A stretch of 32,000 nt of DNA from Candidatus Electrothrix sp. GW3-4 (lineage in GTDB: Bacteria > Desulfobacterota > Desulfobulbia > Desulfobulbales > Desulfobulbaceae): contig NZ_CP147990.1 in assembly GCF_037902255.1 (NCBI RefSeq), positions 3,060,001 to 3,092,000 on the forward strand, written 5' to 3'. The notes beneath the pieces were generated by a model. That model was given only the letters and a program-made list of their open reading frames with translations, did no database searches and was not told the DNA's origin. Below, piece by piece: positions 1 through 32,000 of the stretch. Both the position numbers and the translations under genes were made by a program. Numbering within the stretch: position 1 is the stretch's first letter; each line of letters starts with the position of its first letter.

Positions 1-183
1 ACCGAGGGAAGAGCTGTTGGACGTGTTATCGGTTTCCTTGTCAACAGCGCTCAGGATATTCTCCGCGTCAAGGGAGATGGAGAGGAGTATCTGATACCGT
101 TGATACCGGAATTTCTTCATGCTGTTCATGAAGATGAGGTGACGGTCTCTTTGCCTCCTGGTCTGCTTGAGATCAACAGCTGA
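1..183 (+). CDS. rimM: RimM 16S rRNA-processing protein, 3' end (partial, runs off the window start)
   Basis: Frame 1 is open from nt 1 and reads ...GRVIGFLVNSAQDILRVKGDGEEYLIPLIPEFLHAVHEDEVTVSLPPGLLEINS*, with stop TGA at 181-183. This is a PRC-barrel-like RimM C-terminus. It lies directly upstream of trmD, as in the conserved rimM-trmD-rplS operon. Confidence 0.8.
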   Translation, partial: TEGRAVGRVIGFLVNSAQDILRVKGDGEEYLIPLIPEFLHAVHEDEVTVSLPPGLLEINS

Positions 184-190
184 TGCCCTG

Positions 191-958
191 ATGCGTTTTG
201 AGGTCCTGACAATTTTTCCGGATCTGTTTACCTCTCCTTTACAGGAAGGCATTCTGAAAAGGGCCTTATTGGCTGATCAAATCAGAGTGAACCTCCATAA
301 TATACGGGAGTGGGCCACAGATAAACATGCCATGACCGATGATCGCCCCTTTGGCGGCGGCGAAGGCATGGTAATGAAACCGGAACCATTGGCTGCCTGC
401 CTGAAAGATGTTCAGGCAGACGGCAAAGGAACCGTGGTGCTGCTTTCTCCGCGCGGTGCTGTGTATTCCCAGGAGACGGCAGAACGTTTAGCAGGCCTTG
501 ATAAGCTCATCCTGGTTTGCGGACGGTATGAAGGGGTGGATGAACGCTTCCGACGTCTCTATGTTGACGAGGAGCTGTCCATCGGCGATTATATCCTTAC
601 CGGTGGAGAACTGGCCGCCATGGTGGTGATTGACTCTGTCACCCGGGTGCTGCCAGGTGTCTTGGGTTGTGCAGATTCTGCGGCCAGAGACACCTTCAGT
701 TGCGGGCTCCTGAAACACGGGCAATACACGCGACCTCGTGAGTTTTCTGGACTCAGCGTGCCAGAGGTCTTGCTGAACGGTGATCATGCCCGGATAGAAG
801 AGTACCGCTTTCTCGAATCTGTCCGCGAAACCCTGCATCGTCGACCTGACCTGCTGGGCAAGGTTACGTTTTCAAAGGCGGAAAAAAAACAACTGCGTCG
901 AGCTGGCCTTTTAAATCAGGTCCAGCAGGCCGCAAGCGGACAGCCGCAACAGAACTGA
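191..958 (+). CDS. trmD: tRNA (guanine37-N1)-methyltransferase TrmD
   Basis: The ORF is in the 167..958 frame. The conserved N-terminus begins at ATG 191 (MRFEVLTIFPDLF). TrmD hallmarks are present: FGGGEGMVMKPEP, LVCGRYEGVDERF, SIGDYILTGGELAAMVVIDS. Confidence 0.95.
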   Translation: MRFEVLTIFPDLFTSPLQEGILKRALLADQIRVNLHNIREWATDKHAMTDDRPFGGGEGMVMKPEPLAACLKDVQADGKGTVVLLSPRGAVYSQETAERLAGLDKLILVCGRYEGVDERFRRLYVDEELSIGDYILTGGELAAMVVIDSVTRVLPGVLGCADSAARDTFSCGLLKHGQYTRPREFSGLSVPEVLLNGDHARIEEYRFLESVRETLHRRPDLLGKVTFSKAEKKQLRRAGLLNQVQQAASGQPQQN

Positions 959-962
959 GATA

Positions 963-1541
963 ATGAAGAGAGCTTTTCGTCTTGACATAGCGCTTATCCA
1001 TTATCCGGTTGTGAACAAAAAACAGGAGGTGGTTGGCTCTGCGGTCACCAATCTGGATCTGCATGATATCGCCCGAGCAGGCAGAACTTTTGGGGTCGGA
1101 AGATACTGGGTAGTGACCCCCTATAGGCAGCAACAGGAATTAGCTGCCAGTATTGCGGGCCATTGGACTGAAGGGTATGGCGGCACCGTCAACCCTGATC
1201 GAGCCAATGCCCTGTCTATCATTCAAATCCGAGCGAGCCTTGAGCAGGTTCTTGCAGATATAAATGAGCAAGACGGGACAGCGCCTCTGGTGGTGGCCAC
1301 CAGCGCCAGTCCACTGTGTAAAAAAATAAGTTTTCAAGGAGTACGGAGCACGTTGCAAGCAGGAAAATCAGTGCTCCTTCTGCTCGGAACCGCTTGGGGC
1401 CTGGCACCTGAGGTGCTTGAGCGAACTGATGCAGCCTTACCCCCGATCACAGGACCGGGGACCTATAATCATCTCTCGGTACGTTCAGCGGCCTCGATTT
1501 GCTTAGATCGGCTGTGCGGGAATTGGGAAGAGGTTGGTTGA
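963..1541 (+). CDS. Putative SPOUT (alpha/beta-knot)-like RNA methyltransferase family protein, uncharacterised
   Basis: A 192-aa ORF starts 4 nt after the trmD stop. Its N-terminus ([38 protein letters not shown]) resembles, from memory, the PF09936/DUF2168-type 'SAM-dependent RNA methyltransferase' family, which often sits between trmD and rplS in delta-proteobacteria. Not verified by search. Confidence 0.55.
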
Positions 1542-1660
1542 ACAGTTCAAGCCAAATTGAAGAGAAAAAGAAAAATTCGTTAGTAGATAGATATAATCTG
1601 GGGTGGAACGGAGGCATCCATTGGATGTTGCGAGAACAATATCCGCAAAAAAATAAGACT

Positions 1661-2011
1661 ATGAATATTATTGATAAGATTGATCAGGAGCAGATGCGTT
1701 TTGACCTGCCGGATTTTCGTCCGGGAGATACGGTAAAAGTGCATATACGCATTATTGAGGGAAATAAAGAACGCGTTCAGATCTTTCAGGGTGTTGTCCT
1801 GAAAAGAAAACGTGGTATGATGGATGCCACCTTTACGGTGCGCAAAATTTCACATGGTGGCATTGGCGTTGAAAAGACCTTTGCCCTTCATTCTCCTCGT
1901 CTTGAAACCATTGAAATTGTTTCCGAAGGCCGGGTACGTCGTTCTCGTCTGTACTACTTGCGTGACCGTCGGGGTAAAGCAGCTCGTATTCGCGAGCGCG
2001 GAAGGATGTAA
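1661..2011 (+). CDS. rplS: 50S ribosomal protein L19
   Basis: [50 protein letters not shown]... is a canonical L19 sequence. Start taken at ATG 1661; the 54-codon upstream extension in the ORF track (from 1499) overlaps the previous gene and is not L19-like. Confidence 0.95.
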
Positions 2012-2061
2012 AGCAAAAAAAGGCAGACTCATTCTTGTGAAGAGGTGCGGTTGTACATACC

Positions 2062-2787
2062 ATGCGTAAAAATACTCCTCCCTCTTCCTCTCCCTTCCTT
2101 TTGCCGTCGCTCCCAGACGCGGATACCTTTGCCTTTGAGCGGAGCCTGAAAAAACAAGGCTTCCTTCACGTTGCCGGGGTTGATGAGGCCGGACGTGGCC
2201 CTTTGGCTGGTCCTGTTGTTGCAGGATGCGTTATCTTCTCACCCAAGTGTGACACCTCACCCTACCAAGATTCCAAAAAGATTACAGCTCGCCAGCGCGA
2301 CATCCTTTTCAAGACGCTCTCCCATTCCAAGGCAGCAATAGGTATCGGAATTGCCGATCCTGCTGAAATTGACCGGATAAATATCCTCCAGGCCTCCCTG
2401 CTTGCTATGCAGCGGGCAGTGCAAGACTGTGCCGAGAACAGTGGTCTCTCGCCTGACTTTCTCTTGGTTGACGGCACCTTCAAAGTGCCCCTGGAGCTCC
2501 CTCAACAACCGCTGACCAAAGGCGAGTCAAAAAGCGCCTCAATAGCAGCCGCCTCAATCATCGCCAAAGTCACCAGAGACCGCATCATGGCGGAATATCA
2601 TCTTCAGTACCCCCAATATAATTTCCAGCAACATAAAGGATACCCAACCAAGGCACACCGGGCGGCTATAGCTGAATTCGGCCCTTCTTCTCTCCACAGA
2701 AAGACCTTTAAAGGCGTTCGAGAGTTTTTTCAGGAAGGTACGTCTGTAGAAGAGCAGGCAGAGCAAAAATACTTATGGAAGGAGTAG
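2062..2787 (+). CDS. rnhB: Ribonuclease HII
   Basis: Contains AGVDEAGRGPLAGPVVAGCV (the DEAGRG catalytic motif), LLVDG and KGESKSASIAAASIIAKVTRD. Its position after rplS is typical. Confidence 0.95.
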   Translation: MRKNTPPSSSPFLLPSLPDADTFAFERSLKKQGFLHVAGVDEAGRGPLAGPVVAGCVIFSPKCDTSPYQDSKKITARQRDILFKTLSHSKAAIGIGIADPAEIDRINILQASLLAMQRAVQDCAENSGLSPDFLLVDGTFKVPLELPQQPLTKGESKSASIAAASIIAKVTRDRIMAEYHLQYPQYNFQQHKGYPTKAHRAAIAEFGPSSLHRKTFKGVREFFQEGTSVEEQAEQKYLWKE

Positions 2788-2988
2788 CATTTTCTCCAAG
2801 AGAAGCGTGAAGTAATTACGCTCACCTCATCTCTCTCACAGAGCCGTACATACATGGACTGACCGTCGATGCTGGCAACGCCCCTGGAGTCTTGCTTATA
2901 CCTGCGATTCGAATTGTCTCCCCTCTTTCCCCCTCTGGTCGGGATGACGCCTGTGTGCCGCAGGCTGGGTTTGCCCACCCGCCATGCC

Positions 2989-3027
2989 TGGGCAAACAAA
3001 AATGGCAGAGCCTTGCGGCTCTGCCAT
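2989..3027 (-). terminator. Rho-independent terminator downstream of nifK
   Basis: The minus strand reads ATGGCAGAGCC-GCAA-GGCTCTGCCAT, an 11-bp perfect stem, followed by TTTTTGTTTGCC, 38 nt after the nifK stop. A second 9-bp hairpin (GTTTGCCCA/TGGGCAAAC, 2968..2997) abuts it. Confidence 0.8.
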
Positions 3028-3064
3028 CCTGTTCTTCCTCTTTACTTCCTGTACAGTCCTTCTC

Positions 3065-4438
3065 TTACAGCACCAGCTCGAACTTGGTTTCAGGATCATC
3101 CCGATCTTTGCGATCAAGCAAAACGGTGAGGATCTTCTCCAAGAGGCGGAGACCTCCTTTGTAGCCGACCGTGGGAAAGTACTGATGCCCCTGACGATCC
3201 AGGATAGGAAAGCCCCAGCGAATAAAGGGTACGTCCTCATCACGGGCAATGTACTTGCCGTAAGTGTTGCTGATCAGCAGATCCACCGGCTCATTCTTCA
3301 TCCACTGATGGAGGAGGAAGAAGTCGCCTTTTGCCTTAACATTGACCTCATAAGGCATATCTGCTGTGATCTCCTTAATGCGCTTCTCGAACTTCTTGCC
3401 CGGAGTACCGGTAATAATGTGGACCGGACACATATCAATGGAGACCAGGAACTCTGTCATGGCGATGAGCTGATCCGGGTCGCCAGCCAAGGCCACCTTC
3501 TTGTTATAGAAATACTGGTGCATATCGGAAATCAGGTCCACCAGCTGACCGCGCTCGGTCATGATTTCCTCGGGCACGTTGACACCGGCCAAGGTGCGCA
3601 GGGCCTCGATAAAACGATCCGTCGCTTTCAGACCAAAGGGCATATCCAGCACGGTGCAGGGTACCTTGTATTTTTTGTCCAGCTGGCGCGCCGCATCGGC
3701 TGAGCACCACTCGCCCAGGGCCAGGGTACCGGTTGAGTCAGCAGTGGACTGCAGCTCCGCAATAGTGGTTCCGCCTGCCGGAAACATCTTATACTCACCG
3801 GTCAGTGGGCTGTTAAGCACGCCCGAGGTGTCTGGAAACATGATGGTGGAAACACCCATCAATTTGCTGATCCGTTTGAGCTCTTCCATGTCGCAAGGCT
3901 CAACCCAGCCGGGAATGAGATTCACCTTGCCGTTCTTCTTGCCTGTAGGCTCGGCCAGCTCGGTCATCGCCTTAACCATATTGGAGAACCCGGTCACATG
4001 GGAACCGACATAGCTGGGCGTGGATGCGCCAATGACGTATTTACCTTCCGGGATCTTGCCTTCCGTGATCGCCTTCTTGCGAATCTGGGGTAGATCGTCG
4101 CCGATAGTCTCGGACAGACAGGTGGTATGCACTGCCACGATGTCCGGGTTATACACCGTAAAGATATTGTTGAAGGCCTGGGTCAGGTTGGCCTGGCCCC
4201 CGAACACGGACGCGCCTTCAGTGAAAGAGCTGGTTCCGGCGGAAATAGGCTCTTTATAATGCCGGGTCAGGGTTGAACGATGATAAGCGCAGCAACCCTG
4301 GGAACCGTGGCTGTGCGGCAGGCATCCGTGAATGCCCAGCGCCGCATACATGGCACCGATAGGCTGGCAGGTCTTGGCCGGATTAATGGTCAGGGCCTTG
4401 CGCTCGCTGATTTCTTTGGGAGTATGTCGTAATAACAT
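3065..4438 (-). CDS. nifK: Nitrogenase MoFe protein beta chain NifK
   Basis: 457 aa. INPAKTCQPIGAMYAALGIHGCLPHSHGSQGCCAYHR carries the P-cluster Cys residues, and TTCLSETIGDDL is present. It follows nifD, with a GAGG ribosome-binding site upstream. Confidence 0.95.
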   Translation of the reverse strand: MLLRHTPKEISERKALTINPAKTCQPIGAMYAALGIHGCLPHSHGSQGCCAYHRSTLTRHYKEPISAGTSSFTEGASVFGGQANLTQAFNNIFTVYNPDIVAVHTTCLSETIGDDLPQIRKKAITEGKIPEGKYVIGASTPSYVGSHVTGFSNMVKAMTELAEPTGKKNGKVNLIPGWVEPCDMEELKRISKLMGVSTIMFPDTSGVLNSPLTGEYKMFPAGGTTIAELQSTADSTGTLALGEWCSADAARQLDKKYKVPCTVLDMPFGLKATDRFIEALRTLAGVNVPEEIMTERGQLVDLISDMHQYFYNKKVALAGDPDQLIAMTEFLVSIDMCPVHIITGTPGKKFEKRIKEITADMPYEVNVKAKGDFFLLHQWMKNEPVDLLISNTYGKYIARDEDVPFIRWGFPILDRQGHQYFPTVGYKGGLRLLEKILTVLLDRKDRDDPETKFELVL

Positions 4439-4461
4439 CCTGTGTTACCTCGTATTTTCAT

Positions 4462-4484
4462 GCAGGGGCACGGCGTGCCCCTGC
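4462..4484 (-). repeat. GC-rich hairpin (REP-like family member) in the nifD-nifK spacer
   Basis: The + strand reads GCAGGGGCAC-GGC-GTGCCCCTGC, a 10-bp perfect stem, followed by TGTTTTTTT. On the nif (minus) transcript the hairpin is preceded by an A-run, not followed by a U-run. Confidence 0.6.
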
Positions 4485-4507
4485 TGTTTTTTTCCGCATG
4501 TTGAATC

Positions 4508-4535
4508 GTAGGGACGACCGGCGGGTCGCCCCTAC
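4508..4535 (-). repeat. REP-like hairpin GTAGGGGCGACC..GGTCGTCCCTAC in the nifD-nifK spacer
   Basis: The minus strand reads GTAGGGGCGACC-CGCC-GGTCGTCCCTAC, a 12-bp stem with one bulge. It shares the GTAGGGGC head with copies at 6985, 25210, 29934 and 29985. Confidence 0.55.
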
Positions 4536-4545
4536 ATATCCCGGA

Positions 4546-6189
4546 TTATTCCCAGACAAAGGTGCCAGAAAGCTGCGGATTATCCTGCCACGGAGCCTTC
4601 ATATAGCTCCAGACCTTACTGCTTACCAACCGATCAATCTCCTTATAGAAATTGATCGCACCCTTGAAGCCAGCATAAGGTCCACCAGAATCGTAGCTGT
4701 GCAGCTGCTTCATGGGCACGCCCAACTTCTGGATGGAGAATTTCTCTTTGATACCAGCGCAAAAGATATCCGGTTTCATCAGCTCAACCAGTTTCTCGGC
4801 CTCGTACTGGTTCAAATCATCAATAACCAGGGTGCCGTCTTCCATATCCGGGGCAAGCCCTTCGTAATCCTTGAACTTCAAACCCTTTTCTTCCAGGGTC
4901 TTCAAGGCCTCCTCGGTCTTGCGCGGGCTGTAGCGTTCTGGATCGGCCTCAACCTCAAGCTCCTCAATGTTCCGGCTGTCCGCATCAAGCTTGATAAACG
5001 GCAGCACCCGACGCCCCTCATAGTCATCACGATGGGCAAACTCGTATCCGGCAGAGATAGTCTTCATACCCAGCTCGTTAAAGAGCTCCTGGTAATGATG
5101 GGCTCTGGAACCACCCACAAACATCATGGCTGTCTTTCCCTTGGTACGATCCTGAGCATCTTTGGCTGCTGCATCCACCTCAGGCATTTCTTCGGCAATG
5201 ACCGCTTCCACCTTGTCGATCAATTTCTGATCTTCAAAATAGGCGGCAATCTTACGCAATGACTTGGCTGTCGCCTCGGCACCGATGAAGTTGACCTTGA
5301 TCCACGGGATACCGAATTTGGTTTCCAGCATGTCGGCCACATAGTTGATGGACCGATGACACATAACTGCGTTCAGATCTGCCTGATGGGCCGTGGCAAA
5401 CTGCTCATAGGTGGAGTTGCCAGAAAAAGTCGAGATATTGGTGATACCGCATTTTTTAAAGACCCGATCAATCTCAAACCCGTCGCCACCGATGTTATAC
5501 TCACCCAGCAGGTTAATCTTGTATTTCCCCTCCACCGGCTCGTCATTCTCGCCCACGATATGGCGAAAAACCTGATTATTGGCAATATGATGGCCCGCAG
5601 ACTGAGAAACACCCTTATACCCCTCACAGCTGAAGGCGTAGACATTGCAGTCGCCGAACTTCTCCTTCATCTGCCTGGATACGGTATGAATGTCATCACC
5701 GATCAGGCCCACCGGACAGGTAGCGAAAATAGCGATGGACTTGGGATGAAACAGGTCGTAGGCCTCCTGAATGGCTGTGGCCAGCTTCTTTTCCCCACCG
5801 AAAATGATATCCTGATCCTGCATATCAGTGGAAAAACAGTAGTTCATAAAGTTTTCGCCATCCGGGCCTTCCGGGCCAGGATCGGTCTGGTTACGTCGGG
5901 TCAACCAAGCGTAAAAGCTACACCCAATGGGTCCATGGACCAGATTGACGATATCGCGTGTCGGCCCCATAATAACGCCCTTACAACCGGCGTAGGTACA
6001 CCCGCGCATGGTGATGATGCCTGGAATGGTACGAACGTTGGCCGTGATTTCCGGCGTACCGTTCTCCAGGGCCTCGTTAATCATTATCTGCTTGGCGCGT
6101 TTACGGGCCACCTTGGGCGGATACTTCTTGATCAGCTCCGCCTTAATATCGGTGGGATCCCACTGCACCAGTTTTTCTGCTGCTCCCAT
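4546..6189 (-). CDS. nifD: Nitrogenase MoFe protein alpha chain NifD
   Basis: 547 aa. P-cluster Cys residues lie in RGCTYAGCKG, HGPIGC and ATCPVG. FeMo-co ligands lie in AVMCHRS (Cys) and KQLHSYD (His). There is no delta-subunit gene between D and K, so this is a Mo-type enzyme. Confidence 0.95.
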   Translation of the reverse strand: MGAAEKLVQWDPTDIKAELIKKYPPKVARKRAKQIMINEALENGTPEITANVRTIPGIITMRGCTYAGCKGVIMGPTRDIVNLVHGPIGCSFYAWLTRRNQTDPGPEGPDGENFMNYCFSTDMQDQDIIFGGEKKLATAIQEAYDLFHPKSIAIFATCPVGLIGDDIHTVSRQMKEKFGDCNVYAFSCEGYKGVSQSAGHHIANNQVFRHIVGENDEPVEGKYKINLLGEYNIGGDGFEIDRVFKKCGITNISTFSGNSTYEQFATAHQADLNAVMCHRSINYVADMLETKFGIPWIKVNFIGAEATAKSLRKIAAYFEDQKLIDKVEAVIAEEMPEVDAAAKDAQDRTKGKTAMMFVGGSRAHHYQELFNELGMKTISAGYEFAHRDDYEGRRVLPFIKLDADSRNIEELEVEADPERYSPRKTEEALKTLEEKGLKFKDYEGLAPDMEDGTLVIDDLNQYEAEKLVELMKPDIFCAGIKEKFSIQKLGVPMKQLHSYDSGGPYAGFKGAINFYKEIDRLVSSKVWSYMKAPWQDNPQLSGTFVWE

Positions 6190-6218
6190 ATTGTTCTCCT
6201 CAAATTTCCTGTTCAGGT

Positions 6219-6593
6219 TCAGACGATAGCCGCTTCACCCTTCTCTCCGGTCCGAACCCGGACGGAATCAGCTACTGGCAGGACAAAAATCTTGCCGTCA
6301 CCGGGCTTGCCGGTCTGGTTGGGCGCGATAATAGCCTGAACAACATCGTCAACCTTATCGTCTTCAACCACCACGGTTACCACTCGCTTGGGATAAAGCT
6401 TTCCTTTTTCTCCCAGCACGGCTGCCGCTTCTTCGTATCCCTCATCGACCCCCTCAAGCACCTTAGGATTGGCGAATCCTTTGCCCCGGCCCTGGGCCTC
6501 GCGGACAAAATACGCGTCAACCCCGGCATCGCTTAAGGCCTGCTTGGTCTGGTTCATCATATTGATGCGTACCACAGCGATGACTTCTTTCAT
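6219..6593 (-). CDS. nifI2: PII-like nitrogenase regulator NifI2 (GlnB family)
   Basis: 124 aa with a PII fold signature (MKEVIAVVRINMMNQTKQALSDAGVDAYFVREAQGRGKG...). It is the second of two PII genes between nifH and nifD. Its start overlaps the nifI1 stop by 1 nt (TAATG). Confidence 0.85.
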   Translation of the reverse strand: MKEVIAVVRINMMNQTKQALSDAGVDAYFVREAQGRGKGFANPKVLEGVDEGYEEAAAVLGEKGKLYPKRVVTVVVEDDKVDDVVQAIIAPNQTGKPGDGKIFVLPVADSVRVRTGEKGEAAIV

Positions 6594-6937
6594 TACGCGG
6601 CCTCCTCGACTGCTCCTTCTTTCACTCCGGAACTGATGGTATAGACGTCCTCAACCTCACTGACAAAGATCTTACCGTCACCAAAGGCACCCTTTTCAGA
6701 GGTCCTGGCTGTATCCATGATGGTTTGGATAACAAAATCTTTATCTTCGTCCCGCACGACGGACATGAGCATCATCTTCGGAATCTCATCATAGGTGACA
6801 TCACCGATTTTAATACCACGTTGTTTACCGCGTCCAGCAACAGAATATTTGGTCACTGCCGGAAAGCCCGCATCCATGAGGGCAGCAAGAACTTCATCGG
6901 ATTTCTCCGGCCGAACAATGGCTCTGATCATTAACAT
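6593..6937 (-). CDS. nifI1: PII-like nitrogenase regulator NifI1 (GlnB family)
   Basis: 114 aa: MIRAIVRPEKSDEVLAALMDAGFPAVTKYSVAGRGKQRGIKIG, a PII T-loop region. It is the first gene after nifH and has an AGGAGA ribosome-binding site. Confidence 0.85.
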   Translation of the reverse strand: MLMIRAIVRPEKSDEVLAALMDAGFPAVTKYSVAGRGKQRGIKIGDVTYDEIPKMMLMSVVRDEDKDFVIQTIMDTARTSEKGAFGDGKIFVSEVEDVYTISSGVKEGAVEEAA

Positions 6938-6984
6938 GAGTTATTCTCCTGAAATATTATATATAGACGATTCTGTGGTGATCT

Positions 6985-7012
6985 GTAGGGACAACGGCAC
7001 ACCGCCCCCTAC
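6985..7012 (-). repeat. REP-like hairpin in the nifH-nifI1 spacer
   Basis: The minus strand reads GTAGGGGGCGGTGTGCCGTTGTCCCTAC, with GTAGGG/CCCTAC forming the stem base. A further imperfect hairpin (GCCCCCTGTGGTCGCC...GGCGACACGGGGC) lies at about 7039..7083. Confidence 0.5.
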
Positions 7013-7104
7013 CGTTTTATTCCCGCACGCCGGGTTGAGCCCCCTGTGGTCGCCTTTTTTCTGCAACCGGGGCGACACGGGGCCCAGCCCCTAAACGCCC
7101 GGTG

Positions 7105-7986
<882 letters not shown>

Positions 7987-8035
7987 TTAGATGTTTGCGT
8001 CGAGAACATCTTTGTGTCATTGTTGCTCCCTATAT

Positions 8036-8051
8036 AGCAAGTGCCGTGCCG
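8036..8051 (-). promoter_or_regulatory. Sigma-54 (-24/-12) promoter of the nifH operon
   Basis: The minus strand reads cGGCAC-GGCAC-TTGCT, against the consensus TGGCAC-N5-TTGCW. GG-N10-GC spacing is exact. It lies about 105 nt upstream of the nifH ATG. Confidence 0.65.
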
Positions 8052-8146
8052 TTCGAGATATTTTTTTTATACTGTTTAATATTAACTAGCTACATACAAT
8101 GCGCTATTACAGGAGACAAACTGACTGTTTTTTCTTACAACTGTTC

Positions 8147-8162
8147 TGTTCTGTTGTTTACA
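8147..8162. promoter_or_regulatory. Candidate NifA upstream activator sequence (TGT-N10-ACA)
   Basis: TGTtctgttgtttACA is an exact TGT-N10-ACA match, about 100 bp upstream of the -24/-12 element. An A/T-rich tract (8056..8100) lies between them and could bend DNA or bind IHF. Confidence 0.45.
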
Positions 8163-8219
8163 TTTAAGAAGGTGCGCTCCGTTTTTGTCGACACGTTGCA
8201 CTACAACAGATTGTGATGA

Positions 8220-8254
8220 GCAGTTGAAAAGCCCTTGCAAGGTATTTCAACTGC
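8220..8254. promoter_or_regulatory. 35-nt inverted repeat (possible operator or structured element) upstream of the cassette
   Basis: GCAGTTGAAA-agCCTTGCAAGGta-TTTCAACTGC has 10-bp perfect outer arms and an inner 10-bp palindrome, CCTTGCAAGG. No T-run follows on either strand, so it is not a classic terminator. Confidence 0.4.
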
Positions 8255-8352
8255 TGATGGATGAAAAAATTACTACAGTATATCAGTCTGTTTTGTTATA
8301 GTTTGATTTGTCATCAACATGATCCCTATGAATTCTACCGAAGGAACATATT

Positions 8353-8745
8353 ATGGAACCCGTTATTACCAGCATTGCTGCGGCTGTTGCCCTTGGAGCG
8401 GCGGCAGGACTCAAGGATACAGCGTCAAAGGCTGTGACAGATGCCTATGCCGGGCTAAAGAAGTTGATTCAGGATCGATACAATAAGGATGAAGATGTGA
8501 CTGATGCGTTTGATTATCTGGTCAAGAAACCGGAGGCGGAGGGCAGGCAGCAGGAGCTGGCAAAGGCCCTGCAGGAAGTCGAAGCGGATAAGGAGCATGA
8601 GCTGGTTCATGCGGCTGAAGCCTTGCTGGCAGAAGTGGAGAAGCAGCCGGGCGGAGAAGAAGCTGTCAACCACATTGTTAATCAGTTGATAATAGGGGAC
8701 GGAAACATCGTTGCCGGTGCAGGGGACGTGAATATCAAGCTCTGA
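8353..8745 (+). CDS. Small helical protein with a glycine-zipper-like N-terminus and a C-terminal NQxxxGDxNIVAGxxDVNI motif (candidate effector or adaptor of the adjacent NLR-like NTPase)
   Basis: 130-aa ORF with a GAAGGAA ribosome-binding site 8 nt upstream. The N-terminus is ITSIAAAVALGAAAGL, the middle is charged and helical, and the C-terminus is NQLIIGDGNIVAGAGDVNIKL*. That tail is repeated at the N-terminus of the next gene. Confidence 0.65.
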   Translation: MEPVITSIAAAVALGAAAGLKDTASKAVTDAYAGLKKLIQDRYNKDEDVTDAFDYLVKKPEAEGRQQELAKALQEVEADKEHELVHAAEALLAEVEKQPGGEEAVNHIVNQLIIGDGNIVAGAGDVNIKL

Positions 8746-8753
8746 GCTCTCCT

Positions 8754-11228
8754 ATGAATCAGGAAGTCAACGGGGACAGGAATATTGTCGCAGGTCGGGA
8801 TGTCAATATCACGATTCAGGACGGAAAATCGGCCCCGCCTCCCCTCTCCAACAAATTCCAGCTTGCCAAGCTGCCGCGCACCGATGCCCGGCTTTTCGGC
8901 AGGGAAGAGGAACTAAACCTGCTTGACCAAGCCTGGCAGGAGGAAAAGACTAAGGTGCTGGTGCTCACCGCCTTTGGTGGCATGGGCAAGACCGCCCTGA
9001 TGCAGACCTGGCTGGACGCAAAAGGCTATGCAGGCGCGGATGCGGTCTATACTTGGTCCTTCTATTCTCAGGGCACAGCCGAAGACCGGCAGGCATCGGC
9101 GGCGGAGTTCTTTGCCAGCGCCCTGCCCTGGTTCGAGCATGACGGCAGCCCGCTGCCCTCGGAGCATGACCGGGGCCTGCGGTTGGCCGAGCTGGTCTGT
9201 CGTCAGCGTACCCTGCTCATTCTTGACGGTCTGGAGCCGCTGCAATATCCCTTAGCCGGGGCGATGGATGGTGCCTTGCGGGATAAGGGAATACTCTGCC
9301 TTTGCCGTCAGTTGGCAGCACAGAATAACGGTTTATTGCTCATCTCCTCCCGCCAGCCGGTGCAGGAGCTGGTCGATCGACCCGGTGTGGAGCAGCACGA
9401 GCTGGACCCGCTTTCCAAAGCAGCCGGGGTGGAACTCTTTCGGGCGGCAGGCATCATCGGCACGGACAAGGAGCTTGTTGCCGCAGTGAATACCTATAAC
9501 GGCCATGCCCTGTCACTGAATCTGCTGGCGACCTATCTGTGCGAATACGAGAACGGAGACATCCGTAAGCAGGACAGCCTGCGTTGCCTGACCGAATTCC
9601 CGGAAGAGACCCGCACCAGTCGCCACGCCTTTAAGGTGATGGCAGCATACGAGCAACAGTTATCTGGCACAGCGGATTTGCAGGTGCTCTACAGTCTTGG
9701 ATTATTTGATCGTCCGGTGTCTGCCGGAACGATGAACTGCCTCCGTGAATCAGAAATTGAGCACGTCGGTGGGCCGAATAATGACAAAGTTTTTCATGCG
9801 GCCTGTAGACGGCTGCGCAGATTGGGGCTGCTGAACAGGGATGATGCGGAGCATCCCGGCACACTTGACTGCCACCCGTTGGTGCAGCAGTATTTCGGCA
9901 AACGCTTAGAGGAGTTGCACCCTGAAAGCTGGCAGCAGGCCCATGCCCGGCTGTACGAGTATTTCAAGGCACTGCCGGATAAGGAGCTGCCCGATACTTT
10001 GGAGGAGATGGAACTGCTCTTTGCTGCGGTGCGGCATGGGTGTGCGGCGGAGATGCACCATGAGACGCTGCATAAGGTATATTATCCAAGAATATTAAGA
10101 AATAATGAAGATTATCTATGTGTTAAAATTGGCTCGACGAATGCTGATCTTACTATTTTATCTCGTTTTTTTGATAAACTTTGGCAGGTACCGATCTCAA
10201 CGTTAAGTAACTACGATAGGGCTCTGCTGATAAGTAGGGTGGGATTCATTCTGCAGGGATTAGGTCGCCTAAATGAGGCACTTCCAACAATACAAGTTGG
10301 GCTTAAATGGTATATCAATCAGGATGACATGATAAATGCAGCAATCATGGCTGGGAATTTAAGTCAATTATATCTATCTATCGGTGAGGTTAGCAAAGCG
10401 GTTAATGCTGGTCGTCAGGGCTTTGAATTTGCCGTTAAGAGCAATTGTACTTCTCAGCGAATTGATAGTCTGACTGACCTTGCTGATGCTCTGCATCAAA
10501 GCGGTACGGTTTATGAATCCCGTGACCTTTTTGTTGAAGCGGAAAAGAAGCAGAAATTGGAAGCTGACCTGCTGTATTCTATGCGCGGGATTCATTACTG
10601 TGATTTACTGCTGACAGCAGGGGGATGGCACGAGGTCAAAAAACGAGCAAAAAAGACATTAGGATGGGTAAAAAAGGATGGTGGTTTATTAGACGTTGCC
10701 TTGGATGAACTTTCTCTGGGGCGAGCTGCTGTGCAGGAGGCGATTGCCCTGTCCGATCAGCTTACCGTTTTTTCACATCTCGGTCTTGCGCCAGATTTAG
10801 CATGCCTTTCTCTGCCCGGAAGCACCATAGCATCGGCCAATCGAGTTATTGAAGCCATGCGCCGGGCCAATGATTGGCTAAATCAGGCGGTTAATGGTCT
10901 GCGTGAAGCAGGACAGGAAGACGATTTGCCTCGCGGCCTGCTTGCCCGTGCCGCGTGGCACCGGTGGGCAGCGGTGCTGCTTGATCAATCCGACATCACC
11001 CAAGCTGTGCAGGATTTGCAGGAAACCGAAGAGATCGCCCAACGCGGTGGCATGAAGCTGCACCTGATTGATTTCCACCTTGAGGCGGCCCGCCTGAGCC
11101 TTACCGCAGACCACGACATCCTCGGCCGCACCCCTGCCGAACATCTGGCCGCTGCCAAAAAAGGCATTGACGAAACCGGCTATAACCGCCGCCTGCCCGA
11201 AGTAAAAAACATCGAAGAATTGCTTTAA
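8754..11228 (+). CDS. STAND-class P-loop NTPase (NB-ARC/AAA_16-like) with C-terminal TPR-like repeats and a short N-terminal motif in place of an effector domain (bacterial NLR-like)
   Basis: 824 aa. The N-terminus is MNQEVNGDRNIVAGRDVNITIQDG. LFGREEELNLLDQAW precedes Walker A (AFGGMGKTAL, 8976..8993). Walker B is RTLLILDGLE and an MHD-like CHPLVQQYF is present. The C-terminal ~380 aa is helical-repeat/TPR-like (e.g. LGRLNEALPTIQVGLKWY, AGNLSQLYLSIGEVSKAVNAGRQGFEFA). Confidence 0.85.
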   Translation: MNQEVNGDRNIVAGRDVNITIQDGKSAPPPLSNKFQLAKLPRTDARLFGREEELNLLDQAWQEEKTKVLVLTAFGGMGKTALMQTWLDAKGYAGADAVYTWSFYSQGTAEDRQASAAEFFASALPWFEHDGSPLPSEHDRGLRLAELVCRQRTLLILDGLEPLQYPLAGAMDGALRDKGILCLCRQLAAQNNGLLLISSRQPVQELVDRPGVEQHELDPLSKAAGVELFRAAGIIGTDKELVAAVNTYNGHALSLNLLATYLCEYENGDIRKQDSLRCLTEFPEETRTSRHAFKVMAAYEQQLSGTADLQVLYSLGLFDRPVSAGTMNCLRESEIEHVGGPNNDKVFHAACRRLRRLGLLNRDDAEHPGTLDCHPLVQQYFGKRLEELHPESWQQAHARLYEYFKALPDKELPDTLEEMELLFAAVRHGCAAEMHHETLHKVYYPRILRNNEDYLCVKIGSTNADLTILSRFFDKLWQVPISTLSNYDRALLISRVGFILQGLGRLNEALPTIQVGLKWYINQDDMINAAIMAGNLSQLYLSIGEVSKAVNAGRQGFEFAVKSNCTSQRIDSLTDLADALHQSGTVYESRDLFVEAEKKQKLEADLLYSMRGIHYCDLLLTAGGWHEVKKRAKKTLGWVKKDGGLLDVALDELSLGRAAVQEAIALSDQLTVFSHLGLAPDLACLSLPGSTIASANRVIEAMRRANDWLNQAVNGLREAGQEDDLPRGLLARAAWHRWAAVLLDQSDITQAVQDLQETEEIAQRGGMKLHLIDFHLEAARLSLTADHDILGRTPAEHLAAAKKGIDETGYNRRLPEVKNIEELL

Positions 11229-11620
11229 CATGGCATTATCCCAACAACACCCAAAAGAAATGACATTTTACGCATAAAGTAACTTAGTTGTCACTCCACG
11301 ACAAATCTTGATCCCGGCCTTGGTTCCCCCCGAACACCTTGTCCTTTTAAGGGAATAAAGACACAATAAATTAATCGCAAATGAAAACAAAGAGCTAGCA
11401 AGAAGAAAAACAAATATATTTCTACCAGCACCCCCCATAACATTTCTTCGCACCTCCTCTTCACTCCACAGCCCCGCCTTACATTTATGTATATAGCGCC
11501 AGCAAAGAACCCAATATTGTAAACTTTCCTCCCTTATTGACCACTCAAACACCCTCCCTCTCACTCTCCAACACTTTGATTTTCCACCCCTTCTCGCATC
11601 ATCTCGAAAAAACAAAAAAT

Positions 11621-11636
11621 TGGCACATGATGTGGA
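11621..11636 (+). promoter_or_regulatory. Partial sigma-54-like element upstream of nifV (good -24, poor -12)
   Basis: TGGCAC-atgat-gTGGa has a perfect -24 hexamer, but the -12 position reads GG instead of GC. It lies 83 nt upstream of the nifV ATG. I found no TGT-N10-ACA site within 220 bp upstream. Confidence 0.3.
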
Positions 11637-11718
11637 TACTTATATCTATATCTTTTTTTTACCAGTAGTTCAGATTCCGTCGTCTCCCTGAACTGAGCGA
11701 CCAAATCATAACGAACAG

Positions 11719-12834
11719 ATGCGCATCAATCAGCCTCAACTTATTGACTCCACCCTTCGGGAAGGGGAGCAGACCCCCAGTGTTGCTTTCACTGATCAGG
11801 ATAAGCACAAAATTATTCAGGGACTCTGCCGCATTGGCGTTGACGAAATTGAACTCGGTATAGCATCTCCGCTCAACACCTATCTGCCCAATCTTGTCAA
11901 GGAGGCCAAAAAAATAACCGCAGGATCCTGCCGTCTCAGCCTGTGGTGCCGGTGCAAAGCAGAGGATATTGCCTTTGCCGCCACCTGTTTCCCTGACCTG
12001 CTGGCCCTGTCCATTCCGGTTTCAGACCCCCATATTCAGGAACGACTGGGAAAAGACAGAGATTGGATAAGCAAAACCCTTACTGCTTCGCTTCAACAGG
12101 CCTGGGCTGCTGGCATCCCTGCTGTTTCTGTGGGAATGGAAGATGCCTCCCGGGCTGACACGGATTTTCTTGTTGCAACGGCAAAAATTGCTCAGCAGCA
12201 CGGGGCAACTCGAATTCGTTTGGCAGACACGGTGGGTATCTGTTCTCCGGCTCGTATGACACGCCTCGTGCAGACAATGAAAGAGGCTGTCTCACTGCCG
12301 GTTGCTGTCCACTGTCATAATGATTTCGGCATGGCCACTGCCAACTCCATTGCCGCTTTGGAGGCCGGGGCTGACAGTCTTGACGCCACTGTGCTCGGCC
12401 TTGGCGAACGAGCAGGCAACTGCCGTCTCGAAGAGGTTATCGGCTACCTTGCTCTCGTACTCGGTGAACAAAGGTACCACCCGGAATTTCTGCCAGAACT
12501 CTGCCAACTCGTGGCAGAAAGCGCAGGAAGAGATATTGCTGAAAACCATCCCTTGGTCGGTTCAGCCATATTCACCTGTGAAAGCGGGTTACATCAACAT
12601 GGGCTGACTGTTAATCCAGATATGTACGAACCATACGCCCCAGAACGTGTCGGCGGAACACGACGACTCCGTTTCGGGGAAAAAACCGGGGCCAGAGCTA
12701 TCCAGCTGCAACTCCATAAGGCAGGGCTTCGACTTGATGAAATGCAGATCAAAGACTTGGTCCATCGGATACGTTCCGGCGGGCAGGTACTTAACCAGGA
12801 GCAGCTTCTCCGCTTTGCCGCTAAATGCTGCTAA
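11719..12834 (+). CDS. nifV: Homocitrate synthase NifV
   Basis: 371 aa. LIDSTLREGEQTP and HCHNDFGMATANSIAALEAGA are DRE-TIM metallolyase motifs of the IPMS/homocitrate synthase family. The protein is short and lacks a LeuA regulatory domain. nif neighbourhood. Confidence 0.88.
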   Translation: MRINQPQLIDSTLREGEQTPSVAFTDQDKHKIIQGLCRIGVDEIELGIASPLNTYLPNLVKEAKKITAGSCRLSLWCRCKAEDIAFAATCFPDLLALSIPVSDPHIQERLGKDRDWISKTLTASLQQAWAAGIPAVSVGMEDASRADTDFLVATAKIAQQHGATRIRLADTVGICSPARMTRLVQTMKEAVSLPVAVHCHNDFGMATANSIAALEAGADSLDATVLGLGERAGNCRLEEVIGYLALVLGEQRYHPEFLPELCQLVAESAGRDIAENHPLVGSAIFTCESGLHQHGLTVNPDMYEPYAPERVGGTRRLRFGEKTGARAIQLQLHKAGLRLDEMQIKDLVHRIRSGGQVLNQEQLLRFAAKCC

Positions 12835-12859
12835 AAAATCTGAATAAGAGGAAAAAATC

Positions 12860-14488
12860 ATGCTTAAGGAGAAAGAGGAAGCCAACCTCTTCCCCAACCA
12901 GAGCTTCATCACCGAAGGTACTGAAGCACTGGAAATCAAGGCGTTATATCGTATTGTCAAACTCATCGGGTCTGCTGTCCATCTGGACACGACCCTCTCT
13001 GCCATCCTCAAGGTTCTCCATGATACCTTACGCATGGAACGTGCCACCTTGGCACTTCTTGATGAAAAGCAGGAGCACCTGAGCATCCGTGCCTCATACG
13101 GCCTGAGCATCAAAGAGGAACAGCGCGGTATCTACAATCTTGACGAGGGGATCTATGGCAAGGTCTTCCGTAGCGGAGCTCCATTCATTGTCCCTGATAT
13201 CAACAGCGAGCCCCTTTTCCTGAACCGTACCGGTTCTCGCCAGATGTTTAGTAAAACCAAGCTCTCCTTTATCGGGGTACCGGTACTGCTCAAAGAAAGA
13301 CCCGTAGGCGTTCTCAGTGTTGATCGCCTTTTCGGCTTAGAGATCTCCCTTGAAGAAGATGTCCGCTTTCTGACGGTCCTGTCCACCCTGATCTCCCAGT
13401 TTCTCAACCTGAACCAGGCGATTCGCCAGGACCGCGAGAAGCTGGTTTCAGAAAATCAGAGCCTCAAGGCCCGGCTCCATGCCCGTCATAAAAAACATTA
13501 TATTATCGGCAAGTGCAAAACTATGCAGGAGGTCTTCTGGAGCATTGAACGGGTTGCACCAAGCCGCGCCAGTGTGCTGCTCCTTGGAGAATCCGGTACC
13601 GGAAAAGAGCTGGCTGCCCAGGCTATCCACGAGGCCAGTCCTCGACGAGAAAATCCTTTTGTGAAGATTAACTGTGCCGCCTTGCCTGAGACCCTTCTGG
13701 AAAGTGAGCTCTTTGGCCATAACAAAGGTGCCTTTACCGGTGCTGACGGGACCAGGGAAGGACGCTTTGAGCTGGCAGATACAGGTACCCTCTTCCTTGA
13801 CGAGATCGGTGAGATGCCCCTCCCCCTTCAGGCAAAATTGTTGCGGGTCCTTCAGGAACAGCAGTTTGAGCGTTTGGGTTCAAATCGGACCATCAATGTA
13901 GATGTCCGTATCATTGCAGCAACCAATGTCAGCCTGGAAAAGGCGGTTGCTAATGGTAGCTTCCGTAATGACCTCTACTATCGACTCAACGTGGTCCCCA
14001 TTGTTCTGCCTCCGCTTCGGGAGCGAAAGGATGACATCCCTCTCTTGGCGGATTTCTTCCTTAAAGCGAGCAATAAACGGAATGACAAAAATGTACGGAT
14101 GACCAGAGAGTTCCTGGATTTAATGACTGATTACGACTGGCCAGGCAATGTCCGAGAGCTCCAGAACCTGATGGAGCGCCTGGTTATCCTCTCCACAGGC
14201 GACATGCTCTCTGTCCACGACCTTCCAGGATACTTCCTCCAGCCTCCGGGTGAACGGCTCATACCGGACAGAGAAGAACCAACTCGGCCTCTTCAGATGC
14301 ATGAGCAAAGAATGACAGAAAACGGAAGCCCTCGTTCTCTCCAGGAATTGGAACGCGAGCAGGTGGAAGCGGCCCTGAAACGGCACGGCTGGGTTCAGGC
14401 TCGGGCAGCCCGTGAACTGGGTCTTACTCAACGCCAGATCGGCTATCGGATTAAGAAATTTAGTCTCAAGCGCCCTACATTATATTGA
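12860..14488 (+). CDS. nifA: Sigma-54-dependent transcriptional activator, NifA-like (GAF-AAA+-HTH)
   Basis: N-terminal GAF-like region. Walker A is GESGTGKE, the sigma-54 contact loop is GAFTGA, and Walker B is LFLDEIGE. C-terminal Fis-type HTH: [22 protein letters not shown]. There is no receiver domain. It starts 25 nt after nifV. Confidence 0.8.
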
Positions 14489-14570
14489 TCAATCAGCTAC
14501 CATAAATTTCAAGCGTAGATCTAGAAGCCGAATGTTTGCGCTCCTACGCTCCTCCTCTCCCCAGACGTTA

Positions 14571-14607
14571 GAAAAAAATGCAGAGCCTGAGAAGTCAGAC
14601 TCTGCAT
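14571..14607 (-). terminator. Rho-independent terminator after the 816-aa surface-protein gene (possibly also serving convergent nifA)
   Basis: The minus strand reads ATGCAGAGTCTGA-CTTC-TCAGGCTCTGCAT (one mismatch), followed by TTTTTTT, 26 nt past the stop at 14633. Confidence 0.75.
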
Positions 14608-14632
14608 CCCTCCAAAATTTTCGGCCGAGCCA

Positions 14633-17083
14633 TTACTTCTTAGATTTCCCTGGATTTGCAACCAGCACATGTCCTTCTGCAGTCGTTGCATTGCCGGATT
14701 GATCTGTCGCTGTGATCGTCCAGGCGATATTGTCGCCGACCCCGCCGGAATCGGCAATAGTCAGTGTATCTCCAGACGTACTGACGACACAGGACTGCAT
14801 TTTACTGTGCTCCGTGCCGTTCCCGGTAAAACCATAGCAGCGGTAATCCACTATCTCAACTATTGCTGAACAGTTATCTGCTGCGCTTGCCGTGAATGAA
14901 ACAGGTGCATCCGGTGGAATAATGGTCTCAGGTGCATTTGTATTTATAATCGGAGCAACATTGTCCTCTACAGTAACCATGGCAGCGGCGGAGCTTGTAT
15001 TACCGTTTACATCTATTGCAGTCAAGGTAACAGAGTTTGCTCCCAAATCACTGCAGGTAAAATTTGATGGATCAACGGTCAATGAAGCAATGCCGCATGC
15101 ATCGGACGTTCCATTATCAATTGCAGGAGCCGTTATTGAACGGTTACCATGGATATCGAGCGAAACAATAATGTGTTGAGCCCGTACATTCGGCGGAGTA
15201 ACATCGGCAACAACCACCTGCTGTGTCTGACTTGACGTGTTCCCCTTGCCATCGTCAAAGGTCCAGGTTACCTTATGCTCTCCCTGCTCACTGTAACTCA
15301 GAGGATCATTTGTGGTTCCGACAACTGCCCCGGCACAGTTATCCAGTGCCCTGGCTGGAGAAGATATGGTTGCCGAACACTCTCCTGTTACCTGCGGCAG
15401 AGGTGCCACATCAGGGACAGGCGGCAAACTATCAACGACTGTCACATTGGCCACGCAGGAACCAGATGCATTGCTGTCATCGGTTACAGTCAGAGTAACC
15501 GCATGTTGCGCACCTATATCCGCGCAGGTGAAGTTCGTTCTGGAAAGACCGAAGATTATCGGATCTCCATCTGGATCATAAGAACCGTTGTCAACCGGAA
15601 AAGGCGTTAGTACAGCCTGACCATTGGAATCAAGAGTCAGTGTAACATCTTTGCATTGAGCCACAGGCGATTCATTAGGCGGCAATACCCACTCCACAAC
15701 AGCTTCATTGGACGTTAATATATTGCCCTGACTATCCTCAAAACTCGCAACGACAATATCTGTACCAAGGGTGGTTCCGGTATAGACAAGCACTGCTTTT
15801 CCTTTACTATCTGTAGCGATAGTCTCATTCAATCCTGCATGGGGACCGGATATGACAATAAATGTAACATCCCGGTCAACAACAGGATCTCCACCATCAT
15901 CTTGAACAGTTGCAGCAACGGAATATTCATCAGTTACCTCATGGATTACGGAAGCAGGAGAGAGTATAATACCTTCACCCACCACAGCGGTTGTTGAACC
16001 GAAGAACAAGGCTGCGAAAAAAATACTATCATCATTGGAAGGATTGAAGGTGTCAATCGTAATCCCTGTATCACCATCACTCACATAAGGAAGGAGATCA
16101 TACAGCTCATCATCCGTTCGTTGGTTCACAGGGCCTGCATAGGGATTGACAGGATTCGCGGGACTGTCACCGATACCGCCCACGGTTATCAGCCCGCCAT
16201 TATCTGCATACCCATCATCTTGGCCGCCAGCACTTGAGGTCAGGCGTATATTGTTAACATCAACCTCACTAAACTGATACCTATAGATGTCAGACTGGTA
16301 ACCATAGGAGATCCCCAAAGAGAATTCCATAAACAAATTCGGATCAGAGGTGTTAACAGGTTCAGAGAGACCAATATGAAATGTATCTCCTGATGTCTGC
16401 TGGGCACCAAAAAACAAGACAACGGTATTACTAACTGTCTGATTCGGATCATCAAAGATCACTGCAAGGATAGAACCGTCCAGATTTATTATTTCCTTGA
16501 GCGTGATATTAATAATTCCAGCGGGAGCGGCATCAACAAGCGGGGCGATAATGGGCGTTACGTCTGCCCAGGCATGATCTATTCCCCACCTAAGAGGCCC
16601 AAAAACATCAGTATCCAGACTAACCTGGTATTCCCAGCCAACATTGACATCATTTAGCACCACCGCTCCATCCGGTAACGGAGTACCACTAAGACCCCAG
16701 ACATCGGCTGTGGCCAGATAAGCCCCTCGCACAGTAGCACCTGCTGGCTTACTCACTTGGATGCTCCCCTCTATATTGGTTGCGACCCCTAATCCGTCAA
16801 CCGAAAGAGTTATAAAACCGGTTTCAGAGACAACGGGCTGAAGTTTAGTCGAAGAGGACTTAGCTGCAGAGCTTTGATCATAACTCATCTCCGGCATCGA
16901 AATATTATCAATGTCAGCAAGACTCCTTTCAACGGTGCTGGGGACAGGTGCAAACAACTCGACAGTTCCTGGTTCATTTTGAGCAATTCCGGGAAATGCC
17001 CAAAATAAATGTACCAAGAAAAATAAAAAAACCAACAACAGCCTACTTTTAAAAGATAAAACCATATCCCCTCCATTTTTCAA
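14633..17083 (-). CDS. Large secreted surface or adhesin-like protein with Ig-like (Big_1-like) and HYR-like repeats
   Basis: 816 aa. Signal peptide: LLLVFLFFLVHLFWAFPGIAQ. The ~330-aa N-terminal domain is unassigned. There is a Big_1-like segment (ATVQDDGGDPVVDRDVTFIVISGPH...) and repeated modules ending NFTC(A/S)D(I/L)GA..VTLT..D..GN..S......VTV.D. A HYR-like segment reads GECSATISSPARALDNCAG...HKVTWTFDDGKGN. Confidence 0.8.
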   Translation of the reverse strand: MKNGGDMVLSFKSRLLLVFLFFLVHLFWAFPGIAQNEPGTVELFAPVPSTVERSLADIDNISMPEMSYDQSSAAKSSSTKLQPVVSETGFITLSVDGLGVATNIEGSIQVSKPAGATVRGAYLATADVWGLSGTPLPDGAVVLNDVNVGWEYQVSLDTDVFGPLRWGIDHAWADVTPIIAPLVDAAPAGIINITLKEIINLDGSILAVIFDDPNQTVSNTVVLFFGAQQTSGDTFHIGLSEPVNTSDPNLFMEFSLGISYGYQSDIYRYQFSEVDVNNIRLTSSAGGQDDGYADNGGLITVGGIGDSPANPVNPYAGPVNQRTDDELYDLLPYVSDGDTGITIDTFNPSNDDSIFFAALFFGSTTAVVGEGIILSPASVIHEVTDEYSVAATVQDDGGDPVVDRDVTFIVISGPHAGLNETIATDSKGKAVLVYTGTTLGTDIVVASFEDSQGNILTSNEAVVEWVLPPNESPVAQCKDVTLTLDSNGQAVLTPFPVDNGSYDPDGDPIIFGLSRTNFTCADIGAQHAVTLTVTDDSNASGSCVANVTVVDSLPPVPDVAPLPQVTGECSATISSPARALDNCAGAVVGTTNDPLSYSEQGEHKVTWTFDDGKGNTSSQTQQVVVADVTPPNVRAQHIIVSLDIHGNRSITAPAIDNGTSDACGIASLTVDPSNFTCSDLGANSVTLTAIDVNGNTSSAAAMVTVEDNVAPIINTNAPETIIPPDAPVSFTASAADNCSAIVEIVDYRCYGFTGNGTEHSKMQSCVVSTSGDTLTIADSGGVGDNIAWTITATDQSGNATTAEGHVLVANPGKSKK

Positions 17084-17376
17084 TTGAAACTGACCACGTC
17101 AAAATCATCATACTGCGTTGTAATATTGCCTCTTTCTTTTCTCTTGAAAATATTGATCCGACGGGGCCCCATATTTTTCCCAAGGTACCCCCTGCTCGGC
17201 AGCATGTCAATTTATTATACAAAAACAAAAAGATAAGTGATAAATTACCAATAACAACTAAGAGAAAATCTCATTACCAGCCCCCTCTCTCAACGAGCAA
17301 ACAGCTACCGGAATAGAGCCAAAAACAATTCTGGCCTCAGCCCAACCAAAACTCGGCATTGAAGGAAATTACTCAT

Positions 17377-17414
17377 AAAAAAAGAGGGGCGTCAGCTTAT
17401 GCTGACGCCCCTCT
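17377..17414 (-). terminator. Strong rho-independent terminator after the 338-aa gene
   Basis: The minus strand reads AGAGGGGCGTCAGC-ATAA-GCTGACGCCCCTCT, a 14-bp perfect stem, followed by TTTTTTT, 27 nt after the stop at 17441. Confidence 0.85.
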
Positions 17415-17440
17415 TTATATTTTACATGACATTGACTCAG

Positions 17441-18457
17441 TTACCGTTTTTGTCTCTGCTTGACGTGTGGACATTCTTCTGGCCGAAACTGTTTGGGAGT
17501 ACGCCGTCGCGGAGGGAAAACAGCGTGTACTTGTGCGACGGAGAGTCGTTTTTCCGGTAACAGCTTCTGCTCAATGATCTCTGAAACTGTTCGGCTCATT
17601 TGTCCATTTTGATCAACACTATGGACAAAGTCAAGATACTCTAAAAAGGTTTGTAGCTCACGCGGTGAGCTGTGGTTGGCCGTGCCATACACGCCGGAGC
17701 GCATAGAACTAAAAATATTTATTGCACCCCGCGCCTCTTCCATAAAATGGTGGGTCAACCATTTTCGCTCAATGTCGTTATATGTTCCCACGCTGATATA
17801 CTCATTTTTGCCTTTTTCAGGATTTGTGTCCGATTCGGCCCGACCGGGTTCGCCGTAATTGGCAAAGCCGGAACAGGTGTTATAGATAATCGCATCGGGG
17901 AGGGCGTTTTTATTGGGCCGATCATTCATGCATCCAGCTTTGATAGCGGGATTGAGGAGACGAAGTTTTGCGGTGAAATCAGTTAAGGTACCGTAATAAG
18001 TTTCAGAGCCGTAACAGGATTCGAAATTATGCCCTCCGACTCTCTCCCGTGAGGCCTCAGCCTCTTGTCGGGACAGCGTGGAATAGCCATCCCAGTTGCC
18101 GTGCCAGACATCATGATGATGTCCCGCGATTTCGTGACCGCTTTTTTTCCAGCGTTCCAGCTCCATGATTCGTTTTTTGTCCGATAAGATATAGTCTGCC
18201 CAGGAAGGAGCAAGCATGATGGTAAGTTTGATTTGATACACATCGGCCTTATCAATCATCTCTTTCAAGATTTCATAGGATTCTTCAATGAAAAATTGAT
18301 TCCATTCATGGTTGTAAGGTTCGTTGTGGATGGCGATAAAGTACCAAGGAATACTGTTGTTTTTTCTTTGCTGTCCCGTCGCCTCACAGCAGGTTGCCGT
18401 TGTCACGGCTATGAGAACGATAACAATTATCCAAATACTTTTTGTGTCGTTTTTCAT
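17441..18457 (-). CDS. Secreted or membrane-anchored hypothetical protein (possibly a polysaccharide-deacetylase/carbohydrate-esterase-like fold)
   Basis: 338 aa. N-terminal signal or anchor: IWIIVIVLIAVTTATCCEA. His-rich motifs (AIHNEPYNH, GHEIAGHHHDVWHG) hint at a metal-dependent hydrolase. The functional guess is weak. GC is lower than the neighbouring genes. Confidence 0.6.
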   Translation of the reverse strand: MKNDTKSIWIIVIVLIAVTTATCCEATGQQRKNNSIPWYFIAIHNEPYNHEWNQFFIEESYEILKEMIDKADVYQIKLTIMLAPSWADYILSDKKRIMELERWKKSGHEIAGHHHDVWHGNWDGYSTLSRQEAEASRERVGGHNFESCYGSETYYGTLTDFTAKLRLLNPAIKAGCMNDRPNKNALPDAIIYNTCSGFANYGEPGRAESDTNPEKGKNEYISVGTYNDIERKWLTHHFMEEARGAINIFSSMRSGVYGTANHSSPRELQTFLEYLDFVHSVDQNGQMSRTVSEIIEQKLLPEKRLSVAQVHAVFPPRRRTPKQFRPEECPHVKQRQKR

Positions 18458-18465
18458 TTGTGTCG

Positions 18466-18493
18466 TTTTATTGATGGAGTTTTATTGATGGAG
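18466..18493. repeat. Perfect 14-bp tandem duplication immediately upstream of the 338-aa gene start
   Basis: TTTTATTGATGGAG occurs twice (18466..18479 and 18480..18493). In addition, TTGTGTCGTTTT occurs at 18442..18453 and 18458..18469, flanking the start codon (CAT at 18455..18457). Confidence 0.9.
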
Positions 18494-18593
18494 TTTTTTC
18501 CGGCGACGCGGCCAACTCCTCATAAAAGCGTAGGAAATAAGTACGTCTGAACCAGCTATCTCTGATATCAAAGTTGACATTATCCATACTGAA

Positions 18594-18624
18594 TCAAAAA
18601 CGCCTTCCCCGGCCTACGGCCGGG
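18594..18624 (-). terminator. Possible terminator downstream of the ASKHA ATPase gene
   Basis: CCCGGCC-tac-GGCCGGG forms a 7-bp GC stem. On the minus strand it is followed by GAAGGCGTTTTTG. It lies about 180 nt past the stop and the T-run is not adjacent to the stem. Confidence 0.35.
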
Positions 18625-18806
18625 AGCAAACTTGGAAGTAACAGCGACATACACGTCATGTTACTTAGAAGAGTAGAAAGAAACAATATGTTTTTATTAA
18701 AAAGTTCGCCTGCCGGTATCACAGAGCAAAATCAGACCGCGCAGTGACAGGGTACCGTTGAATCTCACGGTCAACTGTTCATAAGACAGAACGTTTCCCA
18801 ACTTCT

Positions 18807-20408
18807 CTAGCGAAAACTTGGCACAGAAGGGAACAACTCTGGATCGGTATGGGGGATAAAGCGAGAACCGGAAAAACGGATCATGAATTCTTGGTTTACA
18901 TTCAGCTCAATATAGGTGATCTTACGAGCAATCTCCAAAGAGCGGGCAAAGGCTGTATGATCAAGCAGGATCATCTCGGCTCCGCGCAGAGAGCTGTTGC
19001 CCACCGGCTCAAAGGTGGTCAAAGGGAGGTCCGGCAGCATGCCCAAGGTAATGGCCTGTTGGGGATCAATATGCTTGCCAAAGGCACCGGCCACAGCAAT
19101 TCGGGCCAGATCGCTGAATTCCAAGCCAACCTGATTGATCAGGGTCACTAAAATTGCGTACATGGCCGCTTTGGAGCGCATCATAGCATCCAGGTCAAGC
19201 TGACTGAGCACCACTGGCTCCGCATTCCCCGCCTCCCCGGCAGCAACCACCAAAAAGACCTGTTCACCGCCCATCTCCAGCAGATGCTCCTTAACAAAAC
19301 GTCTCTGCGCTGCTGGCTGGCCCGGAAAGGTCGACTGAAACTTCCCCCGCAGATCAACAATGCGGGCGAGATAGAGCTCTGCCACCAAATCAATCAACCC
19401 GGAACCGCAGAGCCCCAGAGGGGGGGTCTCATTGATACTGCGCCAATCGAGCTGCCAAGTATTCCGATCAATGGCCACATGCTCGACAGCCCCGCTGGCA
19501 GCTCGCATCCCCATCCGGGCCACCCCGCCCTCCAGGGCTGGCCCCGCAGCCCCGGCACAGGCGATCAGCCACTCGCTATTGCCCATGACCACCTCGGCAT
19601 TGGTGCCCACATCAATGAGCATGCAGGTCTCCTCTGCCTGATCAAGCCCCGTCGCCAGGATACCGGAGATCAGGTCGCCACCAAAATAACTGCCCCGCCC
19701 CGGCAAGACCCGGACCGTTGCCTGTTTATGGAGCTTTAGGCCGATCTCCTGGGCCAAGAAAGGATCAGGGGCATTGACCAAGGGGATGTAGGGCTCCCGG
19801 CAAATATGCCGTGGACTGATCCCGAGCAGGAGATGCACCATAGTGGTATTGCCAGAGACAGCCACGGCCTGCACATCCTGCGCTTTGACCTCTGCCTCCT
19901 GACAGAGCTCATCAAGCAATCCATTAATGGAGACGATAACCGCCTCCTGAAGCAGAGCAAGCCCCTTCCCTCCTTCATCCTTTCGCTCGGCAAAGTGAAT
20001 TCGAGTGAGGATGTCTGCTCCATGAGTCACCTGACGATTGAGGGCAGCACCACGGGCCAGGGTATCTCCAGTTAAGCAATCCAGCAGGGTTGCCTCCAAA
20101 TGGGTGGACCCGAGATCAAGGGCCAAAACGGGCAGAGATTTCGGTGGTTCTGCAACAAAGTCAACCAGAACAAGGTGATCATGCTCATAGTGGACTATTA
20201 CATAGCCCGTAAAATCAGCAGCCCTGAACGAGGCCGCAATTTCGACTATACAGGCAAAGGGAATATGGACCGAACAACTGCGCAATTGCGCTGGCAGCGA
20301 TTCAGTCAGCGCCGCCTTCAATCGATCAAGGTCAGCCGTGTTATCATGCAGGCTCGGTTGGACCGCTTCCACCCGAATAAGGGCTACCAAGGGTATTGTT
20401 TTCAGCAA
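18807..20408 (-). CDS. ASKHA-fold ATPase of the DUF4445/RACo-like family (related to the reductive activator of corrinoid proteins), lacking an N-terminal 2Fe-2S domain
   Basis: 533 aa. LALDLGSTHLEATLLD is the phosphate-1 motif. Also present: AVSGNTTMVHLLLGISP, LIDVGTNAEVVMGN, ACAGAAGPALEGGVARMGMRA. No CxxxxCxxC ferredoxin motif occurs in the first ~90 aa. Family recall from memory. Confidence 0.6.
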   Translation of the reverse strand: MLKTIPLVALIRVEAVQPSLHDNTADLDRLKAALTESLPAQLRSCSVHIPFACIVEIAASFRAADFTGYVIVHYEHDHLVLVDFVAEPPKSLPVLALDLGSTHLEATLLDCLTGDTLARGAALNRQVTHGADILTRIHFAERKDEGGKGLALLQEAVIVSINGLLDELCQEAEVKAQDVQAVAVSGNTTMVHLLLGISPRHICREPYIPLVNAPDPFLAQEIGLKLHKQATVRVLPGRGSYFGGDLISGILATGLDQAEETCMLIDVGTNAEVVMGNSEWLIACAGAAGPALEGGVARMGMRAASGAVEHVAIDRNTWQLDWRSINETPPLGLCGSGLIDLVAELYLARIVDLRGKFQSTFPGQPAAQRRFVKEHLLEMGGEQVFLVVAAGEAGNAEPVVLSQLDLDAMMRSKAAMYAILVTLINQVGLEFSDLARIAVAGAFGKHIDPQQAITLGMLPDLPLTTFEPVGNSSLRGAEMILLDHTAFARSLEIARKITYIELNVNQEFMIRFSGSRFIPHTDPELFPSVPSFR

Positions 20409-20829
20409 AAAAAGACCTCCATCATCATGAAAACTGTACTCCCCCTTTTTTTACAAGGGAGAGCAGAGAAAAAAGGTAATTTCAGCCCACTTCAATGAAC
20501 AGCCCTGCTGCAGCCTCGGTGCTTGCAGAAAAAGGTTATCCCTTTTGCACCGGTAATACTTGACTGAACATCCTGCAACGGGTACTTACTGTACTAGCGT
20601 TGCAGGCGAGAATACACTCGGAGCTTATAGAGGAGCTTATGTATGAACACCTCTTCCTGAAAAAACAAAAGGCGTTCACTCGTTGCTGCGCAATAAACCA
20701 TAAAAAAACAGGACAAGCAAACAGGATCATCGCTCTTATAATCGAACAGAAAAGGTGAGCAGTTCTCCTGCCAGCCTGTTTCCTCTTGCAATCTGTGTAC
20801 CCATATTTTTTTCGAATCTCTGCAACATT

Positions 20830-21912
20830 GTGAATCTGCTAACACGTTATATCCTGCTTCAATTCTTCAAAAATATCATGATGCTCATCCTGAGCTTCAT
20901 TGCCATCTACCTGCTCATTGATTTTTTTGAAAAGATCGACAATTTCATGGAAAAGGGCAAATCCATGGCCCTGGTGGGCAAGTTCTTCCTGCTTTCCATC
21001 CCCTTTATTGTTGAACAGATGGGCCCGGTCTGTATCCTCTTGGCCGGAGTCGTGACCTTTGGGGTGCTCAATCATTCCAACGAGCTGATTGCACTCAAAT
21101 CCTGTGGTATTCCCTTAAAAAAAATTGCTGCCCCGATCATTGCTGGTGGCATGGTCGCGACCCTGCTCCTCCTCTCCTTATCACAATTCGTCCTGCCAAG
21201 GACGGTCTCACAGACCAACAGGATATGGAATAAAGAGGTCAAAGGAAGGGTCTCTCTGGGCATCTATCGTAACGGTCGCTATTATTATCAGGGCAATGAT
21301 CATTTTTACTCCTTTGCCCGCCCAGACCCAAACCAGAATATCTTTCCCTTTTTCTCCTATGCTTCCTGGAACAGCCGCTACGAGCTGACCGCCCTGGTCT
21401 CCTCTGAGCATGCCTCCTGGAAGGATGGCGCTTGGACCCTGGAAAACGGGCAGGTGCAATACGCCAAGGGAAAAGATATTTTTAAAACAGAGGTCTTTAG
21501 GGAACGCAGCTTTAACTTTAGCGAAACACCAGGCGATTTCTTTATCCCGCAGTATCGGAGTAACGAGCTCTCGTTAGCAGAACTGTACCGCGATGCCCTC
21601 CATCAGGAAGCGCCGGAAGAATGCACCATGGCCTGGGCCAATTTTTATGGCCGAATCTCCTATATACTCCTAGGGATACCTCTGCTTCTGCTTGGTCTGC
21701 CTATGTTATTGATGGTCTACCGCAAATGGGGCCGCGACCTTTCCTTGGCCATACCAGTCAGTTGCGGACTGGCCTTTGTCTGCTGGGGATGCTGGGGAAC
21801 CCTGCAATCGCTCGCCAAAACCGGATATATTCCTCCCCTTGCAGCGGCCATCTTCATCCATATCGCCGTGGGATTATTGGGTTTTACCTTGCTATTTCGA
21901 GAGGATACCTGA
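20830..21912 (+). CDS. LptF/LptG-family (YjgP/YjgQ) LPS export permease
   Basis: The ORF frame is open from 20755. The family-typical N-terminus MNLLTRYILLQFFKNIMM begins at in-frame GTG 20830 (start uncertain). There are six predicted TM segments with a large periplasmic loop (NRIWNKEVKGRVSLGIYRNGRYYYQGNDHFY...). Confidence 0.8.
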   Translation: MNLLTRYILLQFFKNIMMLILSFIAIYLLIDFFEKIDNFMEKGKSMALVGKFFLLSIPFIVEQMGPVCILLAGVVTFGVLNHSNELIALKSCGIPLKKIAAPIIAGGMVATLLLLSLSQFVLPRTVSQTNRIWNKEVKGRVSLGIYRNGRYYYQGNDHFYSFARPDPNQNIFPFFSYASWNSRYELTALVSSEHASWKDGAWTLENGQVQYAKGKDIFKTEVFRERSFNFSETPGDFFIPQYRSNELSLAELYRDALHQEAPEECTMAWANFYGRISYILLGIPLLLLGLPMLLMVYRKWGRDLSLAIPVSCGLAFVCWGCWGTLQSLAKTGYIPPLAAAIFIHIAVGLLGFTLLFREDT

Positions 21913-22688
21913 TGAAAAAAATAATCGGTATAGTTGGAGTCCCCCCTCTGGAGATCATCCAAAAAATCAATGAAGAGCAGGGAAAGATCGTTGATCTTGA
22001 CGAGCCACAACTGCCCCTGCCCATGAACCGAGAGACCCACCTCCCCCAGGTATATTGCGCCATTCTGCGCACCGTGCTCCTCAACGCCATGAACATGGCG
22101 CTGGATCGGGTCTATGTTGATGTGGGACCGGGGAAATGTGACTGCGCCCTCCATGTTGCCACTGTTTTGCAGCATTTCCTGACGACCCCGGTTATCACTA
22201 CCCGGAACCGGGACAACAAAGGCTTTGGTTTTCCCATCTGTCGGAGTAGCCTGCCATTGCTTGAAAAGCTCCAGGCGATTACCCAAGGGGTCCAATCCTG
22301 CGCGCCCTCTCCTGATTACTCTCCCTCTGTCCCTACCGCTGGCTTCTGGGGGGTGCCACCTCGGGATTTTGCCCTGCTCTCTCTGTTCCCGGACAGCACC
22401 CATGTCTATGGCTGGAGTCGCTGTATGGAAAATAAGACCCCTGCTGATACTGAGCTTGAATCCTATTACAATCCTGCTGTACCCACGGTTTTCTTTGCCC
22501 AGTCTTTTTGCGCCAAGACAGCCCTGGCCAAACATCTGGCTGAGCGCCACCCCAAAGGACTCTATGTAGATTGCGATGTCAATGCCAGCTCCAGTGTCCG
22601 GGCTAAGATTGAGGCCTTTCTTGAACTCTCTCAGGAAGCCTCCCCCGCTGACGATAGCGGTTCAGGAGACGACCATGTTGCTGGCTGA
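21912..22688 (+). CDS. Cys-containing hypothetical protein, possibly 2-hydroxyacyl-CoA dehydratase (HGD-D)-family-like
   Basis: ATG 21912 overlaps the lptF/G-like stop (TGATG). 258 aa: MKKIIGIVGVPPLEIIQKINE...THLPQVYCAILRTVL...GPGKCDCALHV. The family resemblance is weak and from memory. It is paired with an activase-like gene. The ORF-track start at 21621 is rejected because it overlaps the previous gene. Confidence 0.4.
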   Translation: MKKIIGIVGVPPLEIIQKINEEQGKIVDLDEPQLPLPMNRETHLPQVYCAILRTVLLNAMNMALDRVYVDVGPGKCDCALHVATVLQHFLTTPVITTRNRDNKGFGFPICRSSLPLLEKLQAITQGVQSCAPSPDYSPSVPTAGFWGVPPRDFALLSLFPDSTHVYGWSRCMENKTPADTELESYYNPAVPTVFFAQSFCAKTALAKHLAERHPKGLYVDCDVNASSSVRAKIEAFLELSQEASPADDSGSGDDHVAG

Positions 22689-23346
22689 TTTCGGGACCTC
22701 GTACACCAAACTTCTGACAAGGGATGGGGAGGACAACAAACCACGTATTATTCCTACCCGTGAACTTGCCCCCACCTTCATGGCCGATCTCGCCACCGGT
22801 CATAACGCCAAGCGACGCGGCAGGGAATCTATAAATGAACTCATTGCCTTGGCCAAAGGTGGTCGTCGTTTGATTATAGAGCCGGACGCCGTCCTCCTTG
22901 ACTGCGGGAGTCGGGATATCAAGTTTATTCGTTACCAGGGGGGGGAAGTAGCGGACATGGGCTGGAATGCAGAATGTGGGGCCTCAATGGGCTTTACCAT
23001 TGAATTGCTGCAATCCTATTACCAAATTGATTACAGCACAGTGCCTATCCCGGACACGGGATTCTCCGTCACCTGTGGGGTCCTTGGCATGAGCAATATC
23101 TTTGATGCGGTGGTGACAGGAAGTTCAGAGACCGAGGCGGTGGCCAAATTTGTCCGGGGCATTGCCCGTAATGCCTTCCGCTTTGCCGGTTCCCCGGATA
23201 AACTCTATCTCTCCGGTGGCCTCTGCGATAACCCGCTCTTTCTCGGCTGCTTTCCCTGTGAGGTCGTTCCTCTGGGCAGATTTGTCCTGCTGAACGGCCT
23301 CCTGGGGCATCTGAGAAGCAAAGAAGATATCTCCTCACCCCAGTAA
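22675..23346 (+). CDS. BadF/BadG/BcrA/BcrD-type ASKHA ATPase (dehydratase 'activase'-like)
   Basis: Start taken at ATG 22675, a 14-nt overlap with the upstream gene. LLADFGTSYTKLL resembles the DxGSTxxK phosphate-1 motif. NAECGASMGFTIELL and SVTCGVLGMSNIFDAV align with the two cluster-binding Cys motifs of HgdC-type activases. LYLSGGLCDNPLF is also present. Confidence 0.55.
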   Translation: MLLADFGTSYTKLLTRDGEDNKPRIIPTRELAPTFMADLATGHNAKRRGRESINELIALAKGGRRLIIEPDAVLLDCGSRDIKFIRYQGGEVADMGWNAECGASMGFTIELLQSYYQIDYSTVPIPDTGFSVTCGVLGMSNIFDAVVTGSSETEAVAKFVRGIARNAFRFAGSPDKLYLSGGLCDNPLFLGCFPCEVVPLGRFVLLNGLLGHLRSKEDISSPQ

Positions 23347-23373
23347 TCTCTCAGCGAGAGTCACGGAGCAGCG

Positions 23374-24408
23374 CTACTTGCTCCGCCGCCGCTTCTGAAA
23401 AGTGTACACCGCCCGGTTATGCTCTTTCAGCGTCCTGGAAAAATGATGACTGCCGTCATTGCGAGAGACAAAATAAAGGTAAGAGACTTTGGCCGGGGAC
23501 AAAACCGCCTTGATGGCCGCTGCTCCAGGATTACAGATGGGGCCAGCAGGCAGGCCGGAAATAACATAGGTATTATAAGGGGTCCTGCGTTGGAGGTCGG
23601 CTCTGGTCAGGTTGCCGTTAAAATCCTTTATGCCGTAAATGGTGGTGGGATCAGACTGGAGCCGCATCCCCTTTTTGAGACGATTATAGAACACACCAGC
23701 AATGACATCCCGCTCCCCGGCTGAACCGGTTTCCTTTTCCACGATGGAAGCCAGGGTCAGGAGCTGATGCCGACTATACTTCTTCTTTGATCCTGTTTTG
23801 TTTCGCCCTCCTTTGGTGGTCGCCGCCACCTCATCCCAAACAGCCCAAAAGCGTTGCACCATCATCCTGATAAGTTTTTTTTCATTCATCTCACCGCGAA
23901 CCAGGGTGTAGGTCTCTGGAAAGAGGTAGCCCTCCAGAGAGCCTGCTTGTATTCCCAGCTCTTTCAAAAAGGCTGCATCCTGACAAAGCTGGAGAAAGAT
24001 CTCCTGATCCACCCAATTATCTTCAGCAAAGATGGCAGCGATCTCTGTCATCCTTTTTCCTTCCGGTACGGTGACCAGGTGGCGGACTGGCTGGGCTGTA
24101 TCCAGGAAACGAATCACCTCCAACGGCGTCAGGCCCTGGGGCACCTCAAACTCACCGGCCCGCAGGCGCGGTGGATGCTCAATTACATGAAAGAGCCGGG
24201 CCAGGATCAGAAAACGAATATCGCCAGCAATGATCTCTTCCTGGGCAAGGATAGTCTGGATCTGGCGGACACCAGCTCCTTTAGGAATATCAATGATGGT
24301 TTCTTCCACACCAGGAAAAGGCGTAAAGACATACGCAGCAAACCAACCACCGACTGCCAGGGAAATAAGAAAAACAAATAAAAAGAAAAAAGAGCAGAAT
24401 GAACGCAT
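23374..24408 (-). CDS. mltG: Endolytic murein transglycosylase MltG (YceG family)
   Basis: 344 aa with an N-terminal TM anchor. YNTYVISGLPAGPICNPGAAAIKAVLSP and LYFVSRNDGSHHFSRTLKEHNRAV are YceG hallmarks. Confidence 0.9.
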   Translation of the reverse strand: MRSFCSFFFLFVFLISLAVGGWFAAYVFTPFPGVEETIIDIPKGAGVRQIQTILAQEEIIAGDIRFLILARLFHVIEHPPRLRAGEFEVPQGLTPLEVIRFLDTAQPVRHLVTVPEGKRMTEIAAIFAEDNWVDQEIFLQLCQDAAFLKELGIQAGSLEGYLFPETYTLVRGEMNEKKLIRMMVQRFWAVWDEVAATTKGGRNKTGSKKKYSRHQLLTLASIVEKETGSAGERDVIAGVFYNRLKKGMRLQSDPTTIYGIKDFNGNLTRADLQRRTPYNTYVISGLPAGPICNPGAAAIKAVLSPAKVSYLYFVSRNDGSHHFSRTLKEHNRAVYTFQKRRRSK

Positions 24409-24443
24409 GAAGGTCTATTAATCGTAATCTTGGGACAGGCCTT

Positions 24444-24884
24444 TTAATGAGCAGCCTGTTTTTTTGCCCACCATTGGGGGAGGTTGGGGTTAATCCGTTG
24501 CCAGAACACACCGTGATAGAACGGGAGACGCATTTGCAGCACGGTAAGAACTGCTGTGAGAGCCAGCGTAATCAAAACAGTCCCCAGCCAATTTGGAAGA
24601 CGGAACAGCAGCGTACTCACTGAGAAGCAAAGAAAAAGCACTGCCCAGATCAGCTCAAAACGACGGCACATACGCAGCACATTGCAGAACAGAAAAAAAT
24701 GGGCAAGGGTGAAAAAGACGACCAGCCCCAACGGATTCTCCCTGCTGTACAGCAGGGATGACGACACCGCCCCTACGAGCAGAACAATGACATCGCTGAC
24801 AGAAAAAGCCTGAATCCGGGGCGAAATGCTGGCGTAGTCACCTTTTCTCTCCTTCTCAGTCGTAGATACTGTTATCCCCGTCAA
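24444..24884 (-). CDS. Small integral membrane protein (about 4 TM), function unknown
   Basis: 146-aa ORF with a TTG start (uncertain). Hydrophobic segments: VIVLLVGAVSSSLL, LGLVVFFTLAHFFLFCNVL, LIWAVLFLCFSVSTLLF, LGTVLITLALTAVLTVL. Confidence 0.5.
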   Translation of the reverse strand: MTGITVSTTEKERKGDYASISPRIQAFSVSDVIVLLVGAVSSSLLYSRENPLGLVVFFTLAHFFLFCNVLRMCRRFELIWAVLFLCFSVSTLLFRLPNWLGTVLITLALTAVLTVLQMRLPFYHGVFWQRINPNLPQWWAKKQAAH

Positions 24885-25165
24885 GCATTTTTTTGTGTAG
24901 CATGGGCCTCAAAGCAGTCAAGGCCATGCCCTTCGGGTGCTCGCTCGGGCTCGCAGCCCTGACAGCTTTTCGTTCCTGCGCTGAACCTGAAAGCGGCGAC
25001 GCGGAGGAGCGCCTCCGGCGGGGCTCGGACAAAAGAGCTGACTGCGGAAAAACAGTATATTATATGTTCGGTTCGTGCGTATTAGACCGCGTTATGCAGA
25101 GCGGCGTCCGGTTCTCCTTTTATCGGGATGAACCATGGTAACTCATCCCAATTTTATAATACAAG

Positions 25166-25187
25166 GGGCAGACCCGCGTGTCTGCCC
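25166..25187 (+). repeat. REP-like hairpin (inverted orientation copy)
   Basis: GGGCAGAC-ccgcgt-GTCTGCCC is an 8-bp stem preceded by G, so it reads aaGGGGCAGAC on the + strand. Confidence 0.5.
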
Positions 25188-25200
25188 GTAATGAGGCCTG

Positions 25201-25235
25201 GAAAATAAAGGGCAACCACACAGGGTTGCCCCTAC
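25201..25235 (-). terminator. Terminator of the cob operon, built on a REP-like hairpin
   Basis: The minus strand reads GTAGGGGCAACC-CTGTGT-GGTTGCCC, followed by TTTATTTTCC, starting 7 nt after the cobD::cobQ stop. Confidence 0.65.
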
Positions 25236-25241
25236 AATTTA

Positions 25242-27875
25242 TCAGATCCCCAACAATCGATACACCGCATCCATATCGACCTCCTGGCGGAGCACCCCAG
25301 CCAACCGATCCAAGGCCGGTTCCAAATCGTACTTGGCGCCTTGCTCTTTCAACAGCGGAAACCCCTTTCTTGCCCGCAAATCATTGATGAACCAACGACG
25401 AAAGGGGTCAGAGTCAAAGATACCGTGCAGATAGCTGCCCCAGACCCGACCGGTCCGGTCTGCGGATCCGCAGGAAGCTCCATCGGCAAAGGTCAGCAGG
25501 GGTTTCGATGCGATACCGCCCCCGCCATCCCCTGTTATTCTGCTGTTCTTGTTGCTGCCAGTTTGCCCATGATGAATCTCATAGCCATGCACCGGCTGAC
25601 CAGACGGAAGATGCTGCCCTTCCCGGCGGGTCAGGGTCTTATCCGCAGCAAGTTCTGTGACCAGATCCAGCAGGCCCAAGCCGTGCAGCAGGGTACCGGG
25701 TTCACCTTCAATTCCGTGCGGATCAGCCACCGTTTTGCCCAGTATCTGGAAGCCCCCACAGATCCCTGTTATCTGGCATCCCTGCCCAGCCAGGCGGCAG
25801 ATGGCCCTGTCCAGGCCGGTTTGGGCAAGCCAGGCCAGGTCCGCAACCACATTCTTGGAACCGGGCAGGATCACGCCATCCGGTGTGCCCAGCTCATCGA
25901 TCCGGCACACGGTACGTAGCCAGACATCTTTTTCCTCCAGCAGCGGCTCCAGATCGGTGAAATTGGAGATATGGGGGAGATCAATCAGGGCTATCTCGAC
26001 ATGTTCACCCGCAGGCTCTGCACTATCATAAAGGCCCGCCTTGAAGCTCACCGAGTCCTCCTGGGGCAGGCCCAAGTTGCTGAGCCAGGGAACCACTCCA
26101 AGCACCGGCTTGCCTGTCCGTTGTTCGACAAAGGAATGAGCATCTGCCAGCAGAGAGGCATCACCCCGGAAGCGGTTGACCAGAAAGCCAGCCAGTAATT
26201 GCCGCTCCCAAGGGGCCATCACAGCCACATGCCCGATAAAAGAGGCATAGACACCACCCCGATCAATATCACCCACCAACAGGGCCGGAGACTGACTGTA
26301 TTGGGCCATGCGCATATTGACGATATCATGGGATTTCAGGTTAACCTCCCCTGGACTCCCTGCTCCTTCGAGAATAATGCAGTCGAAATCCGCTGCCAAT
26401 GCGTCATATGTCCGGCAGACCTCCTGCCAAGCCTCTTCCTTATAGCAGACATAATCCGCCACCCGCATATTGCCGACAGGTTTTCCGTGGACAATGATCT
26501 GGCTCCCCACGTCGGAAGATGGTTTCAGGAGCACAGGATTCATGCGTACATCCGGATCAAGACGACAGGCCTGGGCCTGCACGACCTGAGCACGGCCCAT
26601 CTCGCCGCCATCCCTGGTTACGTAGGAATTCAGGGACATATTCTGGGCCTTAAAGGGCGCCACCCGCACTCCGTCCTGCAAGAGGATCCGACAGAGCCCG
26701 GCCACCAGCACGCTCTTACCCACATCCGAGCCTGTGCCAAGCAGCATCAGCGAGGGTGTCTTATTACGCTTCAGACTTGCGATGGTTTTCCGATCATCCT
26801 GCAAGAGGATCTGTTGCAACGCAGCCAACAACTGCCTGTTTTCCTCTACTGAGCGCACTGCCACCCGAAAATAGCCTTCATCCAGGCCCTCGTAATTGGC
26901 ACAGACCCGAATGGCGATCTTGACCTGCTGTAAAAGCCGATCTGCCAACTCAGGGGCTGTCAGCTTGTCCTTCAGCTGAACCAAAAGAAAATCGGCTACT
27001 CCTGGAATCACCTTGAGTGCAGAAATTTTCGCCAGACCCCGGCATAAGACCTCTCGATTCTCTCGAACGATCTCCTGGGTTCTTTGAATATACTCGGCAT
27101 CACCAATCATGGTCTTACCAGCGACCTGGGCCAAGGCATTCACCGACCACGGAGCAAGCTGCCCCCTTATCGCATCACAAAGTTCCTCAGAGGCAGCCAG
27201 GAATCCAAGGCGCAAGCCAGGAACAGCAAAGAGCTTGGTCAGAGAGCAAAGGGTAATGATATTGTCCCGGCATCCTGCCAGAGAAGTATAGCCCGCAACA
27301 AAACCGGCAAAGGCCTCATCCAGAAGAAAGAGGACTTCCCGGTGTTGGTCTGCCAGGGCCAGCAAGGCTTCCCGGTCGTTCATCCTGCCGGTGGGATTAT
27401 TGGGCTGGCCCAGGATCAGCAGATCTCCTGGCTGAAGCAAAGCAGAGATCTGCGCCAGATCCGGTTGAAAATCATGCTTTGCTGACAGCGGTATCGCCTT
27501 GACCTCCACTCCAGCCTGCTCACAGGCCTGACGATAATCAATATAGGCAGGCACCGGTATGAGTGCCCGCTGTATCTTTTTATCCGCAAAAGCACGAAGC
27601 GCTGCGTAGAGCAGATCCGAGGTACCGTTGCCGGGCAGGATCTGTTGCCCAGGCAATCGATACTGGTGAGCAAGGGCCTGCACCAGATCCGCTGACTCTG
27701 GATCAGGATAATGGACAATATCCGGCATGCGCGCCGCCAGCATGTTCCAGAGATAGTCAGGCGGACCGAGTGGGTTAATATTGGCACTAAAATCAAGAAC
27801 CTCTTCCGGCAAACATCCCTGCCTAACCGCTATCCTCCTGATATTACCACCATGACCGCTATACTTACTCGTCAT
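25242..27875 (-). CDS. cobD/cobQ: Fusion protein: L-threonine-O-3-phosphate decarboxylase (CobD, N-terminal ~365 aa) fused to cobyric acid synthase (CobQ/CbiP, C-terminal ~505 aa)
   Basis: The N-terminal half has SANINPLGPP, GQPNNPTGR and SLTKLFAVPGLRLGF (class I/II aminotransferase fold with the PLP lysine). After the linker DDRKTIASLKRNKTPS come LMLLGTGSDVGKSVLVAGLC, FKAQNMSLNS and a GATase domain (GICGGFQILG, GYEIHHGQT, GSYLHGIF). It is a single uninterrupted 877-codon ORF. Confidence 0.85.
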   Translation of the reverse strand: MTSKYSGHGGNIRRIAVRQGCLPEEVLDFSANINPLGPPDYLWNMLAARMPDIVHYPDPESADLVQALAHQYRLPGQQILPGNGTSDLLYAALRAFADKKIQRALIPVPAYIDYRQACEQAGVEVKAIPLSAKHDFQPDLAQISALLQPGDLLILGQPNNPTGRMNDREALLALADQHREVLFLLDEAFAGFVAGYTSLAGCRDNIITLCSLTKLFAVPGLRLGFLAASEELCDAIRGQLAPWSVNALAQVAGKTMIGDAEYIQRTQEIVRENREVLCRGLAKISALKVIPGVADFLLVQLKDKLTAPELADRLLQQVKIAIRVCANYEGLDEGYFRVAVRSVEENRQLLAALQQILLQDDRKTIASLKRNKTPSLMLLGTGSDVGKSVLVAGLCRILLQDGVRVAPFKAQNMSLNSYVTRDGGEMGRAQVVQAQACRLDPDVRMNPVLLKPSSDVGSQIIVHGKPVGNMRVADYVCYKEEAWQEVCRTYDALAADFDCIILEGAGSPGEVNLKSHDIVNMRMAQYSQSPALLVGDIDRGGVYASFIGHVAVMAPWERQLLAGFLVNRFRGDASLLADAHSFVEQRTGKPVLGVVPWLSNLGLPQEDSVSFKAGLYDSAEPAGEHVEIALIDLPHISNFTDLEPLLEEKDVWLRTVCRIDELGTPDGVILPGSKNVVADLAWLAQTGLDRAICRLAGQGCQITGICGGFQILGKTVADPHGIEGEPGTLLHGLGLLDLVTELAADKTLTRREGQHLPSGQPVHGYEIHHGQTGSNKNSRITGDGGGGIASKPLLTFADGASCGSADRTGRVWGSYLHGIFDSDPFRRWFINDLRARKGFPLLKEQGAKYDLEPALDRLAGVLRQEVDMDAVYRLLGI

Positions 27876-28768
27876 ATGGCCCCCCCCTGCTTGAGGACAA
27901 AGACAAGGGCAACCACGGCTTCGGCCAGCTCGCAGGCAGCCCCCAGGGTATCCCCAGTTACCCCACCGATCTTCTGCCGACAGAAAAGGGCAAACAGGGC
28001 CGTCATGAGCAGCACAGCAAAGGCCGCCAGAAGCCCCAAAGGGCCTGCCGCTGCCCAGGCAATACCGGTGAAGACCAGCAGGATAGCTAAGGCCTGAAGT
28101 CGAGCGTGGTGTGTATGAAACGAATCTTGAAACAGGCTGCCCAACCCGCCTTCCTGTCGCGCATAGGGTAACAGAGCCATGAGCAGCAGGATGGCCATGC
28201 GCCCGGCAATGGGCATCAGGAACACAGCAACGAGCAACTGATTATTCATGGTAGCCAGACAGACGATCTTGAGGGAGAGAAGGAGGATGAGGGCGATCAC
28301 CCCCATAGCGCCGGTGGCTGAATCCCGCATGATCTCCAGCATCCGCTCTCTGGGGCGGGCACTGAAAAAACCATCGGCGGTATCGGCCAAGCCATCCAGA
28401 TGGAGCCCGCCGGAAAAGGAGAGCAAGAGCAAAACGGTCAGGACAGCTGTCACCGCAGGCGGCAGGAGCAAGCTCAGGCACCAGGTCAAGGGCAGGACAA
28501 TACAGGCAAAGAGCAGGCCAACTAAGGGGAAAAAAGGCACTGCCCGGGCCAATTCATCCTCACTGGTACCAAAGCTGCCGGAAATGGGAATGATGGAGAG
28601 GAAACGCAGGGCCGCGACAAAGGAACCTATCAGCGTAATAAGGCCCCTGTTCAACGGCTGATGGGTCCTTGGCTCAGAACTTCTCTTCTGTTCAGGACCT
28701 TTTCTCTGCAGCCGCGCTGTTTTTTTTCTGCGCCTGTTGCCGGAGCTGCGCCTGTTCAACAGTCTCAT
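27872..28768 (-). CDS. cobS: Adenosylcobinamide-GDP ribazoletransferase (cobalamin synthase) CobS, with a basic N-terminal extension
   Basis: Polytopic membrane protein with LRFLSIIPI and GLHLDGLADTADGFFS motifs. ATGA overlaps occur with both cobT (28765..28768) and cobD::cobQ (27872..27875). The first ~45 aa are Arg/Lys-rich and not CobS-like. Confidence 0.85.
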   Translation of the reverse strand: MRLLNRRSSGNRRRKKTARLQRKGPEQKRSSEPRTHQPLNRGLITLIGSFVAALRFLSIIPISGSFGTSEDELARAVPFFPLVGLLFACIVLPLTWCLSLLLPPAVTAVLTVLLLLSFSGGLHLDGLADTADGFFSARPRERMLEIMRDSATGAMGVIALILLLSLKIVCLATMNNQLLVAVFLMPIAGRMAILLLMALLPYARQEGGLGSLFQDSFHTHHARLQALAILLVFTGIAWAAAGPLGLLAAFAVLLMTALFALFCRQKIGGVTGDTLGAACELAEAVVALVFVLKQGGAI

Positions 28769-29868
28769 TCGGCAGGCGTTCCGGTTACTCCGGCATCGGC
28801 AAAGGTGGCCACCTCGGTGAGTACAGCCACAGCAGCCTCAACCACGTTGAAGGCCAGGGCTGCCCCGGTGCCCTCGCCCAGGCGAAGGTTAAGATCCAGC
28901 AACGGTTTGCAGCCGATTTTCTCCTGCATCACCACATGCCCCTGTTCTACTGAGCGATGGGCACAGATGATATAATCCCGGACAAAGGGTTCCAGCTTGC
29001 AGGCAATCAAGGCACCAGCAGTGGAAATAAAACCATCCACCAGAATGGGCTTTTGATGGGCAGCCGCCCCGATAATGAGGCCAGCAATACCACCTATCTC
29101 ATAGCCGCCCACCTTGGCCAAGACGTCCAGGCCATCCTCGGCATCGGGTTTATTCATTTGCAGGACCCGGGCAAGGATCTCTTTTTTATGGTCCAGCTGA
29201 TCATTATCAAGGCCGGTTCCCCGGCCAGTCAGCTCATCCAGGCTTTTATCCGTCATAGCGGCGATAATTGCCGTACTGGCGGTGGTATTCCCGATGCCCA
29301 TATCTCCGGTGGCAAAGATATCCACCTCTGCTGCCATTGCATCGGCCACCTCAACACCCGCCTCTACGGCCAGCACCGCCTGGGTGCGGGTCATGGCTGG
29401 TCCATGGACCATATTCTCGGTGCCAGCAGCGATCTTTTTGGAAATGATTTTTCCCTGCTTTACCAGATCAGACAGATCCTCGCTACAGCCCATATCCACC
29501 ACAGAGACCTCGGCCCCGGCCTGCCGGGCCAAGGCATTGATCCCTGCCCCGCCATTGACAAAATTATAGACCATCTGGGCCGTGACCTCGGAGGGATATT
29601 TAGACACCCCTTCAGCGGTGACCCCGTGATCTCCCACCATAACCACCACCCTTTTTCGCTTCACCGGGGGATGCATGGAACGGGTCATCCCAGCCAAATC
29701 CACCGCCAGATCCATAAGATCGCCCAAGGCCCAATGGGGCATAGTCAACTGCTCAAGTCGGGCTGTGGCCTTGTCCCGGTATTCGCTGTCCTGGGGAAAA
29801 ATTTTACGGAAGGTGGCTTCAAGATAATCGACGTGATCGGATCTGTTGGGTTTATATGTTGTCGGCAT
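28765..29868 (-). CDS. cobT: Nicotinate-nucleotide--dimethylbenzimidazole phosphoribosyltransferase CobT
   Basis: 367 aa with MVGDHGV, GDMGIGNTTASTAI, ILVDGFISTAGALIA and LRLGEGTGAALA. Confidence 0.92.
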   Translation of the reverse strand: MPTTYKPNRSDHVDYLEATFRKIFPQDSEYRDKATARLEQLTMPHWALGDLMDLAVDLAGMTRSMHPPVKRKRVVVMVGDHGVTAEGVSKYPSEVTAQMVYNFVNGGAGINALARQAGAEVSVVDMGCSEDLSDLVKQGKIISKKIAAGTENMVHGPAMTRTQAVLAVEAGVEVADAMAAEVDIFATGDMGIGNTTASTAIIAAMTDKSLDELTGRGTGLDNDQLDHKKEILARVLQMNKPDAEDGLDVLAKVGGYEIGGIAGLIIGAAAHQKPILVDGFISTAGALIACKLEPFVRDYIICAHRSVEQGHVVMQEKIGCKPLLDLNLRLGEGTGAALAFNVVEAAVAVLTEVATFADAGVTGTPAE

Positions 29869-29933
29869 AATATTTTTTATTCGGTGGAGGAACAGATGTG
29901 GGTTTCTGCCCTCTTTTTTATAAATAATTCAAA

Positions 29934-29958
29934 GACGAACACAGTGGTTCGCCCCTAC
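29934..29958 (-). repeat. REP-like hairpin in the cobU-cobT spacer
   Basis: The minus strand reads GTAGGGGCGAAC-CACTGT-GTTCGTC. Confidence 0.5.
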
Positions 29959-29984
29959 AGACTGAGGGATTAAACGGTATCGCT

Positions 29985-30009
29985 GGAGCACGACGCGCCG
30001 TGCCCCTAC
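29985..30009 (-). repeat. REP-like hairpin in the cobU-cobT spacer
   Basis: The minus strand reads GTAGGGGCACG-GCGCGT-CGTGCTCC. Confidence 0.5.
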
Positions 30010-30021
30010 AAGGTGACTCGC

Positions 30022-30555
30022 TTACTTTAACTGCATCGGGATTCCGCAACTTACCAGAAAAACCTGATCTGCAAAAGCAGCAATTACCTGATTGCAGCGT
30101 CCCACCAGATCACGGTAGCGCCGAACCTGGGGATTATCCGGGACAATACCCAGTCCAACCTCATTGGTAACCATAAAAATCTGTCCCTGGTGCTGACGAG
30201 CAGCAAGGGCCAATTCTTCTACTAAAGCGGTCGTTTGATCTTCACTGATTTCCTGTTCCTTCTGCTCTGCCTCATACATCAGATTGTTGATCCAGAGGGT
30301 GAGGCAGTCAATGAGCACGGTGGTCCCGGCAGGGGGGGTGCACTCTAACTCTTCAGCAAGGCGGAGCGGCACCTCAGCGGTCTGCCAGCCCAGACCTTCC
30401 CGGTCTTGCTGATGCCTGTGGATGCGCTCGTCCATTTCCGGATCGATACGGGGGCAGGTGGCAATGAAGAGGCGGGGGGCGTCGATCTGCTCGGCCTGTT
30501 GCTGGGCAAAGGCGGATTTGCCGGAACGACTGCCACCGGTAATGAGGGTTACCAT
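30022..30555 (-). CDS. cobU: Adenosylcobinamide kinase / adenosylcobinamide-phosphate guanylyltransferase CobU (CobP)
   Basis: MVTLITGGSRSGKSAFAQ contains the P-loop; CLTLWINNLM and VTNEVGLGIVPDN are present. Start chosen at ATG 30555, which has an AAGGAGG ribosome-binding site 8 nt upstream. The 19-codon extension to 30612 is rejected. Confidence 0.9.
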   Translation of the reverse strand: MVTLITGGSRSGKSAFAQQQAEQIDAPRLFIATCPRIDPEMDERIHRHQQDREGLGWQTAEVPLRLAEELECTPPAGTTVLIDCLTLWINNLMYEAEQKEQEISEDQTTALVEELALAARQHQGQIFMVTNEVGLGIVPDNPQVRRYRDLVGRCNQVIAAFADQVFLVSCGIPMQLK

Positions 30556-30666
30556 ATAAAATTCCTCCTTCTCCATTGTAACTCTGTTGTAACGTTTATA
30601 TTTTCGAATCACCCTTAGTATACCAAGACAACTCCAATCGTCAGAAACAACCGGAATAACCCTGGC

Positions 30667-30695
30667 ATTCTACTTGCCCTTTTCTCCTCCTTCAA
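30667..30695 (-). promoter_or_regulatory. Candidate sigma-70 promoter of the cob operon
   Basis: The minus strand reads TTGAAG-N17-TAGAAT, about 105 nt upstream of the cobU ATG. Confidence 0.35.
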
Positions 30696-30878
30696 GCGAA
30701 TCCCCTCTGACAGCAAGAAAATATCGCCCATCATCTCAGGGCCATTTGCTGGGGTGGTGATTGAGCTGGCGGAAATTTTTCTGGAAGCCTGAGCAGGGAA
30801 GACATTGCGAAAAGAGAGGGGAAACTACTGCCCCTTCAAGACAAGATACCCAAAGGGACAGAGGTAGATAGGCGGGCT

Positions 30879-31667
30879 TTAATATCGTGGCGGAGGCGGC
30901 GCATAGCCGTCATCAGGCCAGAAACGATTGCTCGGCGGTTGCCGAGGATAGGCCGGTGAACAGGAAATGATTTGCTTGCGGCATAAGGTCTCATGCCACT
31001 CATACTTATAAAAATACTTTTCCAGAGCATAGGGCTCAGGACGAAATTTCACTCGCACAGAAGAAGAATACTCCCCTTCCCCATAGCCAGTTCCAGCTGA
31101 AGAATCAGCGGAGTCAGCTGACTTCGACTTGTATTGCCGATTGCTCGGTGCGACCGGAGCAGCCTCCTGTGAATAGAGACGCGGTCGGACTGACGGATGA
31201 CGAACAGGTCGCGGCTTTTCCGCAAAGGCGGCAACTGCAATCACCCCCATTGCAGTTTGATCCCCCCAGGCACTGGCGTAGGAATCACCGGGCTCGGTGA
31301 AATAAAAACGATGAATCTCGTCCCTACCGGTCCGCCAACCTCGATAGACAGCAACACTGTAAGGTCCCAGGATATACATTCTTTCTGTGTTGCGCAGATA
31401 GGATTTTTTCCCGGAAATGATATTACGCCCGTCCACTGTTACCACCAAACCAATCCGTTTATCAGTATGATTCCTGATACGAAGACCGTAGCGGGCGTTA
31501 TGTTCAGCCTGAACATAGGCCCGATATGTACCCGGCGATGCACTGACAGGGTATGCCGGAAAGATATACCCTTGATCGGCAACCACTTCCACGCTGATAT
31601 CCCCAGCTGCCGCTGTGCTCCCGAGCAGGAACATCAGGCTGACCAGTGAGAAAAAGACTATCTTCAC
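30879..31667 (-). CDS. Secreted hypothetical protein
   Basis: 262 aa with a GTG start and an AAGGAGG ribosome-binding site 8 nt upstream. Signal peptide: MKIVFFSLVSLMFLLGSTAAAG. The C-terminus is Pro/Tyr-rich. No family recognised. Confidence 0.6.
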   Translation of the reverse strand: MKIVFFSLVSLMFLLGSTAAAGDISVEVVADQGYIFPAYPVSASPGTYRAYVQAEHNARYGLRIRNHTDKRIGLVVTVDGRNIISGKKSYLRNTERMYILGPYSVAVYRGWRTGRDEIHRFYFTEPGDSYASAWGDQTAMGVIAVAAFAEKPRPVRHPSVRPRLYSQEAAPVAPSNRQYKSKSADSADSSAGTGYGEGEYSSSVRVKFRPEPYALEKYFYKYEWHETLCRKQIISCSPAYPRQPPSNRFWPDDGYAPPPPRY

Positions 31668-31689
31668 GGCAATACCTCCTTGTTCGTTG

Positions 31690-31732
31690 AAAAAAAAATT
31701 CAGAAAGGGCCTCTGTGCGAGGCACAGAGGCC
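31690..31732 (-). terminator. Probable terminator after the yqgE-like gene
   Basis: GGCCTCTGTGC-gag-GCACAGAGGCC is an 11-bp perfect stem (31708..31732). On the minus strand it is followed by CTTTCTGAATTTTTTTTT; the T9 run is offset from the stem by 9 nt. Confidence 0.5.
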
Positions 31733-31781
31733 GTAACGAGATGGGAAAAAACGTCGGGTACGACGGGATGCAACAGACTAA

Positions 31782-32000
31782 TCAGGCATTGCCGACAATA
31801 TCGCTAAAGATAGAAATATTGATACCGTATCGACGGGCGGCCTGCTTCCACTTGAGTTCATCCGGGGTGTGAAACAGGACATTCATATCACCAGGCACGG
31901 TCAACCAGGAGTTATCCATGAGCTCAGACTCTAACTGACCCGGCCCCCAACCTGCATATCCCAAGAGAAACATGTAATCCTCTGGTCCCTCGCCTTTAGA
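31782..32000 (-). CDS. yqgE: YqgE/AlgH-family (UPF0301) protein, 3' part (partial, runs off the window end)
   Basis: The frame is open to the window edge and reads ...GEGPEDYMFLLGYAGWGPGQLESELMDNSWLTVPGD..., the conserved GYAGWGPGQLE.E...NSWL motif of the family. Confidence 0.7.
   Translation of the reverse strand, partial: SKGEGPEDYMFLLGYAGWGPGQLESELMDNSWLTVPGDMNVLFHTPDELKWKQAARRYGINISIFSDIVGNA

Follow-up and report, generated by a model that had tools for sequence, protein, structure and literature searches.

The closest described relatives of the system considered here are bacterial and archaeal gene pairs that couple a small helical Bell protein to an NLR-like partner through a shared terminal motif of a BASS family (Dyrka et al., 2020; bioRxiv 10.1101/2020.01.06.895854). 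In these Bell/BASS/NLR pairs, the Bell protein is helical and ~130 aa long; its residue 2 is acidic, and its first helix is hydrophobic. A motif of ~21 aa, rich in N, Q, G, V and I, lies at its C-terminus and is repeated at the N-terminus encoded by the next gene. That neighboring, collinear gene encodes a STAND NTPase with TPR repeats, and the hosts are multicellular. According to the published survey, 57% of the Bell/NLR pairs are separated by ≤10 bp, and a BASS1 protein forms amyloid fibrils. For a second, Bell-related pair, Bab/Agp of E. coli ECOR25, cell death is reported to follow activation by amyloid signalling (Ibarlosa et al., 2024; bioRxiv 10.1101/2024.11.07.622273). The same report describes an N-terminal region of the 'MEPIS' type for Bell, Bab and Avast2. 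Here we describe a two-gene cassette, A-B, which shares the layout of genes, domains and motifs given above for Bell/BASS/NLR pairs.

The cassette and its proteins

We identified two open reading frames, A (8353..8745, 130 aa) and B (8754..11228, 824 aa), on the plus strand of the window, by which we mean the whole 32,000-nt stretch of DNA analysed. All features for which coordinates are given below are on this strand. Gene A encodes a Bell-domain protein that carries a signalling motif at its C-terminus and is a candidate executioner of cell death, and gene B encodes an NLR-like STAND NTPase with a predicted TPR-like sensor and without an effector domain. A spacer of 8 nt (8746..8753, GCTCTCCT) separates the stop codon of A from the start codon of B, and inspection of it revealed no purine-rich Shine-Dalgarno stretch upstream of the ATG of B. 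These details are as given in the initial annotation, and the strings quoted there (ITSIAAAVALGAAAGL, NQLIIGDGNIVAGAGDVNIKL, MNQEVNGDRNIVAGRDVNITIQDG, a PPP linker, FGREEEL, GGMGKT, LLILDGLE and CHPLVQQYF) are all present. The gene arrangement suggests that A and B are probably co-transcribed and translationally coupled.

The encoded proteins are 100% identical to proteins of Ca. Electrothrix sp. GW3-4 (WGN25_13660 in the case of A), a cable bacterium that forms multicellular filaments. The host context had been regarded as unusual, a view that we do not share: the host is filamentous and multicellular, and thus a Bell/NLR system is expected there, in keeping with the known distribution of such pairs. 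The cassette does lie inside the nif region, as had been noted, flanked by nifHI1I2DK (minus strand) and nifV-nifA (plus strand). No nif genes are present at any other cassette-bearing locus that we read. The nif location, seen at this locus alone among those read, gives no hint of function, and the link to nitrogen fixation appears accidental. No marker of a defence island was identified anywhere in the window, and no relative was found in viral contigs.

Judged by homology, A is a Bell-domain protein. It is homologous to the published Bell set: BLASTP against the L018 protein gives 46% identity (E 4e-14), and the tail of the L018 protein is identical to the published Bell-side BASS4 entry C06_s094. 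The tail of another homologue, P0084, is nearly identical to dataset entry C06_s106, and BASS2, BASS3 and BASS6 tails are present on other homologues. The family is large, with 4263 clusters at E<=1e-3. The Bell domain (8353..8694, residues 1-114) has six predicted helices in an AF2 model built from 37 sequences (residues 3-20, 26-43, 47-58, 63-75, 82-96 and 101-114; mean pLDDT 77.7, pTM 0.72). Both the size of A and its helical domain fit the published description of Bell proteins (~120-140 aa with a ~100-aa alpha-helical domain). The protein starts with MEPVITSIAAAVALGAAAGL, and the E at position 2 is as expected for a region of the 'MEPIS' type, in which residue 2 or 3 is negatively charged. 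Helix 1 (8359..8412, residues 3-20, PVITSIAAAVALGAAAGL), after M-E-P, is hydrophobic and made of small residues; its mean Kyte-Doolittle value is 1.87, versus at most 0.92 elsewhere in A. P3, A11, G15, A16 and G19 show little or no variation among 37 homologues. By analogy with described Bell-type systems, A may target the membrane and execute cell death.

A Foldseek search of the six-helix AF2 model against the PDB gave no significant match, and a link to Babybell, HeLo or MLKL at the level of the fold is thus putative. The Pfam profiles HeLo, SesA and HET-s_218-289 did not match the cassette proteins at E<=1. A precomputed Pfam label, PF20701 'HetE-N', is attached to A and its homologues, and was not reproduced by a local Pfam scan. 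A match of A to GajB (PADLOC, E 0.0034) was judged to be spurious.

The predicted fold of B is that of a STAND NTPase joined to a TPR-like solenoid. In the AF2 model (mean pLDDT 86.5, pTM 0.83), a disordered segment (residues 1-31) is followed by the NTPase with helical and winged-helix parts, and then by an alpha-solenoid that extends to the C-terminus. Foldseek matches include 6mfv (1.1e-15), Apaf-1 (2.2e-9), MalT (1.2e-7), CED-4, Avs3 and plant NLRs, and on the solenoid side LGN TPR, MalT domain III and Rap proteins. The predicted nucleotide-binding oligomerisation module (8853..9983, residues ~34-410), with P-loop NTPase, helical and winged-helix parts, includes the Walker A sequence AFGGMGKT (8970-8993, residues 73-80) and the Walker B sequence LLILDGLE (9213-9236, residues 154-161). 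The columns G75, G76, G78, K79, D158, G159, E161, H374, P375 and L376 are invariant in 39 homologues. The HPL at residues 374-376 may be an MHD-like motif. The solenoid (9999..11222, residues ~416-823) consists of all-helical hairpin repeats, with pLDDT mostly >90, and is presumed to be the ligand sensor. Between the N-terminal motif described below and the NTPase there is a Pro-rich linker predicted to be disordered (8820..8846, residues 23-31, DGKSAPPPL), and a P-rich stretch is kept at this position in homologues of B.

In Pfam, B scores below the gathering cut-offs for NACHT (24.0 vs 26.7 bits), NB-ARC (11.6 vs 23.5) and AAA_16 (20.5 vs 32.6), and TPR_12 reaches 30.0 bits against a cut-off of 30.1 at residues 490-558. 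Precomputed NB-ARC or NACHT labels are present on some orthologues. None of the PADLOC-DB 2.0 defence-protein profiles matches B at E<=1. Neither an effector domain nor a DNA-binding or other output domain is recognisable in B by Pfam or in the AF2 model, and the initial annotation had likewise described B as lacking an effector. Relatives with 42-50% identity carry a TIR/SEFIR, alpha/beta-hydrolase or trypsin-like domain where B has its motif. The N-terminus follows the NLR logic in which either an effector or an adaptor occupies this position.

The shared terminal motif

The last 21 residues of A (8680..8742, residues 110-130, NQLIIGDGNIVAGAGDVNIKL) form a BASS-type candidate amyloid signalling motif, and its partner is found at the N-terminus of B (8757..8819, residues 2-22, NQEVNGDRNIVAGRDVNITIQ). 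The two segments have 13 identities over 20 aligned positions and a Smith-Waterman score of 52. Shuffles of the head of B score 19.9 +/- 4.4 with a maximum of 47, and none of 20,000 attained 52. Outside its head, B gives a score of at most 24 with the tail of A, and no other segment in the six reading frames of the window approaches the tail/head match. N, Q, G, V and I make up 67% of each motif, with three K, P or L residues in the tail of A and none in the head of B; this composition fits that of BASS motifs, in which Q, N, G, V and I are enriched and K, P and L depleted. Both segments are predicted to be disordered (pLDDT <50 for residues 115-130 of A and 26-39 for residues 1-31 of B) and lie outside the globular domains of the AF2 models. 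The position of the motifs, their length (~20-25 aa is usual), collinearity, location on the same strand and 8-nt gap are those of a BASS pair. By analogy, the motifs may form amyloid.

We compared the motif with BASS1-10 (fold 0, one sixth of the published set). Using hhalign, the motif class of the window scored 17.6 against BASS1, 17.4 against BASS4 and 17.8 against BASS6, values that only modestly exceed the background of 4-13 seen between families. Smith-Waterman scores to its nearest BASS neighbours were 44-46, inside the shuffle range (maximum 45-47). A sister class found in cable bacteria, FSG/HHHY, matches BASS1 (hhalign score 24.3, probability 82%; Smith-Waterman 58-66, versus 35 +/- 4 for shuffles). 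An in-register alignment connects the window class to the FSG/HHHY class (hhalign probability 97%), in part owing to flanking residues that the two have in common (GGEEAV upstream and P-rich downstream). By these comparisons, the variant in the window is not assignable to BASS1-10 and is tied to BASS1 via sister variants. It had been suggested that the motif may be new; the system itself is of a kind already published.

We read eight cable-bacterium loci (W, the window, and L022, L072, L074, L075, L076, L001 and L023), and in 8/8 an A-like gene lies immediately 5' of the NTPase gene. The gap is 2-8 nt in four loci (longest ORFs) and 0-87 nt in the other four (called genes). The neighbourhoods of these cassettes are unrelated, and the cassette is placed differently in every genome. 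Tails and heads co-vary: the cognate pairs have a summed score of 535, attained by only 5 of 40,320 permutations. For example, the two genes of L076 share GSGHIFSG, and those of L075 share SG-HN-V. The NTPase body of L023 is the same as that of B, and both genes there carry a G/A-rich, BASS6-like motif. Swaps of the motif class on both genes are seen in L023, L001, L075 and L076. Among homologues of A, the helical domain is conserved and the tail differs by class. Among orthologous NTPases of cable bacteria, whose bodies are 55-74% identical, at least six different classes of N-terminal motif occur; the class of B is found on P0107, P0108, P0110 and P0112, and the remaining orthologues have other classes.

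All available sequence-level tests agree with the proposal, made in the initial annotation, of a Bell-like protein and an effector-less STAND NTPase coupled by a terminal motif. The Bell homology of A, the STAND and TPR fold of B, the genomic linkage and the co-variation, including wholesale swaps, all held when checked, and the N-terminus of B is not predicted to be part of a globular domain.

Possible function and alternative readings

We consider it somewhat more likely than not, by analogy with described systems, that A and B make up an NLR/Bell module serving regulated cell death, in which the signal is templated by amyloid. B would be the sensor, with the TPR-like solenoid recognising a cue, for which a phage or damage-associated molecule is the most plausible candidate. 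On nucleotide-dependent oligomerisation, several copies of the disordered 21-residue N-terminal motif of B could then meet and would take a cross-beta (amyloid-like) fold. This fold would template the nearly identical C-terminal motif of A, and conversion of the tail would free the hydrophobic helix 1 from the helical bundle. Helix 1 may enter the membrane and kill or disable the cell. In a cable-bacterium filament, one cell would be sacrificed for the rest. The templating of A by B, the membrane attack, the trigger and the biological role are all proposed from the analogy.

The same module might instead operate through an ordinary stoichiometric contact, a beta-strand or short beta-helix pairing by which activated B recruits or releases A. 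The motif is short (21 residues) and does not fall confidently in any experimentally tested BASS family, and G-x-N-I-V-A-G-x-D-V-N-I resembles a single beta-helix turn. We regard this as quite unlikely, as the position, length, composition, predicted disorder and co-variation of the motif match those of motifs reported as amyloid- or prion-forming, and the sister classes on orthologous proteins are BASS1-like. The similarity of tail and head could also be a low-complexity accident or a functionless relic of a split gene, given the abundance of G, N, V and I in the two segments and the fact that Bell domains also occur fused to longer proteins (e.g., P0271). However, composition-preserving shuffles never attained the observed score, the match persists through several motif classes in independent loci, and a simple split would not duplicate the junction. 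The co-variation across loci refutes this explanation, to which we give practically no credence.

A different question is what the module does if it works as we favour, by amyloid-templated cell death. Its role may not be antiphage, and may rather be removal of damaged cells, controlled breakage of filaments or discrimination of self from non-self between filaments. The host forms multicellular filaments, and the survey reports that Bell/NLR pairs track multicellularity rather than phage load (Dyrka et al., 2020). Several pairs that differ in motif class are present in cable bacteria, and the lack of a PADLOC match for B, of a recognisable defence island and of relatives in viral contigs points the same way. 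Yet Bab/Agp, given as the only such pair tested so far, is an abortive-infection system (Ibarlosa et al., 2024), the TIR, hydrolase and protease effectors found on relatives of B are ones that antiphage STAND proteins typically have, and the site of the cassette differs in every genome, as is often the case for defence genes. Thus weighed, a role other than antiphage seems rather unlikely. We find it very improbable that the cassette controls nitrogen fixation, with B as a MalT-like STAND regulator of nif expression and A as its partner. The location between the nifH control region and nifV-nifA, and MalT among the structural matches, would suit such a regulator, but B has no recognisable output domain, the other cassette loci have mutually different neighbourhoods devoid of nif genes, and homologues are widespread in non-diazotrophs.

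With A-B, NLR-associated signalling of the amyloid type would extend to cable bacteria and thereby to a third major kind of filament-forming multicellular bacteria. The cassettes fit the published view that death circuits of this type accompany multicellularity. They also constitute a clean natural experiment, in which the 20-residue heads are the main difference among near-orthologous sensors and each Bell partner changes accordingly. This set offers ready cognate and non-cognate pairs for testing motif identity as the setter of signalling specificity. As a tentative idea that we hold to be rather unlikely, cable bacteria may have expanded the module into parallel, motif-barcoded NLR-to-Bell circuits, each class with its own Bell partner. 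The NIVAG-x-DVNI class would then be a new BASS family, and the role would be altruistic death at the level of the filament, isolating infected or damaged cells, and not only classical abortive infection. If so, several sensors could fire separately in one electrically coupled filament without cross-talk.

Relationship to known systems

The logic of A-B is shared with fungal HET-S/NWD2 and other HeLo/HELL and NLR pairs, in which NLR oligomerisation templates the motif of a membrane-targeting helical protein encoded by the adjacent gene. However, there is no sequence or fold similarity between A and fungal HeLo detectable with Pfam or with Foldseek in the PDB, and the fungal motif families (HRAM, sigma and PP) and WD-repeat sensor differ from those of A-B. 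The resemblance is analogy or very remote homology. The antiphage STAND NTPases (Avs1-4/Avast and bNACHT) likewise combine a STAND NTPase with a C-terminal repeat sensor, and Avs3 is among the fold matches of B. Some Avs and bNACHT proteins are reported to begin with a MEPIS-type helix like that of A (Ibarlosa et al., 2024). Unlike these proteins, B has neither a fused effector nor a match in PADLOC; the effector is on a separate gene, coupled by the shared motif.

Bab/Agp is similar to A-B in that its executioner is small and helical, and its hydrophobic N-terminal helix (the 'MEPIS' region) is conserved. At its C-terminus the executioner has an amyloid motif (BASS11) with a counterpart at the N-terminus encoded by the neighbouring sensor gene, and the tail of A and the head of B are paired likewise. 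The Babybell domain is shorter than that of A (~80 aa, four helices around helix 1) and its motif family is different. Bab/Agp is located in a prophage defence hotspot, whereas A-B lies between nif operons.

The Bell/BASS/NLR pairs are closest. The published survey names Actinobacteria, Cyanobacteria, Chloroflexi, Bacteroidetes and Archaea for its motif pairs, and the cable-bacterium lineage (Desulfobulbaceae), to which A-B belongs, is not among the groups that it names there (Dyrka et al., 2020). NLRs were called in the survey by Pfam NACHT/NB-ARC, and the NTPase of B falls just under those cut-offs. The motif variant is, by the comparisons above, not assignable to the families BASS1-10. The pair reveals no new mechanism. 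A-B has the Bell/BASS/NLR architecture, which is already published, and thus it is not a new kind of system, but an example in a new lineage.

The cassette and its two proteins

Genes A (8353-8745, + strand, an ORF of 130 aa) and B (8754-11228, same strand, an ORF of 824 aa) are separated by an 8-nt spacer, GCTCTCCT, in which a Shine-Dalgarno-like stretch is absent. They correspond to WGN25_13660 and WGN25_13665 of Candidatus Electrothrix sp. GW3-4 (100% identity; both annotated as hypothetical proteins), a cable bacterium (i.e., a multicellular, filamentous member of the Desulfobulbaceae). The cassette is flanked on one side by nifH-nifI1-nifI2-nifD-nifK (- strand) and on the other by nifV and a nifA-type activator gene (+ strand), with divergent transcription. 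Upstream of nifH we identified a sigma-54-type promoter (GGCAC-N5-TTGCT, window 8030-8050, - strand) and a NifA-type site (TGT-N10-ACA, 8150-8165), and a TGGCAC element is present 5' of nifV (11621-11640). Thus, the cassette is placed between two nif control regions. A nearly perfect 14-bp hairpin (8216-8229 / 8245-8258) was localized between the nifH control region and gene A. Promoter and terminator scans gave counts no higher than the shuffle level. In a search for signatures of mobile or foreign DNA we found neither a convincing flanking repeat nor a clear composition break, and no relatives were found in viral contigs. Genes for a RACo-type corrinoid activase and for cobalamin biosynthesis (a CobD/CobQ-like fusion and CobS) occur elsewhere in the window (18807-20408, 25242-27875 and 27872-28768, all - strand) and look unrelated to the cassette.

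The initial annotation described B as an effector-less STAND NTPase with TPR-like repeats; structure prediction agrees and places the N-terminal motif outside the globular domains. In an AF2 model built from 39 homologues (pLDDT 86.5, pTM 0.83), a disordered N-terminus (residues 1-31) precedes an alpha/beta NTPase that includes helical and winged-helix elements and extends to about residue 410, and residues 416-823 form an alpha-solenoid. Foldseek matches include a TPR-containing STAND protein (6mfv, 1.1e-15), Apaf-1 (2e-9), MalT, CED-4, Avs3 and plant NLRs and, for the C-terminal half, the TPR domains of LGN, MalT domain III and Rap. Searches of Pfam, NCBIfam and PADLOC returned sub-threshold matches only (NACHT, 24.0 vs. 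a gathering threshold of 26.7 bits; TPR_12, 30.0 vs. 30.1 bits; and AAA_16), and a PDB sequence search returned nothing meaningful. Among 39 homologues, the Walker A motif AFGGMGKT, the Walker B motif LLILDGLE and an H-P-L motif are invariant; the B family as a whole is large (>3640 matches). In relatives with 42-50% identity, the 21-residue N-terminal motif (head) is replaced by TIR/SEFIR, alpha/beta-hydrolase (DUF676/PGAP1-like), trypsin-like or transmembrane modules. Thus, the short motif of B fills an NLR-type effector slot. B itself can be classed as an effector-less, NLR-like STAND NTPase. In three other relatives (P0090 from Ca. Electrothrix scaldis, P0152 and P0171), a charged head of ~70 residues that looks like a coiled coil takes the place of a short beta-type motif, suggesting that this NTPase body can also carry another kind of adaptor.

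No match to A was found in Pfam, NCBIfam or PADLOC, and a PDB sequence search with the A profile returned nothing meaningful. Two Pfam resources disagree on this family: A and its homologues carry the precomputed label PF20701 ('HetE-N'), for which we found no mention in the literature searched, and a local Pfam-A copy gives no such match even at E<=10. A homology search identified 86 relatives with a common N-terminus (M-[DE]-P-x-x-x-I-x-A-A-x-A-x-G-A-A-A-G-L-K-D-T-A-S-x-A-V-x-D-A-Y-x-G-L-K), despite which their C-terminal tails vary by class. As the full alignment is too variable to serve as a seed, the locus search was seeded with the N-terminal 43 residues. Against 1.84 billion representatives, the profile search gave 4263 clusters at E<=1e-3, mostly of 130-160 aa, with a few fused to longer proteins. 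An example of fusion is P0271 (688 aa), in which a Bell-like domain is joined directly to a long TPR_12/TPR_10 array and a Pfam NTPase-domain match is absent.

The A homologue at locus L018 (46% identity over 108 residues, E 4e-14) has a tail identical to C06_s094, a BASS4 entry among the Bell-side motifs of Dyrka et al., as listed in the PMC8086366 supplementary dataset. This ties A directly to the published Bell set and bears out its earlier description as Bell-like. Tails of further homologues are near BASS2 (L066/P0068), BASS3 (L017, L020, L069) and BASS6 (L054) entries. By homology, then, A is a Bell-domain protein. In its AF2 model (pLDDT 77.7), six helices span residues 3-114 and the tail (115-130) is disordered. 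Hydrophobicity peaks in helix 1 (residues 3-20, KD mean 1.87), which is preceded by an M-E-P start. These features match the 'MEPIS' region, which a preprint (bioRxiv 10.1101/2024.11.07.622273) reports as a conserved feature of Bell, Babybell and Hell, as well as of the N-termini of some Avs and bNACHT proteins.

A motif shared by A and B

Aligning the final 21 residues of A, NQLIIGDGNIVAGAGDVNIKL, with residues 2-22 of B, NQEVNGDRNIVAGRDVNITIQ, gives 13 identical positions and a Smith-Waterman score of 52. In 20,000 composition-preserving shuffles the score never rose above 47 (mean 19.9, sd 4.4). The top score of the tail against the rest of B is 24, and a six-frame comparison of the window found no further segment close to the tail/head score. 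N, Q, G, V and I make up 67% of both motifs, and K, P and L are scarce; Dyrka et al. 2020 (bioRxiv 10.1101/2020.01.06.895854) report such a composition for bacterial amyloid signalling sequences.

A small A-like gene lies immediately upstream of the NTPase gene in all eight cable-bacterium loci read (the window, L022, L072 of E. communis, L074 of E. gigas, L075 of sp. YB6, L076 of Electronema aureum, L001 of E. marina, and L023). Each of several motifs is present on both genes of its pair: GSGHIFSG in Electronema aureum, SG-x-HN-x-V...GD-x-V-x-I in sp. YB6, N-[IA]-F-[ST]-G-[ST]-G in E. communis and E. gigas, and, in L001 and L023, GSGAIAQ..AAGAGGVAVGGNV, which is G/A-rich and quite unlike the others. 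The NTPase body of L023 is 64% identical to that of B, and the linker is kept (PPLSDKFQLARLPQTDARLFGREEE). Cognate tail/head scores sum to 535 in the eight loci, a value as high in only 5 of 40,320 permutations. Among 50 non-identical pairs of Bell and downstream genes, short-tail cognate pairs exceed the 99th percentile of non-cognate scores. The shared motif, noticed earlier at the single locus, is real, and the linkage of A and B and the co-variation of their termini, set as checks at that stage, hold in the eight loci. Ca. Electrothrix marina has, at a distance of 1.6 kb upstream from the intact pair, a second A-like ORF (L001:1788-2006, 72 aa) that is truncated to the Bell N-terminus and looks like a decayed paralogue.

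Motif families and other partners

The reference for motif comparison was a single cross-validation fold, comprising 175 motifs, of the published nr70 set, and controls behaved as expected (an actinobacterial tail scored 116 vs. BASS3 and a Chloroflexi tail 81 vs. BASS4). On sequence similarity, the FSG/HHHY class of cable bacteria (e.g., MPDTIDQNVQGSGHAFSGSGDVHVTHHHY) is BASS1-like (Smith-Waterman 58-66 vs. 35 +/- 4 for shuffles; hhalign 24.3, probability 82%), and the G/A-rich class is BASS6-like (score 57). The family of the window class, the motif type carried by A and B, is ambiguous: against this one-fold set, nearest-neighbour scores are no better than the shuffle range and hhalign gives 17.6 for BASS1, 17.4 for BASS4 and 17.8 for BASS6 (between-family background 4-13). 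The window and FSG classes align in register (hhalign probability 97%, to which shared flanking residues contribute part of the score) with the common pattern N-Q-x-[IV]-x-G-[DN]-x-N-I-[VF]-[AS]-G-x-G-[DN]-V-x-[IV]. In our reading, the window class is probably a divergent BASS1 relative outside the reach of current families.

Some Bell proteins adjoin other partners. In Manganitrophaceae and metagenome loci (L012:1679-3141, L016:3944-5403, L037:2253-3718), a Bell protein with a BASS4-type tail is followed by a ~315-aa protein that has no Pfam match and is not a P-loop NTPase. Its N-terminus (VSARDVDVHVGSRNYLILRG...) is similar to the BASS4 tail, and it may represent a non-NLR partner class. 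At L041:829-2162 and L043:648-1789, a Bell-like protein is followed after 17 nt by an FGE-sulfatase-domain protein that begins with a short motif, GVYFN.ANVSGNLIIQ. The Pfam match of the L041 protein, which is complete, is 1e-50; at L043 the copy is truncated by the contig end.

Proposed mechanism and relation to known systems

The published Bell/BASS/NLR mechanism is the best-supported model for A and B. A cue would be bound by the TPR sensor of B, and the NTPase would oligomerise. The N-terminal motifs, now clustered, would form a cross-beta nucleus that templates the tail of A, setting helix 1 free to attack the membrane. The analyses above demonstrate the architecture, homology, disorder, linkage and co-variation; from the model we infer amyloid formation, seeding and toxicity, as well as the trigger and biological role of the pair. 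Two alternatives would keep the same architecture: the motif contact between A and B may not be amyloid, or the role may be filament maintenance or allorecognition instead of defence. The position between nif control regions raises a further reading, a role in nif regulation. This is unlikely because B has no output domain and none of the other cassette-bearing loci contains nif genes. The genes neighbouring the pair differ in each of the eight cable-bacterium genomes, and we rejected the cassette as a member of the nif regulon.

The Bell/BASS/NLR kind of system that we favour for A and B is already published, and a related pair, Bab/Agp, is reported to be functional in E. coli in a 2024 preprint (bioRxiv 10.1101/2024.11.07.622273). 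Nothing in the literature searched connects NLRs or amyloid signalling with cable bacteria, and the accessible text of Dyrka et al. 2020 (bioRxiv 10.1101/2020.01.06.895854) places BASS pairs in phyla other than that of cable bacteria. New here are the lineage, a motif variant probably outside the defined BASS families, and a neat series in which orthologous sensors have exchanged heads, each matched to its partner.

Follow-up and report, generated by a model that had tools for sequence, protein, structure and literature searches.

A probable Bell/NLR gene pair with a shared terminal motif in the cable bacterium Candidatus Electrothrix sp. GW3-4

Two adjacent genes of the cable bacterium Candidatus Electrothrix sp. 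GW3-4 are probably a module of the Bell/BASS/NLR type for regulated cell death or immunity, and would act through amyloid signalling. The analysis established the gene pair and its architecture, a motif shared by the C-terminus of the first protein and the N-terminus of the second, the co-variation of this motif between partners, the purifying selection on it and its predicted disorder, together with the Bell-like and Apaf-1-like folds predicted for the two proteins. The architecture, the logic and one related protein are already in the literature, and the pair brings no new principle.

The gene pair and its shared motif

Gene A (8353..8745, forward strand) is an open reading frame of 130 aa coding for a putative Bell-type effector with predicted membrane targeting, in which a helical domain is followed by the signalling motif at the C-terminus. 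It is followed, after a spacer of 8 nt between its stop and the next start (8746..8753), by the collinear gene B (8754..11228, forward strand), an open reading frame of 824 aa for an NLR-like receptor in which the motif precedes a linker, a predicted STAND NTPase of NB-ARC fold and a putative TPR region. The products showed 100% identity with WGN25_13660 (A) and WGN25_13665 (B) of the same host. A gap of 8 nt was also present in the related loci L008 and L009, and in the other pairs it ranged from -4 to +4 nt. There was no in-frame start codon upstream of B, and no strong Shine-Dalgarno sequence was visible before it. The pair is adjoined by nif genes and no obvious defence island was found around it. 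The Ig-like protein at 14633..17083 was tested as the CARDB neighbour of other Electrothrix loci and was not the same; similarly, the gene upstream in L008 was tested as nifH and was not nifH.

The motif of A, NQLIIGDGNIVAGAGDVNIKL, comprises 21 aa and occupies residues 110-130, at the extreme C-terminus (8680..8742, forward strand). Its counterpart in B, NQEVNGDRNIVAGRDVNITI, comprises 20 aa and is located right after Met1, in residues 2-21 (8757..8816, forward strand); residues 2-24 of B are encoded by 8757..8825. A preliminary description of this DNA had reported the shared motif, with 13 identical residues, one single-residue indel and synonymous codon differences in six of the 13, and we confirmed its coordinates, translations and counts exactly. 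Among the 20 aligned codons 7 were identical, 6 differed synonymously and 7 were replacements, with a nucleotide identity of 39/60. When the full proteins were aligned locally, the best match between A and B was this terminus-to-terminus one, whose score of 52 was reached in 19 of 2000 composition shuffles of A (Gumbel p about 0.01); in the comparison of the terminal 25x25 residues, the score of 52 contrasted with a maximum of 31 among the 5580 other A/B 25-mer pairs. When the motif was searched as a regular expression in the six frames of the 32-kb window (the whole stretch of DNA analysed), only two sites were found, the termini of A and B. The residues N, Q, G, V and I account for 14/21 positions in the motif of A and 13/20 in that of B, Pro is absent from both, and the motif of A contains an internal pseudo-repeat of 9 residues (GDGNI / GDVNI). 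Disorder was predicted for the motif of A (pLDDT <50 for residues 112-130 in the AF2 model) as well as for the N-terminus of B (pLDDT <50, residues 1-26). The consensus of the local type was Qx[VI]xGxxN[IV][VF][AS]GxG[DN]VxI, with an invariant Asn that corresponds to N118 of A and N10 of B.

Pairs of this kind were described by Dyrka et al. 2020 (bioRxiv 10.1101/2020.01.06.895854; J Mol Biol 432:6005), who collected 346 Bell/NLR pairs with Bell proteins of 120-140 aa and motifs of about 25 aa; 91% of the pairs were collinear, and in 57% the gap did not exceed 10 bp. In that work the BASS motifs are about 20-25 aa long and show an enrichment of Q, N, G, V and I, P and K being scarce. The A/B pair agrees with it in having a common terminal motif in adjacent genes, in the length of the motif and in its composition. 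Within the published BASS set the best match was the BASS4 entry TAA74256.1, with a score of 65 (shuffle mean 37, maximum 51), while the typical BASS4 members (C06) scored no higher than shuffled queries. A link with a named BASS family would come from this one atypical BASS4 entry.

Predicted folds of the effector and the receptor

Bell domains have been defined by Dyrka et al. 2020 as helical domains of ~100 aa in proteins of 120-140 aa, in which the N-terminal helix is hydrophobic and residue 2 or 3 is acidic. Judging from its sequence and its model, A would be a Bell-type helical effector: it has 130 aa, begins with M-E-P, so that there is a glutamate in position 2, and continues with the hydrophobic helix VITSIAAAVALGAAAGL. 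The Bell-like helical domain covers residues 1-108 (8353..8676, forward strand), and in the AF2 model a helical bundle extended over residues 3-113, with helices at 3-20, 26-43, 47-58, 63-75, 82-96 and 101-113 and pLDDT of about 80-90. A gave no matches in the Pfam and NCBIfam scans and only a spurious GajB match (E 0.0034) in the PADLOC 2.0 scan; the PDB sequence search retrieved designed helical repeats only, and with Foldseek the model had no significant match to HeLo, MLKL or Bab in the PDB. By phmmer, A was connected with proteins (E 1e-11 to 9e-4) that end in tails near-identical to Bell-side sequences already published. The tail of P0084 matched WP_043701079.1 (BASS4), that of P0068 matched C02_s036 (BASS2), those of P0034 and P0029 matched TAA74256.1, and further ones were of BASS3 type (KYTVDVRGAxGVQVGDH). 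In precomputed Pfam annotation the homologues of A are also labelled PF20701 HetE-N, a label which local hmmscan did not reproduce, and the literature search on PF20701 or HetE-N found nothing relevant.

In B, the motif is followed by a Pro-rich linker (8817..8903, forward strand) that contains the family-conserved sequence PPPLSxKFxLxxLPxTDxxLFGRE; this linker is kept across the homologues of B, and the N-terminal module ahead of it varies. Next comes the NOD module, residues about 51-410 (8904..9983, forward strand), inside which are located the P-loop GGMGKT (8976..8993, forward strand) and the Walker B sequence LLILDG (within 8904..9983, forward strand). Both sequences were invariant among the homologues of B, the invariant residues including G75, G76, G78, K79 and D158. 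The AF2 model, which covered the N-terminal half of B, had a pLDDT of 83, and Foldseek matched its NOD module to Apaf-1 (E 6e-11, TMq 0.62), a STAND-TPR protein, CED-4, plant resistosomes and NLRs, and MalT being other matches of the model. On this structural basis B is predicted to be a STAND NTPase with a fold of Apaf-1/NB-ARC type, in agreement with the STAND NTPases that the preliminary description expected as carriers of the N-terminal motif. All the Pfam matches of B were below threshold: NACHT (24.0 bits, cut-off 26.7), AAA_16, NB-ARC and TPR_12. The last of these (10221..10427, forward strand; 30.0 bits, cut-off 30.1) lies in the putative helical-repeat C-terminal sensor region (about 10000..11225), and the labels TPR_12 and TPR_MalT were found on homologues of B. 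B had no match above threshold in NCBIfam and no match at all in PADLOC 2.0 (Avs, bNACHT and others), and the PDB sequence search retrieved nothing. In remote homologues the N-terminal position of the motif is occupied by TIR, SEFIR or lipase effector domains.

Related loci and alternative origins of the motif

The motif was clearly shared by the C-terminus of the effector and the N-terminus of the adjacent receptor in 11 of 13 related loci, the weak pairs being L007 and L012 (motif match scores 25 and 18). The motif types paired like with like, FSG with FSG in 3/3 cases and VAG with VAG in 3/3, and Gly-rich, BASS6-like effector tails faced Gly-rich receptor N-termini. The summed score of the true pairs was 737, against 478 +/- 45 when the partners were permuted, and none of 20,000 permutations reached 737. 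Between orthologues, dN was 0.07 against a dS of 0.92 in the motif of A and 0.02 against 0.25 in that of B, so that both copies are under purifying selection; for A against its orthologues dN/dS was 0.09-0.20. The preliminary description had argued that the peptide is under selection, as opposed to a recent DNA duplication or an assembly artefact. Selection at the level of the peptide, and not of the DNA, is supported by the 6/13 synonymous differences, by dN being far under dS on both sides and by the lack of unusual structure in the junction RNA. The preliminary description had also considered that one member of orthologous pairs might lack the motif; no orthologous pair lacked it on one side, and both sides switched type together.

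The motif profile was searched against 1.84 billion representative proteins, with a profile made of the window and P-protein fragments and biased toward the effector side. This check had been proposed in the preliminary description and the outcome was the one predicted there. There were 12 complete matches. Eleven were at protein termini, ten of them at the very C-terminal end of proteins with 58-157 aa and one at the N-terminus of an NLR fragment; the twelfth was a Bell-motif-motif-NACHT fusion. The remaining matches in the library were partial, of 10-13 positions, in Ig-like repeat proteins. A location of the motif at random positions of proteins, the other objection raised beforehand, was not what we found, complete matches being almost solely terminal. 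The same motif class is borne by two unrelated STAND families, and the receptor body of the B family carries at least six N-terminal motif types. It was also observed that tails are exchanged among diverged Bell domains in the cable-bacterium clade, and that some sensors of this clade have no NTPase.

These data bear on three rival readings. Two similar coding segments only 77 nt apart, with a 15-nt direct repeat of 87% identity, could suggest that the DNA was duplicated recently, that a gene conversion crossed the junction or that the assembly is wrong. That repeat is the only one detectable between the segments at the DNA level and therefore there was no recent duplication; the nucleotide identity is just 39/60, six of the 13 identical residues use different codons, the copies are in different reading frames of separate genes, and the same layout appears, with diverged sequences, in independently assembled genomes and metagenomes. 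The orthologous loci already refute this origin, whose probability we regard as negligible. Chance, or a sequence of generic type that has no function in pairing (beta-helix, hexapeptide repeat or low complexity), is very improbable and was already disfavoured. It could claim that the Ig-like repeat surface proteins P0085, P0093 and P0098 also contain the AGTGNITIK-like second half of the motif and that the shuffle of the single pair gave a p of just about 0.01, but the terminal position of 11/12 complete matches, the result of the partner permutations and the confinement of the regular expression to two termini in the whole window speak against it. Moreover, neither Hexapep nor any other Pfam family matched the motif peptides, A or B above threshold; Hexapep was absent even at E up to 10, and the internal period is of 9 residues and not 6. 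An element at the RNA level, such as a translational coupling or a regulatory structure at the junction, might be imagined from the 8-nt gap and the lack of a strong Shine-Dalgarno signal before B. Considering that the region 8670..8830 folds no better than shuffles (z = +0.49) and that the divergence is mostly at synonymous sites, this explanation is disfavoured and can hardly be right; the segments are, besides, direct and not inverted repeats.

Proposed mechanism, known systems and cable bacteria

By analogy with the published family, the pair may work as follows. B would stay inactive as long as no trigger, for example a phage component, is bound by its putative TPR region. The nucleotide-dependent oligomerisation of its NB-ARC-type module would then bring together several of the disordered N-terminal motifs of 20 residues, and these, once clustered, could fold cooperatively into a cross-beta (beta-arch) nucleus able to template the homologous disordered motif at the C-terminus of A. 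The conversion of this tail would release the helical Bell domain, whose hydrophobic N-terminal helix would attack the membrane and cause cell death. It is from the published family that we infer amyloid formation, templating, membrane attack and the role in defence or cell death, and a beta-arch or amyloid state of the motif would fit the BASS paradigm. Points against the module are the single atypical BASS4 entry behind the link with a named family, the lack of profile matches above threshold, the PF20701 label that local hmmscan did not reproduce, the absence of a significant Foldseek match of A to HeLo, MLKL or Bab, the weak pairs L007 and L012 and the position beside nif genes.

The motif could alternatively be a homotypic adaptor tag in which stoichiometric binding, e.g., by beta-strand augmentation, replaces self-propagating amyloid, in the manner of the effector-associated domains (EADs) of Kaur et al. 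The terminal position, co-variation, purifying selection and modular swapping need only a specific heterotypic recognition, and the adaptor logic is well known among STAND conflict systems. We consider this reading unlikely: the motif has just ~20 residues, with an abundance of N, Q, G, V and I, disorder is predicted for it on both A and B, its length and composition are as reported for BASS, no Pfam EAD family matched, and every BASS type tested experimentally so far is an amyloid prion, BASS1 and BASS3 having been reported to form prions and fibrils.

Taking the amyloid module as the preferred reading, the closest systems are the pairs of Dyrka et al. 2020, with which A/B shares the short Bell protein, the repetition of the motif on an adjacent collinear protein with predicted NB-ARC fold and putative TPR, and a multicellular filamentous bacterium as host. 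TAA74256.1, which has the tail of a close relative and is the closest published instance, was already in their BASS4 set; the preliminary description had not recognised the architecture as a known one. Those pairs are mainly from Actinobacteria and Cyanobacteria and this one is from Desulfobacterota; furthermore, its motif is an outlier with respect to typical BASS4, and locally the family has diversified strongly, one NLR body carrying at least six types of motif. In E. coli, Bab/Agp (BASS11) mediates abortive infection and phage defence (Ibarlosa et al. 2024, bioRxiv 10.1101/2024.11.07.622273). There too a small effector related to Bell proteins ends in an amyloid motif, which is repeated at the N-terminus of the adjoining sensor, and the system is the experimental proof for this architecture, infected cells being killed via amyloid templating. 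Unlike A/B, which lies beside nif genes, it is found in a prophage defence hotspot, in a different host and with a BASS11 motif. The fungal HET-S / NWD2 system (HeLo and HRAM / NACHT-WD NLR) also has adjacent genes with the motif at the C-terminus of the effector and at the N-terminus of the NLR, and the logic is alike, with a helical, pore-forming effector that has a membrane helix at its N-terminus. Nevertheless, A has no detectable sequence or Foldseek similarity to HeLo, and where HET-S has two pseudo-repeats of 21 residues, A has a single motif with an internal half-repeat of 9. As regards the EADs (Kaur, Burroughs, Iyer, Aravind 2020/2021, eLife), a short module is placed on a separate effector and on the N-terminus of a STAND NTPase, and the hosts are again multicellular prokaryotes. 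Pfam models exist for the EADs, and these are small folded domains, in contrast to the disordered A/B motif of ~20 aa with amyloid-like composition, and none of the families EAD1-11 was found on A, B or the motif peptides.

Cable bacteria are centimetre-long multicellular filaments of Desulfobacterota. The A/B pair would place in them an NLR-linked amyloid signalling so far known mainly from Actinobacteria, Cyanobacteria and E. coli; the literature search found no publication linking cable bacteria to BASS, Bell or NLRs. We tentatively contemplate a wider reading, possible although not the likelier one, which joins an expansion of orthogonal labels, a distinct BASS family of NIVAG/NIFSG type and the sacrifice of cells in the filament. 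In Electrothrix and Electronema, amyloid signalling based on Bell proteins may have expanded to give mutually orthogonal address labels, with one NLR body bearing at least six types of N-terminal motif and a matching adjacent Bell protein for each. As to the NIVAG/NIFSG type of this window, it may be a distinct and undescribed family, common to two unrelated STAND families, to NTPase-less FGE-sulfatase (C-type-lectin-fold) sensors and to CHAT- or caspase-like effectors. If this were true, the pairs could execute the sacrifice of single cells inside a conductive filament, where the death of one infected cell would protect thousands of connected sisters. Such sacrifice would account in genetic terms for the 'ghost cells' that have been reported from cable bacteria (PMC12163305). 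The diversity of the clade, with several motif types per receptor body, tails swapped between diverged Bell domains and sensors lacking the NTPase, would make it a natural system to study how the specificity of amyloid templating is encoded and kept orthogonal. In a profile search of genome contigs with an alignment of 13 sequences, at least two loci were found.

A terminal motif shared by two adjacent genes

Gene A (8353..8745, + strand) encodes a Bell-type effector of 130 aa ending in VNQLIIGDGNIVAGAGDVNIKL, and after a spacer of 8 nt gene B (8754..11228, + strand) encodes an NLR-like receptor of 824 aa that begins with MNQEVNGDRNIVAGRDVNITI. Both are 100% identical to proteins of the cable bacterium Candidatus Electrothrix sp. 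GW3-4, A to WGN25_13660 and B to WGN25_13665. The 20 aligned codons of the motif common to the A C-terminus and the B N-terminus comprise 7 identical, 6 synonymous and 7 replaced ones, with one single-residue indel besides (39/60 nt identity), in exact agreement with the codon counts of the preliminary description. When full A and full B were compared, the top local alignment was this terminal match, whose score of 52 was attained by 19 of 2000 composition shuffles; the terminal 25x25 comparison gave 52 against a maximum of 31 in 5580 other 25-mer pairs from A and B. The motif regex, applied to the six-frame translation of the 32-kb window, matched at the two A/B sites only. The A-side motif (8694..8736) contains an internal 9-residue pseudo-repeat, GDGNIVAGA / GDVNIKL, seen at the DNA level as repeat D2 with 27-nt spacing, and its B-side counterpart is GDRNI / RDVNI with 8-residue spacing. 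Judged from sequence, these repeats are compatible with a strand-turn-strand unit.

Effector, receptor and their known counterparts

The architecture of the pair is that reported by Dyrka et al. 2020 (bioRxiv 10.1101/2020.01.06.895854), in which Bell proteins 120-140 aa long, whose first helix is hydrophobic and whose residue 2 or 3 is acidic, carry one of the bacterial amyloid signalling sequences BASS1-10 (about 25 aa) at the C-terminus, and the same BASS stands at the N-terminus of a neighbouring NB-ARC/NACHT-TPR/WD protein. In that work 91% of the pairs were collinear, 57% had gaps ≤10 bp, and the system was confined to multicellular prokaryotes. Fibril and prion formation has been demonstrated for BASS1 and BASS3. 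In E. coli, the Bell-related Bab and its sensor Agp, both with BASS11, give abortive infection via amyloid templating (Ibarlosa et al. 2024, bioRxiv 10.1101/2024.11.07.622273). In our literature search no paper was found joining cable bacteria to the Bell/BASS/NLR system.

Protein A starts with M-E-P followed by the hydrophobic stretch VITSIAAAVALGAAAGL. In the AlphaFold2 model (40 homologues) residues 3-113 form a helical bundle (pLDDT about 80-90) and the tail, residues 112-130, has pLDDT <50. Local Pfam, NCBIfam and PADLOC scans of A returned nothing meaningful. Its homologues, all close Bell ones included, bear the precomputed database label PF20701 'HetE-N', which the local Pfam-A hmmscan never reported at E values as high as 10; a version or filter difference may explain the discrepancy. 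The tails of remote homologues match published Bell-side BASS2, BASS3 and BASS4 entries, which anchors A in the Bell family. Against the BASS reference sets distributed with PMC8086366, the top match of the window motif was TAA74256.1, EAIRQTTVEQHVVGHGNVVAGTGDVTAGNISITI, filed under BASS4 (score 65; shuffled-query mean 37, maximum 51) and nearly identical to the tails of the A homologues P0029 and P0034. Since its scores against typical BASS4 members stayed within the shuffled range, the window motif makes up an outlier sub-type. E. marina and E. aarhusensis have the Gly-rich type, which clearly resembles BASS6 (score 85).

The Pfam matches of B were all sub-threshold: NACHT (24.0 bits, cut-off 26.7), AAA_16, NB-ARC and TPR_12 (30.0, cut-off 30.1). 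The AF2 model of residues 1-420 (pLDDT 83) matched Apaf-1 in Foldseek (E 6e-11, TMq 0.62), with further matches to a bacterial STAND-TPR protein, CED-4, plant NLR resistosomes and MalT; residues 1-26, motif included, had pLDDT <50. Neither the P-loop GGMGKT nor the Walker B LLILDG varies among 42 homologues.

Joint variation and possible exchange of the motif

Thirteen additional loci, drawn from genomes and metagenomes, were compared with the pair. In all 13 a Bell-type gene is followed by a receptor gene on the same strand, the gap mostly spanning -4 to +8 nt, with some loci at 42-90 nt. Effector tails match the N-termini of their receptors, and the motif type shifts jointly in both. In the window, L008 and L009, effector NIVAG(V/A)GDVNI goes with receptor NIVAGRD(V/I)(N/H)I; in L002, L003 and L005, NIFSGxGNVTV with N(V/A)FSGxG(D/P)V(H/T)(I/V); in L010, NVVAGTGDV with NIVSGSGDV; in L011, GKVNVISG with GKVNVVSG; in L014, KNIVAGVGNVTV with SNIVAGGNVIV; and in L001 and L006, the Gly-rich GSGAIAQGxGAVAAGAGGIAVGG with GSGAVAHSGGVGAGQGGVAIGG. 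L007 and L012 show weak likeness only, of the [GS]VGxxIG type. The score sum of true pairs was 737, against 478 +/- 45 (maximum 664) for permuted partners, and none of 20,000 permutations attained it. Both genes are under purifying selection, with dN/dS of 0.09-0.20 (A) and 0.15-0.34 (B) when the window is compared with its nearest relatives. For the motif segments alone dN and dS were 0.07 and 0.92 in A, and 0.02 and 0.25 in B, in line with the proposed selection on the motif peptide. Five related loci have a Uma2-family (PF05685) gene directly after the receptor gene (L003 7993..8589; L005 7321..7920; L006 7831..8427; L010 1392..2003; L014 2829..3440); the window has none downstream of B.

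A motif profile of 22 positions, searched in 1.84 billion representative proteins (E up to 1e-3), gave 15 matches, 12 of them spanning essentially the whole motif. In ten of these 12 the motif lies at the very C-terminus of a protein 58-157 aa long (mostly Bell-like, one CHAT-like and one caspase-like); one further match lies at the N-terminus of an NLR fragment, and one is a single ORF with both motif copies. The predicted clustering at termini was thus borne out, with receptor N-termini under-represented, as expected of a profile to which effector-side sequences contributed most. The three matches left covered 10-13 positions only and fell in surface proteins with Ig-like repeats. The single ORF (P0088, 533 aa) runs from a Bell-like domain through the motif (83-102), a linker and a second motif, QTVSGDHNIFTGTGDVKIV, to a NACHT-type P-loop NTPase, and seems to be an effector/receptor pair joined by fusion or by sequencing read-through. 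The CHAT-like (VVLNACYS...) and caspase-like C-terminal fragments, P0097 and P0099, end in NIFSGTGNV, so the same label would serve protease-type effectors too.

Among effectors, at least four unrelated tail types occur on Bell domains that share 60-89% identity with A. P0039, from L005 (Ca. Electrothrix sp. YB6), has a Bell domain just 41% identical to A but differs very little, over its last 30 residues, from proteins with Bell domains 81-83% identical to A, which suggests a module swapped by recombination between diverged Bell genes. On the receptor side, the linker PPPLSxKFxLxRLPxTDxxLFGR is kept, and the 25-35 residues preceding it show at least six short motif types across Electrothrix and Electronema. 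Among the homologues P0100-P0219 the NLR body and linker are constant and the N-terminal module hypervariable. Motif type does not go with receptor similarity, a 74% homologue differing from B and 58-59% homologues having the window's type, and remote homologues carry TIR, SEFIR, lipase-like alpha/beta-hydrolase or transmembrane modules at this position. The NB-ARC receptor of L003 is unrelated to B except for motif and P-loop. L010 and L011 have, as the partner of the Bell protein, an FGE-sulfatase-domain (C-type-lectin-fold) protein of some 280 aa that lacks an NTPase; such partners with a matching N-terminal motif lie at L010 534..1382, L011 2675..2977 and L007 5468..6037, a sensor type without mention in our literature search on BASS. 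Swapping at tails and N-termini, unrelated receptors and FGE-sulfatase partners point to the motif as a portable address label, by which a sensor would reach its own executioner.

Proposed mechanism and genomic setting

The preliminary description had read the motif as a peptide under selection and not a recent duplication; the observation was confirmed and the reading is supported. A recent DNA duplication is disfavoured by the 39/60 nt identity and the six synonymous differences, the repeat detectable at the junction being only 15 nt at 87%. Likeness by chance or through hexapeptide-like sequence is disfavoured by the permutations, the mostly terminal position of whole motifs and the two regex sites, and an RNA-level element by junction folding no better than shuffles (z = +0.49) together with motif dN far below dS. 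The main rival, less likely but compatible with the computational evidence, takes the motif for a non-amyloid homotypic adaptor.

Amyloid signalling in five steps is the most likely mechanism. For amyloid formation and templating, for membrane attack and for the trigger it relies on analogy with the family; architecture, motif co-variation, selection, predicted disorder and folds come from the present analysis. Ligand binding by the TPR region of B would lead to nucleotide-dependent oligomerisation, the N-terminal motifs of B would nucleate a cross-beta fold, and this would template the tail of A and set its helical domain free, so that the N-terminal helix of A could permeabilise the membrane; an infected or damaged cell of the filament would be sacrificed. 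The pair is of an already described system type and its motif a somewhat atypical sub-type; leads beyond it are the diverse motif repertoire, the FGE-sulfatase partners and a possible tie to cell death in the cable-bacterium filament.

In the region 3065..14488 the pair sits within a divergent gap between nifH-nifI1-nifI2-nifD-nifK (7929..3065, − strand) and, on the + strand, a nifV-like homocitrate synthase gene (11719..12834) and a GAF/sigma-54 NifA-like activator gene (12860..14488); these surroundings are no obvious defence island. The homologous pairs of other Electrothrix genomes occupy a different place, adjoining CARDB/Reprolysin-like and Uma2 genes. An 816-aa secreted-looking protein (14633..17083, − strand) was considered as the equivalent of that CARDB neighbour and rejected as not homologous; it has a weak Big_1 Ig-like match only, and contains repeated 'DNGSYDPDGD / DNGTSDACG' segments.
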